Positions 1 to 64,000 of a DNA stretch of 64,000 nt are shown here, one piece after another. Location: positions 64,001 to 128,000 of the forward strand of contig CAZCME010000009.1 of assembly GCA_964499705.1 (NCBI GenBank), written 5' to 3'. How positions within the stretch are numbered: the stretch's first letter is position 1; the number at the start of each line of letters is the position of its first letter. The notes beneath the pieces were generated by a model. The model saw only the letters and a program-made list of their open reading frames with translations, did not search any database and was not told the DNA's origin. A program made the translations under genes and the position numbers. The stretch comes from an uncultured bacterium. Lineage in GTDB: Bacteria; UBA8481.

Positions 1-1
1 C

Positions 2-424
2 GTGAAGTATGAGGCATCGAGCGTCCCGCTGCTTGTCATCGCGGGCAAGGAATACGGCTCGGGATCCTCGCGCGACTGGGCGGCAAAGGGGACGGCCATG
101 CTCGGAGTGCGCGGCGTGATCGCGGAATCCTACGAGCGGATCCACAGGTCGAACCTCATCGGCATGGGTGTTCTGCCGATGCAGTTTCTCGACGGCGCAA
201 GCGCCTCATCGATCGGCGTGACGGGGCTGGAGCTCTTCAGCGTCATGGGCATCGCCGAACTTTCACCGGGAAAAATTCTCACCGTCAGCGCCCTACGGGA
301 TGGCGGCGGCTCGGCTTCGTCCGCCGTGAAATTCGAGGTCAAGTGCCGGATCGACACATCCGTCGAACTGGACTATTTCCGGCATGGCGGCATCCTGCCG
401 TTCGTCATGAGGCAGCTGAGGTAA
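2..424 (+). CDS. acnA: aconitate hydratase A, C-terminal swivel domain (5' partial)
   Basis: Motifs AGKEYGSGSSRDWAAKG, AESYERIHRSNLIGMGVLP and C-terminal YFRHGGILPFV; runs off the window start. Confidence 0.95.
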   Translation: MKYEASSVPLLVIAGKEYGSGSSRDWAAKGTAMLGVRGVIAESYERIHRSNLIGMGVLPMQFLDGASASSIGVTGLELFSVMGIAELSPGKILTVSALRDGGGSASSAVKFEVKCRIDTSVELDYFRHGGILPFVMRQLR

Positions 425-473
425 CAGTCGCGCCGAACGCCAGATCGCCCCGGTGGATTTCAGCCCCGCCGGA

Positions 474-1790
474 TCAGGCGGCGAACTCCCTGGCTGTTAC
501 GGAGCTATTCTCCATGATTTCATACCTGTTTCGACCATTGCGCTTGGCTCGATAGAGCGCCTGGTCCGCGGCCGCCAGCAGGCTCAGCGGAGTAGACCGT
601 CCCGTGTCGGCGACGACGCCGAGCGAAATCGTGACATCGATCAGCGGGGTGGTACGGCTCATAACGCATCCGGGTTTCGCCACGCGGATCAGCAGATCTT
701 CGACGGCGGCCCGCATGCGTTCGGCGGCCACCGCGGCTTTTTCGAGGTTTGTTTCGGGCAGAAGGACCGCGAATTCCTCGCCGCCATAGCGCGCCACGAC
801 ATCGATGTCGCGGAGAGTGCGCCGGAGCGCATCCGCGACGGCCCTCAGGACCAGGTCGCCCGCGGCGTGTCCATAGGTGTCGTTGATCTTCTTGAAATGA
901 TCGATGTCGATCATGACAACGGAGAGGGGCTGGCTCATCCGCCGGGCTCGATCACATTCCGTCGCGAAGATCTCGTCGAGCGATCTGCGATTGAATAATC
1001 CGGTCACGGAATCAATCTGGGCGAGATTTTCCACTCTCTGGATGTGAAAGGATTTTTCCAGAGACAGACCGGTGACGGACGCGAGAATATCCAGGGCATC
1101 CTCATCGATCCCGGAGTCGATCGTGGGATCCGCGTCGCTCCGGCCGCGGAAATCCAGCAGGATCGCATCCCCGCCCGACGATCGGAGGTCCCTGGTCGCG
1201 ACACCGCTTTCCTGCGCGTAACTCCATGTCCGATCAGCATCGCATTCAGCGAGGGGCGAGGGATGCGGATTCACGAGAAAGTCGCGGCTCGTTCCTGTCG
1301 CATCGCGGAAGCGGATCGCGGCGGATTTTGCGCCGAGCGTTTCGCAGCAGGCATGTCCGAACGCTTCCAGGATTTCCTCCACGCGCATGGAAGCACCCAT
1401 GGTCCTGACAAGTTCGCGCACGCGAAGGAGGTGCTCGAGCCTCCTGCGGCAGTTGAGTTCATGCTCGCGTGCCGCGTCGATGCGGCGGGCCGCGGCGCTG
1501 CGCGCCTCCTCGAGCTCCTGTCGCCGCGCCCGGAAACGTGTGTCGCCGGAATGGTGTATGAATCGAGCCAGCGCCCGGATGGAGACGGCGGCGGCAAGCG
1601 GGGAGAAGGAGAACAGCGTAAGGATGGTGGCATCGTGAAATCGAAGGAGAGCGAGGATTGTTGCGAGACATCCGGCGACGACGATCCATGGGCGCGGGAG
1701 ACGGGATGGGATGACGGCCGACCTTTGGACCTTCTTCGCGGCGAGAAGCAGGGATTGTTGAGTCCTGGGACGAGCCGGTGCCGCGTTCAT
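474..1790 (-). CDS. membrane-anchored diguanylate cyclase (GAF-like + GGDEF)
   Basis: DSVTGLFNRR, DIDHFKKINDTYGHAAGD, RDID I-site then ARYGGEEF, ADQALYRAKRNGRN; N-terminal hydrophobic segments. Confidence 0.9.
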   Translation of the reverse strand: MNAAPARPRTQQSLLLAAKKVQRSAVIPSRLPRPWIVVAGCLATILALLRFHDATILTLFSFSPLAAAVSIRALARFIHHSGDTRFRARRQELEEARSAAARRIDAAREHELNCRRRLEHLLRVRELVRTMGASMRVEEILEAFGHACCETLGAKSAAIRFRDATGTSRDFLVNPHPSPLAECDADRTWSYAQESGVATRDLRSSGGDAILLDFRGRSDADPTIDSGIDEDALDILASVTGLSLEKSFHIQRVENLAQIDSVTGLFNRRSLDEIFATECDRARRMSQPLSVVMIDIDHFKKINDTYGHAAGDLVLRAVADALRRTLRDIDVVARYGGEEFAVLLPETNLEKAAVAAERMRAAVEDLLIRVAKPGCVMSRTTPLIDVTISLGVVADTGRSTPLSLLAAADQALYRAKRNGRNRYEIMENSSVTAREFAA

Positions 1791-3319
1791 GACGCGGGGT
1801 TCGCTTCATATCGCGCCTGAAGCGGAGTTTCGACGCGATCTTGGCCGGAATTCCTGGCGCGGACCAGGGCGGCGTCCGCCGCCTTCAGCAGGGCGGGAGC
1901 GTTGTCGGCGTGCAAGGGGCAGATCGCCACGCCGAAGGAAGCTGTCAGGGGAGTGTCATCCGGTCGCGAGATGCGGGAAGACAGGGAAGTGCGGATCATG
2001 TCGGCAACTCCTCCCGCGCTGGAGGGATCATCACCAATGAAGGAGAGGGCGAATTCCTCGTCGCCGAGGCGGCCGATGTTGGATCCGGCGGGCGCCACAT
2101 CGCGGAGAACGGCCGCGACACGCCGGAGAATGTCGTCGCCTGCCGCGGAGCGGGCATCGGCCGCCACGGATGGAAAGCCGTCGAGATGGAAGAGGATGAG
2201 CGATGCGCAATGCCCGTAGCGGATGGCTCTCTGGATATCGACACGAACGCGCCGCCTGAAGGATTCGGGGCGAAGGAGACCGGTGAGCGTATCGTAAAGC
2301 GCCCGGCGTTTCATGTCATGGAAATGATCGGCGTATTGCAGCGAAAGCGCGGAAGATTCTGAGAAGTTTTCGAGGAGCTTGAGATCGTCGGAGCTGAAGC
2401 CGTTCACGGAATCGCTCTCCACGGACAGCACGCCGCGCGCTCCGGCGGGCGTCCTGACCACGACGGCGATCAGGGACCCTGCTTCCCGGGCACCCGTCTT
2501 GCTTGTCCGCGGCATTTGCCGCGCGTGCGCATCTCCCTCCGCCGCATCGTTCGACGGATTGCGGGCGGTATCGCGCACGATCAGAGGTCGGTTCGACTTC
2601 AGCACGACGGGCACAAAATCGCGGAAGCGGATGCCGCTCGCGGCGTCGCTGGAATCGGAGGCGATGGAAAAAGGGAGCGAGTGGGCCGTGCTTTCCCGGT
2701 AAAAGACGGCTCGCCCTTTTCCGAGCGCGTGGCGGGTCGATTCGACGATGCGATGCGGAACGATTTCGGGCGGCGCATCCTGCAACCGGGTGACGGCAGC
2801 CGTGAGCCTTCTCTCGGAGAGAAGCTTCGCCGCCAGGTGCCCGGCTTTGTCCTCCGCTTCGGCCGCCTGTTCCAGGAGCGTCCGGATAGCTTCACGCTCC
2901 TGGTGGACAAGCCGGCTGCGGCCGGCGTGATCCGAACAGAGACGATCGCGTAGAATGCCGGCCGCGAATCCGCCGGCGATGATGAGACAGGCATCGAGCA
3001 GAATGGCGAGGCGCGCGAGCAAGAGAGATTCGAGCGAGGAAATTTGAGATGCCGGGTGGAACGACAGGCCGGACAGGGGGATCAGGGAGAGAAGAATCCC
3101 CATGAAGACACCGCCCCGCGCGCCCCACGTCATGCCGGCCATCAGGGCCGCCACCGCCGCTCCGGCTGTCAACGGGAGCAAGAAGGAGGAGTGATGAATC
3201 GTCATGAAGAAGAGCACGAGCACCAGCGCCGAGTGCAGGAATGCGACCGCCGCGATCCCGGGCGGCTTCAGTGCGAACCCGCTCTCACTCTCATCCACCT
3301 GGAAAAGTTCCGCAAACAA
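1787..3319 (-). CDS. membrane protein with GAF and degenerate GGDEF domain
   Basis: About 4 N-terminal TM segments, GAF-like region, DTLTGLL, degenerate FHLDGFPSV and GRLGDEEF, ADAALVRARNSGQD; ATGA overlap with the downstream gene. Confidence 0.8.
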   Translation of the reverse strand: MFAELFQVDESESGFALKPPGIAAVAFLHSALVLVLFFMTIHHSSFLLPLTAGAAVAALMAGMTWGARGGVFMGILLSLIPLSGLSFHPASQISSLESLLLARLAILLDACLIIAGGFAAGILRDRLCSDHAGRSRLVHQEREAIRTLLEQAAEAEDKAGHLAAKLLSERRLTAAVTRLQDAPPEIVPHRIVESTRHALGKGRAVFYRESTAHSLPFSIASDSSDAASGIRFRDFVPVVLKSNRPLIVRDTARNPSNDAAEGDAHARQMPRTSKTGAREAGSLIAVVVRTPAGARGVLSVESDSVNGFSSDDLKLLENFSESSALSLQYADHFHDMKRRALYDTLTGLLRPESFRRRVRVDIQRAIRYGHCASLILFHLDGFPSVAADARSAAGDDILRRVAAVLRDVAPAGSNIGRLGDEEFALSFIGDDPSSAGGVADMIRTSLSSRISRPDDTPLTASFGVAICPLHADNAPALLKAADAALVRARNSGQDRVETPLQARYEANPAS

Positions 3320-3734
3320 TCGAGCCCCTCCGCCCCGCGACCGTCCGAAGCCGCTGTCCTGATCTTAATCCGCCGACCCCCGGAACGTCAAGGGAAATAT
3401 GCGTAATAATGAAAACTAATACGTATTAGCAATAACATTCAACGAACACCGCTCCCTGCCGCCAGCGGTGAGCGTGTCGTTGATCGTGGCCTCGCCCTGG
3501 AATTCATTATACGTTCTCCTGCCGATGAGGTCAATATGAAAGTGAAGAATATTACAGATGTAAGCGGTTACAAAGACATAATAATGGAAAATGCGCGGGC
3601 GAAACGCCCGGATGGCGCGGAGCGGCCTTTCGTCTTTTGTCCGTGTCCGTCTCGCGGTATCATGGTTTCGTGGTCATCGACATTCCAAGCGTCGGCCGGT
3701 CCGGTTGCTCCGGCGCATTCGCTGCGAGCCTACC

Positions 3735-5612
3735 ATGTGCGGCGTAACCGGGCTCTTCGGTTCGTTCGATCTCGAACGAATCGACGCCATGACGGCCTGC
3801 CTCTCGCATCGCGGGCCGGATGAACAGGGGTTCTTCCGGGAACCCGGCTCGGGCCTTGCGCTCGGTCACAGACGCCTCTCCATCATCGACCTCGCCGGTG
3901 GAACGCAGCCGATCTTCAACGAAGATTCCTCCGTCGTCGTCCTCTTCAACGGGGAGATCTACAATTACGTCGAGTTGCGCGAGGATCTCAGGAAGCGCGG
4001 GCACGTTTTCAGAACGGAGTCCGATACGGAAACGATCGTGCACCTTTATGAGGAAATGGGGGACGGTTTTCCGCAGAAATTGAACGGTGATTTCGCCATC
4101 GCCCTGTACGACCGGAAACTGCGGAAACTTTTTGTCGTCCGCGACAGGCTCGGCATACGACCCGTGTATTACGCGACGACAAAGGAAGGCTTTCTTTTCG
4201 GCTCCGAACCCAAGGCGATTTTCCGGAGCGGTTACCTGCCGAAGAATATCGACCGGATCGCCCTCGGAGACTATCTCCGGCTCCGCTACACCCCGGGCCC
4301 CAGGACGCTCTTCGACGGAGTCCGCAAGCTCCTGCCGGGCCATATCCTGGAGATTTCCGCGGATGCGCCCGCGTTTCCGAAGCTGACGGAGTGGTGGAAT
4401 CCCGATGCCATCGCGCCGCGCGCCCGGTCCGACAAGTCGCTGGTCGATGAATTCGACGCCCTGCTGGATGACGCGGTCCGGATCCGGATGCGGAGCGATG
4501 TGCCGGTCTCTGCGTTTCTCTCCGGCGGTCTCGATTCCTCCCTCATCGTCCGGCTGATGGCCCGTCACGGCGGCGTCCACCGCGCCTACTCGATCGGCTT
4601 TCATCTCGATATCGACGAGAACGCCCAAGCTCGATCGATGGCTCATTCCATGGGCATCGACCACAGCGATATCTACGTCGAACCGGACGGCTACCGCGAT
4701 CTGCCGCGCGTCGCCGGAAGAATGGACGACCCCGTGGGCGACATCATCATTCTCCCGACGCATACGCTCGCCGAACACGTTTCACGGGAAGGCAAGGTGG
4801 TGCTGACGGGCGACGGCGCGGATGAGGTGTGGGGAGGATATCTCCACCACTTCGTCCTGCATTACCTTCACGGCGCCTCGCGCCGGGCGCCGGGTGCGAT
4901 CAACCTGGGCGCGGGCATGGCGCGGATGGCGCCCCTTGCGGCGCTTAACGCGCTGTTTCCCTATCCGGCCGCCCTGGGAGAGAAGGGGAGAGGCAAACTG
5001 CTGAAGCTCCTGGAACAATCGCAACGGCCGCGCGATGCCTACCTCTCCTTCACGACCTTCGCCGGATATGAGGATGTCTTCCGCCTCCTCGGGGATGCCT
5101 CCCGCTTTCCTCCGGTCTTTCGGGATCTGAACGACACGAGCGAGACGATCCTGCGGCGGATCTTCCGGGCGGAAAGGCGGTCCTGGTTGCCGGACTGCAC
5201 GCTCCTGAAGCAGGACACGCTGGCGATGGCGAACTCCCTGGAAGGCCGTATTCCCCTCCTGGACCACCGCATCGTGGAGTTCGCGGCTTCGCTGGAGGAT
5301 AAAGCCAAGATCCGGATGTTCCGGTCGAAGTGGCTCCTCAGGAAAATCGCGGAACGCCATCTGGGGAAGGAGATCGCGTGGCGGAAGAAGAAAGCGTTTT
5401 ACATCCCTACGGAACGTTGTTTCGACTCCGGATTCGCGAGGTTCCACGAGGAATATTTCGACGAGGATCGGATCCGCGCGGAAGGCGTCTTCGATCCCGC
5501 GGCATTCCGCTCGATCGTCCATCAGGGCGGCGCTGAAATTCTCGACAACAAGCTCCGGAATAATTTGCTGATCTTCCAGATGTGGCGCCAGGCTCAGTTC
5601 GGTTCGGCCTGA
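3735..5612 (+). CDS. asnB: asparagine synthase (glutamine-hydrolysing) family amidotransferase
   Basis: Start placed at MCGVTG (N-terminal catalytic Cys, ATG 3735); HRGPD, HRRLSIID, FNGEIYN, LSGGLDSS, LTGDGADE, SLEGRIPLLD. Confidence 0.93.
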   Translation: MCGVTGLFGSFDLERIDAMTACLSHRGPDEQGFFREPGSGLALGHRRLSIIDLAGGTQPIFNEDSSVVVLFNGEIYNYVELREDLRKRGHVFRTESDTETIVHLYEEMGDGFPQKLNGDFAIALYDRKLRKLFVVRDRLGIRPVYYATTKEGFLFGSEPKAIFRSGYLPKNIDRIALGDYLRLRYTPGPRTLFDGVRKLLPGHILEISADAPAFPKLTEWWNPDAIAPRARSDKSLVDEFDALLDDAVRIRMRSDVPVSAFLSGGLDSSLIVRLMARHGGVHRAYSIGFHLDIDENAQARSMAHSMGIDHSDIYVEPDGYRDLPRVAGRMDDPVGDIIILPTHTLAEHVSREGKVVLTGDGADEVWGGYLHHFVLHYLHGASRRAPGAINLGAGMARMAPLAALNALFPYPAALGEKGRGKLLKLLEQSQRPRDAYLSFTTFAGYEDVFRLLGDASRFPPVFRDLNDTSETILRRIFRAERRSWLPDCTLLKQDTLAMANSLEGRIPLLDHRIVEFAASLEDKAKIRMFRSKWLLRKIAERHLGKEIAWRKKKAFYIPTERCFDSGFARFHEEYFDEDRIRAEGVFDPAAFRSIVHQGGAEILDNKLRNNLLIFQMWRQAQFGSA

Positions 5613-5625
5613 TCCCCGCGCGCCC

Positions 5626-6735
5626 TTGATCCCTTCCCCACTTGATCGCCGGGATCTTCTTCACATCCTGCCGACCGCCTTCTGGGCTCTCGCTCTCCTG
5701 CCCGCCTGCGCATTCGCCCACCGCCGGCTCCAGCTCGGCCCGGAACATGTCGTCTGGTTTGTGCTCCTGGGCGCCTACTGCTTTCCCGTTGCCGCTCTCC
5801 TCGGAATTCTCGATCGCCTGCCGGAGACGCTCGCGTCATTTCGCGTCGACCGGGCCCGTTTCGCGCTCGCCGCGGCCGCCTGTATTCTGCTCGTCGCGCT
5901 GAACGAGATTCAGATCGGCATGATCCTCGCCGCGAACGCATTCGTTCTCATGGAATTTCTCCACTCCCATCCCCGCGGGCGCGCGGAAAAACTGCTCGCC
6001 ATGATTCTCCCCGCCGGATATTTCCTCCTCGGCTTCACCCTGGTCATGCTCTGGAACGATGTCATAGCCTCATTCCGCTACTTCGCATCCGCGGACGGGT
6101 TCGCGGCCTCCGTGGACCGATTCCTCCTGGCCGGATACTCCGTGCCGCGCTTTTCCGCGTGGTGGTCCCGGTATCCGTCCGCGCTCGCTTTCCTGGAATA
6201 TGTCTATTTCTTCATGTTCAACGTCATGGGAGCGGTGCTTGTCCTTCTGGCGATCGATGGAGGACTGGGGCGAGCCCTGCGCGCGGTGGGCATCATCCTC
6301 CTGGCGTACACGGCCAGCCTCGCCTGCTACATGATCTGGCCGGCGCACGGCCCTTATTTCGGGGATCCGCATCACTTCGAGGTGTTTCCGCGGACGCTGG
6401 CGTCCTATGGAATTCAGTTGCGCATGCTGGAACAGGGCGAGCTGCTGTGGAATCACGCGGACATGCTTCCCATCCGCGGAAATTATTTCATCGGCTTTCC
6501 CTGCATGCACATTGTCCAGCCGCTCATCGCGGTTCACTTCATGCGCCACCGCCCCCGGCTATGCAGGTTTCTGATCGCCTACACGCTTATTCTCGTGATC
6601 GCGATCCTGGCCCTGGACTGGCATTATCTCGTGGATGTGATCGGCGGCGTGCCTCTCGCCTGGCTGGCGCTGCGGGCGCTCGGCGAGCACCCGTTCCGGG
6701 CCGCCGGGCGGCTACCGGTTCATATCGCGTCTTAA
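5626..6735 (+). CDS. PAP2-superfamily / inositolphosphorylceramide-synthase-like polytopic membrane protein
   Basis: Multiple TM segments; WPAHGP, FPCMH and HYLVDVIGG motifs resemble the Aur1/PAP2_3 catalytic motifs; start (TTG) uncertain. Confidence 0.7.
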   Translation: MIPSPLDRRDLLHILPTAFWALALLPACAFAHRRLQLGPEHVVWFVLLGAYCFPVAALLGILDRLPETLASFRVDRARFALAAAACILLVALNEIQIGMILAANAFVLMEFLHSHPRGRAEKLLAMILPAGYFLLGFTLVMLWNDVIASFRYFASADGFAASVDRFLLAGYSVPRFSAWWSRYPSALAFLEYVYFFMFNVMGAVLVLLAIDGGLGRALRAVGIILLAYTASLACYMIWPAHGPYFGDPHHFEVFPRTLASYGIQLRMLEQGELLWNHADMLPIRGNYFIGFPCMHIVQPLIAVHFMRHRPRLCRFLIAYTLILVIAILALDWHYLVDVIGGVPLAWLALRALGEHPFRAAGRLPVHIAS

Positions 6736-7578
6736 CTGCGCGATCTGTTCCGCGAGCATGCCGTTGAGGAAGATCATCACGGCCGAAACAAGGAGAATGA
6801 TGCCGCTGCTCTGGATGGCCCCGCCGGAAACGAGCTGATACGTGGAAATGGCGATCCCGAGCGTCATCAGCAGAAGGAACGAAGGGAGAAATATCTTCTG
6901 GGGATGGAACGTCATGATGACGCGGAAGATGATATGCAGAAACTTCATGCCGTCGCGGAACGGCTTGATATTGCTCTGCCCCTGGGTCCGCCTGACGATG
7001 GTCGGCATGGGGACGTATTTCACGAAATATCCGGCGCTGAAAAACGCCAGCGTGCTGGTCGTGGGGTAGGAGTAGCTGAGCGGATAGAGATGCATGAACT
7101 TCAGAAGGATGCTCTTCTTCACCGCGCGGAATCCGGACGTGAGATCGTCGATCTGGTGCCCGCTGATGCTTTGGGCGAGATGAATGAGGATCAGGTTGCC
7201 GATGTTGCGCTGCAGATCGGTCTTGCTTTCCTTGGTCCGGGCGGCGACGACCATGTCGTACGTGGGGATGTGTTCAAGCAGCTTGGGGATATCTTCGGGC
7301 TGATGCTGGAGATCCGCATCCATGAAGACGATGTATTCGCGCGACGCTTTGAGGGCGCCGCTTTTAACCGCGGCGCCGTTGCCGATGTTGTACGGATGCT
7401 CCACGACCACGGCCCCGGCCTTTCGGGCCAATTCCGCCGTTCTGTCGCTCGACCCGTCCGAGCAGACGATGACCTCGAAGTCTCCCGAGACGGCGCGAAC
7501 GCGGGCGACGAGTTCCGCGATTGATTCCTCCTCGTTGAACGCCGGTATGACGACGGATACCTCCCTGTATGGAACCAT
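6712..7578 (-). CDS. glycosyltransferase family 2 (DPM1-like) with C-terminal TM helices
   Basis: SVVIPAFNEE, DGSSDRT, FMDADLQH, DLTSGFRA; 3' end overlaps the convergent PAP2 gene by 24 nt. Confidence 0.9.
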   Translation of the reverse strand: MVPYREVSVVIPAFNEEESIAELVARVRAVSGDFEVIVCSDGSSDRTAELARKAGAVVVEHPYNIGNGAAVKSGALKASREYIVFMDADLQHQPEDIPKLLEHIPTYDMVVAARTKESKTDLQRNIGNLILIHLAQSISGHQIDDLTSGFRAVKKSILLKFMHLYPLSYSYPTTSTLAFFSAGYFVKYVPMPTIVRRTQGQSNIKPFRDGMKFLHIIFRVIMTFHPQKIFLPSFLLLMTLGIAISTYQLVSGGAIQSSGIILLVSAVMIFLNGMLAEQIAQLRRDMNR

Positions 7579-7831
7579 TCAGCATTCTCCCTGGCGGAAC
7601 TTGAAGATTCCATCTTGCGCTGACGAGCGCCCCGGCGCAAGATATACGCACGCGCTGCCGATCGTCATTCGAGCTCCTGGAGGCTGAAGAATCGGGATGA
7701 GGCGTTGTATTTCCCCGTGGCCTTCCCCTCGATGAGAGCCCGCACCATGATTTTTCTCAGGACGGCCGCGAAAAACGCGGCTCGGCCGAGCGTCAGCATG
7801 TAGAGCCGCAATATGATCAATTGCCATGTCG

Positions 7832-8833
7832 TCATGACCTCACCTCACTGCCGGACGAACCGGCGCCCTTCTCGTTGAACTCCACATAGGCCCGGGCGTA
7901 ATCCGCCGTGAGCGGGATGGCGTAGCGGTCATCCAGCCAGAGCGGTGTTATCATGCTGTTGGTTGCGGCTCCGTTCAAGATCTTCCTCATGACCGGGCTG
8001 CCGGTCGCGTAAAAACCGAAGGTGTACAGAAATTGCGTATTCCGGCTTGTCGACGTGAAGTCGTAATTTCCCGAGGAGTCGATCTTGCCGTCCAGTGTCG
8101 CGTTGATGCTGGAAATGATACCCGACCATTCCGCGCTTTTCAGGCGCGCGTTCAACATCGCGAGCGTGCTGTTGGTGATGGAAGAATATCCGATGTCGAA
8201 TCCTCCGTATTCCGGGAAGTGCCCGTGCTGGTCGAACGCGGATTTCAGGACGGCCATCTTTTCCTCGAAACAGGCTTGAATCGCGGCGTCGCCGGTCAGC
8301 AGGGCGATGTTCTGCAGTCCCGCCGTCGCCGCGGCCATCTGGTTTCCGACAAGGGGCGAGAAGTTCCGGTGGAGCCAATGCCCCGATCCGATCATGCGCG
8401 CCTTGAGATTTTCGCTTTCGATGAATTGCCGCGCGGCATCCCTCGATTGCGGCGCGGAGCTCTCCAGGAGAATGAGAAGGGACTCCGTCGCGGCATGCGC
8501 GGTGAAGGAGGTGGCGCAGAAACTTCGCTCCATCGGATAAACTTCCGAGGCGGATCCGTCGGCATTCAAGCGGTCGGCCCAGAACTTGATGATGCCGAGG
8601 AGCCAATCGAGCACCTTCTTCTTCCTGTGATAGATATTTCCCGGGAAGTCGTATTCGTGGAGGATCGCGAGGAGAACGCAGGCTTCCTGGAAGCGCGCAT
8701 TGGGGAGATCGTGGAACTTATAGTGCCAGTAGTACCGGTCGCAGCATCCGGCGGTGGTCGACGTGCGATCCCTGTCGATGAGGCCAAGTATTCTCGGCAC
8801 GCTCAGGAGGATGATCTCGCGCAGCTTATCCAT
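7832..8833 (-). CDS. hypothetical protein, probably an alpha-helical enzyme of a glycan/lipid modification locus
   Basis: 333-aa ORF with coding-like composition (GCCDRYYWHYK, NARFQEA, EYGGFDIGY) directly downstream of the radical SAM gene; no confident family. Confidence 0.7.
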   Translation of the reverse strand: MDKLREIILLSVPRILGLIDRDRTSTTAGCCDRYYWHYKFHDLPNARFQEACVLLAILHEYDFPGNIYHRKKKVLDWLLGIIKFWADRLNADGSASEVYPMERSFCATSFTAHAATESLLILLESSAPQSRDAARQFIESENLKARMIGSGHWLHRNFSPLVGNQMAAATAGLQNIALLTGDAAIQACFEEKMAVLKSAFDQHGHFPEYGGFDIGYSSITNSTLAMLNARLKSAEWSGIISSINATLDGKIDSSGNYDFTSTSRNTQFLYTFGFYATGSPVMRKILNGAATNSMITPLWLDDRYAIPLTADYARAYVEFNEKGAGSSGSEVRS

Positions 8834-8885
8834 GGTTCATTTCCTTAAGTGGTGAAATTCCGTTCCTGGTCAGAAATCGGAAGTT

Positions 8886-10343
8886 TCAACCCCCGGCGAG
8901 AGCGAAATCCAGGACATTCGATCCGGCGACCGCGATGCGGCGCATGTCGGACGGATTCTTGATGCGACGGAGCGAATTCCAGAGATAGCGGGGACGCGTG
9001 TAGAAGGCGCGATAGGCCTCCCGGATACCCGCGGAGAGCTCTTCCTTCGTCAGAGACGTATACGCCTCGTTGAAGATCCCTTCCGTATGGAGGATCGAAA
9101 GGTCATTGATGGAGCCGTCCTCGATTTCGGGATGATTTTTCGCGACTTCGATGAAGAGGGGAGTGCCCGGGTATGGGGTGCAGACTCCGAAAGTCACCGT
9201 CGTGGGATCGAGTTCGATCGCGTACCGGATGTTCTTCTCCATGGTCTCCTTGGTCTCGCCCGGCATGCCCAGCATCATATGCGCGTGCGTGTCGACGCCG
9301 ACCTCGTGCGCCCACTTGAAGACTTTCCGGCAATCCTCCGCCAGATATCCCTTCCGGACCCGGTCCAGCATCTCCTGGTTGTAATGCTCCACGCCGAACT
9401 TGATGTAATGACATCCCGCTTCCTTCATCCGGACCATCATGTCCCGCGTGATCGAATCCACGCGGCTGTTGCAGATCCACACCACGTCGAGTTTCCGCTC
9501 GATGATCTGGTCGCACATCTGGAACGTGCGTTCCGCATCCGCGTTGAAAGTCTCGTCACGGAAATAGATCTCGCGGTAGCCGTTATTCAGGTGCTGTTCG
9601 ACTTCGTCGACCACGCGCTTGGCGGACTGATAGCGGATCGATTTGCCGTAGATGAACGGGGAGGTGCAGAACGTGCACTTGGCAGGACAACCCTTGGACG
9701 TGATCATCGTGATGTAGGGGAATCGTTCCACCAGGGGGTTGAAATACTCGACGTTCCTGGGAAGCATGCTGGTGTCGAGGAACGGCAGTTCATCCGGCTC
9801 CTCGACGTAGGAGATTCCCCGGTTCCGCTGAACTTCGCCGGCGGCATTCCGGAATGAAATCGCGGGCATCTCGGAATAGTCTTCGCCGTTCGTGAGCTTG
9901 TTGATCAATTCCCGGATGGTGATCTCCGGTTCCTGGCGGACGCAGAAATCGACGCCGTCATGCTTCATGCAGTACTTGGGCATGAACGTCGCGTGGCTGC
10001 CGTAGATGAAAGTCTTGATGGAAGGATTGTGCTGCTTGTAGAAATTCAGAGCCTGGACGTCTTCGTTGAAAGTCATCGTCGAGGTGCTGCACACGAGGTA
10101 ATCGTACGGTCCGGGAGGCGCGTCTTCGATCGTCTTGCCTTCACCCAGAGCGTCGAAGAAGGTCACGTCATATCCGGCGTCTTTAATGACGGTCGCTATG
10201 AGGAGGAGATAGAAGGGAGGAACGGTTCCTTTTCCAATGCGCTTTCCATTGCACCAGCAACCGTAGAGAATGTCGCGAACGACGTTCTTCGACTTCTTGG
10301 TGGCTGGGTTTAAGACAAGAACCCGCTTCTTGCTTTTATCCAT
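8886..10343 (-). CDS. B12-binding-domain radical SAM protein (HpnJ/BchE-like)
   Basis: TSKGCPAKCTFC (CxxxCxxC), YFRDETF, MKEAGC..IKFGVE, MLGMPGET, TPYPGTPL; GAGGAG RBS upstream. Confidence 0.9.
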   Translation of the reverse strand: MDKSKKRVLVLNPATKKSKNVVRDILYGCWCNGKRIGKGTVPPFYLLLIATVIKDAGYDVTFFDALGEGKTIEDAPPGPYDYLVCSTSTMTFNEDVQALNFYKQHNPSIKTFIYGSHATFMPKYCMKHDGVDFCVRQEPEITIRELINKLTNGEDYSEMPAISFRNAAGEVQRNRGISYVEEPDELPFLDTSMLPRNVEYFNPLVERFPYITMITSKGCPAKCTFCTSPFIYGKSIRYQSAKRVVDEVEQHLNNGYREIYFRDETFNADAERTFQMCDQIIERKLDVVWICNSRVDSITRDMMVRMKEAGCHYIKFGVEHYNQEMLDRVRKGYLAEDCRKVFKWAHEVGVDTHAHMMLGMPGETKETMEKNIRYAIELDPTTVTFGVCTPYPGTPLFIEVAKNHPEIEDGSINDLSILHTEGIFNEAYTSLTKEELSAGIREAYRAFYTRPRYLWNSLRRIKNPSDMRRIAVAGSNVLDFALAGG

Positions 10344-10562
10344 GGATGACTCTCCTCAATCTGACTCGCGATGATCTGACGCAACGGAACTTCCCGAAAT
10401 GGGACCGAGACCGTTCTATCTTCTCCAAGTATGGCATATTATGCGCGAAATCATGTGTTGATGTCAAGCGGAATTGATGGCGAAACATCGGGTTGTGCAA
10501 GCGTCCGACAGGTCCTATTCGCTTGTTCAGCGAGGCTTGGGCGGGGAGAATGGGATGGCATC

Positions 10563-11309
10563 ATGAATTCCACCTGTTTGCGCGCAGTCGTGCCGCTTGT
10601 CCTGATCCCAACCGCTGTGATCGGTCTGGCCTCATATCCCATCCTTACCCTGCTTCTGCTGTCCGCCTGCGCCTGGTGGTCGCTCCGGACAGTGCGGGAT
10701 CGGTCCCGGAGAAAACTGTTTCTCCTTGCGGCGGTCTTCGGGACGATCGGCGAAGCGATCTGCGTGTACGGATCATGGTGGACGCCGGACGGTCGCGGAC
10801 TTTGGATCTATTTATTCCCCTCGCCCTTCGGTCTGGCGCTGAAACTTCCGATCTGGCTGCCGCTTGTGTGGGGGAACCTCTTCGTTCTCTTCGCCGACCT
10901 GGCAAAATTCATTTCCGTTCGAAACGGTTTGCCTGTCCGATGGCCCGAGGCCGTCCGGTATCCCGTGGTTCTCATCATCATGGTCTACGCGGGCCTGCTC
11001 TTCAGGACGATCGACGTCCGGATTCTCTGGGTCTTCACGCCATTCTTCGCCGCGTTCCTTCTCTATTGGAATGCACCGGCCGATCTGGCCGTTTTCATCG
11101 TCGCGGCTTTGCTGGGCAGCTTTGGAGAGCTTTGGGCGATGAGGTCCGGCTTGTGGATCTATACGAAGCCGCTCTTCAGGAATGAATTTCTCCTCGCTCT
11201 TGGAATTCCGGGTGTGCCGGTCTCCCTGCCGATGGCGTGGGGGCTCTCGGCCGTTTTTCTCACACGGTGGGCAAAAGATAAGGATGAAGCACCTCATCAA
11301 GTGACATAG
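10563..11309 (+). CDS. integral membrane protein (DUF2878/lycopene-cyclase-like duplicated TM unit)
   Basis: Two related halves (FGTIGEAICV..GLWIY..LPIWLPLVWG and LGSFGELWAM..GLWIY..VPVSLPMAWG); start uncertain (10431 or 10563). Confidence 0.6.
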   Translation: MNSTCLRAVVPLVLIPTAVIGLASYPILTLLLLSACAWWSLRTVRDRSRRKLFLLAAVFGTIGEAICVYGSWWTPDGRGLWIYLFPSPFGLALKLPIWLPLVWGNLFVLFADLAKFISVRNGLPVRWPEAVRYPVVLIIMVYAGLLFRTIDVRILWVFTPFFAAFLLYWNAPADLAVFIVAALLGSFGELWAMRSGLWIYTKPLFRNEFLLALGIPGVPVSLPMAWGLSAVFLTRWAKDKDEAPHQVT

Positions 11310-11541
11310 TCCACTTCTTATCCACAGCTTCTTCCGGATTTGCGGCGGTCGCGCCGCCGACGATGAACCATATCAAGGTTTGAAACCTCGTGCCGATATC
11401 CCAATGGGATCGATTAAAACTTACGCCCGGAAAAGGTCCGATGATCACGGACTGATTCCAGATTGAACGCAGCTACGCGCTCAGCCGCATGGAAGTCGGC
11501 GGACTTTGCGCAGAACGGTCATTAGACCGGGAATGTGAACG

Positions 11542-14500
11542 ATGCCAGGAACGCGACAGACATATCTTCTCCTCTCCCTCCTCTTTCTCCCCCTCCTATG
11601 TGCCCCCGCGCTCGCTGACGATAACGACACATTCACGATTCTCGAACCCCCGGCGGGCTCCATCATCAACGGAACCCGGAACATCCGGTTTCGCGCGGTC
11701 GACCCGGGAACCCTGTTCGCCGATACGAGGATCAGCATCGACGGAGCCACGTATGTCCCTACGTCACTGGACAGCTCGCATGCGTTCGTCACCACGGCTC
11801 TGGCCAACGGCGCGCACACGGTCCGGATCCGCGCTGGCGATAACGTCGGCGAGACAGGTTATTCCGCTGTCACGACCTACATCGTGGACAACCTTGGACC
11901 TGCCGTGTCGAACCTGACGGTGAGCTATCCCGCGGGTCAGACCATGGCCCGGCCCGGTCAATCCGTGACGTTCAAGGCGCTCGTCCGGGACGCGATATCC
12001 CCCATCCAGTTTGTGCAATTGCTTGTATTCGACACGTTCCTTCAGATGTTCGACAACGCCACGAACGGCGATTCTCTCTCCGGCGACAGCATTTTCTCGC
12101 TCACCCTGGTCATCCCCATCGATTCGGGTTTCAACGGGGACACGACATGGGGCGTCTGGGCGGGAGATTCTGCTCCCCAGATGCAGTCATCCAATTCCGA
12201 TACGGTCTTTTCGATTCTTTCCATGGACAGCGCCGGACCGAGGGTTCTGTTCATCACGACGACGGATCCGGACACCATCTACTCGAACGGGCAGTCGGTG
12301 ACGATCAGGATTCATGCGGATACCGATGCCGGCGGCGATGGCGACAGCGATCTGACCGTCACGGCCAATTTCACGTCGTTTGATTCGACCTTCTCCACAA
12401 GCGGCGTCACCGTAACCGAGGACGGACCGGGGACGTACGTGATTCGATACACGATCTCCGCGAACAATCCCGCCGTGAATGTGCTGAACGCCGCCGTTTC
12501 GATCCGCCTTGTGGATGGCGTCGGCTACGAAACGACGACAACCTGGCTCATTTCGCTCGTGAACTCCGTGCCGACCTGCTCCTTCACGGTGCCGGTCATC
12601 GGCTCGACGATCAACGGCACGGAGACGCTGGCCTTCACGATCAACGCGATCGGGCGGACGATCCGCGATACGGCGGTCTCGATCGACGGCGGCTCGTACA
12701 CGGCGACGAGCGGAGACACGTTCATCGTCAATACGCTGCCGCTGGCCGACGGAGCGCACACGTTCCGCGTGCGGTTCTACGACACGGGCACGAGCGACAC
12801 GTTCTTCTCGGACCCGGTGACATTCGTCGTGGACAACCACGGCCCGTCGATCTCGAACCTCTCCGTGACCTATCCGACCGGCCAGACGCGGGTCCGGCCC
12901 GGCCAGCCGGTCACGTTCAAGGCTCTCGTGCGGGACGCGCTCTCGAACCTCGACAGCGTCGTCCTGTATTTCGACACGCCGATGGCAATGTTCGACAATG
13001 GGACGAACGGCGACGAGTTCTCCGGCGACAGCATCTTCTCGCTCCGGTGGGCGCTGCCCTTCGACATGGGCTACACGGGCGACACGACGTGGCGCGTGGT
13101 CGCGACCGACACAGGGCGGAACTTCCAGGCCGGGAACTCGGAAACGGTTTCCGCGACTCTGCAGGGCGACAGCGCTCCGCCGATCGTTTATTACATCAGG
13201 ACGACCGACGCGGACACGATCTACTCGAACGGGCAGACGGTGACGATCCGGATCTACGTCGATTCCGATGCGGTGGGCGACGGGGAGAGCGGACTAGCGG
13301 TGACGGCGAACTTCGCATCGTTCGACTCCAACTACACTGCGGGCGCCGTTGCCGTTTCGGAGGATGGACCCGGGACGTACGTCATCCGGTACACGATTTC
13401 CTCGAACAACGTCGACACGAACCGGCTGAACCTGGCGGTCCGGATCAGGGTAACGGATGGCGTCGGGCTTTCGGATACGACGATCGCCGCCGGCGACACG
13501 CTCTGGATCATCTCGGTCGTGAACTCCGTGCCGACCTGCTCCTTCACGGTGCCGGTCATCGGCTCGACGATCAACGGCACGGAGACGCTGGCCTTCACGA
13601 TCAACGCGATCGGGCGGACGATCCGCGATACGGCGGTCTCGATCGACGGCGGCTCGTACACGGCGACGAGCGGAGACACGTTCATCGTCAATACGCTGCC
13701 GCTGGCCGACGGAGCGCACACGTTCCGCGTGCGGTTCTACGACACGGGCACGAGCGACACGTTCTTCTCGGACCCGGTGACATTCGTCGTGGACAACCAC
13801 GGCCCGTCGATCTCGAACCTCTCCGTGACCTATCCGACCGGCCAGACGCGGGTCCGGCCCGGCCAGCCGGTCACGTTCAAGGCTCTCGTGCGGGACGCGC
13901 TCTCGAACCTCGACAGCGTCGTCCTGTATTTCGACACGCCGATGGCAATGTTCGACAATGGGACGAACGGCGACGAGTTCTCCGGCGACAGCATCTTCTC
14001 GCTCCGGTGGGCGCTGCCCTTCGACATGGGTTTCACGGGCGACACGACGTGGCGCGTCGTCGCGACCGACACGGGCCGGAACTTCCAGGCCGGGAACTCG
14101 GAAACGGTTTCCGCGACGCTGCAGGGCGACAGTGCTCCGCCGATCGTGTACTACATGCTGACGAGCGACCCGGACACGGTGTATTCGAACGGGCAGACCG
14201 TTACGATCAAGGTCTATATAGACTCGGACGCCGCCGGCGACGGGGAGAGCGGACTCGCGGTGACGGCGAACTTCGCATCGTTCGACTCCAACTACACTGC
14301 GGGCGCCGTTGCCGTTTCGGAGGACGGGCCGGGAACTTACGTCATCCGATACACGATTTCCGCCAACAATGTGGTCGCGAATCGCCTCAATCTGGCGGTA
14401 CGCATTCGCGTGACGGACGGAGTCGGGCTTTCGGACACGACGATCGCCGCCGGAGATACGCTCTGGGTCATCTCGGTCGTGAACGGAGCTCCGGTCTTCG

Positions 14501-17500
14501 CGTTCACGACGCCGGCGGCCGGATCGACGATCAGCGGTAAGGGAGAAACGATCGTCTTCACGATCACGGGCGCGGGCCGCTTTTTCACCGATACGCGGAT
14601 CTCGGTCGACGGAGCCGCCTACGCGACGACGACGACGGGAACGACGCACCTCGTGAACACTGTCCTGACGACGGGCCTGCACACGTTCCGGCTCCGCGCC
14701 TTCGACACTTCCACCGGCGACACGTTCACATCCGACCTCCTGACGCTGAACGTCGACGTCGACTCGCCGCGGATCTCGAACGTCTCCGTGACGTACCCGA
14801 CAGGCCAGGCGCGCGTCCGGCCCGGGCAGACCTTCACTGTGACGGCGCAGGTAACCGATGTCCACTCATCGATCGGATCGGTCTCGCTGATCGCGTTTGG
14901 GGAGAACCAGCCGATGTTCGACAACGGAACGAACGGCGACGTCGCCGCCGGCGACGACATCTGGTCGCGGGCGCTGACGCTTGATCCGGACTCGGTTTCG
15001 TTCCTCCAGACGATCTTCTCCGGCGACACGACGTTCTTCGTGACGGCGCTCGACACGTCGAGCCAGATGGCTGTGCCGAATCGTGACACGGTCTCCTCGA
15101 CGCTCGCGATCGACAGCGCGCTGCCGCGCGTCCGATACCTCCTCACGACGGATCTCGACACGACCTATTCCAACGGCCAGACCGTCACCATCAAGCTGCA
15201 TGCGGATACGGACGCGGTGGGCGACGGCGACAGCGGCCTGAGGGTGACGGCGAACTTCACGTCGTTCGACTCGAACTATTCCGCGAGCGGCGTGGCGGTG
15301 ACGGAGGACGGGCCGGGCACCTACGTCATCCGCTACACGATCTCCTCCAACAACGCGGTCGTGAACGTCCTGAACGCGGCGGTCTCGATCCGCCTGGTGG
15401 ACGGCGTCGGGTACGAGACGACGACGACCTGGCTGATCTCTCTCGTGAACGGAGCTCCGGTCTTCGCGTTCACGACTCCCCTGGCCGGATCGACGATCAG
15501 CGGGAAAGGGGAGACGATCGTCTTCACGATCACCGGAGCGGGCCGCTTTTTCACCGATACGCGGATCTCGATCGACGGAGCCGCCTACGCGACGACGACG
15601 ACGGGGACGACGCACGTCGTGAACACCGTCCTGACGACGGGCCTGCACACGTTCCGGCTCCGCGCCTTCGACACTTCCACCGGCGACACGTTCACGTCGG
15701 ATATCCTGACGTTGAACGTCGACGTCGACTCGCCGCGGATCTCGAACGTCTCCGTGACGTATCCGACGGGCCAGACGCGTGTCCGGCCCGGGCAGACTTT
15801 CACCCTGACGGCGCAGGTGACCGATGTCCACTCATCGATCGGATCGGTTTCGTTGATCGCGTTCGGGGAGAACCAGCCGATGTTCGACAATGGAACGAAC
15901 GGCGACGTCTCCGCAGGCGACGACATCTGGTCGCGGGCGCTGACGCTCGATCCGGACTCGGTCTCGTTCCTCCAGACGATTTTCTCCGGCGACACGACGT
16001 TCTTTGTGACGGCCGTGGACACGTCGAGCCAGATGGCGGTTCCGAATCGGGATACAGTCTCCTCGACGCTCGCGATCGACAGCGCAGTGCCGCGCGTCCG
16101 GTATCTCCTCACGACGGATCTCGACACGATCTACGGCCGCGGCCAGACGATCACGATCAAGGTGTACGCCGATACCGACGCGGTGGGCGACGGCGACAGC
16201 GGTTTGAAGGTGACGGCGAACTTTGCGACCTTCGACTCGAACTATTCCGCGAGCAGCGTGGCCGTAACAGAGGACGGGCCGGGCACCTACGTCATCCGCT
16301 ACACGCTTTCCACGAGCAATAACATCGACAGCGTCCTGAACGCGCCGGTCACGATCCGGCTCGTGGACGGCGTCGGGCTCGAGACGACGACGATGTGGCT
16401 CATCTCGCTCGTCAACGGGGCCGCTTCATTTTCCTTCACGGCGCCGCCGGTCGCTTCGACGATCAATGGTTCGGAAACGCTTTTCTTCACCATCACCGGT
16501 CTCGGCCGGACGATCACCGACACGCGCATCTCGATCGACGGCAACGCCTTTGTCACGACGACGACGGGGACGACGCATGTCGTCAACACGCTCCTCCTGA
16601 CAGATGGGCCGCATACATTCAAGCTCCGCGGGTTCGATACGGGAAGCGGAGACACATTCACATCGGATGCCGTCATCTACACGATCGACAACACGCCTCC
16701 AGCGATCTCGAACTTGACAGTGAAGTATCCGGCGGGCCAGACGGCGGCGCGGCCTTTCCAGACCGCGACGTTCACCGTGCAGATTTCCGACGCGCTCTCG
16801 CCGATCGATTCCGCCGCCATCCTCCTGCGCGTCTTCGGTCTCAATTACACGATGAACGACGCCGGCGCTAATGGCGACTCGATCGCCGGCGACCGGATCT
16901 ACTCCCGGAGCATCACGATCGACGACGATTCGGCTGCAACAGGCGATACGCTTTTCCAGGTAACCGCCGGCGACACGCGGCCCTTCATGCGCCTGTCGAA
17001 TCTCGATACGATCGCGTCTTCGTTCCGCGTGGACAGCAGCACCCCGCTGATCCTCGCAATCTCGACGATCGATCCGGACACCATCTATGTCAACGGCCAG
17101 ACGATCCTGATCCGGATCTTCGTCGACACGGACGCGGCGGGCGGAGGCGAGGAAGGCCTCACCATCTTCAGTGATTTTTCCAGGATCGATTCACAATACG
17201 TGCGCGGTTCCGAAATCGTCGCCGATGACGGACGAGGAACATACACGATCCGGTACACGGTCTCCGCGAGCAACACGGCGGGGGTCGGCCCTGATTCGCC
17301 GATCCGGATCACGGCTCAGGACGGCGTGGGTTTGTCTGATACGCGGACGTGGCTTGTGACATTGACAAGCGTGACCGCTTCCTCGCCCACCATAGTCACG
17401 CTGGATATTCTCGATTCGCAGCTCGGGACGGACTCGGCCCGCGACAAGATCCTGAACGATAACGACACGCTCACAATCAGCGCGCGGTCCACTTCGTTCG

Positions 17501-20500
17501 TCATCACGGCGATCGAATATTTCGTCGACGTCGTGGATAGGGACAGCCAGGGAATCGCGGCTGCCGCTTCCGATGGCGGCTTCGATTCGACGCAGGAGAC
17601 GGCCATCGTGCAATTGAACGTCGGAGTGCTGGCGGACGGCCTCCACACAGTTTACGTGCATGCGCTCGATTCAGGAGGAACATGGGGTGTCTTCCGGAGC
17701 GATACCTTCACGCTCGACCGGCAGGGGCCCGCCATTGCCGACGTGCGTGTCACGTATCCAAGAAGCGGCGCGACCGCGGTGAAGTCCGGCGAGACCGTCA
17801 TCATCACGGCACAGGTCCGTGACTTCACGTCGCGGGTCGATTCCGTCGCCGTGAATGTCTCGGCGCTCAACGGGCAGACATCCTTGCGCATGTTCGACGA
17901 CGGCACCGGCGGCGACGCTGTCGCCAACGACAGCGTCTTCACGACGCTGGCCGGTGTGACCATCGTCCAGACCGGCAACGTTTCCTGCACCATTACGGCC
18001 CAGGATCCGGTGCGCAATCCGACGATCGTCGGGTTCACGGTAGTGAAAGACGATTCCGCGCCAGTCATCACGACGATAACGACCGATGACGCGGATACGA
18101 GCTATCGCTACGGGCACACCATCCGGATCCTGCTTTTCTGCGATACGGATGCGACGGCTCCCGGCGATACAGGCGCAAGAATTTCAGGGGACTTCCTCAG
18201 CATCGACAACAAGTTCAACCCGGCCGGAGTGCTCTACACGGACAGGCTCGACGGCAACTACACCGTCACCTACACGATTGCTCTGACAAGCACCGTGATC
18301 GACTCGGCCATGTCGCCCACGACGGTAACGGCGACAGACGCCGCGGGAAACTCCGATACGCGCATCTGGTATGTGAGGCTCGATAACGGCGTGCCCGAGC
18401 TCCCGTTCATCTTCTCGGCCACCCTGACCGATTCCCAGATCGGAAGCGATTCCGCGAGAGACAACATCATCAACGACGACGACACGTTTGTTGTCGTTGT
18501 CCAGGATACAATCCTGCTTCTCCGCTCGGCGGAATACTTCCTCGATGTTCCGCTCCAGAACGGCGAGGGAGCGACGCTTGTTGCCGTGGATGGATTGTAC
18601 GATTCGACGACCGAGACCACGACGGCCTTCATCTCCATCGCTTCGCTCGCGGAAGGGCGGCACACGTTCCTTGTGCATGCCCAGGACTCGGAATTGAATT
18701 GGGGTCGTTTCCGAACGGAGACGTTTATCATAGACAGGGTTGGACCCGCAATCACGAGCATCGCGATTTCTTATCCCTACGGCGCCAAAGCGGTTAAAGC
18801 CGGAGAATCCATCACGGTCTCCGCCGTCATAAGAGACGTGACGACGAATATTGACACGGTCTGGATCGACGCCGCGAATTTGAACGGAGCGATCGCGCAG
18901 CGGCTGTATGACGACGGCACGAATGGCGACGCGATTTCCGGGGATAGCGTTTTCACCGCGTCGGTGCTTGTAGCCAACGTGGGAACCGGCGAGACTGCGG
19001 TCACGATCGGAGCGAACGACATCGTCCGGAACAGGACAATCCTTGCGACAACGGTCGTGAAGGACGATCTCGCCCCGGCGTATCTCCGGCTCTCCACAGC
19101 CGATCCGGACACGATCTACCGGAACGGTCAGACAGTCACGATTCGTCTTTACCTGGATACCGACGCTTCCGGGGACGGCGAATCCGGCCTGGTAATCACG
19201 CCCTTCTTCGAGTTGCTTGATTCGAACTACATCGCTGGAAGCGCGCAGGTGTCCGATGACAGTCGCGGATCTTACACGATCCGATACACGATCTCCGATG
19301 GAAACCGGCAGGCGGACTCGAATGGAATCGCGGTCAGGATTCGAGCTCGGGATCTGCCCGGTAATTTCACGGATGCGGTGTGGTATGTCTCGCTCGACAA
19401 CAACGCTCCCGCCGTTACCGTCACGCTGACCGATTCCCAGGCTGGCACCGATTCGGCCCGCGATCTTATCATCAATGACAACGACACGGTCGGCATTCTC
19501 GCGACGGACACGACGTCGATCATCGGCAGGATGGAATATTTCATCGATGCGATCGGACGCGATGGCGAGGGAACGGCGATCGCCGCGTTCGATGGAGGAT
19601 TCACTGCAACGTCGGAATCGGGCGTTGTGGTTCTGTCCGTAACCTCTCTTGCGGAAGGCGCGCACAGGTTCCACGCGCATGCGCAGGATTCATCCGGGCT
19701 CTGGGGACCGCATGCCTCGGAAACGTTCCTCGTCGATCGGGTGGGGCCCCAGATCACAAGCGTGACGATCACCTATCCTTTCGGCGCAAAGGTCGTGAAG
19801 GCGGGAGAGTCGCTCACGGTGACGGCGGTGATCCGCGATGTGACCACGAGCATCGATACTGTCTGGGTGGACGCGACGAATCTGAATGGCGCGATTGCAC
19901 AGCGGATGTACGACGACGGAACGAACGGAGATGTGATCGCGGGAGACAGCGTCTTCACGGCGTCGGTGCTCGTGACCCTTGTCGGCAGCGGCGAGACAGC
20001 ATTTGTGATCGGCGCTCACGACATCGTCCGAAACAGAACGCTGGTGCCGACAACGGTCGTGAAGGACGACCTGGCTCCCGCCTTCCTCCGGCTCTCGACG
20101 CCTGATCCGGACACGATCTATCGCAATGGACAGACAGTGACCCTACAGGTCTATCTTGATACCGACGCTTCCGGCGACGGGGAATCCGGGCTCATACTCA
20201 CGCCATTCTTCATCCTCGTGGATTCGAATTACATATCCGGGAGCGCCCAGGTGTCGGATGACAGCCGTGGGTCGTACACAATCCGATACACGATATCGGA
20301 CGGCAACCGCCAGGCCGATTCAAACGGGATTCCGGTGCGAATCCGAGCTCGTGATCTGCCGGGAAACTTTGCGGACACGGTTTGGTACGTTTCGCTCGAC
20401 AACAACGGCCCCGGCGCCACTGTCAGGTTGACGGATTCGCAGGCGGGAACGGATTCGGCGCGCGACAAGATCATCAACGACAATGACACGTTGCTCATCG

Positions 20501-23500
20501 TTGCGACGGACACGACCTCCGTGATCAGCAGGATCGAGTATTTCATCGATGCGATCGGGCGCGATGGCGAAGGGACGGCTGCGGGCGCGCAGGACGGCGC
20601 GTTCAATACAACGTCGGAGACAAGCTTCCCCGTGCTGAACGTCGCGGCGCTCCCGGAAGGCCTCCATCGGTTCTACGCGCATGCGCAGGATTCATCCGGG
20701 CTGTGGGGTCCGCACGCGGAGGAGACGTTCCTCGTCGATCGGATCGGACCGTCGATCGCGAACGTCGCCGTCTCGTATCCATACGGTGCGAAAGCCGTCA
20801 AGATCGGAGAATCGATCACGGTGACCGCGACGATCCGGGACGTGACGACAAGCATCGACACGGCCTGGGTGGACGCGGTTTTGGTCACGGGCGCTAGCGC
20901 GCTGTGTTTGTCCGACGTTGGCCCTACGGGCGCGGGTGGCGCCCGCGACAGCGTCTTCACGGTCTCCGTGCTTTCGACCATCAACGGCAGCGCGGACACG
21001 TTCCTTGTGGTCGGGGCGAACGACATTGTGCGGAACAGGACGCTCGTGCCTGCTGCGGTCGTGAAAGATGATTCGCCTGCTCGTTTCCTTACTCTTTCGA
21101 CTTCTGATCCTGACACGATCTACCGGAACGGCCAGACCATCACGTTCCGCGTCAATCTCGACACGGACGCGTCGGGCGCCGGCGAATCCGGATTGACTCT
21201 CGTTCCGGACTTCTCGCTTGTCGATAATTTCTTCAACTCCGGCGCCGTCTTCGTATCCGATGACGGCAGCGGCAACTACACCATCCGTTACACGATCTCC
21301 GATGCGAACACACGTTCGGACTCGAATGGGATCCGGATCACGCTCTTCGCCTTCGACAGGTCCGGGAATTTCGACACAGCGCTCTGGTTCGTGATGCTCG
21401 ACAACAACGGCCCCCGTTCCTCGCTCTCGCTGTCGGATTCGCAGACCGGCACGGATTCCGCGCGCGACAACATCGTCAACGACAACGATTCGTTCACTCT
21501 CATCGCGACGGACTCGACCCAGATCGTGGCGCGGCTGGAGTATTTCGTCGATGTCATCGGCCGCGACAGCGAAGGGATCGCCGTTGCAGCCTTCGACGGT
21601 TCGTTCAACTCTTCCTCCGAAACGGGCGTCGCCACCTTGAATATCTCCGCGCTTGCGGACGGCCTGCACCGGATTTACGGCCACGGCATGGACTCGTCGG
21701 GAGCATGGGGCGCCTACGCGTCCGAGACGTTCCTCGTCGACAGGGCGGGTCCCGTCATCACGAACGTGACCGTCGCTTATCCCAACAACGCGCCGAATGT
21801 CGCCACCGGCGGCATCGTCACCGTCACGGCCCAGGTCACGGATCAAACCACGAGCGTGGACACGGTCTGGATCGACGCTCCTGCTTTGACAGGCCTCATC
21901 GGAATCCGGATGTTCGATGACGCTTCGAACGGCGACCAGGTATCGGGCGATCACGTGTACACGGCGAAGATCACGGCGACGGCGGCGGTCGCGGGAGCGA
22001 TCACATGCACGGCCGCCGCGAACGACATGGTCCGCAACCGAAGCCAGGTGCCGTTCACGGTCGTTCGCAACGACTCGGCTCCGCTCATCCGCTTTATCTC
22101 GACAACGGATCCGGACACGGCCTACCGGAACGGCCAGACGATCTTCTTCCGCGTCTACGTCGATACGGACGCCGCCCTTCCCGGCCTGACAGGAATCACC
22201 CTGACCGCGGACTTCAGCAGGATCGATGCCCAGTTCAACTCCGGCAGCGTCTTCGTTTCCGACGACGGAGCGGGCACGTATTCCGTCCGCTACCATATTT
22301 CCACGACAAACACGCGCGCCGACGTCAACGATACGATCATTGTCGTCCGCGCGACGGACGCCGCGACGAATTTCGACACGGAACACTGGCCTGTCACGCT
22401 CGATAACAACGGGCCCATCGTCCGGACGATCGACATCGAGGATGCTCAATTCGGCACCGACCGCGCCAAGGACAAGCTCCTCAATGACAACGACACGGTC
22501 ACGATCGGCGCCGCCGATACGACCACGGCGGTCTCGGCGATCGAGTTCTTCGTCGATGTGATCGGCCGCGACAGCGAAGGAGTTCATCTCGTGGCTGTCG
22601 ACGGACAGTTCAACGGCCTGGTCGAGACCGGCCGAGCCACGCTCGATGTCGCCAGTCTCGCGGACGGATTCCATACCCTCCATGCGCACGCCCTCGACAG
22701 CGCGGGATTGTGGGGAGCGTACCGGAGCGACACCTTCATCCTCGACCGCGCCGGCCCGCGCATTCAGAACGTCATCATCGACCGGGGACCGCGGCAATTG
22801 CCGCGGGACGGCGACACGATCACGATCTCCGCGCTGGTGACCGATGTGACGACCGTCGTCGACACGGTCTTTCTCATCTGCACATCGGTCAGCGCGATTC
22901 CGCAGCAGACGATGCTCGATGACGGAGCCAACGGCGACGAGGCCGCGGGCGACCATGTGTACACGACGCGCTTCTTCCTCACGTCCGCGAATTTCACGGG
23001 GGACACGGGCTTCACGATCGTCGCGCGCGACATCGTTCGCAACACGTCGATGCTCACGGATACCCTCAATCTCTACAACCAGGCGGATACTCCGACGGTC
23101 GTCTCCGTCACGGTCCGCGACACGAGCATCATCTATGTCGACGGCGCCACGGTTAATCTCCGCGCCGTCGTGACGCTCCAGGGAGTCCCGTCATCCGGAC
23201 TCATCGTGACCGCGGATTTCTCCGCGCTGGACACGACGTATATTCCGGGCGCGGAGCGGGTATCCGACGCGGGAGGCGGCAACTACGATATCCGCTACAC
23301 GCTGTCCCTGAACAACCGCATACCGAACGCGGACACGATCAACATCGTCGTGAGCGCCCGCAACGATATCTTCACGGGAACCCGCGCTGTATCCGTCTCG
23401 CTGAGGAACGGCCCCGGAGACTTCACGGCCCCGGATTCGGTCGCCATCACGCAGCCGGAGAGCGGAACGTCCGTCAATAAGTCGGTGCGCATCCGCGCCA

Positions 23501-24402
23501 CGGCGGCGGATGAGCTCGGGCTGTCCCGCATCGAATACTGGCGGACCGATCCCACGGGCGACACGCTCCGGATCGGCACGGTCGAGCTCGCAAATCATCC
23601 GCCCGTGACGACGACCGATCTGACGTGGGACGTGGCCGTGGAATCCGAAGGCATCCACAAGCTCTTCGTCATCGCCTACGACCGGGGGAATAATTCGAAG
23701 CGGTCACAGTCGATCGTTCTGCAGATCGACCGGACGGTACCCGTCGTCGCGAGCGTGGAGATCCTGAATCCGGAAGGATTCGCGACGCGGACGTTCTCCT
23801 CCGGTGAAACGATCGTTCTCATCATCAGGACGGCGGAGGAAGGCGACACGATCTCCGTCGACTTCTCCCCGATCGACTCGAACTTCAAGCCCGAGAATGT
23901 CCGGATCATCCAGGCGACGGGCATGGATGCGGGACCCCAGCCGGCTCAGGGCATGGATCTCGCGCATGGGCTCGTCAATCCCGGCATCTTCCAGATCGAG
24001 TACATGATCAGCCAGGGCAATACGCGCGCGAACGGCACATACGCGATTCCCATCACCGTGACGGATTCCGCCGGGAACGTGACCGTCATCTATGCTTCAC
24101 TGACGCTCCAGACCAACAGCACGATGATCCCGTCGCCGAATCCTTATGTTCACGAGCGGCCCTTCGTCCCGAACGATCTCTCGACCGGGATCGTCTTCCG
24201 GCCGGTGGAATTCGGAGCCACGCTCGAGATTTACAACATGCAGGGCAATCTCATACGGACGCTGCCCCGCGCAAGCGCTCCGCATTTCCAGTGGGACGTC
24301 AAGGATCGGAACGGCTCCGACGTCGCCAGCGGCTACTATCTCTACATCCTCCGTAATCCGTCGGGCGCCAACGCGCGCGGCAAGATCGCGATCGTCCGAT
24401 GA
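11542..24402 (+). CDS. giant (4286 aa) secreted repeat protein: Ig-like and choice-of-anchor-X-like repeats, C-terminal T9SS/FlgD-Ig-like sorting domain
   Basis: Signal peptide (..LLCAPALA/D); recurring MFDNGTNGDxxxGDxIFS motif; C-terminus PNPY..IYNMQGNLIRTL..WDVKDRNGSDVASGYYLY..KIAIVR. Confidence 0.9.
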   Translation: MPGTRQTYLLLSLLFLPLLCAPALADDNDTFTILEPPAGSIINGTRNIRFRAVDPGTLFADTRISIDGATYVPTSLDSSHAFVTTALANGAHTVRIRAGDNVGETGYSAVTTYIVDNLGPAVSNLTVSYPAGQTMARPGQSVTFKALVRDAISPIQFVQLLVFDTFLQMFDNATNGDSLSGDSIFSLTLVIPIDSGFNGDTTWGVWAGDSAPQMQSSNSDTVFSILSMDSAGPRVLFITTTDPDTIYSNGQSVTIRIHADTDAGGDGDSDLTVTANFTSFDSTFSTSGVTVTEDGPGTYVIRYTISANNPAVNVLNAAVSIRLVDGVGYETTTTWLISLVNSVPTCSFTVPVIGSTINGTETLAFTINAIGRTIRDTAVSIDGGSYTATSGDTFIVNTLPLADGAHTFRVRFYDTGTSDTFFSDPVTFVVDNHGPSISNLSVTYPTGQTRVRPGQPVTFKALVRDALSNLDSVVLYFDTPMAMFDNGTNGDEFSGDSIFSLRWALPFDMGYTGDTTWRVVATDTGRNFQAGNSETVSATLQGDSAPPIVYYIRTTDADTIYSNGQTVTIRIYVDSDAVGDGESGLAVTANFASFDSNYTAGAVAVSEDGPGTYVIRYTISSNNVDTNRLNLAVRIRVTDGVGLSDTTIAAGDTLWIISVVNSVPTCSFTVPVIGSTINGTETLAFTINAIGRTIRDTAVSIDGGSYTATSGDTFIVNTLPLADGAHTFRVRFYDTGTSDTFFSDPVTFVVDNHGPSISNLSVTYPTGQTRVRPGQPVTFKALVRDALSNLDSVVLYFDTPMAMFDNGTNGDEFSGDSIFSLRWALPFDMGFTGDTTWRVVATDTGRNFQAGNSETVSATLQGDSAPPIVYYMLTSDPDTVYSNGQTVTIKVYIDSDAAGDGESGLAVTANFASFDSNYTAGAVAVSEDGPGTYVIRYTISANNVVANRLNLAVRIRVTDGVGLSDTTIAAGDTLWVISVVNGAPVFAFTTPAAGSTISGKGETIVFTITGAGRFFTDTRISVDGAAYATTTTGTTHLVNTVLTTGLHTFRLRAFDTSTGDTFTSDLLTLNVDVDSPRISNVSVTYPTGQARVRPGQTFTVTAQVTDVHSSIGSVSLIAFGENQPMFDNGTNGDVAAGDDIWSRALTLDPDSVSFLQTIFSGDTTFFVTALDTSSQMAVPNRDTVSSTLAIDSALPRVRYLLTTDLDTTYSNGQTVTIKLHADTDAVGDGDSGLRVTANFTSFDSNYSASGVAVTEDGPGTYVIRYTISSNNAVVNVLNAAVSIRLVDGVGYETTTTWLISLVNGAPVFAFTTPLAGSTISGKGETIVFTITGAGRFFTDTRISIDGAAYATTTTGTTHVVNTVLTTGLHTFRLRAFDTSTGDTFTSDILTLNVDVDSPRISNVSVTYPTGQTRVRPGQTFTLTAQVTDVHSSIGSVSLIAFGENQPMFDNGTNGDVSAGDDIWSRALTLDPDSVSFLQTIFSGDTTFFVTAVDTSSQMAVPNRDTVSSTLAIDSAVPRVRYLLTTDLDTIYGRGQTITIKVYADTDAVGDGDSGLKVTANFATFDSNYSASSVAVTEDGPGTYVIRYTLSTSNNIDSVLNAPVTIRLVDGVGLETTTMWLISLVNGAASFSFTAPPVASTINGSETLFFTITGLGRTITDTRISIDGNAFVTTTTGTTHVVNTLLLTDGPHTFKLRGFDTGSGDTFTSDAVIYTIDNTPPAISNLTVKYPAGQTAARPFQTATFTVQISDALSPIDSAAILLRVFGLNYTMNDAGANGDSIAGDRIYSRSITIDDDSAATGDTLFQVTAGDTRPFMRLSNLDTIASSFRVDSSTPLILAISTIDPDTIYVNGQTILIRIFVDTDAAGGGEEGLTIFSDFSRIDSQYVRGSEIVADDGRGTYTIRYTVSASNTAGVGPDSPIRITAQDGVGLSDTRTWLVTLTSVTASSPTIVTLDILDSQLGTDSARDKILNDNDTLTISARSTSFVITAIEYFVDVVDRDSQGIAAAASDGGFDSTQETAIVQLNVGVLADGLHTVYVHALDSGGTWGVFRSDTFTLDRQGPAIADVRVTYPRSGATAVKSGETVIITAQVRDFTSRVDSVAVNVSALNGQTSLRMFDDGTGGDAVANDSVFTTLAGVTIVQTGNVSCTITAQDPVRNPTIVGFTVVKDDSAPVITTITTDDADTSYRYGHTIRILLFCDTDATAPGDTGARISGDFLSIDNKFNPAGVLYTDRLDGNYTVTYTIALTSTVIDSAMSPTTVTATDAAGNSDTRIWYVRLDNGVPELPFIFSATLTDSQIGSDSARDNIINDDDTFVVVVQDTILLLRSAEYFLDVPLQNGEGATLVAVDGLYDSTTETTTAFISIASLAEGRHTFLVHAQDSELNWGRFRTETFIIDRVGPAITSIAISYPYGAKAVKAGESITVSAVIRDVTTNIDTVWIDAANLNGAIAQRLYDDGTNGDAISGDSVFTASVLVANVGTGETAVTIGANDIVRNRTILATTVVKDDLAPAYLRLSTADPDTIYRNGQTVTIRLYLDTDASGDGESGLVITPFFELLDSNYIAGSAQVSDDSRGSYTIRYTISDGNRQADSNGIAVRIRARDLPGNFTDAVWYVSLDNNAPAVTVTLTDSQAGTDSARDLIINDNDTVGILATDTTSIIGRMEYFIDAIGRDGEGTAIAAFDGGFTATSESGVVVLSVTSLAEGAHRFHAHAQDSSGLWGPHASETFLVDRVGPQITSVTITYPFGAKVVKAGESLTVTAVIRDVTTSIDTVWVDATNLNGAIAQRMYDDGTNGDVIAGDSVFTASVLVTLVGSGETAFVIGAHDIVRNRTLVPTTVVKDDLAPAFLRLSTPDPDTIYRNGQTVTLQVYLDTDASGDGESGLILTPFFILVDSNYISGSAQVSDDSRGSYTIRYTISDGNRQADSNGIPVRIRARDLPGNFADTVWYVSLDNNGPGATVRLTDSQAGTDSARDKIINDNDTLLIVATDTTSVISRIEYFIDAIGRDGEGTAAGAQDGAFNTTSETSFPVLNVAALPEGLHRFYAHAQDSSGLWGPHAEETFLVDRIGPSIANVAVSYPYGAKAVKIGESITVTATIRDVTTSIDTAWVDAVLVTGASALCLSDVGPTGAGGARDSVFTVSVLSTINGSADTFLVVGANDIVRNRTLVPAAVVKDDSPARFLTLSTSDPDTIYRNGQTITFRVNLDTDASGAGESGLTLVPDFSLVDNFFNSGAVFVSDDGSGNYTIRYTISDANTRSDSNGIRITLFAFDRSGNFDTALWFVMLDNNGPRSSLSLSDSQTGTDSARDNIVNDNDSFTLIATDSTQIVARLEYFVDVIGRDSEGIAVAAFDGSFNSSSETGVATLNISALADGLHRIYGHGMDSSGAWGAYASETFLVDRAGPVITNVTVAYPNNAPNVATGGIVTVTAQVTDQTTSVDTVWIDAPALTGLIGIRMFDDASNGDQVSGDHVYTAKITATAAVAGAITCTAAANDMVRNRSQVPFTVVRNDSAPLIRFISTTDPDTAYRNGQTIFFRVYVDTDAALPGLTGITLTADFSRIDAQFNSGSVFVSDDGAGTYSVRYHISTTNTRADVNDTIIVVRATDAATNFDTEHWPVTLDNNGPIVRTIDIEDAQFGTDRAKDKLLNDNDTVTIGAADTTTAVSAIEFFVDVIGRDSEGVHLVAVDGQFNGLVETGRATLDVASLADGFHTLHAHALDSAGLWGAYRSDTFILDRAGPRIQNVIIDRGPRQLPRDGDTITISALVTDVTTVVDTVFLICTSVSAIPQQTMLDDGANGDEAAGDHVYTTRFFLTSANFTGDTGFTIVARDIVRNTSMLTDTLNLYNQADTPTVVSVTVRDTSIIYVDGATVNLRAVVTLQGVPSSGLIVTADFSALDTTYIPGAERVSDAGGGNYDIRYTLSLNNRIPNADTINIVVSARNDIFTGTRAVSVSLRNGPGDFTAPDSVAITQPESGTSVNKSVRIRATAADELGLSRIEYWRTDPTGDTLRIGTVELANHPPVTTTDLTWDVAVESEGIHKLFVIAYDRGNNSKRSQSIVLQIDRTVPVVASVEILNPEGFATRTFSSGETIVLIIRTAEEGDTISVDFSPIDSNFKPENVRIIQATGMDAGPQPAQGMDLAHGLVNPGIFQIEYMISQGNTRANGTYAIPITVTDSAGNVTVIYASLTLQTNSTMIPSPNPYVHERPFVPNDLSTGIVFRPVEFGATLEIYNMQGNLIRTLPRASAPHFQWDVKDRNGSDVASGYYLYILRNPSGANARGKIAIVR
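12557..14476 (+). repeat. intragenic tandem duplication, period 960 nt
   Basis: 12557-13070 reads identical to 13517-14030 on line-by-line comparison; the remainder of the unit is highly similar. Confidence 0.95.
14477..16408 (+). repeat. intragenic tandem duplication, period 966 nt
   Basis: Units start tcgtgaacggagctccggtcttcgcg at 14477 and 15443; near-identical protein, mostly synonymous differences. Confidence 0.9.
17400..23070 (+). repeat. six diverged ~1 kb (~335 aa) intragenic repeats, last one partial; boundaries approximate
   Basis: Motif DSQxGTDSARDxIxNDND at about 17410, 18425, 19425, 20430, 21430 and 22440. Confidence 0.85.
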
Positions 24403-26201
24403 CGAGGCGATCGTTCCTGCCGCTCTTTCTGGCCGCTTCGCTCGCTGCGAACGCCGAGGCCAAGGAACTGACGACCGTCGCGTCGTTCCTGAAGGACGAC
24501 CGCGGAGCGCATCTCGCGGCGATGGCTGGAACCGGCACCGCGGTGAACGGCGATCTCTTCGCGGTCCTTTCGAATCCGGCGTCTCTGGCCGGGCTGAACC
24601 GGTATCAGGCCGCTTTCGAACACGACGCGATGATCCTCGACATCTCCGGCAATTTCGCCTCGATCGGCGGCCCTTACGGCGACCATTTCGCTCTTGGCCT
24701 TTCCTACAACGGCATCGATTACGGCTCCACGTTGAAGACGACGGTCGCCGATCCCTTCGGTTCGTCGAACGCGACGTTCACGGGCGCCGACCAGGCCCTC
24801 GGGCTTTCCGCGGGATACCGGATGGGGTACTACAACAACATTTACGTGGGAGCGTCGTATCGGTACTACGAACTGGAGATCGACCGCTACAATGCCTACG
24901 GACATGCGTTCGACGTCGGAGCGCAATGGGATGTCTGGCTGCGGGATGACAAGTGGTCCGGGCTGAGGCTCGGCGCGAGCATCCTGAACCTCGGGCCCAA
25001 CATCGCCTTCCGGAACACGGGCGAAAAAGTGCCGACGACATGGCGCGTCGGCGGAACATACCGCAACCGGCTGGCCGGATTCGACGTGGAAGGATCGGCG
25101 GACATTGTCGGAGGCCACGGCGAGGAAGCGCACGGGCGCCTCGGAGTCGGCGTGTCGCCGATCGACTGGCTCGTCGTGCGCGGAGGATTCAACAGCGAGC
25201 GGGATTTCGCGAGCGGATTGTCCGGAGGACTGGGCGTTCTCTGGAACGACGTGAATGTCGATTATGCTTATATCCCGTACGGAGATTTCGGAGCCCGGCA
25301 TAGAATTTCGCTCGCCTATTCCTGGGGAACGCCGCGCCAGGTGATGAGCCCGTATGCGCGCGTGGAGGCCGATCGCGCGGCTCCGCGTCGCGAACCTCGA
25401 AGATCGAAGTACGAAACGACGCTGGAGAGGGAAGGGCTGGTCCCGGGTCAGGCGCCACGGGCCGAGATCGTGGCGCCTTTGCCCGAGGTCAGGCGCTCCT
25501 CGCGCGCCGCCGCTCCCGCCCCCGCTGTCGTCGCGGAGCCGATGCCGTCCGCGCCTCCCGCGCCGGCTCCACGCGCGACGCCGCCGCCCAGGGCGGAAAC
25601 AAAGCCGGCGGAATCCGTCGTCCCGGCACAGGAAGGGCCGAAGGTCGTTCGCCGTGCCAGTGCTCCTGAGACGACATCGGGCGGCCCCGTTGTCATTCGA
25701 AAAGCCGATCCGGTGCCGCCACCGGTCATCGTGGAACAGCCGCTGGAAGAGCTTCCGCGCCGCGCCACACCATCACCCGCTCCCGCGCCGTTGCCGTCTT
25801 CGCCGATCGCTCCGGCGGTGGTCGCTCCCGTGCCTGCCCGCGCCGAATCGGCCGATGTCAAAGAACTCCTCAGGATGGCCGCGGTCATGATGGAACGGGA
25901 ACGCTATGCGGAGGCGATCGAGCAGTATCGGCGCGCCATGGCCGCCGATCCGGGCAGTCCGCGCATCCTCTATAACATGGCGACCGCGCAGTTCCTCGCG
26001 AAGAATTACAACGAAGCCCAGGCCAGCTACAGGCGCGTCATCGACCGGCAACCCGGCGACGCGGAATCCTGGTTCTACCTCGGCCTCTGCCAGTTCAAGC
26101 TCGGCGACTACGACAACGCCGTGACATCCTGGAAGCGCACCGTCGCGCTGGATCCGAATAACGAAGACGCGAGGAGCTATCTCTCTTCCCTGGGGGAGTG
26201 A
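24399..26201 (+). CDS. PorV/PorQ-like beta-barrel fused to a Pro/Ala-rich linker and C-terminal TPR domain
   Basis: A..AAMAG...NPASLA, AFDVGAQW, LGASILNLGP, VRGGF, VDYAYIPYGDFGARHRISLAYSW; then PAP-rich linker and TPRs (YNMATA.., WFYLGLCQFKLGDYDNA); ATGA-coupled to the giant gene. Confidence 0.8.
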   Translation: MTRRSFLPLFLAASLAANAEAKELTTVASFLKDDRGAHLAAMAGTGTAVNGDLFAVLSNPASLAGLNRYQAAFEHDAMILDISGNFASIGGPYGDHFALGLSYNGIDYGSTLKTTVADPFGSSNATFTGADQALGLSAGYRMGYYNNIYVGASYRYYELEIDRYNAYGHAFDVGAQWDVWLRDDKWSGLRLGASILNLGPNIAFRNTGEKVPTTWRVGGTYRNRLAGFDVEGSADIVGGHGEEAHGRLGVGVSPIDWLVVRGGFNSERDFASGLSGGLGVLWNDVNVDYAYIPYGDFGARHRISLAYSWGTPRQVMSPYARVEADRAAPRREPRRSKYETTLEREGLVPGQAPRAEIVAPLPEVRRSSRAAAPAPAVVAEPMPSAPPAPAPRATPPPRAETKPAESVVPAQEGPKVVRRASAPETTSGGPVVIRKADPVPPPVIVEQPLEELPRRATPSPAPAPLPSSPIAPAVVAPVPARAESADVKELLRMAAVMMERERYAEAIEQYRRAMAADPGSPRILYNMATAQFLAKNYNEAQASYRRVIDRQPGDAESWFYLGLCQFKLGDYDNAVTSWKRTVALDPNNEDARSYLSSLGE

Positions 26202-26204
26202 CCC

Positions 26205-27188
26205 TCAAACTTCGTTCCCGCTCTTTTCGCCCGCTACGAACGCCGCGATGTTCGCCATCGTGGTGGCCGCGATGTTATGGATCGCCTCGCGCGTGAAGAA
26301 GGCCTGGTGGCCTGTCACGATCACGTTCGGGAATGTCAGGAGCCTCATGAAGACATCATCCTGGATGACGCTGTCGGAGAGATCGTCGAAGAAAAGCTCG
26401 CTCTCTTCCTCGTAGACATCGAGGCCCAGAAAGCCGATCCGACCCGTCTTCAGAGCCCGGATCGCGGCGCGTGTGTCGATGAGCCCGCCACGGCTCGTGT
26501 TGATGATCATGACGCCGTCCTTCATTCCGGAGAGCGTCTCCTCGCCGATGAGATACCGGGTTTTCGCGTTCAGGGGACAATGGAGCGTGACGATGTCGGA
26601 TTCCGAAAAGAGCGTCGGCAGATCGCAATACCGGGCGCCGGCCGCGACGCAATCGGGATGGGGCGCGAGGTCGAAGCAGAGCACGTGGCAGCCGAAGCCC
26701 CGGAGGATGCGGGCGACGATCGCTCCGATCTGGCCAGTGCCGACGATGCCGGCCGTCTTGCCGTGCAGGTCGAACCCCATGAGGCCGTCGAGCGCGAAGT
26801 TTCCCTCCCGCACCCTGTTATACGCGCGGTGGATGCGGCGGTTCAACGCGAGCATCAGCGCGACGGCATGTTCGGCGACGGCGTGGGGCGAATAGGCGGG
26901 AACGCGCGCGACGGTCATGCCGCATTCCTTCGCCGCCGCGAGATCGACATGGTTGTAGCCGGCCGATCGGAGCGCCAGGATGCGGGTTCCTCCGGCCGCG
27001 AGCGCGCGGATCGATTCGGCGGTCGCCGCGTCATTCACGAAGATGCATGCGGCGCCGCTTCCCGCGGCCAGGAAGGCGGTCTTGGCGGTGAGCCGCTCCT
27101 CGAAGAAGAGAAGCTCATGCCTCCCGTCGGCGATCTCGCGGAAGGCCGTTTCGTCGTAGGGCTTGGAGCTGAAGAACGCGATCTTCAT
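26205..27188 (-). CDS. ldhA: D-lactate dehydrogenase (2-hydroxyacid dehydrogenase)
   Basis: MKIAFFS, RVPAYSPHAVAEH, GIVGTGQIG, INTSRGGLID, GLDVYEEE, TGHQAFFT. Confidence 0.92.
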   Translation of the reverse strand: MKIAFFSSKPYDETAFREIADGRHELLFFEERLTAKTAFLAAGSGAACIFVNDAATAESIRALAAGGTRILALRSAGYNHVDLAAAKECGMTVARVPAYSPHAVAEHAVALMLALNRRIHRAYNRVREGNFALDGLMGFDLHGKTAGIVGTGQIGAIVARILRGFGCHVLCFDLAPHPDCVAAGARYCDLPTLFSESDIVTLHCPLNAKTRYLIGEETLSGMKDGVMIINTSRGGLIDTRAAIRALKTGRIGFLGLDVYEEESELFFDDLSDSVIQDDVFMRLLTFPNVIVTGHQAFFTREAIHNIAATTMANIAAFVAGEKSGNEV

Positions 27189-27195
27189 CGGGACG

Positions 27196-28281
27196 TCAGT
27201 CACCGAAAGCCAGGCCGATGGCGCGGGCGCTGCGGATCATGCCTTCGCCCGGATCGACGATGTTGTACACCTTGATCGCATCCGCGATCGGAACCGAGGA
27301 GATCTTCGGCGTGCGGAGGCAGACCATCTCGCCGAACTTGTTCTTCATCGCCATCTCGACGGCGTGGGCTCCGAACCGGCTGCCGAGAATCCTGTCGAAG
27401 GCCGTCGGCGTTCCGCCGCGCTGGATGTGACCGAGCACGGTAGGACGCACTTCGTTCCTGATCCGGCCGCTCAATTCGTCCGCCAGCCATGCGGCAATGC
27501 CTCCGAGGCGCTTCTTTCCTCCGGACGCGGTGTAATAGAGACAGGCCTTGTCCCTCGGTCGCGCGCCTTCGGCGACGACGATGATATGAGCGGTCGCTCC
27601 GGTCGATTCCCGCAGCTTGATATGCCGGACGACCTTCTCGACCGAGAACGGGATCTCGGGAATCAGGATGATGTCGGCGCCGCCGGCGATGCCGGAGCTT
27701 AACGCGATCCAACCCGCGTTGCGTCCCATGACTTCCAGGATCATCACGCGGTCGTGGCTCTCAGCCGTGGTCGTCAGGCGGTCGAGCGCGTCCGAGGCCG
27801 TCTGGACGGCGGTGTCAAATCCGAAAGTGTAATCGGTGGCGGAGAGATCGTTGTCGATCGTCTTGGGGACTCCAATCGTGGGGAATCCCGCCTCGTGGAA
27901 TTTCTGCGCGACGGAGAGGGTTCCCTCGCCGCCGATCGTGATGAGGCAGTCGATCCTGTTGCGTTTCAACGAAGCGATGGCGGCCCGCATGATCCTGGCG
28001 CGCGCGGATTCCGGCGCATCCCGGAAGAACGGATCGAATTTCCCGGTGTTCCGGGTGCCGATGATGGTGCCTCCACGGGGAAGAATCCCCCGGACGCCCG
28101 CGAGCGAAAGAGGACTGAAACCATCCTTCATCAGAAGTCCCTCGAAGCCGTCTGTTATGCCCGTAACCTCGATCTTATGCTTCAGGATCGCGGCCTTGAC
28201 GATGCCGCGGATGACGGCGTTCAGGCCGGGAGCGTCACCTCCGGCCGTCAGAATCCCCACTCTCCGGACACGAATCTTCAT
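27196..28281 (-). CDS. pfkA: 6-phosphofructokinase (PfkA family)
   Basis: GILTAGGDAPGLNAVIR, IGGEGT, GVPKTIDNDL, EVMGRNAGW, LGHIQRGG; start placed at MKIRVRR. Confidence 0.93.
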   Translation of the reverse strand: MKIRVRRVGILTAGGDAPGLNAVIRGIVKAAILKHKIEVTGITDGFEGLLMKDGFSPLSLAGVRGILPRGGTIIGTRNTGKFDPFFRDAPESARARIMRAAIASLKRNRIDCLITIGGEGTLSVAQKFHEAGFPTIGVPKTIDNDLSATDYTFGFDTAVQTASDALDRLTTTAESHDRVMILEVMGRNAGWIALSSGIAGGADIILIPEIPFSVEKVVRHIKLRESTGATAHIIVVAEGARPRDKACLYYTASGGKKRLGGIAAWLADELSGRIRNEVRPTVLGHIQRGGTPTAFDRILGSRFGAHAVEMAMKNKFGEMVCLRTPKISSVPIADAIKVYNIVDPGEGMIRSARAIGLAFGD

Positions 28282-28379
28282 TACTCGCAGAATGGCGGAA
28301 ATATTCCGGGTGGGAAAGAGAATTCTCGGCCGGAAAATGCGCGTGTTTTCCGGTTGCGCATGGGGTAATATCGATCTCC

Positions 28380-29591
28380 ATGGCACGAACAGCAGCGGAC
28401 CTCAAGACACTGCAGCGCGAAAACATCCGGTTGCGCCGTGAAAATCTGCGGCTGAAGAATTCGCTCGAATACAAGAACAACAACATCGCTCTCCTGAATG
28501 TCATCAACTCCAACATGCGCGCCGCTCTGCGTTCCAAGGAGACCTACTACGTCATCCTGACGGCGGTGACGGCGAACGTCGGTCTCGGATTCAACCGAGG
28601 CATGCTCTTCGTCCATGATCCGGTCGCGCGGAAATACAGGGGCGTCATGGCTATCAGTCCGGACAATCGGCGCCAGATGAAACGCTTCTACGAGGAAGCG
28701 GCCGTGAAAAAATTCGATTTCTCGTTCTACATCGAGCAGTTCTACATGCAGAACCTCCAGGTCTCGAACAGGCTGAACAACCTCGTTTCCCGGGTGAGCT
28801 TCAGCGAAGACGCCGACAATATCGTCACGCGCGCGATGGAATCGGGCGCGATCACGATCCATGACAAGGCGCTCAAGAAGGATTTCCGCGGGATGGACGG
28901 CGTCCACGGCGTCCTGAAGAAGGAGTTCGTTGTCGCTCCGATCCGGACGAAGGACGAGCCGATCGGCGTCATTGTCGCCGATCATCACTTCACCAAGTCC
29001 CGGATCAACGAGGACTCCGTCCTGTCGCTCCAGACGCTCACCGAGTTCGCCTCCTCCATCATTCTCATCGCCCGCAAGTACGAGGAGACGGAAGCGCTCT
29101 CCATCGTCGACGAACTGACGAAGCTCTATAATTTCCGGTATTTCGAAAAGCAGATCCGGGACGAGGTGAACCGCGGAAAGCGCTACAACCGGACCTTCTC
29201 GATCATTCTCCTCGACATCGACTACTTCAAGAACTTCAACGACAAGAACGGACACCTGACGGGAAACAAGGCGTTGATGGACCTCTCCCAGATTCTCCGC
29301 TCCTCCATCCGCGCGGTCGACCTGCCGGCGCGGTACGGCGGAGAGGAGTTCGTGATCGTCCTGCCGGAGACCGACAAGAAAGGCGCGGAATGCATGGCGG
29401 AAAAACTTCTGGACCGCGTCCGCACATTCGAGTTCCTGGGAGGGCGGAACCAGCCCGGAAACCGCCTGACGATCTCCGGCGGCATCGCGTGCTATCCGGA
29501 GGACGGATCCGATCATGAACAGCTCCTGAAGCAGGCCGATCACATGCTCTATGTGGCGAAAGCGAACGGGAAAGACCAGATTCTCGGTTAG
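28380..29591 (+). CDS. sensor diguanylate cyclase (coiled coil + GAF + GGDEF)
   Basis: DELTKLYNFR, DIDYFKNFNDKNGHLTGN, RAVD I-site, ARYGGEEF. Confidence 0.92.
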   Translation: MARTAADLKTLQRENIRLRRENLRLKNSLEYKNNNIALLNVINSNMRAALRSKETYYVILTAVTANVGLGFNRGMLFVHDPVARKYRGVMAISPDNRRQMKRFYEEAAVKKFDFSFYIEQFYMQNLQVSNRLNNLVSRVSFSEDADNIVTRAMESGAITIHDKALKKDFRGMDGVHGVLKKEFVVAPIRTKDEPIGVIVADHHFTKSRINEDSVLSLQTLTEFASSIILIARKYEETEALSIVDELTKLYNFRYFEKQIRDEVNRGKRYNRTFSIILLDIDYFKNFNDKNGHLTGNKALMDLSQILRSSIRAVDLPARYGGEEFVIVLPETDKKGAECMAEKLLDRVRTFEFLGGRNQPGNRLTISGGIACYPEDGSDHEQLLKQADHMLYVAKANGKDQILG

Positions 29592-29612
29592 CAACGCGTA
29601 GATCCTGCCGAC

Positions 29613-30689
29613 ATGTTCGATATCATTTCAACCAGCGGCGCGGCTCGCCGCGGCCGCATTCACACGCCGCACGGAATCATCGACACGCCCGCGTTCATGC
29701 CGGTCGGCACCGTCGGCTCCGTGAAGGCGATCGACGCGACGGATCTCCTCGCCTGCGGCGCGAACGTAATGCTCTCGAACACATACCATCTCCTGCTGCG
29801 TCCGGGCCCGGAGATGCTCGCGCGCAGGGGAGGACTGCACCGGTTCATACGATCGGACCTGCCGATTCTGACGGATTCCGGCGGATTCCAGGTGATGTCG
29901 CTCTCGGAGTTCAGGACGGTGACGGACGCGGGCGTGGAATTCAGGAGCCATCTCGACGGCGGCAAGGTCTGGCTTTCTCCCGAGGAGGCGCTCCGCGTGC
30001 AGGGGCTCATCGGTTCCGACATCCAGATGGTCCTCGATGTCTGCCCTCCTCATGACGCGACCGCCGCCGACGCGCGGCGAGCGACGGAGCTTTCGCATGC
30101 ATGGGCGGAGCGGTCCGTGAGCGCGCCGAGACCGGACGGCGTTCTGCGTTTCGGAATCGCGCAGGGCGGCATGGACGCGGAACTGCGCGCGGAGTCCACC
30201 CGATTCATCGGGGGTCTCGCCTTCGACGGGCTGGCGATCGGAGGCCTCTCCGTCGGAGAACCCGAGGAGACGATGTTCGCGATGCTCGACGCGACCATGC
30301 CGCACGCGCCCGTCGCGAAACCGAGGTATCTGATGGGCGTCGGCAAGCCCTCGCAGATCGTCCATGCTGTTTCGCTCGGCGTGGACCTCTTCGACTGCGT
30401 CCTGCCGACGCGCGTGGCGAGGCATGGCACGCTCTGGGCGCGCAAGGAGATCGTCCGGATCAATCGCGCGGAGTTCACGGAGGACGAGGCTCCCGTCGAC
30501 GCGGAATGTTCCTGCCTGGCCTGCGCGCGGTATTCGCGCGCGTACCTGCGGCACCTGTATCGCGTGGAGGATCCGCTCTATTACCGCCTCGCGAGCCTTC
30601 ACAATCTCACGCACATCCTCGATCTCATGAAACGGATCCGGCGGGCGATCGAGGAAGACCGATGGGGAGAATTGTCCCGGGAGTTCTGA
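29613..30689 (+). CDS. tgt: tRNA-guanine transglycosylase
   Basis: TPAFMPVGT, NTYHL, LTDSGGFQV, RYLMGVG, DCVLPTR, Zn site CxCxxC..H. Confidence 0.97.
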   Translation: MFDIISTSGAARRGRIHTPHGIIDTPAFMPVGTVGSVKAIDATDLLACGANVMLSNTYHLLLRPGPEMLARRGGLHRFIRSDLPILTDSGGFQVMSLSEFRTVTDAGVEFRSHLDGGKVWLSPEEALRVQGLIGSDIQMVLDVCPPHDATAADARRATELSHAWAERSVSAPRPDGVLRFGIAQGGMDAELRAESTRFIGGLAFDGLAIGGLSVGEPEETMFAMLDATMPHAPVAKPRYLMGVGKPSQIVHAVSLGVDLFDCVLPTRVARHGTLWARKEIVRINRAEFTEDEAPVDAECSCLACARYSRAYLRHLYRVEDPLYYRLASLHNLTHILDLMKRIRRAIEEDRWGELSREF

Positions 30690-30734
30690 ATTAACTTTCG
30701 GTTTCCGCGTTGATCCGCGTATGATGTCCGCCTT

Positions 30735-31124
30735 ATGAACGCTCTGCATTCGATCATCCTGATCTCGTCCGCTCTTGTCTCGCAGGAGGCCGCCGAGGCT
30801 CCGAGCATGCTGCCCCAGTTCATGCCGATCATCATCATGTTCATCATCTTCTACGTCGTGTTGATCGCGCCGCAGCGCCGGGAGGCGAAGGAGCGGGACA
30901 AGATGAGGTCGGAACTGAAAAAAGGCGACGAGGTCGTGACGGCCGCGGGAATTCACGGCCAGGTGGTCGGCGGCGACAAGAATACCGTGACCCTGAAGGT
31001 GGCGACGAAGGTGGAACTCGTCTTCGACCGGTCGGCGATTTCGCGGCTGGAGAAGAAAGGGGAGGGCTCGGTCTTGACGGCGCCGGCGGAAGAAGCCGGC
31101 AAGACGGGGCAGTCGGCCAAATAA
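30735..31124 (+). CDS. yajC: preprotein translocase subunit YajC
   Basis: TM segment then PQRR..LKKGDEVVTAAGIHG; follows tgt as is typical. Confidence 0.92.
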   Translation: MNALHSIILISSALVSQEAAEAPSMLPQFMPIIIMFIIFYVVLIAPQRREAKERDKMRSELKKGDEVVTAAGIHGQVVGGDKNTVTLKVATKVELVFDRSAISRLEKKGEGSVLTAPAEEAGKTGQSAK

Positions 31125-32119
31125 GAGATCTCATCCCGGCCGCCGCCGCCGCGCTCATCGTTTCCGCCGGGTCCATTCCTCTGATTCTGAAGTTGTCGCA
31201 CGCGACGGGAATGATCGATCATCCGGCCGGCATCAAGAATCACGCGGCGCCGGTTCCCTACGGCGGCGGAGTCGCGATGTACCTGGGAACGATCGCGGCG
31301 CTCCTGGCGTATCACGGATTTACTTTCCCTCCGATCACGCTCGCTATCCTGACGGCCTCGACCGTGATCTTTCTCGGAGGGCTCTGGGACGACAGGCGTC
31401 CCCTCGGAGTGGCTCCGAAATTCGCCATCCAGATCGCGGCAGCCCTCACGCTTATCATCTGCGGAGTCCATCTCAGCATTCAAATCCTTCCGCGCTGGAT
31501 GAACCTCGGACTGACCATCTTCTGGCTGGTGGCGATGTCGAACGCCGTGAACATGATCGATATCATGGACGGCCTCGCGGGCGGCGTCACCGGGATCGCC
31601 GCGCTGACATTCGGACTGATCGGCCTGCTCTTCGGGGAAATGGACCTGGCGATTCTCTCCCTCGGTCTCGCGGCGTCGATCTTCGGTTTTCTCATCTATA
31701 ATCTCCAGCCGGCCCGGATCTTCATGGGAGACGCGGGCGCGCAATTCCTCGGCTTCACCCTCGGCGCTGCCGCCGTCCAGGGCGCGTACACGACATTCAA
31801 CAGCATCGCGCTCCTGGCGCCCGTCCTTATCCTGGGCTTGCCGCTGTATGACATGGCGCTGGTCTCCGTCATAAGACTGGAGCGTGGGCATTCTCCGTTT
31901 CGGGGGAGCGCGGATCACGTGGCGCTGAGGCTGCGCCGCATGGGATTATCCGTCGCGTGGACCGTGAGGATCTGCTATCTCGGAACCGCCATCCTCTGTG
32001 TCGCCGCAGTCGCCGCCACCATGGTATCGCTGGAATATGCATCCTGGATTTACGGAGCGACGTTCCTGGCCGCGATCCTCTGCGGTTTTCGTCTCGCCGA
32101 TGTGGAGCCCGCGAAATGA
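31121..32119 (+). CDS. MraY/WecA-family polyprenyl-phosphate sugar-1-phosphate transferase
   Basis: KNH..PVPYGGG, GLWDD, NAVNMIDIMDGL, IFMGDAGA; frame is open back to an ATA at 31121 that adds the expected first TM helix (the ORF track starts at TTG 31193). Confidence 0.85.
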   Translation: MRDLIPAAAAALIVSAGSIPLILKLSHATGMIDHPAGIKNHAAPVPYGGGVAMYLGTIAALLAYHGFTFPPITLAILTASTVIFLGGLWDDRRPLGVAPKFAIQIAAALTLIICGVHLSIQILPRWMNLGLTIFWLVAMSNAVNMIDIMDGLAGGVTGIAALTFGLIGLLFGEMDLAILSLGLAASIFGFLIYNLQPARIFMGDAGAQFLGFTLGAAAVQGAYTTFNSIALLAPVLILGLPLYDMALVSVIRLERGHSPFRGSADHVALRLRRMGLSVAWTVRICYLGTAILCVAAVAATMVSLEYASWIYGATFLAAILCGFRLADVEPAK

Positions 32120-32697
32120 TCATCGGGGTGACGGGATCGATCGGCGCCGGGAAAAGCTCGTTTGCGGCGGCTCTTGTCGAGGAAATCGGGAGAAGTCGTG
32201 GACCTGCGGTCCTTTTTGATGCCGACCGCGTGGCGAGGGAAGTTCTTCAGGAGCAATTACAGCTGATCGCGGCGGAATTCGGGAAGGATATCATCGGCGC
32301 GGATGGCGCGCCGGACAGGGCCAGGATCGCGGAGAGAGCGTTCCGAGACGAGGAATCCGCTGGGAAGTTGAACAGCATGATCCATCCGGGCGTTTACGCG
32401 AGGGCGCGGGTCGAGCTGGATGCTCTGCGCGACAGGAACGCGGCCGTCATACTCGATGTGCCGCTTCTTTTCGAGAGCGGAATGAACGAGCTGTGCGATG
32501 TCGTGTTCGCGGTCACGGCGGACGATGAGCGGAGGAGGAAGCGAGCGGAAAAATTCGGCGACGTGCGCGCGAGGGAGCGTTTTCAATGGAGCCAGGCGGC
32601 GAAAGCGGCGCGTGCGGACGTCGTCATCTCCAATGACGGATCGCTCGAAGAGCTTCGCGCGAAGATACCACAGGCGATCGAAAAAATATTCTCCTGA
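32116..32697 (+). CDS. coaE: dephospho-CoA kinase
   Basis: MIIGVTGSIGAGKS, DAD, IHP, DVPLLFE, ADVVISNDG; ATGA overlap with upstream gene. Confidence 0.93.
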   Translation: MIIGVTGSIGAGKSSFAAALVEEIGRSRGPAVLFDADRVAREVLQEQLQLIAAEFGKDIIGADGAPDRARIAERAFRDEESAGKLNSMIHPGVYARARVELDALRDRNAAVILDVPLLFESGMNELCDVVFAVTADDERRRKRAEKFGDVRARERFQWSQAAKAARADVVISNDGSLEELRAKIPQAIEKIFS

Positions 32698-32778
32698 CCG
32701 GAGCGGATTTGATAGCATGAGCGCTCGAACGACAGACACACGGCTGGGAACGCGGCAGAGAACGGGGAGGAAGGGAAC

Positions 32779-33429
32779 ATGATGATTCGCGGAGGAAGAA
32801 GACGTCGCGGGGATGTGCTCCTCGCGCTCAACCCGACTCGCATCGGCATGCTCTCCGGCGCCCTCGTCTCCATCGTCGTGCTGACCTTCGCCCTGGGCTA
32901 TTATCTCGGCCGCGCCTCGAACGGAATTCCGGTCGGGGCGGAACGTGCTTCTGCGATGATCGAACCGTCCACCGCCGTCACATCTGTGAATTCATCTTCG
33001 CCAAAGCCCGCTCCGGTTTCGATATCCCCGCCGGTTGCCGCCGCGCGGCCGGATACCGTCCGCGCGACGCCGCAGCGGACCGAATCCGTTCGTCCGGCTG
33101 TGGCGCCACCCGCGGCAGCGCCTGCGCCGGCATCGACCTCCACTTCGGGATATCGCTACGCCATCGTCGCGGGCTCGGTTCCGATCGGCGACGATCTCGA
33201 GGCGGCCAAGGCGGACGCCGATCGGCGCGTGAGCGAGCTGCGCGCGAAGGGATTCCGCGAGGCGCGCGCGGACCGGGTCGAGATCGCGGGCAAGGGTTCC
33301 TACTTCCGCGTCGTGGCGCGCGAGGCGATCTATCCTTCAGCGAGCGTGGCGAAGCGGGATATCGAGTCGATGAAGCGGCGGGGAGAAATCGCTTCCGGAT
33401 TTCCGGTAAAACTGGGTGATGCGAAATGA
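32779..33429 (+). CDS. SPOR-domain membrane-anchored cell-division-type protein
   Basis: N-terminal TM (..FALGYYLGR), Pro/Ala/Ser linker, C-terminal SPOR-like region (KGSYFRV). Confidence 0.7.
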   Translation: MMIRGGRRRRGDVLLALNPTRIGMLSGALVSIVVLTFALGYYLGRASNGIPVGAERASAMIEPSTAVTSVNSSSPKPAPVSISPPVAAARPDTVRATPQRTESVRPAVAPPAAAPAPASTSTSGYRYAIVAGSVPIGDDLEAAKADADRRVSELRAKGFREARADRVEIAGKGSYFRVVAREAIYPSASVAKRDIESMKRRGEIASGFPVKLGDAK

Positions 33430-34349
33430 TGAACGACCATGCGGGATTGCTTGTGGTCGGTTCTGTCGCCTTCGATCATGTGCGCACTCCTCTCGGAGAA
33501 GCGCCGGAATCCCTGGGAGGCGCCGCGACGTATTTCAGCGTCGCAGCCAGCATTCTCTACAGGCCCGTCCGGCTTGTCGGTGTCGTCGGCAAGGATTTTC
33601 CCGAGGACGTCGTCAAGATGCTCGAATCGCGCGGCATCGATTGTTCCGGCCTGTCGAAGGTCGAGGGGAAGACATTCCGGTGGAAGGGTTACTACGAGGG
33701 CGACATGAACGCGGCGGTGACCGAGGAGACGCACCTGAATGTCTTCGGTTCTTTTCGGCCCGATCTCCCTGAGAACCTCCGCAATCCGGATTATCTCTTT
33801 CTCGCCAACATCGATCCCGAGATCCAGCTCGATGTGCTCCGCCAGGTCAGGCGTCCGCGCACGGTCGCGGCGGACACGATGAACTTCTGGATCTCGTCCA
33901 AGCTCGATGCCTTGAAGAAGCTGATCGCCGAGGTCGACATCCTTGTCCTGAACGAAGGGGAGGCGGTCCAGTTGACGTCCCACACGAATCTCTTCGCGGC
34001 CGCTCGGGATGTGCTGGCGATGGGCCCGCGCGTCGTCGTCATCAAGAAGGGCGGCAACGGCGCGATGATCGTGAACCGGGATCATATCGGGCTTGTTCCG
34101 GCATTTCCCCTGGAGAAGGTGATCGATCCGACAGGGGCCGGCGATTCGTTCGGCGGCGGTCTGATGGCTTCGCTGGCGCGCGACGGTTGCGACCACATGG
34201 ACTTTCTCGCCCTGAGAAAAGCCGCGGCATACGGCTCCGTGATCGCCTCCTTCAACTGCGAGTCGTTCTCCATGGACAGGATGAGGCGATTGACGGTGAC
34301 GGATGTCGACGAGAGATTCGACCGTCTCCGGTATTTCGCGTCGTTTTAG
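33426..34349 (+). CDS. PfkB-family carbohydrate kinase
   Basis: VGSVAFD, LGGAATY, NEGEA, KKGGNG, DPTGAGDSFGGG. Confidence 0.92.
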   Translation: MMNDHAGLLVVGSVAFDHVRTPLGEAPESLGGAATYFSVAASILYRPVRLVGVVGKDFPEDVVKMLESRGIDCSGLSKVEGKTFRWKGYYEGDMNAAVTEETHLNVFGSFRPDLPENLRNPDYLFLANIDPEIQLDVLRQVRRPRTVAADTMNFWISSKLDALKKLIAEVDILVLNEGEAVQLTSHTNLFAAARDVLAMGPRVVVIKKGGNGAMIVNRDHIGLVPAFPLEKVIDPTGAGDSFGGGLMASLARDGCDHMDFLALRKAAAYGSVIASFNCESFSMDRMRRLTVTDVDERFDRLRYFASF

Positions 34350-34362
34350 GAACGATCGAACC

Positions 34363-35658
34363 ATGAAAGAAGAGCGGCGCAGGACAAAACCTCTCCGGGT
34401 CGGCCTTGTCGGCTGCGGTGTCGTCGGAGGCGGAGTCGCCGAGGCGCTCCTGCAGAAATCTCCGCCTTGGGATGCGGGATCCGGCGTCCCCCTGATCGAG
34501 CTTGCGCGCGTGGCGGATGTCCGGTGGGCGGATGCCCTCGTGCCGAAGGCGCTCCGGTGTTCCGATATCTCCGAGATCATGAACGACGAATCGATCGACG
34601 TGGTCGTGGAGCTGGTCGGCGGCACGACGTTCGCCTACACGGTGATCGATCGCGCGTTATCCGCGGGAAAAAATGTCGTCACCGCGAACAAGGCGCTCCT
34701 GGCCGAGCGGGGCGACGCGCTCTTCGCGAAGGCGAAGAAGATGAACAAGGACATCGCCTTCGAGGCCGCGGTGGCGGGCGGGATCCCGATTCTCGACGCG
34801 ATCCGGAGCGGACTGGCGGCGAACAGGATCGAGAAAGTCTTCGGGATCCTGAACGGAACGACGAACTACATCCTGACGAAGATGGCGGAGACCGGGCAGT
34901 CCTTCGACTCGGCCCTGAAGTCGGCGCAGGAGCTCGGATTCGCGGAAGCGGATCCCACGCTCGACGTGGAAGGCATCGACGCCGCGCACAAGATCCATCT
35001 CCTGGCCGCGCTGGCGCTCGGCCGGCGCATTCCGATGAAGCGCATCCCGGTGCAGGGAATCCGGAGCGTCAGCGCGATGGACATTTCCTACGCCGAGCAG
35101 CTCGGCTGCCGGATCAAGCTGCTGGCGGTCGCGAAACGGATCGGCGACGGGATCGAGATCAGCGTCGCGCCGACGCTGGTGCCGAGCGCGCATCCGCTGG
35201 CGAATGTGAACAACGAGTTGAACGGAGTCTTCGTGCAGGGCGAGCTTGTCGGCGAGGCGCTCTTCGTGGGTCGGGGCGCCGGCCGGTATCCGACCGCTTC
35301 AGCCGTCATCTCCGATCTCATCGACCTGGCCCGGGTTCCGCGCGGCGGTTACGTGGCCCGGATGACGGGAGCATCCACGGCGCGTCCGGTTCCCGCGGAG
35401 GATTATCACTCGCGATACTACCTGCGTATCACCGCGGCCGACAGGCCGGGCGTGCTGGCGGCGGTAACGGGCATCCTAGGCCGCGCCGGAATCTCCATCG
35501 CCTCGGTCGTCCAGCTCGAACGTCAGTCTCCGGATGAACCCGTCCCTGTCGCGCTCCTGACGCACGAGTCGACCGCGGCGCGGATGGCCAAGGCGGTCAT
35601 GCGGATCAACAAGCTCCCCGTGGTGAAGGCGAAGACCGTCGTCTTTCCGGTCGTATAG
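34363..35658 (+). CDS. hom: homoserine dehydrogenase with C-terminal ACT domain
   Basis: GCGVVG, VVTANKA, FEAAVAGGIP, GILNGTTNYIL, GFAEADPTLDVEGIDAAHK, DRPGVLA. Confidence 0.96.
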   Translation: MKEERRRTKPLRVGLVGCGVVGGGVAEALLQKSPPWDAGSGVPLIELARVADVRWADALVPKALRCSDISEIMNDESIDVVVELVGGTTFAYTVIDRALSAGKNVVTANKALLAERGDALFAKAKKMNKDIAFEAAVAGGIPILDAIRSGLAANRIEKVFGILNGTTNYILTKMAETGQSFDSALKSAQELGFAEADPTLDVEGIDAAHKIHLLAALALGRRIPMKRIPVQGIRSVSAMDISYAEQLGCRIKLLAVAKRIGDGIEISVAPTLVPSAHPLANVNNELNGVFVQGELVGEALFVGRGAGRYPTASAVISDLIDLARVPRGGYVARMTGASTARPVPAEDYHSRYYLRITAADRPGVLAAVTGILGRAGISIASVVQLERQSPDEPVPVALLTHESTAARMAKAVMRINKLPVVKAKTVVFPVV

Positions 35659-35673
35659 GTTTCGAGAAACATC

Positions 35674-36858
35674 ATGGGTCGGAAAGTGCTTCTCATCCTG
35701 GACGGGGCCAGCGACGATCCGGTCGACGAGCTCGGCGGGCGCACTCCCCTCGATGCCGCCGCGACTCCGCAGATGGACTTCCTGGCGCAGAGGGGCGTGG
35801 TCGGATGGGCGCAGACCGTGCCGCCCGAGTTCACGGCCGCATCCGATGTCGCCAACCTGACGCTCCTGGGGCACGATCCGCGCGGGATCTACACGGGACG
35901 CGGCCCGCTGGAAGCGGCGGCCATGGGCATCGAACTTGCGGAAGGCGAGCTCGCCTTTCGCGTGAACACGATCTCCATCACCGACGACGATCGGATGAAG
36001 GACTACTCCGCCGGCCACATCACAACCGAGGAAGCCGCCGCCGTGATCGAGTCGTGCAAGCCGATCATCGCGGCCAACGGAGGGACATTGTACGCGGGCG
36101 TGCAGTACCGGCACCTGATGCGGAGATGGGACGGGCTCGATGCCGGCTCGTTTCCGCCGCATGACAACATCGGCCGGCCGCTGGCGGAGATGAAACCCGG
36201 TGGAGCCCTGGGGCGCATCGTGGACGAGACGCGGGTGCTGTTACGTGATCATCCCGTGAATGTGAAGCGGCGCGCCGCCGGGAAAAATACCGTGGACGCG
36301 CTCTGGCCGTGGGGCCAGGGAAAAGGTGTCAAGCTGCGGACGATCCAGGAAATTTACGGATCAAGCGGTTCGCTCGTGTCGGCCGTGGATCTTATCCGGG
36401 GCATCGGAGTTCTCGCGGGATTCAGGATTCTCCACGTTCCCGGCATCACCGGCTTTTACGACACGAACTACGCGGGCAAGGCGGAGCATGCGATCGCGGC
36501 CCTGAAGGGTGGAGATGACGTCGTCGTCATTCACGTCGAATCTCCGGACGAAGCCGGGCATGCGGGGGATGCGCAGGAGAAAGTGCGCGCGATCGAAGCG
36601 ATCGATCGGGAGATCGTGGCGCGTCTTGTGCGGGAGATTCCCGACCTGGCTATCGCCGTCGCTCCGGACCACGCGACCTTCGTGAAAACGCGCGTGCACG
36701 GTTCCGGGCCGGTGCCGTACCTGATCGCGGACCTGAATCATCCCTTGAAGGGTCCCGCCGGGTATGCGGAGAAATACGCGAAGGGGGAACCGATCGCCGG
36801 CATCAAGCCGTTCCGGCGCCTGATGGAACTCGATCGGGGAGGACCAGTCCCTAAATAG
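35674..36858 (+). CDS. apgM: cofactor-independent phosphoglycerate mutase-like protein (ApgM family; proposed homoserine kinase subfamily)
   Basis: LILDGASD, TPLDAAATP.MD, SDVANL, GRGPLEAA, HVESPDEAGH, PDHAT. Confidence 0.85.
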   Translation: MGRKVLLILDGASDDPVDELGGRTPLDAAATPQMDFLAQRGVVGWAQTVPPEFTAASDVANLTLLGHDPRGIYTGRGPLEAAAMGIELAEGELAFRVNTISITDDDRMKDYSAGHITTEEAAAVIESCKPIIAANGGTLYAGVQYRHLMRRWDGLDAGSFPPHDNIGRPLAEMKPGGALGRIVDETRVLLRDHPVNVKRRAAGKNTVDALWPWGQGKGVKLRTIQEIYGSSGSLVSAVDLIRGIGVLAGFRILHVPGITGFYDTNYAGKAEHAIAALKGGDDVVVIHVESPDEAGHAGDAQEKVRAIEAIDREIVARLVREIPDLAIAVAPDHATFVKTRVHGSGPVPYLIADLNHPLKGPAGYAEKYAKGEPIAGIKPFRRLMELDRGGPVPK

Positions 36859-36894
36859 TTTTCGACTCCGATGCGGGCATCAGCCCGGAGGCGA

Positions 36895-37404
36895 TTATCG
36901 GCCGCAGCACTTCTTGAACTTCATCCCGCTGCCGCAGGGACAGGGATCGTTGCGTCCGACCTTCGGGCTGTCGCGCACAAACGGGACGAGCGGCGCCTGC
37001 TCCTCGTCTCCTTCCGGCCCCTGCGTCTTGCCATCCACGAAGTACCATCGATTGTCGTCGGGATCCCTGCGGAATTGCGCGATCTCGTGGTGGTCGATCA
37101 CCTTGTCGGCGGTCTTGTAATGCGCGACGAATTCGACCGTGGCTTCGTTCCCGTTTTCCTCGGACCTGATGACATCGAGCCCGCGCCATTCCGAACCGGT
37201 CGACCACTGCCGGACATTCGCCTCGTCGAAATCCTTCCGCGTTTCCGGCGCCATCGTCTCCCTGATGTACGGCACGCGCGCCATCGTATAGGCCGTGTAA
37301 CGCGACCGCATGAGGGCCTCGGCCGTGGGAGCATGCTTCGCTCCCGAGATGAAGAGTTCGCAACAGGACGAAAATTCGATCTGACTACCGCAAGCGCATG
37401 ACAT
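36895..37404 (-). CDS. ychJ: YchJ-family SEC-C motif protein
   Basis: [44 protein letters not shown]. Confidence 0.93.
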
Positions 37405-37491
37405 GAAAGAGGCTCCTTTGGAGCAGGAACTATATCAGAAGATGCCGCGGTTGTTCAGAGGGAATATGAATGGAAAATACGGGATTCGTCC

Positions 37492-38097
37492 TCAGGGTAT
37501 GAGAATGTGATGCCATACTTCGGCCAGGGCAAGGCACGATAAGGCGGCCAGCGAGGTCCGGTATTCCCTATGCGAGAGAAACTTCCGGAAGTCCCAGGAC
37601 AAATCAATGGTCGCGGGCACCCTCCATGGAAAGATCGCCGGTTTTTCCACCATGTAACGCGCGTATTCTTCTCCGAATTTCCCGAGCATTTCCGATTCCT
37701 CGCGGCGCATCTTGGGGATGTAAATGCATGAGGCGAAAATCGCCACGACCATGATATTCTCGATGCCGTCGTCGATAATGATGCAGGCTCCGATCGCAAT
37801 CAGCAGCGAGCCGACATAAAGCGGGTGACGAACGATCGCGTAAGGACCTTCGCGACAGACACGACTGGCTTTGGTGATGACTCCGGCCGCCCATGCCCTC
37901 AACAGGCAACCGCTCAAAACTATGAAAAGTCCCATCGTGCCGATGATGTCGGCACGCCCATCCAGGAGGCCGTCCAGATCATGGGGGATGACGCCCTCGC
38001 TCAGATCTTCGATGAGAAGGAGACCGCCTGCAAGAAATGCCAGAGGAATCCGGCGGCGCGACAACCAATGGAAAAGACGACTAGCCACGATGTTCAT
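37492..38097 (-). CDS. isoprenylcysteine carboxyl methyltransferase / PEMT-family membrane protein
   Basis: GPYAIVRHPLYVGS, REE..M..KFGEEYARY. Confidence 0.85.
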   Translation of the reverse strand: MNIVASRLFHWLSRRRIPLAFLAGGLLLIEDLSEGVIPHDLDGLLDGRADIIGTMGLFIVLSGCLLRAWAAGVITKASRVCREGPYAIVRHPLYVGSLLIAIGACIIIDDGIENIMVVAIFASCIYIPKMRREESEMLGKFGEEYARYMVEKPAIFPWRVPATIDLSWDFRKFLSHREYRTSLAALSCLALAEVWHHILIP

Positions 38098-38177
38098 GTG
38101 TGAAGTCTATCCTCAGGATGCGCGTGTGTCATGCGCTGTGAAGGCAGCTCGGAAGTTCCCCGTCCGATGGTGGAAAA

Positions 38178-38340
38178 TTAACAGGATGGGCAGGATTTGG
38201 GGTTGATAGAATCCGAAATCGAGAGGAATGGAAAGATTGGACGGTGATCTTTCTCCGTCTTTCGGTTGTGAGACCTGTTGATTCTTTTTTTGGGCTCACG
38301 TGTCTTGAATCGATCCTGCCTATCCTGCTCATCCTGTTAA
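38178..38340. repeat. intergenic inverted-repeat element built of 9-nt CAGGAT-core units
   Basis: ttaacaggatgggcaggat (38178-38196) vs atcctgctcatcctgttaa (38322-38340): 18/19 complementary; extra unit atcctgcct at 38313; 125-nt AT-richer interior. Confidence 0.8.
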
Positions 38341-38367
38341 AAATATTGGAACGTGAACATCCGAAGG

Positions 38368-39493
38368 CTACTGCCCGTATCGTCGTCCCAGTTCGAGGAG
38401 ATCCTCCTCGTTGATGAGGCCGTCGACGCCGTTTGCGCCGATGTCGAAGAGCTCGCTGTATTGCAGGGAGAGTCGGTAGCGCGGGAGGATCTGCATGACG
38501 TCGAGGACGGTGACGCCCGAATCGCCCGTGAAGTCGCCCATGCGACGCGGCGGGGTACCCGTGTGGGTCGACGAGAAGAAGCTCTCGTTGAATATCGGAG
38601 CATTGTCGCAGGCCGTGATGACATAGTGATACGCGATGCCGGCCGCGGCGGTCGTGTCGGTGAAGGCGAGCGCGGTCGTTTCTCCGATCCGCGTCCAGGA
38701 ATCCGGCTGCGCCGCGCGGGTGCGATAGATCCTGTAGCGGGCGATACCTGTCGCTCCGGAGTAGCCGTCTTCATTCGTCGCCGAAGCGTTCCACGTGATC
38801 CGCAGATAGGGATAGGGGCTGTCGCTGCCGGTCAGAGCGGGCGCGGCCGGCGCGGTGGTGTCGGCGCCCGGTGTCGTGTCGGCGGGGCCGAGCCGCCAGG
38901 GCTGGCACACGACCGCGCTCCGGCCCGGACCCGCGATGCGGCCATGGAGGGTGGAGGAGTCGGCCGATCCCCACCAGTTTCGCGTCGCGGTGATCGGGCT
39001 GAGCGTCGCGCTGAAGAGCCCGGAGTCGGGATGCGCCGGAGAAGCGCCGAGGTTATTTCTGCCGAGGATCGCGCTCGTGACCGTGGCATCGATCCAGATC
39101 GACCTTGCTCTCGATCTCCACGTTCAACGATTGCGCGACGAACGCCACGAAATAACAGAACGCGGTCCGGGAATCCCACGCGGTCTTGTCGACATTCTGC
39201 CCGCTGAGGATGTAAGACACGGGAGACGTCTCCGGCAACCCGGCCGAACCGGACGCCGAGAGGAGATTGTAAGCCGCCGCGAGGCTGTCCTTCTCCGCCT
39301 GTGTCCAGCCGGAGATCTTCTTCTCGGCCGCCGAGACAGGATCCTGCCAGACGATCGAGGATTCCACGCGGGGGTTCTGCGCCAGCCAGGCCCACATGTC
39401 GGCCGCGGGATCGGCGCGCGCCGTGGAGCCGAAGGATGCGAACAGGACAAGCAGGAAGGAAAACAGCGCCCGCCATGAGGAGACTCGCCGCAT
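38368..39493 (-). pseudogene. frameshifted/deleted secreted protein (signal peptide + RNWWG module + Fn3 + dockerin-like C-terminus)
   Basis: 5' frame (MRRVSS..TARA/DPAAD) stops at 39053; a second frame from about 39100 reads IWIDATV..RNWWGSADSS..WRLGPADTTPGADTTAPAAP, Fn3 and GDFTGDSGVTVLD..DGLINEEDL; that frame has a TGA just upstream of the junction. Confidence 0.75.
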
Positions 39494-39628
39494 ATCGAAG
39501 GGTGAAGAATATCGTATATCGCTCGAATACCGCAGGGAAACTCGCGTATCAAAAAGTACTCATATATCTCCACGGGGATCGCGTCCATATGGACATCCCA
39601 CCCGACATATCTGATACTCGACAGCAGC

Positions 39629-42600
39629 GTGATCCCCCTGGTTTTCATGCGCTTCCTGTCCGCGAAGGTGCGACATTCACGTCATAAGCGGAATGCGCGG
39701 CGCCGTCGCGGCGATGAAGCGCGCCCCGCATGTTTGTTCCGGTTTCTCATCATCGGACTTTTCTTCTGCCTGTCGTCAGCCCTATCCCATGCCGATGCGG
39801 CTGTCTGGTATTTGAACGACACGTCGACGGCGGGCGATTCCTTCACGTCCGCCGTGGGCGACTCGACCAATTCCGGACTGGCGCCTGACTCTCCAAAAAG
39901 GAGTCTCGATAATATCGAGTCGCTGATCGGCGCCGGCGACACGGTGTTTCTGGACTCGGGGATATTCCAGACCCTGGATACGTTCACCTTCGCCGCCGGG
40001 GGTGTTTTCCTGATCGGCGTGGATTCCGTTTCATCGATCGTGGAGTTCCCGGATACGACGCTGGCCGGAGCCCGCGCGATCTATGCCTCGGGATTGTCCG
40101 GGCTGGTGATCCGGGATATCCGGGTCCGGCGGGGTCACACGGGGATCTGGTTCAGGAACGTCGACAGCTCCGTGATCGAAAGAGTCCACGCGGATACGAA
40201 CGAACAAAATGGTTTCTTTCTCACGAACGGCTCCGACAGCAACAGGATCAGCAACGCTCTGATCACGCGCAGCGGAGGAGCGGGTCTTTACTTCAACAAC
40301 GCGAGCAACAACCTGGTCGCGGGCAACCGATTAAGCGCCAATTCCGGACCCGGGATGCATATCATCTCGTCCTCGAACGATACGTTCACGGACAATGCCG
40401 TGGAATTCACTTCCGGATATGGTATCTACCTGCTTTCCTCGTCGAATAATGCGCTGACATCCAATCTGTGCTCCAATAACGTATCGTTCGGCTATTACCT
40501 TCTCTCCGCGGACAATAATCGCGTCACGACCTGCACCGCCGCGAACAACGGCTCCAACGGTTTCTATCTTCTCTCTTCGAGCAGCGACACGCTCGTTTCG
40601 AACTCGTCGACGGGAAACGCGGGTATCGGTTACCTCCTGAGCGGAGCCCACTACCATCTGCTGGATTCGAACCTGGCCGCTTCGAACACTCAGCAGGGCT
40701 TTTTCCTCACCCTGTCCGACAATAATCTCTTCTTCCGCAATACCGCCTCCAATAATGTTTCCCAGGCTTTTAACCTCGCCTCCTCGAAGAGCAACAGGTT
40801 CCAATCCAATACGGCTGACTCGAACGGATCCTGGGGATTTCTGCTTTCGGGCACATCCGATGCGGACACGTTTTTCAAGAATAACTGGATCCCCTCGACA
40901 ACGGCCGCGTACCGGGAGTCGGGCGTATTGAACAACACGGCACGCCGGTACGATTTCACGAGAAATTGGTGGAGAACGGGAGATTCAGGCATGATCCGGA
41001 GCGCCATCCGCGGAACGGGGCGCGATTCGATCACCTATTATCCCTTCCGACTTGGCCTGCTCGACACGGCCATCGCCGCGGACACGGTGGCCCCGCGCGC
41101 GCCTGATACCGCGGCTGTCCTGGTGATCGACACCACGACGCTTTTCATCTCCTGGTCGCGCGTGACGCTGAATGAAGAACCGTCGCCTTTCACCGTTAAC
41201 CTGGCCGGCTACAAGCTTTACCGCTCCTTTTCGAGCGACACGACGAACTGGGGCCTTCGGGCGACCTTCGGAATCGCCACCGACACCTTTCTCGATACGG
41301 GCCTGACACCTTTTTCCACGTACTATTACCGCGTGACGTCCTTCGATTCGGCCGCGCCTGAAAACCAGTCCTTCTTCTCCGATTCGATTCCAAGCGGCAC
41401 TCCGGTCGCGGACACGCTCGGTCCCAACGCCTGGTACGTGAACGACGTTTCGACGATCGGTGATTTCTACACGTCGGCCGCGGGCTCGGCCGCCAATAAC
41501 GGCCTCTCCATAACCTCCCCGAAACAACTTCTCAACCAGGTGGAAGCGCTCCTGACGGCAGGAGACACGATCTTCGTCGACGCGGGAACATTTTCCGAAC
41601 CGGACACCTTGACGATCGGCGTCCCGGGGGTCTTCATCATCGGTGTCGATTCCGGTTCCTCGATCGTCGACTTCAACGAAACGAGCGATTCCGGAGCGCG
41701 CGCCATTCATGCGTCGGGAGTAACCGGCCTGACGATCAGGAAACTCCGCGTTCGCCGCGGACTGCATGGATTATGGTTCCAGGATGTCGATTCCTCCTCG
41801 GTCTCGCAGGTGCGCGCGGACGGCTGCGGCAGCCACGGATTCCTGGTCGAGAATGGCTCCGCCGCTAACGAGATTTCCGCGAGCTCGGCCTTCACCAATA
41901 CCGGGTCCGGTTTCTCCATCCGCAACGCGACGGGAAATACGATCGGCGCTTCCACGGCCTCCGGAAACACATCGGCCGGCTTCCTGCTCGCATCCTGCAC
42001 GGGAAATCTGATGATTCATAATACGACATCCAATAACCTCTCCCACGGCTTCCGGCTCGATTCCACGTTCGCGAATATCCTGGCCGCGAACCGTGTGGAT
42101 TCCAATGTCGCCTATGGTTTTTACATCGATGGCGCGGCCCGTTCCGACTCCTTCCGCAAGAACGTCTGGATCGATTCGGCCACCGCCGCGACGGCCGACT
42201 CGGGCGTCTTCAACAACACAACCGAGCGCTTTGACTTCACGCGAACCTGGTGGGGATCCGGCGATTCCGGGCTTGTGCGGAACAACCTGCAGGGCCCGGG
42301 CCGGGATTCCATCGTGTACATGCCCATGCGGCTCGGGACGATCGACCTCACCCCGTCCGCCGATACGGTCTCGCCCAGGGCGCCGGACACCGTCGCGGTC
42401 GCGGTTGTGGACACGGGAACGCTGCGTGTCTCATGGTCGGTCGTCATTGCGGACGACGAGCCCGATCCCTTCGCCACGGGGCTTGCCGGCTACCGCGTCT
42501 ATCGATCGCTCACGTTCGACACGACGCTCTGGGTCCAGGTCGCGCAAGTCGCCTCCTCGGTCGATTCCTACGCCGACGCCGGTCTTACCATGGACTCCAC

Positions 42601-45600
42601 CTACTTCTATCGGGTGACCGCCTTCGACGGTTCCGCGATCGAGAACCAGTCCTTCTTCTCCGACTCCGTCATAGGAAACCGGCCGACCGTGGATACCTCG
42701 GGCGCCAACATATGGTATGTCAATGACGCCTCCCTTGCCGGCGACATTTACACGACGGCGGGCGGTTCGCCGCTCAATAACGGAGTTCTGCCGTCGACCC
42801 CCAAGAGCACGTTGAACGATCTGGAATCCCTGTTGAGCCCCGGCGATACGGTGCTGCTCGATTCCGGCGTCTACCTCGAACCGGACTCGTTTTCCATCCT
42901 GGTCGACAGCATCACGATCATCGGCGTCGATTCCACGCGGAGCATCATCGATTTCAATGACACAACCGCCGCGGGCGCGAGATCGATCTTCGCGACCGGT
43001 CGCGGGAATCTATCCTTGCGCGAGATCATGGTGCGCCGGGGTCTTCACGGCATCCGGTTCAATAACGTCGATTCATCGTCACTCCTTCGGGTCCGTTCGG
43101 AAGCGCACGGGCAGGAGGGCTACCGCTTGGAAAACGGATCGGACTTCAACTCGATCACTTCCTGCGCCGCGACGGGCGCGGGAGGTGCGGGTTTCCGGCT
43201 GGATTCGTCCCACGGCAATGCGATCGCGACAAGCTCTTCAGCACGTAACATGGGATATGGCTTTCACCTGAGCTCCGCCGATCGAAATGTCATCTCCTCC
43301 AGCGCGGCGGATTCGAATGCGTCGTGGGGTTTCTACCTCGATGGCACCTCTTCCTCCGATACGATCCGCAAGAACGTCTGGATCGGATCGACCGATCCTG
43401 CGATGGCGGAGTCGGCGGTCTTCAATAACACGTCGAATCGGCACGACTTCACGCGCAACTGGTGGGGCACGACGGATTCCGGAAGAATCAGGAGCCGGAT
43501 CGGGCCCGTTCCAGGGGGGGGCGATTCCGTTTCCTACATCCCCTTCCGGCTTGGAGTCGTGGATACGATTCCCGGCGCCGATACAACGGCGCCTCGGGCG
43601 CCGGATACGCTTGCCGTCGCCAATCTCACCGAAACCAGAATTCTCCTGTCCTGGTCGAACGTGGCGTCTCTGGAGGAAGCCAATGGCGGAGCGCTCGGGC
43701 TTGCCGGGTATCGTATATATCGGTCCGCGACGCCCGACACCACGCTCTGGGTCCTGCGCGGGGAGACGACCGCGATCGCCAACACGTTTCAGGACTCGGG
43801 GCTCGCGCCCGGTGTAGCGGTCTACTACCGGGTCACGGCTTTCGATAACACCGCTCCGGAGAACCAATCGTATTTTTCCGATTCGATCACGCAGGGTCTT
43901 ACCAGCCTGCTGGCCACCCCGGGCTCCGGCGCATTTCCCGTTTCTGTCCGGATCGGCGACAGCATTTCCTGCGTCATGACGGACACGGACGAGAATCAGA
44001 GCGGGATCCTGCAGGAGACCGTGACGGTGACGGTGATGAATAATCGGACGGGCGAAACGGAGCGGATCGTGCTCCGGGAGCAGGGCGCGAACGTGTATAC
44101 GTTCGGCGGAAACGACACGGTCGGCGTCACGAATGCTTCCGGCGAGCAGGCGTCGCTATCGGGGAGGCTCTTCCTGCTGGCCGGCGATTCGGTCTCAATC
44201 CGGTATGTGGACAAGAGCGATCCGTCCGACTCGGTTCTCTCCGCGAATTTCTCCGCGTACCACGAGAGCATCGCCTCGACCGGCATGATTCCGACGAGCG
44301 CGGTGATCGGAGACAGCTTCGCGGCGATCATTTCCGACTCGGATCAGGATTTCAGCGGCCTGATCGTCGAGACCGTGACGGTCATGATCAGGAACAATCG
44401 CACCGGCGAGACGGAGAGCGTTGTGTATCGCGAAAACGGAGCGGGAACGGGGCATTTCGGCGGGAATGACACGCTGGCGGTCACGCTGGACGCGGCCTAC
44501 GCTTCTTCGGGCGACGGCCGGATCTTCGCGATCGCCGGCGACTCGCTGCGGATTCAATACGTCGACCCCACGGATCCGAACGATACGTTCAGCACGTCGG
44601 CCGTGACCGCGGTCCACGACAGCGGCGCCTCGATCGGAGCGTTCCCGGCGACTGCGCGGATCGGCGACAGTATTTCCGCCCGGATCATCGACTCCGATCA
44701 GAACAGAAACGGTTTTCTGCAGGAAACCGTGTCGGCCAGGGTCACGAACAACCGAACCGGGGAGACGGAAACGCTTGTGCTTCGGGAAAACGGAGCGAAT
44801 GGGGGATATTTCGGCGGCAACGACACGGTGCCTGTCGAGAGCGATGCGACGTATTCGGCCGCCGGAGACGGGCGGATTTTCGTCGTGGCCGGCGACACGA
44901 TCTCGATCCTGTACATCGATGCCGGTGATGCGACGGACTCCGTCCTTTCAGCGCCGATCAGCATGTACATCGAAAGCGGCGCCGCGACAGGAAGTTTTCC
45001 GGGGACAGGGAAGGTCGGCGACAGCGTGACGGCCGTCATCCGCGACAGCGATCAGAATTTCAGCGGCGTGAGGATCGAGACCGTGGCCGTGACCGTGACG
45101 AACACCCGGACGGGCGAGACGGAAGAGCTGTCGCTTTCGGAGAACGGCGCGAACTCCGGATATTTCGGCGGCAACGACACGATGCCGCTGACGCTCGACA
45201 CCACCTACACGGGTTCGGGAAATGGCCGGCTTCTGGTCCTGGCCGGCGACAGCATCACCATTCGATATGCGGACCCTTCGGATTCGACCGACTCCGTTCT
45301 TTCGGGGAACATACCCGTGCTCCAGGAGAGCGGCGTGTCGATCGGTTTTTTTCCGGCGAGCGTCCGGATCGGAGACAGCCTTACCTGCCTGATCGGCGAT
45401 TCCGATCAGAACTTCAGCGGGCTCGCGATCGAGACGGTGAGCGTACGGGCGACGAACAACCGAACGGGCGAAACGGAGTTGATGACGCTGTCGGAAAACG
45501 GAGCCAACTCCGGCTATTTCGGAACCGGCGAATCGATAGCCCTCACGGGTGACGCCGGGTTCGCGGCTTCCGGCGACGGCCGGCTCTTTGCGCTCGCGGG

Positions 45601-48600
45601 CGAGACGATCACGATGCGCTACATCGACCCGACCGACGCGGCCGATATCGCGCAGAACGGAGCGATCACGGCGTTTCATGACAGCGGCGGCGCGACCGCG
45701 GTGTTTCCGGCCAGCGGCAGGATCGGGGACAGCCTTTCGGCGATCGTGCGGGACACAGATCAGAACCTCAGGGGATTCACAGTGGAGACCGTCTCGGTAA
45801 CCGTCACGAACCAGCGGACGGGCGAGACGGAAGCGCTGGGGCTGACGGAGAACGGCGCCAATGCGGGATATTTCGGCGGCAACGACACGATGTCTCTCAC
45901 GGGAGACGCGACGTTTGCGGCCCCGGGCGACGGCCGGCTCTTTGTTCTTGCGGGCGACTCGATGACGATCCGATATATCGACTCGAGCGATCCGGCGGAT
46001 TCCACGGCCTCGGCTTTCATCATGGCGTATCACGAGACGATGACGTCACTGGGAATATTTCCGGCAAGCGCGAAGATCGGAGACAGCCTGACGGCATACA
46101 TCCGCGATTCGGATCAGAATTTCCTGGGACTCTTTCGCGAGACGGTCACCGTGACCTTGACGAACAACCGGTCCGGCGAGACGGAAACCCTTGTCCTGCG
46201 GGAGACGACGGCCAACGGCGGATATTTCGGCGGGAATGACACGATTCTTCTCACGCTCGACGCCTCCTTCGGAACCTCCGGCGACGGCAGGTTGTCCGTG
46301 CTCGCGGGCGACACGATCTCGATCCTGTATCGGGATCCCACGGACTCGGCCGACACCGCGGCTTCAAGCCCGGCCCGCGCCTTTCACGACACCGTGTTTG
46401 CGGCGGGTGTTTTTCCCGCGAGCCTGAGGATCGGCGATAGCGTCTCGTGCGTCATTCTCGACACGGACCAGGAATTCGATGCCTTCGCAATGGAAACGGT
46501 CGCGGTGACGGCGACGAACGGGAGGACCGGCGAAACCGAGATCTTCATACTCCGGGAAATCGGATCGCGATCGGGATATTTCGGCGGCAACGACACGCTC
46601 GCCGTGACGCTGGATGCCACGTTCGCCGGATCGGGCAACGGCGCCTTGTGGGCGCTGGCCGGCGACACGGTGATCATCCAGTATCGCGATCCGACCGACA
46701 CACGGGATTCCGCGACATCCGGCTCGATCCAGGTTTTCCATGACAGCGTATTGTCATCCGCGTCCTTCCCTCCATTTGCCAGCATCGGCGACAGCCTCAC
46801 GTGCATCGTTCGAGATTCGGATCAGAATCTGCGCGGGCTTGCCGTCGATTCCGTCACGGTTATCGTGACGAATCAGCGCACGGGTGAAGTGGAGCTGCTG
46901 GTTCTGGCCGAAAACGGCGCGAACGCGGGCTACTTCGGCGGCGGCTCGTATCTGCCGCTCTCCATCTTCTTCGGCTTCGGCAGCTCCGGCGACACCATCC
47001 TGTTCGCGCTTCCGTCCGATACGATCACCATCCGGTACGTGGATCCGACCGATCCTTCGGACTCGATCGTTTCGGGATTGATCTCCGGAGCCATCGACAC
47101 CTCCGCTTCCGCGGGAGTATTCCCGCCCGCGGCCCGGATCGGAGACAGCCTCACCGCGTTCATCCGAGACTCGGACCAGAACTTCAGCGCGTATGCCTCC
47201 GAAACGATCACGGTGACCGCGAATAACGGTAGAACGGGGGAGTATGAGACGATCGTGTTGAGCGAGAACGGAGCCAACGGAGGTTATTTCGGCGGCCAGG
47301 ACACCCTGCCGGTCTCCGGCGACGCGACCTTTGGACCAAGCGCGGACGGGCGGATCTTCGTCCTGGCGGGCGATACGATCGTGATTCGATACATCGATCC
47401 CAATAACGGATCCGATTCCATCGCGTCAAATCCCATCCGGGCTCATCACGACAGCGTTCTCGCGACCGCCACGTTTCCGGCCTCGATCAGGATCGGCGAC
47501 AGTTTCTCATGTCGCATCCTCGATACGGACCAGAACGGGAGCGGCGTGACCGTGGAAACGCTCAGTCTGACGGCGACGAACAGGAGGACGCAGGAGACCG
47601 AGATCCTTGTGCTCCGGGAGAACGGCGCCAATGCGGGATACTTCGGAGGCAACGATTCCCTGGCGGCCATCGGAGATGCCGCTTTCGCCGCCAGTGGCGA
47701 CGGGAGACTGTTTGTCCTGGCGGGCGATACGATCAGCCTGCGATATGTGGATCCCACCGACGCGGCGGACGTCGTGTTCTCCGATATCTTCAAGGCCTAT
47801 CACGATTCCACCCCATGCGCCGGGGTATTCCCCACGACGACGTTCCGTGAGGACAGCATGACCGCTATCGTGCGCGACACCGACAAGAATATCCGCGGTG
47901 TCGTGCGCGATACCGTCACGGTCGCCGTGGTGAATGAAAGAACGGGGGAGACCGAACCCCTGGTGCTGCGTGAAAACCTCGCCAATTCCGGATATTTCGG
48001 CGGCACGGAGACGCTGAGCGTCACGACCGACGGCGCGCATGCGGCCTCGTCGAGCGGCCGGCTATTCGTGCTGGCGGGCGACACGATCACGATCCGGTAT
48101 ATCGATCCGACCGACGTGGTCGATTCCTGCGTGTCCGGATCCGTCCTCGTTACCGTGGCGGCGCAGACTTCGTCACTGATCGTCGAGGCGACCGTGCTGC
48201 GGAACGAGACGATCGCCGTGACCGTCCTGGATGCGGATGCCAACCGGAGCGGGATCATGGTGGAGACCGTGACTGTTCTCTTCAGGAACATGCAGACGGG
48301 CGAGACGGAACCGGTGACGCTCGTTGAAACCTCCGCGAACGCGGGAGGGTTCCAGGGATATCTTGCGACCACAACTGGAAAAATCGATTCACTTCCGGCG
48401 TCGGGCCGCATGTATGCGCGCGTCCTGGATACGATCACGCTGACGTTTACCGACGCGGATGACACGTCCGACATTTCAACGGGAATCGTCTCGGTTCGAA
48501 CGAACTACTCCGCATCGGCGCAATCGATGCAGGTGAAGGCGGACCGGATCGGGGCCGACACATACCGGCTGTTCTTCATTCCTCTCGGTCCCTCCGGCGA

Positions 48601-49624
48601 GACGATCCCCTCGCTTGACGGGCTGCAGATGGCGGTGGCGATCGCCGACTCCGTCTCGGGAACCGGCAGCCTCACCGATTCGGTGGTCGTCCTCGCGGGA
48701 GAGTCGGCGGTCAACTACTACACCAGGGTCGAAGCGGCGCAGCTGTTCTTCTCGGTGAGGCTGCTGTCGGACACGTTCTTCCCGCTCGTGCGGCTCGCGG
48801 CCGCAGGCGAGTCGGTTCCTAACGTGATTTCGGGGAGGAAGGATTCCACGGGTACGTGGGGCGTACTTTCGATTCCCGACGACCACTACGATACGTCCGG
48901 GTATCGCGTTCTCGTGGAACCGTACACGGATTTCGCCTCCGAGACGGCCGCGATCGCGGCCCTCATCACGACGGCGAATTCCCGGGTCTCGTCGATACCG
49001 GGACGGGCGCACATGGCCGTGGAAGTGCGGGCGGAACAACAGTTCACCATCCGCGATCTGGGATCTGGACTATTCGTGCACGATCTCGACACATCGGTGG
49101 TTCTTACCATTTTTTACCCGGACGCGGACAATAACGGGATAGTGGACGGAACGGGCGTCGACGAGAGAACGCTCCGGATGCACTACCTCGACGAGATTCT
49201 CGGAGTCTGGGTCGTGATTTCACGCTCCACGGTCGACGCGGCCCGGAATCTCGTCAGCGCCTCCGCCGGCCATCTCACTGTCTTCACGCTCATTAGCGTC
49301 TCCGCTGCCGCCGACGCTGAGCGGATCATGATTTATCCCAATCCCTTTCGCCCGAACGATGGAAGCGCGGACAACGGCCGCGAGTACGTCTCCGGCGATC
49401 TGACCACCGGCATCCTGATGGATAATGTTCCGGGAGGATCGAAGATCCGCATCTACACGAGCTCGGGCGAGAAGGTGATGGAGCGTGTCTCGTCCGCCAG
49501 CGGAACTTACCAATGGGATGTTCGCAACGACCGGGGGGATCCGGTGGCGTCCGGACAATACATCGTCATCGTGGAGGCGCCGAACAAGACGCGGCTCATC
49601 GAGAAGATCACGGTGATCCGATGA
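39629..49624 (+). CDS. giant (~3330 aa) secreted protein: 3x (beta-helix + Fn3) modules, 13x 118-aa repeats, C-terminal T9SS/FlgD-like domain
   Basis: Signal peptide ..SALSHADA/A; NosD/CASH-type GxYLxxSxNN rungs; C-terminus IYPNPFRP..IRIYTSSGEKV..WDVRNDRGDPVASGQYIV..KITVIR; start could be ATG 39647. Confidence 0.9.
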   Translation: MIPLVFMRFLSAKVRHSRHKRNARRRRGDEARPACLFRFLIIGLFFCLSSALSHADAAVWYLNDTSTAGDSFTSAVGDSTNSGLAPDSPKRSLDNIESLIGAGDTVFLDSGIFQTLDTFTFAAGGVFLIGVDSVSSIVEFPDTTLAGARAIYASGLSGLVIRDIRVRRGHTGIWFRNVDSSVIERVHADTNEQNGFFLTNGSDSNRISNALITRSGGAGLYFNNASNNLVAGNRLSANSGPGMHIISSSNDTFTDNAVEFTSGYGIYLLSSSNNALTSNLCSNNVSFGYYLLSADNNRVTTCTAANNGSNGFYLLSSSSDTLVSNSSTGNAGIGYLLSGAHYHLLDSNLAASNTQQGFFLTLSDNNLFFRNTASNNVSQAFNLASSKSNRFQSNTADSNGSWGFLLSGTSDADTFFKNNWIPSTTAAYRESGVLNNTARRYDFTRNWWRTGDSGMIRSAIRGTGRDSITYYPFRLGLLDTAIAADTVAPRAPDTAAVLVIDTTTLFISWSRVTLNEEPSPFTVNLAGYKLYRSFSSDTTNWGLRATFGIATDTFLDTGLTPFSTYYYRVTSFDSAAPENQSFFSDSIPSGTPVADTLGPNAWYVNDVSTIGDFYTSAAGSAANNGLSITSPKQLLNQVEALLTAGDTIFVDAGTFSEPDTLTIGVPGVFIIGVDSGSSIVDFNETSDSGARAIHASGVTGLTIRKLRVRRGLHGLWFQDVDSSSVSQVRADGCGSHGFLVENGSAANEISASSAFTNTGSGFSIRNATGNTIGASTASGNTSAGFLLASCTGNLMIHNTTSNNLSHGFRLDSTFANILAANRVDSNVAYGFYIDGAARSDSFRKNVWIDSATAATADSGVFNNTTERFDFTRTWWGSGDSGLVRNNLQGPGRDSIVYMPMRLGTIDLTPSADTVSPRAPDTVAVAVVDTGTLRVSWSVVIADDEPDPFATGLAGYRVYRSLTFDTTLWVQVAQVASSVDSYADAGLTMDSTYFYRVTAFDGSAIENQSFFSDSVIGNRPTVDTSGANIWYVNDASLAGDIYTTAGGSPLNNGVLPSTPKSTLNDLESLLSPGDTVLLDSGVYLEPDSFSILVDSITIIGVDSTRSIIDFNDTTAAGARSIFATGRGNLSLREIMVRRGLHGIRFNNVDSSSLLRVRSEAHGQEGYRLENGSDFNSITSCAATGAGGAGFRLDSSHGNAIATSSSARNMGYGFHLSSADRNVISSSAADSNASWGFYLDGTSSSDTIRKNVWIGSTDPAMAESAVFNNTSNRHDFTRNWWGTTDSGRIRSRIGPVPGGGDSVSYIPFRLGVVDTIPGADTTAPRAPDTLAVANLTETRILLSWSNVASLEEANGGALGLAGYRIYRSATPDTTLWVLRGETTAIANTFQDSGLAPGVAVYYRVTAFDNTAPENQSYFSDSITQGLTSLLATPGSGAFPVSVRIGDSISCVMTDTDENQSGILQETVTVTVMNNRTGETERIVLREQGANVYTFGGNDTVGVTNASGEQASLSGRLFLLAGDSVSIRYVDKSDPSDSVLSANFSAYHESIASTGMIPTSAVIGDSFAAIISDSDQDFSGLIVETVTVMIRNNRTGETESVVYRENGAGTGHFGGNDTLAVTLDAAYASSGDGRIFAIAGDSLRIQYVDPTDPNDTFSTSAVTAVHDSGASIGAFPATARIGDSISARIIDSDQNRNGFLQETVSARVTNNRTGETETLVLRENGANGGYFGGNDTVPVESDATYSAAGDGRIFVVAGDTISILYIDAGDATDSVLSAPISMYIESGAATGSFPGTGKVGDSVTAVIRDSDQNFSGVRIETVAVTVTNTRTGETEELSLSENGANSGYFGGNDTMPLTLDTTYTGSGNGRLLVLAGDSITIRYADPSDSTDSVLSGNIPVLQESGVSIGFFPASVRIGDSLTCLIGDSDQNFSGLAIETVSVRATNNRTGETELMTLSENGANSGYFGTGESIALTGDAGFAASGDGRLFALAGETITMRYIDPTDAADIAQNGAITAFHDSGGATAVFPASGRIGDSLSAIVRDTDQNLRGFTVETVSVTVTNQRTGETEALGLTENGANAGYFGGNDTMSLTGDATFAAPGDGRLFVLAGDSMTIRYIDSSDPADSTASAFIMAYHETMTSLGIFPASAKIGDSLTAYIRDSDQNFLGLFRETVTVTLTNNRSGETETLVLRETTANGGYFGGNDTILLTLDASFGTSGDGRLSVLAGDTISILYRDPTDSADTAASSPARAFHDTVFAAGVFPASLRIGDSVSCVILDTDQEFDAFAMETVAVTATNGRTGETEIFILREIGSRSGYFGGNDTLAVTLDATFAGSGNGALWALAGDTVIIQYRDPTDTRDSATSGSIQVFHDSVLSSASFPPFASIGDSLTCIVRDSDQNLRGLAVDSVTVIVTNQRTGEVELLVLAENGANAGYFGGGSYLPLSIFFGFGSSGDTILFALPSDTITIRYVDPTDPSDSIVSGLISGAIDTSASAGVFPPAARIGDSLTAFIRDSDQNFSAYASETITVTANNGRTGEYETIVLSENGANGGYFGGQDTLPVSGDATFGPSADGRIFVLAGDTIVIRYIDPNNGSDSIASNPIRAHHDSVLATATFPASIRIGDSFSCRILDTDQNGSGVTVETLSLTATNRRTQETEILVLRENGANAGYFGGNDSLAAIGDAAFAASGDGRLFVLAGDTISLRYVDPTDAADVVFSDIFKAYHDSTPCAGVFPTTTFREDSMTAIVRDTDKNIRGVVRDTVTVAVVNERTGETEPLVLRENLANSGYFGGTETLSVTTDGAHAASSSGRLFVLAGDTITIRYIDPTDVVDSCVSGSVLVTVAAQTSSLIVEATVLRNETIAVTVLDADANRSGIMVETVTVLFRNMQTGETEPVTLVETSANAGGFQGYLATTTGKIDSLPASGRMYARVLDTITLTFTDADDTSDISTGIVSVRTNYSASAQSMQVKADRIGADTYRLFFIPLGPSGETIPSLDGLQMAVAIADSVSGTGSLTDSVVVLAGESAVNYYTRVEAAQLFFSVRLLSDTFFPLVRLAAAGESVPNVISGRKDSTGTWGVLSIPDDHYDTSGYRVLVEPYTDFASETAAIAALITTANSRVSSIPGRAHMAVEVRAEQQFTIRDLGSGLFVHDLDTSVVLTIFYPDADNNGIVDGTGVDERTLRMHYLDEILGVWVVISRSTVDAARNLVSASAGHLTVFTLISVSAAADAERIMIYPNPFRPNDGSADNGREYVSGDLTTGILMDNVPGGSKIRIYTSSGEKVMERVSSASGTYQWDVRNDRGDPVASGQYIVIVEAPNKTRLIEKITVIR
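43930..48500 (+). repeat. 13 tandem 354-nt (118 aa) intragenic repeats; boundaries approximate
   Basis: IGDS..A.I.DSDQN..G...ETV..TN.RTGETE.L.L.ENGAN.GYFGGNDT recurring every 354 nt from about 43950 to 48200. Confidence 0.88.
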
Positions 49625-50565
49625 CGGAAAGTCCGCGGGGCGGCAATTTCGGATCAAGCGCATTGCTGAGGCAGATCGCGATCTGCGTCGGATTGCTCAT
49701 GAGCGTTCAAGCCGCGCGAGGTGACGGGTCCGGAGGGACGGCCGCCGCCGATTTCCTTCGCCTCGAAATTGGCGCGGCGTCGACCGCGCAAGGCGGCGCC
49801 TTCGCAGGGCGCTCCGGCGGCGTCGAGGTCTTCGCCTACAATCCCGCCGGCCTCGCGCGCGCGGAGCGGCATGAAATCACATTTCAGCACACCAGCGCTC
49901 TCCTGGATATCCGGCAGGAATACCTCGCCGGCGTGATGCGCATGAGCCGTTGGACCGCGGCCGGATCCCTGTCGTATCATGCCGGAGGAGAACAGATTCG
50001 AAGAACGATCTCCAATCCCTCCGGCGCCGGCCTTCCCGGCTTTCACAACGATGCCCTCGCCGTTTCGCTCGGACTCGCCACGGCCTTCGGTGACGCTTTT
50101 TCCGTGGGTGGAACGGTGAAGATCTTCAAGGAGCAACTGGATACCGCGAAACGGAACGGCTTCGCTCTCGACCTCGGATTGCATTATCTCTTCGCGAACG
50201 GAGCGTACGAAGCGGGAGCCGTCATTCGCAATATCGGGCCGCAGGTGAAGTTCGATCGCGCGGGCGAGGATCTGCCTCTGGAACTGGCCCTGGGTGCAAG
50301 CGCGCGGTTTCTCAACGACCGGCTCCGACTCTCCGGAGAACTCGACATGGCGCGTGCCCAGGATATCCGCGGCAAGGCCGGCATCGAATATCGCGTGATC
50401 GATTTTCTCGTTCTTCGAGCGGGATACAACTCCCGCATTGAGCTTGGCAGCGGCGTCTCCGCCGGACTCGGCATTCCCATCGGCAATCTCCTCTTCGACT
50501 ACGCCTGGGTGGATCATGGACTGGCCGGAGACGCGCATCGCGCGGCTCTCACGGTTGGATTTTGA
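49621..50565 (+). CDS. PorV/PorQ-family outer-membrane beta-barrel protein
   Basis: TAAADFLRLEIGAASTAQGGA, YNPAGLA, FALDLGLHY, GAVIRNIGP, LRAGY, FDYAWVDHGLAGDAHRAALTVGF; ATGA-coupled to the giant gene. Confidence 0.85.
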   Translation: MTESPRGGNFGSSALLRQIAICVGLLMSVQAARGDGSGGTAAADFLRLEIGAASTAQGGAFAGRSGGVEVFAYNPAGLARAERHEITFQHTSALLDIRQEYLAGVMRMSRWTAAGSLSYHAGGEQIRRTISNPSGAGLPGFHNDALAVSLGLATAFGDAFSVGGTVKIFKEQLDTAKRNGFALDLGLHYLFANGAYEAGAVIRNIGPQVKFDRAGEDLPLELALGASARFLNDRLRLSGELDMARAQDIRGKAGIEYRVIDFLVLRAGYNSRIELGSGVSAGLGIPIGNLLFDYAWVDHGLAGDAHRAALTVGF

Positions 50566-50721
50566 GCGGCTGGAAAAAGATGGCGATGAATAGAACGAAA
50601 ACTGGAGAGAAGGATACGAGGGTTCGAAGGCGTGAGGTGGCGGGTTTACAACGCGACCCATTCGACCGCTTTGGTATCCCCGGCCAATAGAGCACATATT
50701 CGATGCAAAAACGTTGCGACT

Positions 50722-50761
50722 GTGTTGCAACACTTGACAAACTTATGCAACCAACTACGCT
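50722..50761 (+). promoter_or_regulatory. putative sigma70 promoter with adjacent palindromic operator
   Basis: Perfect 12-bp palindrome gtgttgcaacac (50722-50733) abutting TTGACA (50734-50739), 16-nt spacer, TACGCT (50756-50761), in an AT-richer intergenic region upstream of the 50826 operon. Confidence 0.5.
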
Positions 50762-50825
50762 TCGCACCTGATTTACGCCCTGACAGATAAGGGCGGGCAG
50801 ATAAGAAAGATCATAGGAGAGACTT

Positions 50826-51764
50826 TTGCGCTTCGCTTCCACACGAAGGGGCGAGACGCGTGCGCCATCACAATACTCTACGTGGCACTGCATACGTCTG
50901 CTTACATATTTGGTGATACTTGCCGTTTCCGCGGATGCGCGCGAAACGACGCACCGCGCCGATGGCGGCAGCATCGACGCTTTCACGGGTTTGCTCGGGT
51001 CGGGAGGCTGGATCGCTTCCGGACGATCCGTCACTCCGGATGCCATCGCCGATCTCTACGCGGGCCCTTCCGCGATTTCCGGCGCGGAGGGAACGACGCT
51101 CCTCACCTCCTACGGCGAACCCTATCGCCGGATCGACGGCTTCAACCTCGGATCCATTTCGCTCGTCACCGACAAATGGAAACTCGCTCGCATCGGCGTC
51201 TCGTATGACAGGCTCCAGATCGGAGGACTCCGAGAAGCGACCTCCGCCGGAGCACTGACCGGGCGGACATTCGACGTTTCGTATGATGCCGCACGGATTT
51301 CCGCGGCGAGGCGCTTCGGCCGGTTCGGTGCTGGCGCGTCGCTCAATTATTTCGGCGTCTCGATCCAGAATTCCTCCACATCACGTTTCGGTCTCGATCT
51401 CGGAGGCGACGTCGAGTTCGTCAATGCAAGGGTGCTTCTGAATGTTCGGAACATCTCCGGTGACCGCAACGACGCGGATCGACTGCCGATCACCGGCGAG
51501 ATCCGCGGCGAGTGGTCGCCGTACGCCCAGATGCATCTCGGCGTCGGAGGCACATGGCGAGAAGATGCCGTCGGCGAGTACAACGTCGGGATCCAGTACG
51601 ACATCTTCAAGATGATCTCGCTTCTTGCGGGATACCAGAGCGGACCGAAGGAATGGTCGGCAGGCGCAATCGGGCGATATCAGAAGATTAATTTGCAGTA
51701 TGCGATCTCTGCTCACCGCGAATTGGACTTCTCCCACACGATCTCGCTCGGAGTGAGCTTCTAA
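50826..51764 (+). CDS. divergent PorV/PorQ-like beta-barrel protein
   Basis: FGLDLGG, LNVRNI, LLAGY, LQYAISAHRELDFSHTISLGVSF C-terminus parallels the other PorV-like genes; start (TTG) uncertain. Confidence 0.65.
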   Translation: MRFASTRRGETRAPSQYSTWHCIRLLTYLVILAVSADARETTHRADGGSIDAFTGLLGSGGWIASGRSVTPDAIADLYAGPSAISGAEGTTLLTSYGEPYRRIDGFNLGSISLVTDKWKLARIGVSYDRLQIGGLREATSAGALTGRTFDVSYDAARISAARRFGRFGAGASLNYFGVSIQNSSTSRFGLDLGGDVEFVNARVLLNVRNISGDRNDADRLPITGEIRGEWSPYAQMHLGVGGTWREDAVGEYNVGIQYDIFKMISLLAGYQSGPKEWSAGAIGRYQKINLQYAISAHRELDFSHTISLGVSF

Positions 51765-54001
51765 TGAAGAAAACTCAATATTTAATATGTAATTTGAAAT
51801 ATGTAATTTGTAATGTGGTTACCCAATGCAAATTACAAATTACATATTTCAAATTACATATTAAATATTCTCTTTTCTTCGCTCTTCTCCTTCTCCGCCT
51901 CTCGCCTTCGTCCGCCGACGTCATCGACATCCGTGTCGACGAGTTCAAGTCGGATCGATCCGTCGCGATCACCGAGCTTTCGAACGGAAAGACCGTCGTT
52001 GGCATCCTCCGTCGCGAAATCGAGCGGACTATTTCCGCCGACACTGGGTTCGTGCTCTCGACGACCGCGAAGCTTTCGCTGAACGGGACGATCCGCGAGC
52101 TCACGATCACGGACCGGCGCGTCAACGCGCAAGGGTCGCCGCTGGAGCGACTGGTGAAGATACGCGTCGACTTCGCGGCGCTCGACGAGCTGACAGGGCG
52201 GGACGCGTCGGAACGGAACAACGTAATCGAGGAGCTGTCGTATTACACGGACACGTATTCGCTCGAGCAGGGCCTGACGGACAGGGAGGCGATAGAGGAG
52301 AAGTTGCTCATCGCGCTGGCGCGGCGAATCGTGAAGGAACTGAATGTCGACTACGCGAAACTGCCGACAACAGCCTCGGCGAAGATCGAATTGTCGCCCG
52401 AAGAGAAGAGCGAACTGGACGCGATCGGAGCGGTGCCCGCCGAAGGCGGCGAGACGAAGCCGCCGCACAAGTGGTTCTCGTGGAACCTCGGATTCGAGAA
52501 TGAGGCGATCACGGTCGTCGAGGGAACGTTGACGGCGGCAGGTCAGCCGAAGCGGACGACAAACAGGTTTTCGCAGAACACAACGTTGACGCTCGAGCCG
52601 ATCACGTGGGGAAACTCCGAGTTGAAAGGAGTGGCGATCTCGAAGTATCGACCGGAGGATCTGCGCGAGCTGACCCTGCAGAGAGGCGAACTCGAATACT
52701 CGATCAATCCGAACAACATCCTGAAGGCCGGAACTGTCACCGGATCGATCTCGAAATACATCTTCGACCAGACGCTGGCCGGGGCGACGTTCGAGCGGAA
52801 GATGGAGCTTGGGAAGACGAAGAACACGCTCTTTCTTATGGGCGGTCAGGATTTCCGCGCGGACGGTCTCGGCGACCTCCCGAGGGTCAACTACGGCGGA
52901 TTCTGGAAGACGGTCTTCGGCGAGTGGGGCGAGATCCAGATCTCGGCCGACGCGACCCGCGACAAGGAGACGTTCCTGAACACGTCCAATGTCCTGACAA
53001 ACGTCGACAATCGCCTCTTCGGCGCGATCGGGAAGCTGAAGACGCCGTTCCAGACGGAGATCACGGTCGACGTGAACCGATCCGAGCACAAAGAGCTGCG
53101 CGTGCCGGACACGACATTCGTCCGCGGCGACCTCCTCGACGCGAAGCTGACGCAGAAGATCAAGGATCTGACGTTCCGCGCCGAGTATTACAACGCGGAT
53201 CAACTTTTTCGAATAGTCTACGGCAGCGCGACGACGGACCGCGAGAAGTCGATGGCGGCGGTCGAACTCCCGGGCAAGTTCCTCTGGCTCGACTACACCG
53301 TGAAAGGCGACTGGACACGGACGAACAAGATCGCGGCGCGGACGCTTGTCGAGCAGCTCGGAACGGCGGGGCTGTCGCTTTCGTCCAAGCCGTTCGCGGA
53401 ATCGAGCAACTGGTTCCTGAAGAATCTTGCGTTCACCGACGACCTTTCTCTGCGCCGCACCTATGACGATGTTGTCGTTGCGGGGACGGCGCCGGGATCC
53501 AATCGTCAGAATTACAAGGTGACGTCGGGGGTCTCGAATACGCTCTGGGAGATCTGGAAGATCTCGGCGAGCTTCGACGTGGAGCGGGAGAAAGACCGCC
53601 TATTGAACACGCTACTGCAGACCGAGGAGTGGAAAGTCGAGAACACGCTGACGAAGAGCTTCTTCGATGACTGGCTGAAGGCCGAGCTGAAGGCGAACTA
53701 CCGCGCGAAGGATGGAGGAACGCAGCAGGATCGGTTCTCGACGTTCGGTGGAACTCTGTCGCACGAAGGGGAGAGGCTTTCTGCGCGGTTCGATTATCTC
53801 CGGGATCTGAAGCGCGGAACCGTGAAGGCGCAGAACACGACGAAGGATCGGTTCACGCTGGATCTGGGATATTCGAGCGAAAACGGACCGTTCAAGAACA
53901 CGATCTCGGTGCGGAGCGATTACGAGATCAACCAGTTCGACGCGAAGGCGAGCGACTATGACCGGTTGACGACGACGATCGGGCTGAAGGTGATCTTCTG
54001 A
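51764..54001 (+). CDS. secreted / outer-membrane protein, probable large beta-barrel, with a palindrome-encoded insert in its signal peptide
   Basis: TAATG coupling to upstream gene; h-region SLFFALLLLRLSPSSA; alternating beta-strand pattern and terminal aromatic (..TTIGLKVIF). Confidence 0.75.
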   Translation: MKKTQYLICNLKYVICNVVTQCKLQITYFKLHIKYSLFFALLLLRLSPSSADVIDIRVDEFKSDRSVAITELSNGKTVVGILRREIERTISADTGFVLSTTAKLSLNGTIRELTITDRRVNAQGSPLERLVKIRVDFAALDELTGRDASERNNVIEELSYYTDTYSLEQGLTDREAIEEKLLIALARRIVKELNVDYAKLPTTASAKIELSPEEKSELDAIGAVPAEGGETKPPHKWFSWNLGFENEAITVVEGTLTAAGQPKRTTNRFSQNTTLTLEPITWGNSELKGVAISKYRPEDLRELTLQRGELEYSINPNNILKAGTVTGSISKYIFDQTLAGATFERKMELGKTKNTLFLMGGQDFRADGLGDLPRVNYGGFWKTVFGEWGEIQISADATRDKETFLNTSNVLTNVDNRLFGAIGKLKTPFQTEITVDVNRSEHKELRVPDTTFVRGDLLDAKLTQKIKDLTFRAEYYNADQLFRIVYGSATTDREKSMAAVELPGKFLWLDYTVKGDWTRTNKIAARTLVEQLGTAGLSLSSKPFAESSNWFLKNLAFTDDLSLRRTYDDVVVAGTAPGSNRQNYKVTSGVSNTLWEIWKISASFDVEREKDRLLNTLLQTEEWKVENTLTKSFFDDWLKAELKANYRAKDGGTQQDRFSTFGGTLSHEGERLSARFDYLRDLKRGTVKAQNTTKDRFTLDLGYSSENGPFKNTISVRSDYEINQFDAKASDYDRLTTTIGLKVIF
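51777..51869. mobile_element. AT-rich 7-mer palindromic element, copy 1 (empty)
   Basis: Perfect 38-bp inverted repeat 51777-51814 / 51832-51869 with a 17-nt loop; 93 nt = 31 codons, in frame in the host N-terminus; mobility is inferred. Confidence 0.85.
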
Positions 54002-57000
54002 TGGAGCGAAGAGAATTTGTAATATGTAATTTGAAATATGAAATTTGTAATTTGTTGCGCGGCGGAGCATCAAAATTACAAATTACAAATTACAAATTAC
54101 ATATTAAATATTCTCTTTTCCTTCTCGCCTTCTTCATATTCGCTTCGCCGTCGCCTGCGTTCGCGGCCGACTTTTATGTGAATGATACGTCAACGGTCGG
54201 AGATTCGTTCTCATCTGCGGTCGGATCGGATGCGGGCACGGGCGCGAAAGCGTCGCCATTTCTCCGGATCGACTCCGCGATCGCGGCGGCGGCGGTCGGC
54301 GACACGATTCTGATCGACGCCGGGACATATTACGAGGGCGACACGATCACCATCACAAAGAATTCCCTGACGTTCGTCGGCGTCGATTCGACGCTGACGA
54401 TCATCGACTTTCTCTCGACATTATTCAGCGAGAATCGATGTTGGTTCGCGAGCGGGCGGCAGAACATCGAAATACGAAACCTCCGGCTTACGAACGGCCA
54501 CCGCGGCATCGAATGGAGTTCGACGGATACCGGAATGATTCGCGGAGTCCAGTTCGACGCGTTCCAGCATGGAATCCAGCTGACGTCGTGCAGGAATATC
54601 ACGATGAGAAATAATCGGAATTCCGGATTGTCGGGCCAAGGATATCGTCTGCTGACATCAAGCGGAAACTCGATTCTGTACAATCTCGTGGAAAACAACG
54701 TCGGCCGAGGTATCAACCTCAATGGTTCGGATACGAATATTGTGGTCGGAAATATCGTCCGTAGTCTGACGGCGTCGGGCATTGCGCTGGAAGCTTCCAG
54801 CACCAACAATCTCGTCAGCAACAATGTCAGTAAGGACATCGGATCCGGCGGCGCCTGCTTTTTCGTCACTTCGTCGAGCAACAATACGTTGGCGCAGAAC
54901 ACGGCCGATTCTGCGTCCGCAGGCTACTGCTTCGACATCGCCGGCACGTCGTCGGGCAACATGTTTCGCAGAAATGTTGTCCTGCCGTCGCCGGCGCGGC
55001 CGGACTCGGGTGTCCGCAACAGCACGGTGAACCAGGTCGACTTCGCGCGAAACTGGTTTGCGCGCGTGGACTCGGTGACCATTGGACAGATGATCGTTAA
55101 TACCGGTGGCGCCGGAGTCACGTACATCCCTTTCCGCCTCGGGATCGTTGATACCGCTGTCGGAGCGGACTCGATCGCGCCTCGCGCGCCGGATACCGTT
55201 TCGGTCTCGACGGTGGGCGATACGCGACGGGTCACTTGGGCCGCGTCCACGCTCGACGAGGAAGGCGGAGCGCAGACGGGCCTTGCGGGGTACAAGATCT
55301 ATCGCGCCGTGGCGGCCGACTCCAGCTTCTGGACGCTTATGGGGCAGGTCGGCGCGGGCACCTTGACGTTCAACGACTCATCCGTCGCCGCGACGGACAC
55401 GCGCTATTATCGCGTCACGGCGATCGACACGGCGACGGCATATCCGAACGAAGCCTTCTTCTCTGACTCCGTGGCGGCCAGCGTTGCCGTTGTCGCCAAT
55501 GTCGAGACGCCGCGGATTCGATTCCTCGCGACGACGCCGATCGACACGCGTTCCGCGTCGTTTTCGATCCGCGTCTCGATCGACAGCGCGACATCGGGCG
55601 ACTCGGTCCGGCTCTCCGTGAACGGTGTGCAGATTGAGACGCAGATGATGACTGCCGCCGCCGAGACGCGAACGTTCACCTTTGTCTGCGGAACGTATTT
55701 GAACACCGGCGTCATCTTCATCACGCGCCAGTCGACAGGCGACACCTTCGCGGATTCGAACCTCGTTCGCCTCGACACCGTTCCGCCGTCCGGTTCATCG
55801 ATCTCGATCTCCGACACGATCGCGTCGCGGCCGACGTTCCGGTGGACGGCCGCGACCGACTCAAACACGATTACTGCGTACAAGCTCATACTTCGATCCC
55901 TCGCGGACTCTTCCGTACTTCAAGCCTTCGACACTACCGCGCTCCAAGCCACGTGCACAACGCCTCTCGCGGTCGGCTTGTACCGCGTCGATCTCTCCTG
56001 CACGGACGCGGTCGGAAACACGAATTCGAATATGGATTCGAGGTCGTTCAATATTGTTCCGGACACGTCGCGCGTGCGAATCCAGGCGACGACGCCGGTT
56101 GATACGAGAGCGGCGACCTTCGCTCTGCGCGCCGCGATCGACAGCGCAGTCGCGGGAGACACGGTCCGGCTCATTGTCAACAATGCGGTGATTGAAACGC
56201 AGATCATGACCGGGACGAACGAGACGAGAACGTTCACGGTTCTCGGCTTGATCGTGTTGAACGACACGATTGCCGTTCAGGTGACGCGCCATGTCGGCGG
56301 CGCGGCGTTCTCGGATTCGATACTTGTTCGGCTCGATACAGCCGGTCCCGCCGGCTCGGTTCTTGCGATCTCCGACACCATTCGTACGACGCCGACCATT
56401 CGGTGGACTGCTGCGACTGACTCGAACGCCGTGAGCGGCTATCGTCTGACGCTCCGGTCCTTGGCGGACTCATCTGTACTACTTGTCTTCGACACGACGG
56501 CGCTACAGGCATCCTGCACCGTCGCGCTCGCTGTTGGCCTGTACCGCGCTGACCTTGCCTGCACCGATGGGCTGGGGAATACGAATTCGAACATCGACTC
56601 CCGTTCCTTCAGCGTCCTGCCCGATACGTCGCGAGTCCGGATCCAGGCGACGTCGCCTCTGGACACGAACGTCACGACATTCGCCTTTCGCGCGGCGATT
56701 GACTCGGCCGTTGCGGGCGACACAGTGCGACTCATCGTCAACAACGTGAACATCGAGACGCAGATCATGACCGGGACGAACGAGACGCGGACGTTCACTG
56801 TGGTCGGACTGATCGTCTATAACGACACCGTCGCGATCCAGGTGACGCGCCACATCGGCGGTTCCTCCTTCTCCGATTCGCTTCTCGTCCGCCTCGACAC
56901 GGTTCCGCCGACCGGATCGGTCATTGCGATCTCCGACACCTCCGCGCGCCTTCCGAGGATTCCGTGGTCGGCCGCGACGGATTCCGCCGGCGTTGCGCGA

Positions 57001-58815
57001 TACCGTCTTACGATCCGGTCGCTCTCGGACTCCGCGACGTTTCTCTCATACGAGACGACCGGCATCTCGGCGCTTGTCGACTCGGCGCTCGTCCTCGCCG
57101 TCTACCGCGCCGATCTCATCTGCACCGACGTCCTCGGAAACGTGAGCGGCGTCATCGACTCGAAGGTCTTCACGGTGACGGCCGACACGCCGACGTCGTT
57201 CACGTTGACCGACACGCAGACCTACATCGTCTCGAAGAACTCCTTCGCCGCCGACTCGTCGCACTTCATTGTGAAGGACACGAACGGAACGGGCGTCCCG
57301 AACTATCTCCCCGTCATCGCGATCGTCGCGCGTCCGGCCGGAGCGACGGGGGAAACGTATTCCGCCACGAAGACCGACTCGAACGGCCGATGCACAGTCA
57401 TCCTCAAGGCGGGCGACAAGGCCGGCGTCTATATCCTGAAGGTTGCCGTCCCCGGTGTCGGGACGATCTACCTCGCCTACGCGACGGACGAATACGACCT
57501 GCCGGCGACGACGTGGCGGATGATCACGCCGAACCGGACGCCGACGAACTCTGCAACCTCGTCCGCCATCTCGCTTTCGCCGCTCCGGATTCTCCAGTGG
57601 AATCCGCTCGCGGAAAACTCCGCGCTAAATCTCCTCTACGAGATTCCCTCGACCATCACGACCGGAAGAGGTTACTTCGTCTACCACACGTCCGCGGTGA
57701 GCTTCACCGTCTCCGGCACGATGCTCACCACCGACACGACGGACATCGCCCTGAAGACAGGTTGGAACATGATTGGGCCGCCCTACGCGTACCCGACGCG
57801 ATACAACGCCGCGCGCGTCCTCACGTCGGGCGGCTCCAATATTTCGCTCTCCGACGCCGAGGCGCAGGGGATACTCGTCAACAAGATCTACTGGTACACG
57901 AACAACGCCTACCAGTTCGGTCCGACCACGGCGATCACCGACCCGATTCTCTCGCCGTGGAACGGCGTCTGGATCTATGCCGCCGCGAACGCGACGCTCC
58001 GACTCTCGCCGTTCTTCTACTTTGGCGAGACGTCGACAACGACACTCGCGACGGCTCAGGCCGCGGGAGACCCGCAGGACTGGAAGATCAGGATCACGAC
58101 CTCGACGTCGGGCGGCGCGCAGACAACGAGCTTCCTCGGCGTCTCTCCGACGGCGACGGAGAACAAGGACTTCGCGCTCGATCTAGAGAATCCGCCTCCT
58201 GTTTCCGGCGGCATGGCGACGGGGCTCGGATCATCCGGTCTCTTCGCGCAGGATCTCCGCGCGCCGTTCACGACGGCGAACCTCTGGCAATTCGCCGTGA
58301 CGCCTACGGCGTCCGACACCGAGGTCACACTCGACTTCGCGGATCTGGCGAATCTTCCGACCGATTTCGTCGTGCGCCTTGTGGATTTGGGGACGAACGC
58401 TATCGTCGACGTGAAGGCCGCGCCGTCGTATCGCTATTCCGCTTCGGGCGCATCGGCGCGGAGTTTCCGGATCGCGGCGGGCACGGAGGCCGCCGTCCGA
58501 TCCATTCTCGCGCAACAGCTCGATCAGTCGCAGACGTTTGCCTACCCCAATCCCGGACCTGCGGCGGATGGGAATGTGCGGTTCAAATACAACGTCCCGG
58601 CGGGAGGGCAGTTGCGCATTCGCGTTTACGATTTGTCGGGGCGTCGGGTCATCGACCGGTATATCGATCTCAATACGTTCCCGACGGAATACGCGTGGAA
58701 CTGCCGGAACGAGCGTGGAGAACCGGTTTCGACGGGCGTGTATATCTACATTCTCGATATCGGCAACTCGACCGGGAATCGGCGATTCACGGACAAGATG
58801 GCGATTGTTCGATGA
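54001..58815 (+). CDS. large (1604 aa) secreted protein: beta-helix + Fn3 module, 3 internal repeats, C-terminal T9SS/FlgD-like domain
   Basis: TGATG coupling; FYVNDTSTVGDSFSSAVG module shared with the 39629 gene; C-terminus AYPNP..IRVYDLSGRRV..WNCRNERGEPVSTGVYIY..KMAIVR. Confidence 0.9.
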   Translation: MERREFVICNLKYEICNLLRGGASKLQITNYKLHIKYSLFLLAFFIFASPSPAFAADFYVNDTSTVGDSFSSAVGSDAGTGAKASPFLRIDSAIAAAAVGDTILIDAGTYYEGDTITITKNSLTFVGVDSTLTIIDFLSTLFSENRCWFASGRQNIEIRNLRLTNGHRGIEWSSTDTGMIRGVQFDAFQHGIQLTSCRNITMRNNRNSGLSGQGYRLLTSSGNSILYNLVENNVGRGINLNGSDTNIVVGNIVRSLTASGIALEASSTNNLVSNNVSKDIGSGGACFFVTSSSNNTLAQNTADSASAGYCFDIAGTSSGNMFRRNVVLPSPARPDSGVRNSTVNQVDFARNWFARVDSVTIGQMIVNTGGAGVTYIPFRLGIVDTAVGADSIAPRAPDTVSVSTVGDTRRVTWAASTLDEEGGAQTGLAGYKIYRAVAADSSFWTLMGQVGAGTLTFNDSSVAATDTRYYRVTAIDTATAYPNEAFFSDSVAASVAVVANVETPRIRFLATTPIDTRSASFSIRVSIDSATSGDSVRLSVNGVQIETQMMTAAAETRTFTFVCGTYLNTGVIFITRQSTGDTFADSNLVRLDTVPPSGSSISISDTIASRPTFRWTAATDSNTITAYKLILRSLADSSVLQAFDTTALQATCTTPLAVGLYRVDLSCTDAVGNTNSNMDSRSFNIVPDTSRVRIQATTPVDTRAATFALRAAIDSAVAGDTVRLIVNNAVIETQIMTGTNETRTFTVLGLIVLNDTIAVQVTRHVGGAAFSDSILVRLDTAGPAGSVLAISDTIRTTPTIRWTAATDSNAVSGYRLTLRSLADSSVLLVFDTTALQASCTVALAVGLYRADLACTDGLGNTNSNIDSRSFSVLPDTSRVRIQATSPLDTNVTTFAFRAAIDSAVAGDTVRLIVNNVNIETQIMTGTNETRTFTVVGLIVYNDTVAIQVTRHIGGSSFSDSLLVRLDTVPPTGSVIAISDTSARLPRIPWSAATDSAGVARYRLTIRSLSDSATFLSYETTGISALVDSALVLAVYRADLICTDVLGNVSGVIDSKVFTVTADTPTSFTLTDTQTYIVSKNSFAADSSHFIVKDTNGTGVPNYLPVIAIVARPAGATGETYSATKTDSNGRCTVILKAGDKAGVYILKVAVPGVGTIYLAYATDEYDLPATTWRMITPNRTPTNSATSSAISLSPLRILQWNPLAENSALNLLYEIPSTITTGRGYFVYHTSAVSFTVSGTMLTTDTTDIALKTGWNMIGPPYAYPTRYNAARVLTSGGSNISLSDAEAQGILVNKIYWYTNNAYQFGPTTAITDPILSPWNGVWIYAAANATLRLSPFFYFGETSTTTLATAQAAGDPQDWKIRITTSTSGGAQTTSFLGVSPTATENKDFALDLENPPPVSGGMATGLGSSGLFAQDLRAPFTTANLWQFAVTPTASDTEVTLDFADLANLPTDFVVRLVDLGTNAIVDVKAAPSYRYSASGASARSFRIAAGTEAAVRSILAQQLDQSQTFAYPNPGPAADGNVRFKYNVPAGGQLRIRVYDLSGRRVIDRYIDLNTFPTEYAWNCRNERGEPVSTGVYIYILDIGNSTGNRRFTDKMAIVR
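54009..54117. mobile_element. AT-rich 7-mer palindromic element, copy 2 (empty)
   Basis: 45-bp inverted repeat 54009-54053 / 54073-54117 with 5 mismatches and a 19-nt loop; in frame in the host N-terminus; mobility is inferred. Confidence 0.85.
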
Positions 58816-60635
58816 GAAAAGAATATTTAATATGTAATTTGAAATTTGTAATTTGTAATGTGCTCGCCACGCTCGCTTCTTGCCGTCATTTCCTCAATAT
58901 TACAAATTACAAATTACAAATTAGATATTACATATCATTTCTTTCCCCGAAGCGTACGAATTGTCGCTCCCATAATCCGACAAAGTTCATCGGTCTCTTT
59001 GAGCAAATCAGCCGCGTCCGCAAGACCGGCGCGCTTGAGAATCTTCAGCCATACCGCGCATTCCTGAAGCTCTTTTCGAACAATGGCGATCTTATGAGCA
59101 AAGTCCGCCTTGCTCTCGGCTCCACGCGCTTCGGCATAATTGGCGGCGGGAGAGGAGGACGAGCGGAGCAGTTGTCCCATGACATGTCGGCACTCCGGCC
59201 GTTTCGCCAGTCGCTCGCAGAATTTCAAAACATCCGCCGCATAGTCGATCAGTCGATCTTCCAATTCATCCGAAGTCATTCACAATCACCTCTCACCCCA
59301 CCAAATTACAAATTACAAATTACAAATTACATATTATACATTCTTCTCGCACTCCTCCCATGCACTGCCGCCGCCGCCCCTCTTTCCTCTCCGGCGACAG
59401 ACGATGACGCCGTTCTCCTTCAGCAGGCCGGATCGATGACCGACGGAAGCACACTCGGAGCCACCAGAAAGCCGGTCAGGATTCTCGGGACGATCAATCC
59501 TCCGGTGTCTGCCGTCGAGTGGCCGGGCAAGACCGGAGCGCCGACGACGGCCGTCACGTCGCTTCCCTTCGTCAAGGGCGCCGTGATGACGTCGTCCACG
59601 ACGACACCGGAGATCACATGGCCCGATTATCCCGGGGCGGTGTCATACAGGGTCTATATCGGTCGCAGCAATTTCGCGTCTTACAACCTCGTGCTCGCGC
59701 AGGTGGTGACGTCCGGAAGAAAGCTTCAGACGGCCACGGCTCAATTCACCAAGCCGCTCGTAAATGGGGTTCGCTACGTCTTCACCGTCTTTCCTCGAAA
59801 CGCGTTGGGCGCGTCGATGCTCAAATCCACGACCGGTCTTTCCGCATTCTTCAGCGTCGTTCTGCCAATCGCGGATACCGGAACCGCGGGGGAAATCGCC
59901 CTGACGAAATCCATGATCAACGATGTCTCTTCTTCAACTCTCGGCGACGTCGCGTGGTGGAACCGTGAAAACACGCCGCTCGGGACGATCACATGGAAAG
60001 GAATACTCACCTCATCGTCCACCGAGAAGGTCACCTCGGCGTCTTTGATTTTTAACAGCACCGAGTCCGTCGCGCTTACGCTTGACGCGTCCGGCGGCTT
60101 CACGCACGAGCGCTTGATGAAGGTCGATGCGATCTTCACCCCAATGATCCGCGTCGTGACGTCGAACGGCCGCACCGTCGATTTTTCTCCTGGCCCGAAG
60201 ACGCTCAACTACCGCCACATGACGCAGACGGAGGAGATCCGCGAAGTGCTCACGAAGCTCGCCGACGCATACCGCGCGAACGATCGCGTCTCGCTCTTGA
60301 AGCTTATCGACAGGGATTACATCTCCTCCGCGACGGGCTTCAGGGATTATCAGGAATTGGACAACTCGCTCCGCGATCACTTCAACGTCACGACGACGTC
60401 GACCTGCCGATGGAATTCGGAGGACATCAGGATCATCACGCCTGCAAAGCGCCTCGAAGTCACGTTCCAGTGGCGGAGAAATATCAACTACTCGACGCTC
60501 AACACGACGCGCGACTATCAGGCGACCGCGAGGCTTGATATTCGGAAGATCGACGGAGTCTGGCTCATTCACGAGGATTTTGGCCGGACGATCTTCGCGA
60601 CCGACCTCGGGCCCGTGCCCGCGCCGCCGCAATGA
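58812..60635 (+). CDS. secreted hypothetical protein whose signal-peptide region is interrupted in frame by the filled palindromic element
   Basis: ATGA-coupled start MRKEYLICNLKFVICN; frame open across the antisense gene to h-region ILYILLALLPCTAAA at about 59330; downstream Fn3-like and NTF2-like regions. Confidence 0.7.
   Translation: MRKEYLICNLKFVICNVLATLASCRHFLNITNYKLQIRYYISFLSPKRTNCRSHNPTKFIGLFEQISRVRKTGALENLQPYRAFLKLFSNNGDLMSKVRLALGSTRFGIIGGGRGGRAEQLSHDMSALRPFRQSLAEFQNIRRIVDQSIFQFIRSHSQSPLTPPNYKLQITNYILYILLALLPCTAAAAPLSSPATDDDAVLLQQAGSMTDGSTLGATRKPVRILGTINPPVSAVEWPGKTGAPTTAVTSLPFVKGAVMTSSTTTPEITWPDYPGAVSYRVYIGRSNFASYNLVLAQVVTSGRKLQTATAQFTKPLVNGVRYVFTVFPRNALGASMLKSTTGLSAFFSVVLPIADTGTAGEIALTKSMINDVSSSTLGDVAWWNRENTPLGTITWKGILTSSSTEKVTSASLIFNSTESVALTLDASGGFTHERLMKVDAIFTPMIRVVTSNGRTVDFSPGPKTLNYRHMTQTEEIREVLTKLADAYRANDRVSLLKLIDRDYISSATGFRDYQELDNSLRDHFNVTTTSTCRWNSEDIRIITPAKRLEVTFQWRRNINYSTLNTTRDYQATARLDIRKIDGVWLIHEDFGRTIFATDLGPVPAPPQ
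58819..59345. mobile_element. AT-rich 7-mer palindromic element, copy 3 (filled with four-helix-bundle gene)
   Basis: Left arm 58819-58859 is complementary to both 58899-58935 (34/37) and 59305-59345 (38/41); the two right arms flank the antisense gene as direct repeats; mobility is inferred. Confidence 0.85.
58935..59279 (-). CDS. four helix bundle protein (23S rRNA intervening-sequence protein / bAvd-like family)
   Basis: LEDRLIDYA..V..FC..L, QLLRSSSSPAANYAEARGAESKADFAHKIAIVRKELQECAVWLKIL; SD GAGGTGA 6 nt upstream of the ATG. Confidence 0.92.
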   Translation of the reverse strand: MTSDELEDRLIDYAADVLKFCERLAKRPECRHVMGQLLRSSSSPAANYAEARGAESKADFAHKIAIVRKELQECAVWLKILKRAGLADAADLLKETDELCRIMGATIRTLRGKK

Positions 60636-61795
60636 CCCTCCGGATTCCAGCGCGCCGTGGCGCGGCGAAACGCGCCATCGTGGCGAAATCACGTGGCGGT
60701 CCATTGAATTTCCAGTCTCTCGTCGCCGCGATCGGCGAGATTGACTGCGCCCTTGCGACGCAGGCCGGAAGGGCGGTAAACGTAAGCCTCACGATGAGGA
60801 ACTGGATGATCGGCTGTTTCATCGCTGAATACGAACTGAACGGCGCCGACCGGGCGCGCTATGGCGAGAGGTTGCTTGCCGTGCTCGCGGTCCGGCTGGC
60901 GCGACTGCATGTCAGCAACAGCAGTCGCCGCCAGCTTTATGACTATCTCCGGTTCTATCGCACATATCCGCGAATTGTGCGTACACTGTCGGCACAATTC
61001 AGATCGCTTTTGCCGCCGAAGACGCTGGCGCGAAAAGTGCCGACACCGTCGGCACAATCTTCCTATGCAGGCGCCGCGCTTCTCGGTTCGCTGTCCTACA
61101 GCATGTTTCGCCTCCTTGTCGAACTGGACGACGACGAGCGACGGGCTTTCTACGAGCACGAATGCATCAGCGGCGGGTGGTCGGTGCGCGAACTCCGGCG
61201 ACAGATCGCGTCTCTCTATTTCGAACGATCGGGATTATCGACAAACCGGAAAAAACTGGCCGCCATGATGCGACAAAAAGCCGAGCGAGCGGCGCCGCGT
61301 CTCGATATCCGCGATCCGTACGTCTTCGAGTTTCTCGGCTTGAAACCGCGCGAAGTTATGGGCGAGTCTCATCTCGAGGACAGACTGCTTGATCGCCTGC
61401 ACGGTTTCCTGATGGAACTCGGACAGGGATTCTGTTTCGAAGCCCGGCAGAAGAGGATACTGATCGGCGAATCGCACGGGTTCGTCGATCTCGTCTTCTA
61501 CCACCGGATCCTGAAGTGTCATGTGCTCATCGAACTCAAGCTGAAGGAATTCGGTCATGAGGCCGTAAGTCAGCTCAATACGTACGTCACGTGGTATCGA
61601 CGGAACATGATGACGCGCGGAGACAATCCGCCCGTCGGGATTCTTCTCTGCGCGAAGAAGGATGAGTCGCTTGTCGAATACGCCTGCGCCGGCCTGGACA
61701 ACAAGCTCTTTGTCTCCAAATACCAGCTCCACCTTCCCAAGCGCGATCAGCTTCGCAGGGAAATGGAACGTGCGATGCGGATCCGCGAATCATGA
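60632..61795 (+). CDS. YhcG/DUF1016 family PD-(D/E)XK nuclease-domain protein
   Basis: AVNVSLTMRNWMIG..I.EYE..G..RA.YG, WSVRELRRQI.S..FER, IRDPYVFEFLGL, ELGQGFCFEARQKRI, VDLVFYHRILKCHVLIELK, DNPPVGILLC. Confidence 0.93.
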   Translation: MTLRIPARRGAAKRAIVAKSRGGPLNFQSLVAAIGEIDCALATQAGRAVNVSLTMRNWMIGCFIAEYELNGADRARYGERLLAVLAVRLARLHVSNSSRRQLYDYLRFYRTYPRIVRTLSAQFRSLLPPKTLARKVPTPSAQSSYAGAALLGSLSYSMFRLLVELDDDERRAFYEHECISGGWSVRELRRQIASLYFERSGLSTNRKKLAAMMRQKAERAAPRLDIRDPYVFEFLGLKPREVMGESHLEDRLLDRLHGFLMELGQGFCFEARQKRILIGESHGFVDLVFYHRILKCHVLIELKLKEFGHEAVSQLNTYVTWYRRNMMTRGDNPPVGILLCAKKDESLVEYACAGLDNKLFVSKYQLHLPKRDQLRREMERAMRIRES

Positions 61796-62784
61796 CCGCG
61801 TTGATGGTAGCACGTCGATGCACATCACTTGTTACGGCGGTTTTCCTCGTGATGCTCGCCGCCGCCGCGCCGGCCACAGCCGCCGCCGACCGCGAGTCCG
61901 CGCGGGCCGCGGCGACGAACCTCGTCACGTCCCTCCAGAGCAACGCCCGGAGCCTCGCGGATGATCTCACCGCGCAGTACATCGCCTGGCTCGGGAATGT
62001 CGGCGGGATGCTCGACGAGAAAGGCATCACCAGCCCGCCGGATCGAGCGGCGCTACTCGAGAAGATGCGCGACTCGATGGCGCTTGAACTTCTCGCGCAG
62101 TATGACACGTTCGCCGCCGCGACCGAGGCGTCGCTCTCGCCGAAGCTCTCCATCTTCATTCCGCCGGTCTCATCGATGCTCCAGTCGGAACGCGCGCCGC
62201 TCGCGGAGTTCCTCGAGATCGACCCCGCGATCGTTCTGTGGGCCGCGCGGTATCCGCGCGGGGAAGAGCCCCCGGCAACGCGGATGATCGTCGCGCGTGC
62301 CCGAGCGAAGGCCGCCGACGCTTACGCCGCGCTTTCGTTCGCCGATAAGCTCCGCCTCGCCACGCCGAAGGGCGATGCCGCGATCCGGAAGGTTGTCTCG
62401 AACGAAGTCGGAGGCCTCGCGTCGAATCTCGGCGCGGGAATCTTTGCGCAGTACGAATCGTATCTCATCCGGATCAACAGGATGCTGGACGAAGAAGGAG
62501 TCGCGGACACCGCCGTGCGGAAGATGATCCTCGGGCCGCGCGCGCGCGACATTTCGGACTCGATGCTCGCGCAGTTCGATCGATTCGCGGCGAAGACGCT
62601 CGCGTCGTTCAAGGGCACGACGCCCGTCATCGAGACCGCCGCGAAGGAGACGCTTGCCGAGGAACGTGCCGCCCTTGTCGAGAAGCTGGAGATCAGCCCC
62701 GGCGCCTACCGGTGGCCCAACGCGCGGCGCGACGCAACCACAGGCGCGACGGTGCCCGTCGCCTCGGGTGGCTCCGCGCGATGA
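61792..62784 (+). CDS. secreted hypothetical protein with an internally duplicated helical domain
   Basis: Signal peptide; two copies of LA..L..AQY..(W/Y)L....MLDE.G...LAQ(Y/F)D.FAA.T...ERA.L.E.LEI.P. Confidence 0.75.
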   Translation: MTALMVARRCTSLVTAVFLVMLAAAAPATAAADRESARAAATNLVTSLQSNARSLADDLTAQYIAWLGNVGGMLDEKGITSPPDRAALLEKMRDSMALELLAQYDTFAAATEASLSPKLSIFIPPVSSMLQSERAPLAEFLEIDPAIVLWAARYPRGEEPPATRMIVARARAKAADAYAALSFADKLRLATPKGDAAIRKVVSNEVGGLASNLGAGIFAQYESYLIRINRMLDEEGVADTAVRKMILGPRARDISDSMLAQFDRFAAKTLASFKGTTPVIETAAKETLAEERAALVEKLEISPGAYRWPNARRDATTGATVPVASGGSAR

Positions 62785-64000
62785 TCCGCCGCCTTCTCGT
62801 TCCCGCGCTCATTCTCGCGATGGCGATCTCGTCGCACGCCGCGACGATCAGCGACCAGACCTCGACGACGCTCTCGGACGGAACGATCGCGTGTCTCTTC
62901 AAGATCACCGATTACGACGCCGCGCGCGACGGCAACCTCTACATGGTCATCACATCGGGAACGACGCGCACCGTCTACAAGCCCGCTGACAATCCGACCG
63001 GCGATGCGAAGTGGAGCGGGTATCAGGGAGTTGTCCTCGCGAGCGGTACGACGATCACGAAGGCGGAGGTCGTGATTCTCGGGACGGCCGTGCCGACGAC
63101 GATGACTGTCGTCGACCGAGCGTTCGGACCCGTCACCCTGAAGCTCGACGTCGCGGGCGACGCGACGGCCGGCTACACTCTGACGCAGAAGGTCACGATC
63201 GCCGACGTCGGATCGTTCGACGCAGCGGGCTCGTGGAATCCGTCTAAGCCCGATGACCCGATCATGATCGAATCGACCAACGTCTACAAGACGCTCCTCG
63301 GAAATCTCCTCTCGGGGTCTTACGCGACCGACGCCTTCTCGATCGGCGACAAGATCACCGCCACCGTGACTCTGCCGCCGGAATGGATCGCGCAGCTCAA
63401 GAAGGGTGTCAGGATGCAGGACGATCTTGCGGCCTTCTCGACCGGCAACTTCAAGATCTCGATCTCGATTCCGTTCACCCTGAAGATCGATCCCACCAAG
63501 CCCGCCTTCGAGATGATCGCGACCATCGATCCGATCGGAAAGACGGCGACTCTCGCGCTCAAGTCCGGGCAGACCTGGTCACAGCCGCTCAATATTCTTC
63601 CGGCGACGCTATCGTCGATGACTATGACGACCGACGCGGCCTTTGCGCGACTGAACGCGAAGGCAGAGGGCGAGATCGACCTCTTCGGCAAGTTCCCGGC
63701 GAGCGTCGAGATCGTCACGTTGAAGGGCATGAAGCCAGACGTGAAGGTTTCGATGAAGCCGGACGTGAAGATCATCATCGGCGCGCTGAAGTCGCTCAAT
63801 ATCCCGATGGAGCTGGAGAGAATTTACCTTCCGATCCTCGAGAAGATCTCGCTCGGGTCGTTCGAGCTGGGCGATATCGGAAATCTCTCGCTCGGGAAGC
63901 TCCCGACCGCGAACCTCGACTTCACGATCGAGCTTCCGAACTGGAAGCACGACTTCAAGGTTTCGATCCCCGACTTCGACATCAACAAGCCCGACATCTT
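62781..64000 (+). CDS. secreted hypothetical protein (3' partial)
   Basis: ATGA-coupled start MIRRLLVPALILAMAISSHA/ATISD..; frame appears open to the window end (absent from the ORF track because it has no stop). Confidence 0.75.
   Translation, partial: MIRRLLVPALILAMAISSHAATISDQTSTTLSDGTIACLFKITDYDAARDGNLYMVITSGTTRTVYKPADNPTGDAKWSGYQGVVLASGTTITKAEVVILGTAVPTTMTVVDRAFGPVTLKLDVAGDATAGYTLTQKVTIADVGSFDAAGSWNPSKPDDPIMIESTNVYKTLLGNLLSGSYATDAFSIGDKITATVTLPPEWIAQLKKGVRMQDDLAAFSTGNFKISISIPFTLKIDPTKPAFEMIATIDPIGKTATLALKSGQTWSQPLNILPATLSSMTMTTDAAFARLNAKAEGEIDLFGKFPASVEIVTLKGMKPDVKVSMKPDVKIIIGALKSLNIPMELERIYLPILEKISLGSFELGDIGNLSLGKLPTANLDFTIELPNWKHDFKVSIPDFDINKPDI

What the first reader, a model, noticed from the sequence alone, without database searches (positions are those of the whole stretch)
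51764..59345. Candidate new system: 7-mer palindromic elements living in signal-peptide n-regions, with a four-helix-bundle cargo gene
Seen: three consecutive coupled genes each carry, 7-13 nt after the A of the ATG, a very AT-rich inverted repeat of TTTGTAA/TTACAAA units in otherwise GC-rich DNA. It is translated as ..ICNLK(Y/F)xICN..(NY)KLQIT.. and lies just before the hydrophobic h-region. Deleting copy 1 (93 nt) gives a textbook signal peptide, MKKTPLFFALLLLRLSPSSA. Loops differ among copies while arms are conserved. Copy 3 encloses a four-helix-bundle gene. Known: that family was first found inside a hairpin intervening sequence of 23S rRNA, is structurally related to the DGR protein bAvd, and has no established function; Rickettsia palindromic elements are a precedent for in-frame palindromes. 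Inference: a mobile or regulatory element family using cleaved signal peptides as a safe harbour, with empty and filled forms and the four-helix protein as cognate nucleic-acid-binding factor. No transposase or recombinase is visible, so mobility is unproven.
Basis: partly seen in the sequence, partly recalled or inferred. Interest (0 to 1): 0.92.

Follow-up and report, generated by a model that had tools for sequence, protein, structure and literature searches.

The report
Translated repeat hairpins in signal peptides
Small AT-rich DNA hairpins built from 7-base units sit directly behind stop codons and, where the next gene overlaps that stop, are read through as a disposable extension of its export signal; one copy carries a small gene of the family known from ribosomal RNA intervening sequences.

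Summary
Three AT-rich palindromes of TTTGTAA/TTACAAA units lie 6-13 nt after three overlapping start codons (RNA fold z -15.4, -8.6, -7.6). They are in frame, and copy 3 encloses a PF05635/TIGR02436 gene.

The niche is the stop codon, not the signal peptide. This genome holds about nine families of such hairpins. By my own crude gene calls, 77 of 130 lie within 15 nt behind a stop codon, against 12% of random intergenic windows. All 8 AT-rich hairpins do, and two of them are intergenic.

Where the next ATG overlaps the stop, the hairpin falls into a signal-peptide n-region. The six such copies are an ORF-compatible variant. Each has only the gene frame open, and each reads TTG AAA where a pure array would give TAA. 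In 23 such hairpins from other phyla only 2 of 138 frames are open.

Closely related paralogues carry a different family, or no hairpin, in the same slot. All 3 PF05635 genes, both GxxExxY genes and one RAYT-like gene are bracketed by arms of six different families.

Mobility and function remain inferred. This scan has reported the same cassettes and translated hairpins on other DNA. I found one partial precedent in print (PMC2759123).

The parts
51762..51766 (+). TAATG: stop of the upstream gene (50826-51764) overlapping the ATG of gene 1
51766..51880 (+). Hairpin copy 1. Arms are 51766-51817 and 51829-51880, and the AT-rich core is 51777-51869 (93 nt). It is read in frame as codons 2-39 of gene 1.
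   Evidence: 52 nt, 92%; z -15.4; codons
51764..54001 (+). Gene 1, 745 aa, no Pfam family. The signal peptide h/c-region LFFALLLLRLSPSSA follows the hairpin. The protein ends in ...GLKVIF.
   Evidence: homologues P0003 and P0005 have plain signal peptides
53999..54003 (+). TGATG: stop of gene 1 overlapping the ATG of gene 2
54009..54117 (+). Hairpin copy 2. Arms are 54009-54053 and 54073-54117. It is in frame in gene 2, ahead of the h-region LFLLAFFIFASPSPAFA.
   Evidence: 45 nt, 89%; z -8.6
54001..58815 (+). Gene 2, 1604 aa, with a right-handed beta-helix/NosD region. I read its C-terminal tail by eye as a type-IX-secretion-style tail.
   Evidence: The tail is my reading of the sequence; no family search confirmed it.
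58812..58815 (+). ATGA: ATG of gene 3 overlapping the stop of gene 2
58818..58940 (+). Hairpin copy 3a: left arm 58818-58859, 39-nt GC-rich loop, inner right arm Ra 58899-58940
   Evidence: I5: 42 nt, 88%; z -7.6
58935..59279 (-). Cargo gene, 114 aa, four-helix-bundle family (PF05635 / TIGR02436). It is antisense to the host operon. Its stop abuts Ra. An AG-rich stretch lies in 59280-59301, upstream of its ATG.
   Evidence: PDB 2rld_A at E 7e-9
59302..59351 (+). Outer right arm Rb. It pairs with the left arm (50 nt, 88%) and encloses the cargo. In the fold of the whole 556-nt stretch the left arm pairs with Rb.
   Evidence: I2
59337..60635 (+). Body of gene 3, starting with the h-region YILLALLPCTAAAAP. 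There is no ATG, GTG or TTG between Rb and the h-region. The frame is open back to the ATG at 58812, through the antisense of the cargo.

Best explanation
The three palindromes belong to one family, which I call H. This 4.67-Mb genome holds 8 H hairpins and 2 single-arm arrays. H is one of about nine families of REP-like hairpin repeats whose arms are tandem 7-8-nt units.

Shown, position. These hairpins sit directly behind stop codons.

Shown, consequence. In the secretion-type operons here the next gene's ATG overlaps that stop, so the hairpin lands in codons 2-40 of the next gene.

Shown, frame. The copies in that position are an ORF-compatible variant. Only the gene's frame is open, and the unit that would give an in-frame TAA reads TTG AAA in all six.

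Inferred, translation. Ribosomes starting at the overlapping ATG read through the hairpin. They make a signal peptide with an n-region about 30 residues longer, which is cut off on export. Insertions survive there because that segment is dispensable.

Shown, turnover. Paralogues 82-86% identical carry another hairpin family in the same slot, more distant paralogues carry none, and the non-homologous block spans the whole signal peptide.

Shown, cargo. Copy 3 is the family's gene-bearing member. It has the build of an ORF-bearing 23S rRNA intervening sequence, a long stem around a PF05635 gene, but it lies in an mRNA.

Inferred, cognate protein. As a RAYT is to its REPs, the enclosed small protein is the family's own nucleic-acid-handling factor. 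That protein is a four-helix bundle in some families and a GxxExxY nuclease-fold protein in others.

Inferred, RNA effect. The hairpin acts like a stop-proximal REP. It slows the terminating ribosome or protects upstream mRNA, and it makes downstream translation depend on coupling.
For: Position: 77 of 130 family hairpins lie within 15 nt behind a stop codon, against 12.4% of 3000 random intergenic windows. For H it is 8 of 8, with gaps of -7 to 13 nt (the gene calls are my own).

Frame: each of the 6 in-gene copies has exactly one open frame on the gene strand, and it is the gene's frame. The 2 intergenic H copies have 0 of 12 frames open. In 23 TTTGTAA/TTACAAA hairpins from other genomes 2 of 138 frames are open. 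All six in-gene copies read TGT AAT TTG AAA.

No alternative start: no canonical start codon lies between the right arm and the h-region.

Insert missing in relatives: P0005 starts MRFFVLVFLAAGLANA|EPVAIRVDEFK, and P0003 is also plain. Eleven of 15 PorV-like paralogues are plain and 4 carry hairpins.

Slot turnover: homology between W1 and C35, and between C22 and C19, stops 1-3 codons after the start and resumes at the mature N-terminus. The C35 and C12 paralogues carry other families in the same slots.

Cargo: 3 of 3 PF05635 genes and 2 of 2 PF13366 genes are bracketed by arms of families that also have empty copies. The same holds elsewhere for 12 of 28 PF05635 loci (1 of 100 controls) and 8 of 22 PF13366 loci (0 of 77 controls).

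REP analogy: a Y1_Tnp gene is flanked by inverted half-sites of family D. In E. coli, 260 of 496 REPs lie within 15 nt of a stop and stall ribosomes (Liang et al. 2015, as summarised in passages of PMC12306157).
Against: No expression, proteomic or cleavage data exist for this uncultured organism. Translation and signal-peptide removal are inferred.

The six in-gene copies share one variant, and two pairs sit in paralogous genes. The number of independent events is therefore about four or fewer.

The stop-avoiding change is left uncompensated in 4 of 6 copies, which weakens their stems. Hairpin stability is therefore not strongly kept there.

Family C does not follow the stop-codon rule: 1 of 14 copies lies within 30 nt.

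I saw no target-site duplication (reading). No empty allele of copy 3 turned up in four DNA runs (contigs only). Mobility is therefore unproven.

'One protein gene per family' is weak and post hoc: P = 0.10 for five genes and 0.028 for six.

Read-through of the cargo's antisense strand is expected by chance in roughly 10-20% of cases.
Confidence: 0.6

Rival explanations
1. Selected regulatory hairpins rather than selfish repeats. Each hairpin was kept because it tunes expression at a coupled junction. It could work as an RNase III processing site as in rRNA intervening sequences, as an attenuator, or as an enforcer of translational coupling. The coding of an n-region would be a side effect.
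For: The ATG lies at the foot of very stable stems. The same slot is kept occupied in paralogues while the repeat family changes. A U/C-rich tract follows the right arm. Stop-proximal REPs regulate translation (passages of PMC12306157). RNase III excises a hairpin-bounded intervening sequence from 23S rRNA (PMC4990558).
Against: Eleven of 15 PorV-like paralogues with the same overlapping junction have no hairpin. Stems are left weakened in 4 of 6 in-gene copies. The same families are scattered behind many unrelated genes. No Rfam family reached its threshold and no terminator-like site lies at the hairpins.
Confidence: 0.22
2. A phase-variation switch. Because 7 is not a multiple of 3, gain or loss of one unit by slippage would turn these secreted or outer-membrane proteins off and on.
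For: The arrays lie in the 5' coding region of surface or secreted proteins. Right arms hold 3-5 near-perfect units. Copy number of heptamers varies among strains in a 23S rRNA intervening sequence (PMC4990558).
Against: The arrays are short, and the left arms are interrupted by variant units. No length variant was seen, but the four runs were contigs that break at the repeats, so this is untested. Two of the 8 hairpins and most copies of the other families are intergenic.
Confidence: 0.08
3. The hairpins are not translated. Either the real starts lie at or after the right arm (for example the in-frame ATT AAA TAT seen in 4 of 6 copies, or GTG/TTG in the loop), or the hairpin is removed from the RNA.
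For: ATT AAA TAT followed by an h-region would also read as a textbook signal peptide. Gene callers placed starts inside or after the hairpin in P0001, P0002 and P0004.
Against: A start at or after the loop would put no constraint on the left arm. Yet the left arm is kept free of stops in the gene frame in 6 of 6 copies, while pure arrays carry TAA in every frame. In family B the right arm itself encodes the h-region. No RNA ligation after RNase III cutting is known (my recall).
Confidence: 0.07

Closest known systems
REP sequences and REP-RAYT units (REPtrons) of Proteobacteria
   Same: Both are dispersed short palindromes. About half lie within 15 nt behind a stop codon: 260 of 496 in E. coli per passages of PMC12306157, and 77 of 130 here. 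In both, one protein gene is flanked by inverted copies of its own repeat; here a Y1_Tnp gene is flanked by family D half-sites.
   Different: The arms here are tandem 7-8-nt units with a variable loop. For five families the enclosed gene is not a Y1 transposase but a four-helix-bundle or GxxExxY protein. Copies also occur in frame inside genes. That RAYTs mobilise REPs is my recall.
ORF-bearing intervening sequences of 23S rRNA (Coxiella burnetii helix 45, Leptospira and others); PMC4990558, passages read
   Same: In both, a long terminal stem (28 bp in Coxiella) encloses a PF05635-family ORF. Tandem heptamers (GACAGAT) lie inside the Coxiella element and vary in number. ORF-less hairpin forms exist. 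A mobile-element origin was proposed in 1993, as cited there.
   Different: This element is not in rRNA. It lies at a stop/start junction of a protein operon. The ORF is antisense to the host transcript, whereas in Coxiella it is sense. RNase III excision is untested here.
Palindromic repeats fused in frame to genes: Rickettsia palindromic elements (Ogata 2000, cited in PMC2759123) and enterobacterial RU-1/RU-2 units (PMC2759123, abstract and passages read)
   Same: Repeat hairpins are read as protein. [quoted passage not shown]
   Different: Those elements are not heptamer arrays and carry no gene. The Yersinia case is a single one. Here six copies of one family, and at least ten more from other families, sit in the same slot behind an overlapping stop/start.
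Heptameric simple-sequence-repeat arrays (Xanthomonas GGGAATC, Nostoc GGGGA(C/T)T: PMC4692102; TAACTGA repeats: PMC4679880, listing and abstract only)
   Same: Both are tandem 7-nt units, 89-93% intergenic, lying on average 28 nt behind the upstream ORF and 160 nt before the next one (PMC4692102, passages).
   Different: Those arrays were described as G-quadruplex-forming direct arrays, not as paired inverted arrays. Neither gene cargo nor in-frame signal-peptide copies appear in the passages I read.

Membership tests
TIGR02436 / PF05635 four-helix-bundle (23S rRNA IVS protein) family, for the cargo gene | Profile match above the curated cut-off over the whole domain | tested here: met
   PF05635 54.6 bits (cut-off 33.8), profile positions 10-104 of 106. 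TIGR02436 82.8 bits (cut-off 24). PDB 2rld_A at E 7e-9. The link to Avd comes from a passage of PMC10053308. I made no structure prediction.
23S rRNA intervening sequence | Inserted in a helix of the 23S rRNA gene | tested here: not met
   The element lies between protein-coding genes 2 and 3, at 58812-59351. No rRNA match in 51000-60000.
23S rRNA intervening sequence | Terminal inverted repeats form a long stem around the element | tested here: met
   50-nt arms, 88% complementary. In the 556-nt fold the left arm pairs with Rb.
23S rRNA intervening sequence | Excised from the transcript by RNase III | not testable with these tools
   No RNA run was listed. [quoted passage not shown]
REP / REPtron | Many dispersed short palindromes, mostly extragenic and often just behind stop codons | tested here: met
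   145 hairpins, of which 92 are intergenic. 77 of 130 lie within 15 nt of a stop, against 12% of random windows.
REP / REPtron | A cognate RAYT (Y1 transposase) flanked by the family's repeats | tested here: not met
   Not met for family H, whose flanked gene is PF05635 rather than Y1_Tnp. Met only for family D, at C17:17437-17763.
MITE | Terminal inverted repeats and multiple copies | tested here: met
   8 hairpins share the ends (A)ATATTTAAT / ATTAAATAT(T).
MITE | Target-site duplication, and a parent element with a transposase | tested here: not met
   The flanks are complementary (GAAGAAAA / TTTTCTTC), not direct repeats. I recognised no duplication (reading). No transposase lies in or beside the gene-bearing copy.
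Rickettsia palindromic elements | Sequence membership in an RPE family and occurrence in Rickettsia | not tested
   Functional analogy only (in-frame palindromes). I made no sequence comparison.
Heptameric SSR / STRR arrays | Tandem 7-nt units, intergenic, close behind the upstream ORF | tested here: met
   Unit period of 7; gap to the stop -7 to 13 nt. The exact (AATTACA)3 occurs in at least 119 stretches from many phyla.

The most novel reading that the evidence does not exclude
Each family of short-unit hairpin repeats is a REPtron-like system with one gene-bearing master copy. The enclosed protein is a RAYT, a GxxExxY PD-(D/E)XK-fold protein or a four-helix-bundle protein, and it recognises and propagates its own arms. 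The classic rRNA intervening sequences are then only the copies that happened to land in rRNA. ORF-compatible derivatives colonise, replace and sometimes supply the signal peptides of genes whose start overlaps the preceding stop. This would give the orphan PF05635 and TIGR04256 families a function and would explain the excess of heptamer repeats in bacteria.
Probability: 0.3. Interest if true: 0.85.

Novelty: new variant of a known kind. Interest (0 to 1): 0.68.

Why it matters
The finding ties three loose ends to one testable object.
- Heptamer repeats are in unexplained excess in bacterial genomes.
- Repeat DNA can become part of proteins.

It also has a practical side. Gene callers cut off the true N-termini and signal peptides of such genes: three of seven database entries for gene 1 relatives were truncated. 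Secretome predictions for uncultured phyla will therefore miss them.

If the enclosed proteins prove to be the cognate factors of their arms, this would be a second kind of REP-RAYT-like system.

Tried and rejected
**Orthologues**
- None of gene 1 in the 4 other held genomes of the phylum.
- No relative in metagenome contigs.
- I therefore used paralogues and database proteins.

**Spread of the translated peptide**
- A search with residues 1-40 of gene 1 found only the window's own protein.
- Gene callers avoid such N-termini, so this says little.

**Sequencing runs**
- No RNA holder was listed.
- The four DNA runs were contigs that break at the repeats.
- X1 and X2 (one study) bridge into the cargo, and X4 does so by 34 nt.
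- There was no empty allele and no information on unit number.

**Known signals**
- Sigma-70 scan: 0 promoter-like sites, and no terminator-like site at the hairpins.
- Rfam: only sub-threshold miRNA-like hairpin matches.

**Ideas dropped**
- An ATT start after the right arm, because the left arm is kept open.
- 'Copy 3 must be read through', because the codon-aligned antisense frame is open in 62% of random 345-nt gene windows, and in 30% for low-GC genes.
- Target-site duplications, because I recognised none.
- 'One cargo per family': P = 0.10 for five genes and 0.028 for six. This is post hoc and only suggestive.
- (AATTACA)n arrays as markers of cargo in other phyla: only 3 of the 80 loci listed held a PF05635-like ORF, and only one was adjacent (home-made HMM from 17 seeds).

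**Literature**
- 'TIGR02436': 0 papers.
- 'GxxExxY': 3 papers, 2 listed. The one I checked does not deal with repeats; the other I saw only in the listing.
- PF05635-related terms: 1 paper listed, on rRNA insertions only.
- I found no description of PF05635 cassettes outside rRNA.
- The supplements of these papers were not seen.
Full report
**1. The observation**

The window is G000:C9:64001-128000, from a genome of 4.67 Mb with 61% G+C in 45 contigs. The repeat signal is far above chance. The 14-mer AATTACAAATTACA, with up to 2 mismatches, hits 27 times, all in four blocks, against 0.02 expected.

Three hairpins and one extra arm are present:
- 51766-51817 / 51829-51880
- 54009-54053 / 54073-54117
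- 58818-58859 / 58899-58940
- a further right arm at 59302-51, which pairs with 58813-62 across 439 nt

As RNA the three short hairpins fold at -52.9, -46.0 and -38.8 kcal/mol, with z -15.4, -8.6 and -7.6. Each begins 2-10 nt after an ATG that overlaps the preceding stop (TAATG, TGATG, ATGA).

The gene inside copy 3, at 58935-59279 on the minus strand, is a PF05635/TIGR02436 member. Its nearest solved relative by sequence is 2rld_A.

**2. The family in the whole genome**

Only 15 stretches of 30 nt with at least 27 A+T exist in the genome, and 7 of them belong to this family. I found 8 hairpins:
- the three in the window
- C14 ~29804-29901
- C14 ~32053-32153
- C22 79167-79267
- C11 59092-59171
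- C6 ~152515-152640

There are also two single-arm arrays. One is at C3 115589-115630, behind a tRNA-like sequence that I did not check. The other is at C25 31741-31775, in frame in the N-terminus of an exported protein whose family I did not search.

Six hairpins lie in the first ~40 codons of exported proteins. The other two are intergenic and have stop codons in all six frames.

**3. The positional rule is the stop codon**

A genome-wide scan for hairpins with arms of at least 22 nt gave 162. They fall into about nine families whose arms are tandem 7-8-nt units.

I made my own crude gene calls, 3409 genes covering 92% of the genome. After dropping hairpins with loops over 170 nt and overlapping duplicates, and adding three weaker H copies, 145 hairpins remained. 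Of these, 92 are intergenic.

Of the 130 that belong to a family, 77 start within 15 nt behind the stop codon of a gene that points at them. The figure for 3000 random intergenic windows is 12.4%. For the AT-rich family it is 8 of 8, with gaps of -7 to 13 nt. Family C is an exception, with 1 of 14 within 30 nt.

This is the geometry reported for E. coli REPs: 260 of 496 lie within 15 nt of a stop and stall ribosomes (Liang et al. 2015, as summarised in passages of PMC12306157). It also matches Xanthomonas heptamer arrays, which lie on average 28 nt behind the upstream ORF (PMC4692102, passages). Signal peptides are therefore hit because the next start overlaps the stop.

**4. The in-gene copies are kept translatable**

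A pure TTTGTAA array gives TAA in every frame within three units.
- In 23 TTTGTAA/TTACAAA hairpins from other genomes, only 2 of 138 frames are open.
- In the two intergenic copies here, 0 of 12 frames are open.
- Each of the six in-gene copies has exactly one open frame on the gene strand, and it is the gene's own frame.

All six read TGT AAT TTG AAA at the unit where TAA would fall. In four of them this change is not compensated in the right arm, so the stem is weaker. No canonical start lies between the right arm and the h-region. A start in or after the loop would not explain the open left arm.

The six copies share one variant, and two pairs sit in paralogous genes. They therefore represent about four slots, not six independent events.

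In other families the right arm itself encodes the hydrophobic core of the signal peptide. An example is ...FVLLRVFVSSWLFAVA in a PorV-like protein.

**5. Presence, absence and turnover**

Database homologues of gene 1 from other organisms have plain signal peptides. P0005 starts MRFFVLVFLAAGLANA|EPVAIRVDEFK, and P0003 is plain as well. Three of the seven entries had been truncated by gene callers at or behind the hairpin.

Inside the genome, the operon has two paralogous copies:
- At C14 (58% identity) both slots again hold AT-rich hairpins.
- In the closer paralogue, split between C35 and C12 (82-84% identity), a CAGGAT-type hairpin and an ACACGAA-type hairpin occupy the same two slots, both in frame.

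Of 15 PorV-like paralogues, 4 carry an in-frame hairpin and 11 do not. C22 (AT-rich family) and C19 (ACACGAA family) are 86% identical.

In the DNA alignments, homology ends 1-3 codons after the overlapping start and resumes at the first residues of the mature protein. The exchanged block is therefore the whole signal peptide.

**6. Cargo**

All 3 PF05635 genes of the genome are bracketed by 39-50-nt inverted arrays about 385-440 nt apart. So are both PF13366 (GxxExxY) genes, with 27-31-nt arms 377-386 nt apart. The five arm families differ from one another, and each also has empty copies.

In other genomes:
- 12 of 28 PF05635 loci reach my score threshold, against 1 of 100 shifted control positions.
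- 8 of 22 PF13366 loci reach it, against 0 of 77 controls.

Most of the arms are visibly built of short tandem units.

A Y1_Tnp gene at C17:17437-17763 is flanked by inverted half-sites of a sixth family, which is the REP-RAYT arrangement. Six protein-bearing copies in six different families has P = 0.028 under random placement. This figure is post hoc.

The Coxiella intervening sequence has a 28-bp stem, internal tandem heptamers and RNase III excision, and an old mobile-element hypothesis attaches to it (PMC4990558, passages). PF05635 resembles DGR Avd (PMC10053308, passage).

**7. Copy 3 in detail**

The layout is left arm, 39-nt loop, Ra, cargo (antisense), a 22-nt AG-rich spacer, then Rb. 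The cargo is thus flanked by two direct right-arm arrays. This is what recombination of a cargo-plus-arm unit into the right arm of an empty hairpin would leave; that is my inference.

Gene 3's frame is open from the ATG at 58812 through the antisense of the cargo to the h-region. However, it is the codon-aligned antisense frame. That frame is open in 62% of random 345-nt gene windows, and in 30% for low-GC genes. I cannot say whether gene 3 is made with a ~175-residue extension, from an internal start, or not at all. Its paralogues have other N-termini and do not help.

**8. What remains inferred**

Three things are inferred: translation and cleavage, any RNA-level effect, and mobility together with the role of the enclosed proteins. 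Contigs from four DNA runs show the cargo form in two studies. They break at the repeats and show no empty allele.

**9. Prior knowledge**

This scan has already reported, on other DNA:
- heptamer-armed four-helix-bundle and GxxExxY cassettes (for example e1-1069565, e1-845887, e1-4713047)
- translated heptamer hairpins in signal peptides (for example e1-823844, e1-2405704, e1-3125859, e1-1149539)

Those are AI notes. I re-tested their core claims here. Earlier notes call the organism Hydrogenedentota, which I did not test.

[quoted passage not shown] My searches found no description of PF05635 cassettes outside rRNA.

Noticed in passing
G000:C17:17077-17858 (outside the window): A 240-aa Y1_Tnp (IS200-like) gene is flanked by inverted half-sites of the perfect-palindrome family (GGGGACAGTATAC; 47 half-sites genome-wide). 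This is the classic REP-RAYT arrangement. A second Y1-like gene, at C13:80706-81038, lies roughly 400 nt from a hairpin of the largest family.
   Followed up: partly
G000:C4:198115-198554 and G000:C8:30713-31151: The genome's two GxxExxY (PF13366/TIGR04256) genes each sit inside a hairpin of a different repeat family. In six of the eight loci from other genomes that scored positive, I read the arms around GxxExxY genes as built from ACCAC.../...CAC units like family B here (by eye).
   Followed up: partly
window 60632-61795: A YhcG/DUF1016 PD-(D/E)XK nuclease gene starts on the stop codon of gene 3. I tested no link to the hairpins.
   Followed up: no
window 55590-56731: Contigs of two runs from different studies join 55590 to 56731, with 21 other letters between. 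This suggests a variant of gene 2 that lacks one of its ~1.1-kb internal repeats.
   Followed up: no
loci from L073 onward: The exact 21-mer (AATTACA)3 occurs in at least 119 stretches from many phyla. The titles of the 80 loci listed include Acidobacteriota, Bacteroidota, Cyanobacteria, Patescibacteria, Planctomycetes and others. In two of these loci (L073, L114) a single right-arm array is read as KLQITNYK(L/F)QI right after a start codon and before a hydrophobic stretch.
   Followed up: partly
G000:C3:115257-115630: A CAGGAT-family hairpin, a tRNA-like sequence (read by eye as tRNA-Lys, not run through the tRNA finder) and a single-arm AATTACA array lie in a row in front of a small gene.
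   Followed up: no
P0001, P0002, P0004: Public gene calls for the window gene and its two paralogues start inside or behind the hairpin. P0002 and P0004 thereby lose the signal peptide. This looks like a systematic annotation error for such genes.
   Followed up: partly
L006 (G001:C66:1-150): A same-family genome has a contig end with a long array of TTTCAATTTGCAC-type units running into TTTGTAA units. That contig has 39% G+C.
   Followed up: no

What the first reader, a model, noticed from the sequence alone, without database searches (positions are those of the whole stretch)
51777..58859. Left arms break the repeat exactly where it would create an in-frame stop
Seen: a pure (TTTGTAA)n array reads TTT GTA ATT TGT AAT TTG TAA. 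In all three left arms that TAA is AAA (AAT TTG AAA = NLK), and the array ends before the next would-be TAA. In copies 2 and 3 this leaves a mismatch against the right arm. In copy 1 the right arm carries the compensating TTTCAAA, restoring a perfect 38-bp stem. Inference: simultaneous selection for translation through the element and for base pairing, so the hairpin is functional and translated.
Basis: partly seen in the sequence, partly recalled or inferred. Interest (0 to 1): 0.8.

Follow-up and report, generated by a model that had tools for sequence, protein, structure and literature searches.

The report
Translated hairpin repeats in signal peptides
Three AT-rich hairpin repeats lie inside the start of secreted-protein genes and appear to be read through by ribosomes, because the one stop codon the repeat would place in frame has been edited out; this resembles palindromic repeats already known to sit in frame in Rickettsia genes.

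Summary
Window 51766-51880, 54009-54117 and 58823-58935 are hairpins with (TGTAATT)n left arms and (AATTACA)n right arms. Each starts 2-11 nt after an ATG that overlaps the upstream stop codon, and the frame runs on into a signal peptide.

The genome has six such copies. Between ATG and right arm they hold 0 in-frame and 37 out-of-frame stop triplets. All six read TTG AAA where the pure repeat would read TTG TAA. None of the untranslated full hairpins (2 here, 17 loci elsewhere) has an internal TTGAAAT; one intergenic fragment does.

Translation through the hairpin is well supported. Selection for pairing is not: only 2 of 9 GAAA units face TTTC, 3 of 9 sit where no stop was at stake, and all six copies share one frame, which suggests one edited subfamily.

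The elements belong to at least 9 MITE-like hairpin families, several expanded in this genome only. Other families occupy the same gene junctions in a paralogous operon, and in 5 further PorV/PorQ-like genes (6 of 23 with the TGTAATT copy at C22).

Most likely these are palindromic repeats tolerated or co-opted in the permissive signal-peptide n-region, possibly enforcing translational coupling. New variant of a known kind.

The parts
51764..51766 (+). ATG of the 745-aa ORF. It overlaps the TAA (51762-51764) of the upstream 312-aa ORF (TAATG). GGAGTGA lies upstream.
51766..51814 (+). Copy 1 left arm, TGTAATT units. AAA at 51797-51799 replaces the would-be in-frame TAA. The arm encodes KKTQYLICNLKYVICN.
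51832..51880 (+). Copy 1 right arm, AATTACA units. TTTC at 51847-51850 pairs with GAAA. The outer TCTCTTTTCTTC pairs with GAAGAAAA next to the ATG and encodes the start of the hydrophobic core (SLFF).
54001..54003 (+). ATG of the 1604-aa ORF (beta-helix protein with a T9SS type A sorting domain at its C-terminus). It overlaps the TGA of the 745-aa ORF (TGATG). AAGGTGAT lies upstream.
54009..54053 (+). Copy 2 left arm. The needed AAA is at 54034-54036. A second GAAA, not needed for stop avoidance (codon GAA, 54040-54042), follows.
54073..54117 (+). Copy 2 right arm, a pure (AAATTAC) array (28 of 28 next to the loop), followed by the signal-peptide core SLFLLAFFIFASPSPAFA.
58812..58814 (+). ATG that overlaps the TGA of the 1604-aa ORF (ATGA). 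The frame stays open to 60635.
58823..58859 (+). Copy 3 left arm, with AAA at 58842-58844.
58899..58935 (+). Copy 3 first right arm.
58935..59279 (-). 114-aa gene of Pfam PF05635 (23S rRNA intervening-sequence protein, four-helix bundle). It lies between the first and the second right arm, inside the element.
59302..59340 (+). Second right arm, (CAAATTA)x5, in the same frame as ATG 58812. A signal-peptide-like ILLALLPCTAAAAP of the downstream ORF follows directly.
49621..50565 (+). PorV/PorQ-family gene that starts at an ATGA overlap without any hairpin. It serves as a hairpin-less comparison junction in the same operon.

Best explanation
The three elements are copies of an AT-rich, MITE-like palindromic repeat. 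The left arm is (TGTAATT)n, the loop is GC-rich, and the right arm is (AATTACA)n.

They sit inside the 5' end of secreted or outer-membrane protein genes in T9SS cargo / PorV-like operons. Each lies between a start codon that overlaps the upstream stop and the hydrophobic core of the signal peptide.

Ribosomes that start at that ATG read through the hairpin. The hairpin thereby becomes a roughly 35-residue extension of the signal peptide's n-region, which is a permissive site.

A pure left arm has a TAA in every frame once per 21 nt. Only a subfamily can survive there: one in which the single in-frame TAA is AAA and the arm stops before the next. That reflects purifying selection on the host ORF (shown by sequence pattern).

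The hairpin itself is inherited from the repeat family. As RNA it begins at +3 of the AUG. My best guess, inferred and not shown, is that it blocks free 30S initiation, so that the downstream cistron is translated mainly by ribosomes arriving from the upstream cistron. That would be strict or attenuated translational coupling.
For: Anatomy of the copies.
- The genome has 8 full hairpins of this family and 4 single-arm fragments.
- Six full copies (window x3, C14 x2, C22) have the ATG over the upstream stop and an open frame into a signal peptide.
- Stop triplets between ATG and right arm are 0, 20 and 17 in frames 0, 1 and 2.
- Spacing from the ATG to the edited unit is 21 or 24 nt in all six copies.

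Evidence that the ATG is the start.
- SD-like GGTGA or GGAG lies upstream of the ATG, as read from the sequences printed.
- 17 of 23 PorV/PorQ-like paralogs have a plain signal peptide in the same upstream frame, about 10 of them visibly from the same ATG-over-stop start. Six carry an in-frame hairpin of three different families.
- In CACGAA-family copies the left arm encodes NHKDTKTRRRTKK and the right arm encodes FVLLRVFVSSWL, which is part of the only hydrophobic core present.

Turnover at the junctions.
- The closest paralogous operon (83-84% amino-acid identity) has hairpins of other families at the same two junctions, also in frame.

Untranslated full hairpins keep TAA.
- This holds for C11 and C6 in this genome.
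- It holds for 8 metagenome loci and 9 T-arm-first loci in other genomes.

Repeat-family nature.
- 144 hairpins fall into at least 9 families.
- The two largest families tested are near-absent from the 4 other genomes of the phylum.

Structure and literature.
- Hairpins fold at -25.6 to -52.9 kcal/mol, with the stem starting at +3 of the AUG.
- The RNA-unfolding and ribosome-scanning models of coupling are described in PMC12548453 (passages read).
- In-frame palindromic elements (RPEs) are described in PMC10969869 (passages read).
Against: - There is no RNA, ribosome or protein evidence.
- All six copies share one frame and one edited unit, and four of them sit at paralogous junctions. The 0-of-37 count therefore overstates independence.
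- An intergenic left-arm fragment, C11:27644, also carries TTTGAAAT.
- A stem of 33-49 pairs directly after the start codon would be expected to hinder translation. The coupling review reports that structure just downstream of the upstream stop correlated negatively with coupling efficiency.
- In copy 3 the frame has to run about 115 codons antisense through the PF05635 gene, so the start of that downstream gene is unclear.
- The public gene call for the C14a protein starts at an internal ATG within the left arm, not at the overlapping ATG.
- In-frame GTG or TTG codons exist at the loop start in 4 of 6 copies, and an in-frame ATT lies just before the hydrophobic core in all six (read).
- Target-site duplications and a transposase partner were not established.
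Confidence: 0.6

Rival explanations
1. The hairpin is a selected RNA regulatory structure, and both pairing and coding are maintained by selection.
For: - Copy 1 has TTTC opposite GAAA and a perfect 38-bp core.
- C22 has one GAAA/TTTC pair.
- Three paralogous operons all keep a hairpin at both junctions, although the family differs.
- C9 and C14 copies are about 85% alike in the left arm (my count from the sequences printed), while their host proteins are only 58% identical.
- Stems remain stable, at -25.6 to -52.9 kcal/mol.
Against: - Only 2 of 9 GAAA units are compensated, and only 1 of the 6 needed ones.
- Translated copies have 3-5 stem mismatches, against 1 in the intergenic copy C11.
- 17 of 23 PorV/PorQ-like paralogs do without a hairpin.
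- 0 of 24 PorV-like loci fetched from the four relatives have one.
- The two largest hairpin families tested are expansions specific to this genome, and this family is nearly absent from its relatives. Complementarity can therefore be explained by youth, gene conversion or reinsertion.
Confidence: 0.25
2. The hairpin is untranslated. The true start is a non-canonical or alternative codon in the loop or right arm: an in-frame ATT just before the hydrophobic core, as in ATT AAA TAT giving (M)KYSLFF..., or GTG/TTG at the loop start. On this view the element is an intercistronic leader, and the open frame is inherited rather than selected.
For: - In untranslated relatives the A-rich right arm always abuts the downstream start. 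L085, L110 and L132 use an ATG that closes the right arm, and the same layout is seen at C11, C6 and C3.
- An in-frame ATT lies 0-3 codons before the hydrophobic core in all six copies, and starting there would give an ideal 19-22-residue signal peptide (read).
- GTG or TTG lies in frame at the loop start in 4 of 6 copies.
Against: - The count of 0 in-frame against 37 out-of-frame stops would then be unexplained.
- The ATG over the stop, with an SD-like motif, is the same start that hairpin-less paralogs use.
- No SD-like motif precedes the ATT.
- C14a and C14b have no in-frame ATG, GTG or TTG after the left arm.
- In CACGAA copies the hydrophobic core is inside the right arm, so reading through is required there.
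- That ATT is a very weak start codon in studied bacteria is recalled, not taken from a call.
Confidence: 0.12
3. The heptamer arrays are contingency loci. Slipped-strand changes of +/-7 nt in the signal-peptide region would shift the frame and switch surface proteins on and off.
For: - The unit length of 7 is not a multiple of 3.
- The arrays lie in the 5' coding region of secreted T9SS cargo and outer-membrane genes.
- An array in relative G001 sits at a contig end, which is typical of variable repeats.
Against: - The arrays are short, at most 5 units, and the left-arm arrays are interrupted.
- No +/-7 insertion or deletion was listed at any array in contigs of 4 runs, although few contigs span the arrays.
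- This idea does not explain the inverted-repeat architecture or the non-heptamer sister families with period 9.
Confidence: 0.06
4. The element acts at the DNA level: as a promoter, with T-rich arm hexamers, or as a binding-site array for a regulator.
For: - Tandem short units are typical of protein-binding sites.
- TTGTAA-N18-TAATTT resembles weak -35 and -10 hexamers. This is my reading of the sequence.
- All 3 PF05635 genes of the genome sit between such arms.
Against: - The sigma-70 scan found 0 promoter-like sites in 51500-59600, where shuffles give 2.7.
- The unit gives TAnTTTG rather than the Bacteroidetes-type TAnnTTTG. That consensus is recalled, not taken from a call.
- A transcript starting in the loop would lack any canonical start for the six translated genes.
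Confidence: 0.05

Closest known systems
Rickettsia palindromic elements (RPEs)
   Same: Both are short palindromic repeats in several families, inserted in frame into protein-coding genes and translated as part of the host protein (PMC10969869, passages read).
   Different: - There is no sequence relation, and the organism is from another phylum.
- Here the arms are tandem 7-9-nt units.
- The insertions concentrate in the signal-peptide region directly after a stop-overlapping start.
- The left arm needed a stop-removing edit.
MITEs and co-transcribed hairpin repeats (Correia, ERIC, REP/BIME)
   Same: These are also small, multi-copy elements with terminal inverted repeats. They are mostly intergenic, fold into mRNA hairpins, and can affect processing and stability of operon transcripts (PMC10969869; the abstract of PMC3733652 was seen in the listing).
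   Different: - No target-site duplication or transposase partner was established here.
- The stems are longer than REPs and lack a GTAG or CGTC head.
- Six of the 8 full copies are inside ORFs.
Structure-dependent translational coupling (RNA-unfolding and ribosome-scanning models; phage f1 genes VII/IX, MS2 coat/lysis)
   Same: Genes are co-oriented with a -1 or -4 overlap, and a stable structure lies at the downstream initiation region that only an arriving ribosome would open (PMC12548453).
   Different: - Here the hairpin lies downstream of the start codon, inside the ORF, rather than over the RBS.
- It is a repeat-family member rather than a locus-specific structure.
- Coupling itself is untested.
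23S rRNA intervening sequences carrying a PF05635 ORF (e.g. Coxiella IVS with S23p)
   Same: A stem-forming selfish element carries a PF05635 four-helix-bundle ORF in its loop (abstract of PMC4990558 seen in the listing). All 3 PF05635 genes of this genome lie between inverted arms.
   Different: - Here the elements are not in rRNA. They lie between or inside protein genes.
- Gene-less short versions are numerous.
- RNase III excision is untested.
[quoted passage not shown]
   Same: The coding DNA has dyad symmetry and is found in membrane-targeted proteins (abstract of PMC2996958).
   Different: PARCELs are 25-residue tandem protein domains within ORF bodies, defined by a protein HMM. They are not single hairpins at the signal peptide, and no sequence similarity was tested or is claimed.

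Membership tests
MITE | Small non-coding element with terminal inverted repeats | tested here: met
   Elements are 80-115 nt with arms of 33-49 nt and 86-97% complementarity.
MITE | Multiple dispersed copies in a genome | tested here: met
   There are 8 full and 4 single-arm copies on 7 contigs. Sister families have 38 and 111 arm matches.
MITE | Target-site duplication and a related autonomous element with a transposase | tested here: inconclusive
   No obvious duplication was seen in the flanks read. The only cargo found is a PF05635 gene. No systematic search was done.
Rickettsia palindromic elements | Palindromic repeat inserted in frame in protein-coding genes | tested here: met
   Six of 8 full copies lie in an open frame that continues into the host protein.
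Rickettsia palindromic elements | Sequence membership in one of the RPE families, or occurrence in Rickettsia | not tested
   No RPE sequence was compared. The organism belongs to a phylum with 5 species genomes in the collection.
Translational-coupling hairpin (RNA-unfolding type) | Co-oriented genes with overlapping stop and start | tested here: met
   The junctions read TAATG, TGATG and ATGA.
Translational-coupling hairpin (RNA-unfolding type) | Stable structure covering the downstream initiation region | tested here: met
   The predicted stem begins at +3 of the AUG, with folding energies of -25.6 to -52.9 kcal/mol. This is in silico only.
Translational-coupling hairpin (RNA-unfolding type) | Downstream translation depends on upstream translation | not testable with these tools
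   This needs reporter constructs or Ribo-seq.
Contingency locus (simple-sequence phase variation) | Repeat-number polymorphism that shifts the frame | tested here: inconclusive
   No +/-7 insertion or deletion was listed at the arrays in contigs of 4 runs, but contigs mostly break at the arrays.
Intrinsic terminator | G+C-rich stem followed by a T run | tested here: not met
   None of the 5 terminator-like sites in 51500-59600 lies at a hairpin. The stems are AT-rich with no T tail.
Any Rfam family | Match at the gathering score | tested here: not met
   Only sub-threshold hits to eukaryotic miRNA precursor models were found, at 34 bits or less against 84 or more.

The most novel reading that the evidence does not exclude
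These hairpin repeats may be mobile 'signal-peptide cassettes'.
- Because of the complementarity built into the genetic code, an A-rich arm encodes a basic, polar n-region, and its complement encodes a hydrophobic core.
- This is seen outright in the CACGAA family (NHKDTKTRRRTKK / FVLLRVFVSSWL). It is also seen in the outer pairs of copy 1 (MKK / SLFF).
- Such palindromes would create, extend or swap signal peptides at the junctions of T9SS cargo / PorV operons. At the same time they would impose ribosome-dependent unfolding, that is, strict translational coupling.
- They may be spread or serviced by the PF05635 four-helix-bundle gene that sits in the loop of the full-length versions, which are relatives of the 23S rRNA intervening sequences.
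Probability: 0.15. Interest if true: 0.85.

Novelty: new variant of a known kind. Interest (0 to 1): 0.55.

Why it matters
If correct, this is a clear case outside Rickettsia of palindromic repeats living inside reading frames, with a visible editing signature: removal of the one in-frame stop.

It shows that the signal-peptide n-region, just after a stop-overlapping start, is a niche where selfish hairpins can persist in gene-dense operons.

It has three practical consequences:
- It warns annotators that such N-termini are real coding sequence and not mis-called starts.
- It gives testable constructs for how ribosomes handle a stem of 33-49 pairs directly after initiation.
- It links the poorly understood PF05635 'IVS protein' genes to a wider class of hairpin elements.

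Heptamer hairpins of the same kind are widespread in Acidobacteriota, Bacteroidota, Ignavibacteria, candidate-phyla-radiation (CPR) lineages and other bacteria. Sequence-string searches of the paper library found no description of them.

Tried and rejected
- RNA evidence. No RNA holder was listed for window 50800-55000. Laying contigs of 4 DNA runs on 51500-59500 gave fragmented pieces that mostly end at the arrays, so nothing could be learned about repeat-number variation or strain differences in the hairpins.
- Earlier findings.
- Relative's contig. Searching the 449-kb metagenome contig behind L091 was not possible because the record is not held.
- Word-index protein search. The 60-residue N-terminus of copy 2, searched against longer proteins, gave 3 candidates and none scored. 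This is weak evidence either way.
- Profile search of the six N-termini. It gave 26 hits at E <= 0.001. I read 11 of them. One is the C14a protein itself. The other 10 look like ORFs called over tandem or hairpin repeats, several built on TTTGCAA-type units. None of the 11 is an independent translated copy.
- Promoter idea. The scan found 0 sigma-70-like sites. The heptamer gives TAnTTTG, not TAnnTTTG, a consensus I recalled rather than took from a call.
- Terminator idea. No terminator-like site lies at the hairpins.
- Rfam. Nothing reached a gathering score.
- Orientation bias. I dropped 'T-rich arm first' as evidence, because a palindrome reads the same on both strands.
- Literature. Searches for the repeat as DNA strings, and for its peptides and one phrase, found 0 papers.
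- Integron attC sites and REP/RAYT elements. I considered both and set them aside on anatomy alone: large genes, no GTTRRRY core, no GTAG head. Neither was formally tested.

Full report
**What is there**

The window is G000:C9:64001-128000. The genome is 4.67 Mb in 45 contigs with 61% G+C.

At 51766-51880, 54009-54117 and 58823-58935 lie AT-rich inverted repeats. Their left arms are built of TGTAATT units and their right arms of AATTACA units, around 17-39-nt G+C-rich loops.

Each hairpin starts 2-11 nt after an ATG that overlaps the stop codon of the preceding ORF: TAATG at 51762-51766, TGATG at 53999-54003, and ATGA at 58812-58815.

From each ATG the frame is open through the hairpin. In copies 1 and 2 it runs straight into a signal-peptide-like segment:
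- Copy 1: MKKTQYLICNLKYVICNVVTQCKLQITYFKLHIKYSLFFALLLLRLSPSSA|DV
- Copy 2: MERREFVICNLKYEICNLLRGGASKLQITNYKLHIKYSLFLLAFFIFASPSPAFA|AD

Gene identities:
- The 1604-aa protein has beta-helix repeats and a T9SS type A sorting domain at its C-terminus (TIGR04183, 32.6 bits against a cut-off of 23).
- The ORF at 49621-50565 is a PorV/PorQ-family protein (NF033709, 133 bits against 90).
- The region therefore holds T9SS cargo and outer-membrane genes packed with overlapping stops and starts.

**Checking the observation**

A pure (TGTAATT)n array read in the host frame gives TGT AAT TTG TAA. All three window copies read TGT AAT TTG AAA instead, at 51797-51799, 54034-54036 and 58842-58844. In each, the array ends (GTG or TTG, then loop) before the next would-be in-frame TAA.

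- Copy 1 has TTTC opposite the GAAA and a perfect 38-bp core. Its full stem has 46 of 49 matched pairs.
- Copy 2 has 5 mismatches in 45 pairs and copy 3 has 3 in 37. Both include A opposite A at GAAA.
- As RNA the three fold at -52.9, -45.5 and -38.8 kcal/mol, with z-scores of -14.6, -8.1 and -7.4 against mononucleotide shuffles. The stem begins at +3 of the AUG.

**All copies in the genome**

A fuzzy search found 12 places: 8 full hairpins and 4 single-arm fragments.

Six full copies are of the translated kind: the three in the window, C14:29813 and C14:32057 on the minus strand, and C22:79174.

Between the ATG and the right arm these six hold 0 stop triplets in frame 0, 20 in frame 1 and 17 in frame 2. 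If the triplets fell at random, (2/3)^37 is about 3e-7 (my arithmetic). The copies are related, however, so this figure overstates independence.
- All six use the same frame and the same edited unit.
- The ATG-to-unit distance is 21 or 24 nt in all six.
- C14 is a paralogous operon with elements at the same two junctions (58% protein identity).

The two untranslated full copies keep TAA and have no TTGAAAT:
- C11:59092 lies between two genes, and the downstream ATG comes after the right arm.
- C6:152515 lies upstream of a gene that has its own GAGGAG and ATG.

One intergenic left-arm fragment between convergent genes, C11:27644, does carry TTTGAAAT.

Three of the nine GAAA units (in copy 2, C14a and C22) sit in a phase where the pure repeat reads GTA, not a stop. 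There the change turns Val into Glu.

TTTC faces GAAA in only 2 of 9 cases: copy 1, and the unneeded unit of C22.

**Is the hairpin really translated?**

Four lines of evidence say yes.

1. Start-site context. Read directly from the sequences printed, the overlapping ATG is preceded by SD-like GGTGA or GGAG. Examples are GAAGGTGATCTTCTGATG at copy 2, C12 and C14a, and GGTGATCCGATGA at C22 and C1:69772. Nothing SD-like precedes the right-arm ATT.

2. Hairpin-less paralogs. G000 has 23 PorV/PorQ-like paralogs.
   - 17 have an ordinary short signal peptide in the same upstream frame, and about 10 of these visibly start at the same ATG over the stop (e.g. ..GDPM..).
   - 6 have an in-frame hairpin between that ATG and the hydrophobic core. 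Four are of the CACGAA family, one of AAATCC and one of TGTAATT.

3. Sister families that must be read. In the CACGAA copies the left arm encodes a basic stretch and the complementary right arm encodes part of the only hydrophobic core present.
   - C1:69772: MTLFVNHKDTKTRRRTKKYYFVLLRVFVSSWLFAVASDA
   - C7:145383: MRADITTKTRRHEERKMILFFSQVCLCVFVSSWLIAPAHS
   - Those hairpins must be read for the protein to have a signal peptide.
   - CACGAA arms are stop-free in all frames, and all three frames are used among its translated copies (my reading of the sequences). The TGTAATT family needs an edit and uses one frame only.

4. Conserved mature N-terminus. It follows the predicted cleavage site in the paralogs of the 745-aa protein: DVIDIRVDEF in C9, DVVDIRIDEF in C35, and IALRVDEF in C14.

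**The elements are repeat-family members**

A genome-wide scan for inverted repeats with at least 20 matched pairs within 140 nt gave 144 hairpins once N runs were removed. They fall into at least 9 families, and in most the arms are tandem 7-9-nt units.

Most copies have a stop inside and lie between genes. One search listed 13 read-through cases. Some of these look spurious (for example C3:228757). Copy 3 and C22 fell outside that script's filters and were examined separately.

The two biggest families are expansions specific to this genome:
- GGGGACATTCTCCAACATT has 111 arm matches in G000 and 0 in the other 4 genomes of the phylum.
- The CACGAA arm has 38 in G000 against 0-3 elsewhere.
- The TGTAATT pattern was found in 1 of the 5 genomes of the phylum under the exact search. 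A looser search gave 2 matches, in an array at a contig end of G001.
- None of the 24 PorV-like loci fetched from the four relatives has an inverted repeat scoring 14 or more in the N-terminal region.

The closest paralogous operon is split over C35 and C12 and is 83-84% identical in protein. It has different hairpins at the same two junctions: a GGATRRGCA-type and a CGAAATAxA-type, both of period 9. Both are in frame from a TGATG start. The whole signal-peptide region is replaced between the start codon and the cleavage site.

So hairpins turn over at these junctions faster than the genes diverge.

**Relatives elsewhere**

Exact (AAATTAC)x3 occurs in many unrelated metagenome contigs and genomes.

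Eight metagenome loci hold a full hairpin with the T-rich arm first, in G+C-rich contigs: L068, L077, L083, L085, L089, L104, L110 and L132. L083 and L104 look like the same locus.
- In L085, L110 and L132 the upstream ORF ends at the first in-frame TAA of the left arm.
- In the same loci the downstream gene starts at an ATG that closes the right arm. That gene is LpxA in L085 and TsaB in L110; L132 carries a close homolog of the L110 protein.
- None has an internal TTGAAAT.

In the genome collection 27 of 80 loci have a second arm:
- 9 have the T-rich arm first, mostly in Terriglobales and other Acidobacteriota. L257 is the same locus as metagenome L085.
- 18 have the A-rich arm first, mostly in Bacteroidota and Ignavibacteria, often right after a stop codon.
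- By eye, none of the 9 T-first copies has TTGAAAT inside the arm. L218 and L242 have GAAA at an arm edge.

For full hairpins it is not met.

**What the hairpin does**

This part is inference.

The stem begins at +3 of the AUG, so a free 30S subunit would find the downstream half of its binding site paired. A ribosome terminating at the overlapping stop already holds the first 12-15 nt of the stem in its channel; this footprint figure is established knowledge and was not measured here. I therefore favour enforced or attenuated translational coupling, in line with the RNA-unfolding and scanning models reviewed in PMC12548453 (passages read).

The same review notes that structure just downstream of the upstream stop correlated negatively with coupling. 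The net effect may therefore be to lower expression of the downstream gene.

Equally possible is that the hairpin has no function of its own and is merely tolerated. 17 of 23 paralogs lack one, and compensation is rare.

**What is known**

In-frame palindromic repeats are known from Rickettsia (RPEs), and co-transcribed MITE hairpins are cut by RNase III or RNase E (PMC10969869, passages read).

I found no paper holding the repeat as a DNA string, nor its peptides or the phrase searched. Those searches cover main texts in the held library only. No Rfam family matched at its gathering score.

**Verdict**

'Translated' is well supported. 'Selected for pairing' is not shown. This is a new variant of a known kind: a palindromic repeat living in frame, here in the signal-peptide n-region, with a stop-removing edit.

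Noticed in passing
window 58935-59279 (-); G000 C5:106786-107143 (-); G000 C21:27128-27475 (+): All 3 PF05635 genes of the genome (23S rRNA intervening-sequence protein, four-helix bundle) lie between inverted arms. Each pair of arms belongs to a different tandem-unit family: TGTAATT; GTTCAT/TCATTCG; GTCGCC/GACGGC. Each family also exists as short gene-less hairpins elsewhere in the genome. This suggests IVS-like elements with MITE-like derivatives.
   Followed up: partly
G000 C35:17372-17480 and C12:117690-117812 (-): A third paralogous operon, 83-84% identical in protein and split over two contig ends, carries hairpins of other families at the same two gene junctions. Both are in frame from a TGATG start. 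The whole signal-peptide region is swapped.
   Followed up: yes
G000 C1:69772, C7:145383, C19:31166, C29:28856, C12:117699: In CACGAA-family hairpins the A-rich left arm encodes a Lys/Arg/Thr-rich stretch. Its complement, the right arm, encodes a hydrophobic stretch that forms part of the signal-peptide core. One palindrome thus yields both the n-region and part of the h-region.
   Followed up: partly
G000 genome-wide (e.g. window-contig C9:40353-40474): There are 144 hairpins with at least 20 matched pairs, in at least 9 families. Most arms are tandem 7-9-nt units. GGGGACATTCTCCAACATT has 111 arm matches here and 0 in the other 4 genomes of the phylum.
   Followed up: partly
L110, L132, L085 (= L257), L250: In Acidobacteriota-like contigs the same heptamer hairpin fills the whole intergenic space. 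The upstream gene stops at the first TAA of the left arm (CAT TTG TAA). The downstream gene (TsaB, LpxA) starts at an ATG that closes the right arm, so CAT pairs with ATG. This is a layout suited to coupling by RNA unfolding.
   Followed up: partly
L069, L109, L111, L119, L126, L138: In low-G+C metagenome contigs, single (AAATTAC)n arrays appear to lie in frame inside housekeeping-type genes, for example ..VEKLQITNYKLQIVIVDNAS... The gene identities are my reading and were not checked with a family search.
   Followed up: no
L240, L252, L232, L220, L222, L225: In Bacteroidota and Ignavibacteria genomes the mirror arrangement, (AAATTAC)n ... (GTAATTT)n, often follows a stop codon directly and looks like a long-stem terminator.
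   Followed up: no
P0002, P0003, P0006, P0008, P0016: Public protein collections hold ORFs called over related heptamer hairpins built on TTTGCAA-type units. Their peptides read AICNLQFAICNLQ / NCKLQIANCKLQI, and the ORFs look spurious. This hairpin type is therefore widespread and pollutes protein databases.
   Followed up: no
L001, L007, L011 (G011): In an unrelated AT-rich genome, AATTACA-like arrays lie beside tRNA genes and their terminator hairpins.
   Followed up: no
window 53903-54169 and 59243-59500: Summed contig depth rises 5-10-fold over the right-arm arrays in the groundwater runs, and many different sequences adjoin the arrays. The same heptamer array is therefore present in many other organisms of those samples.
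   Followed up: no
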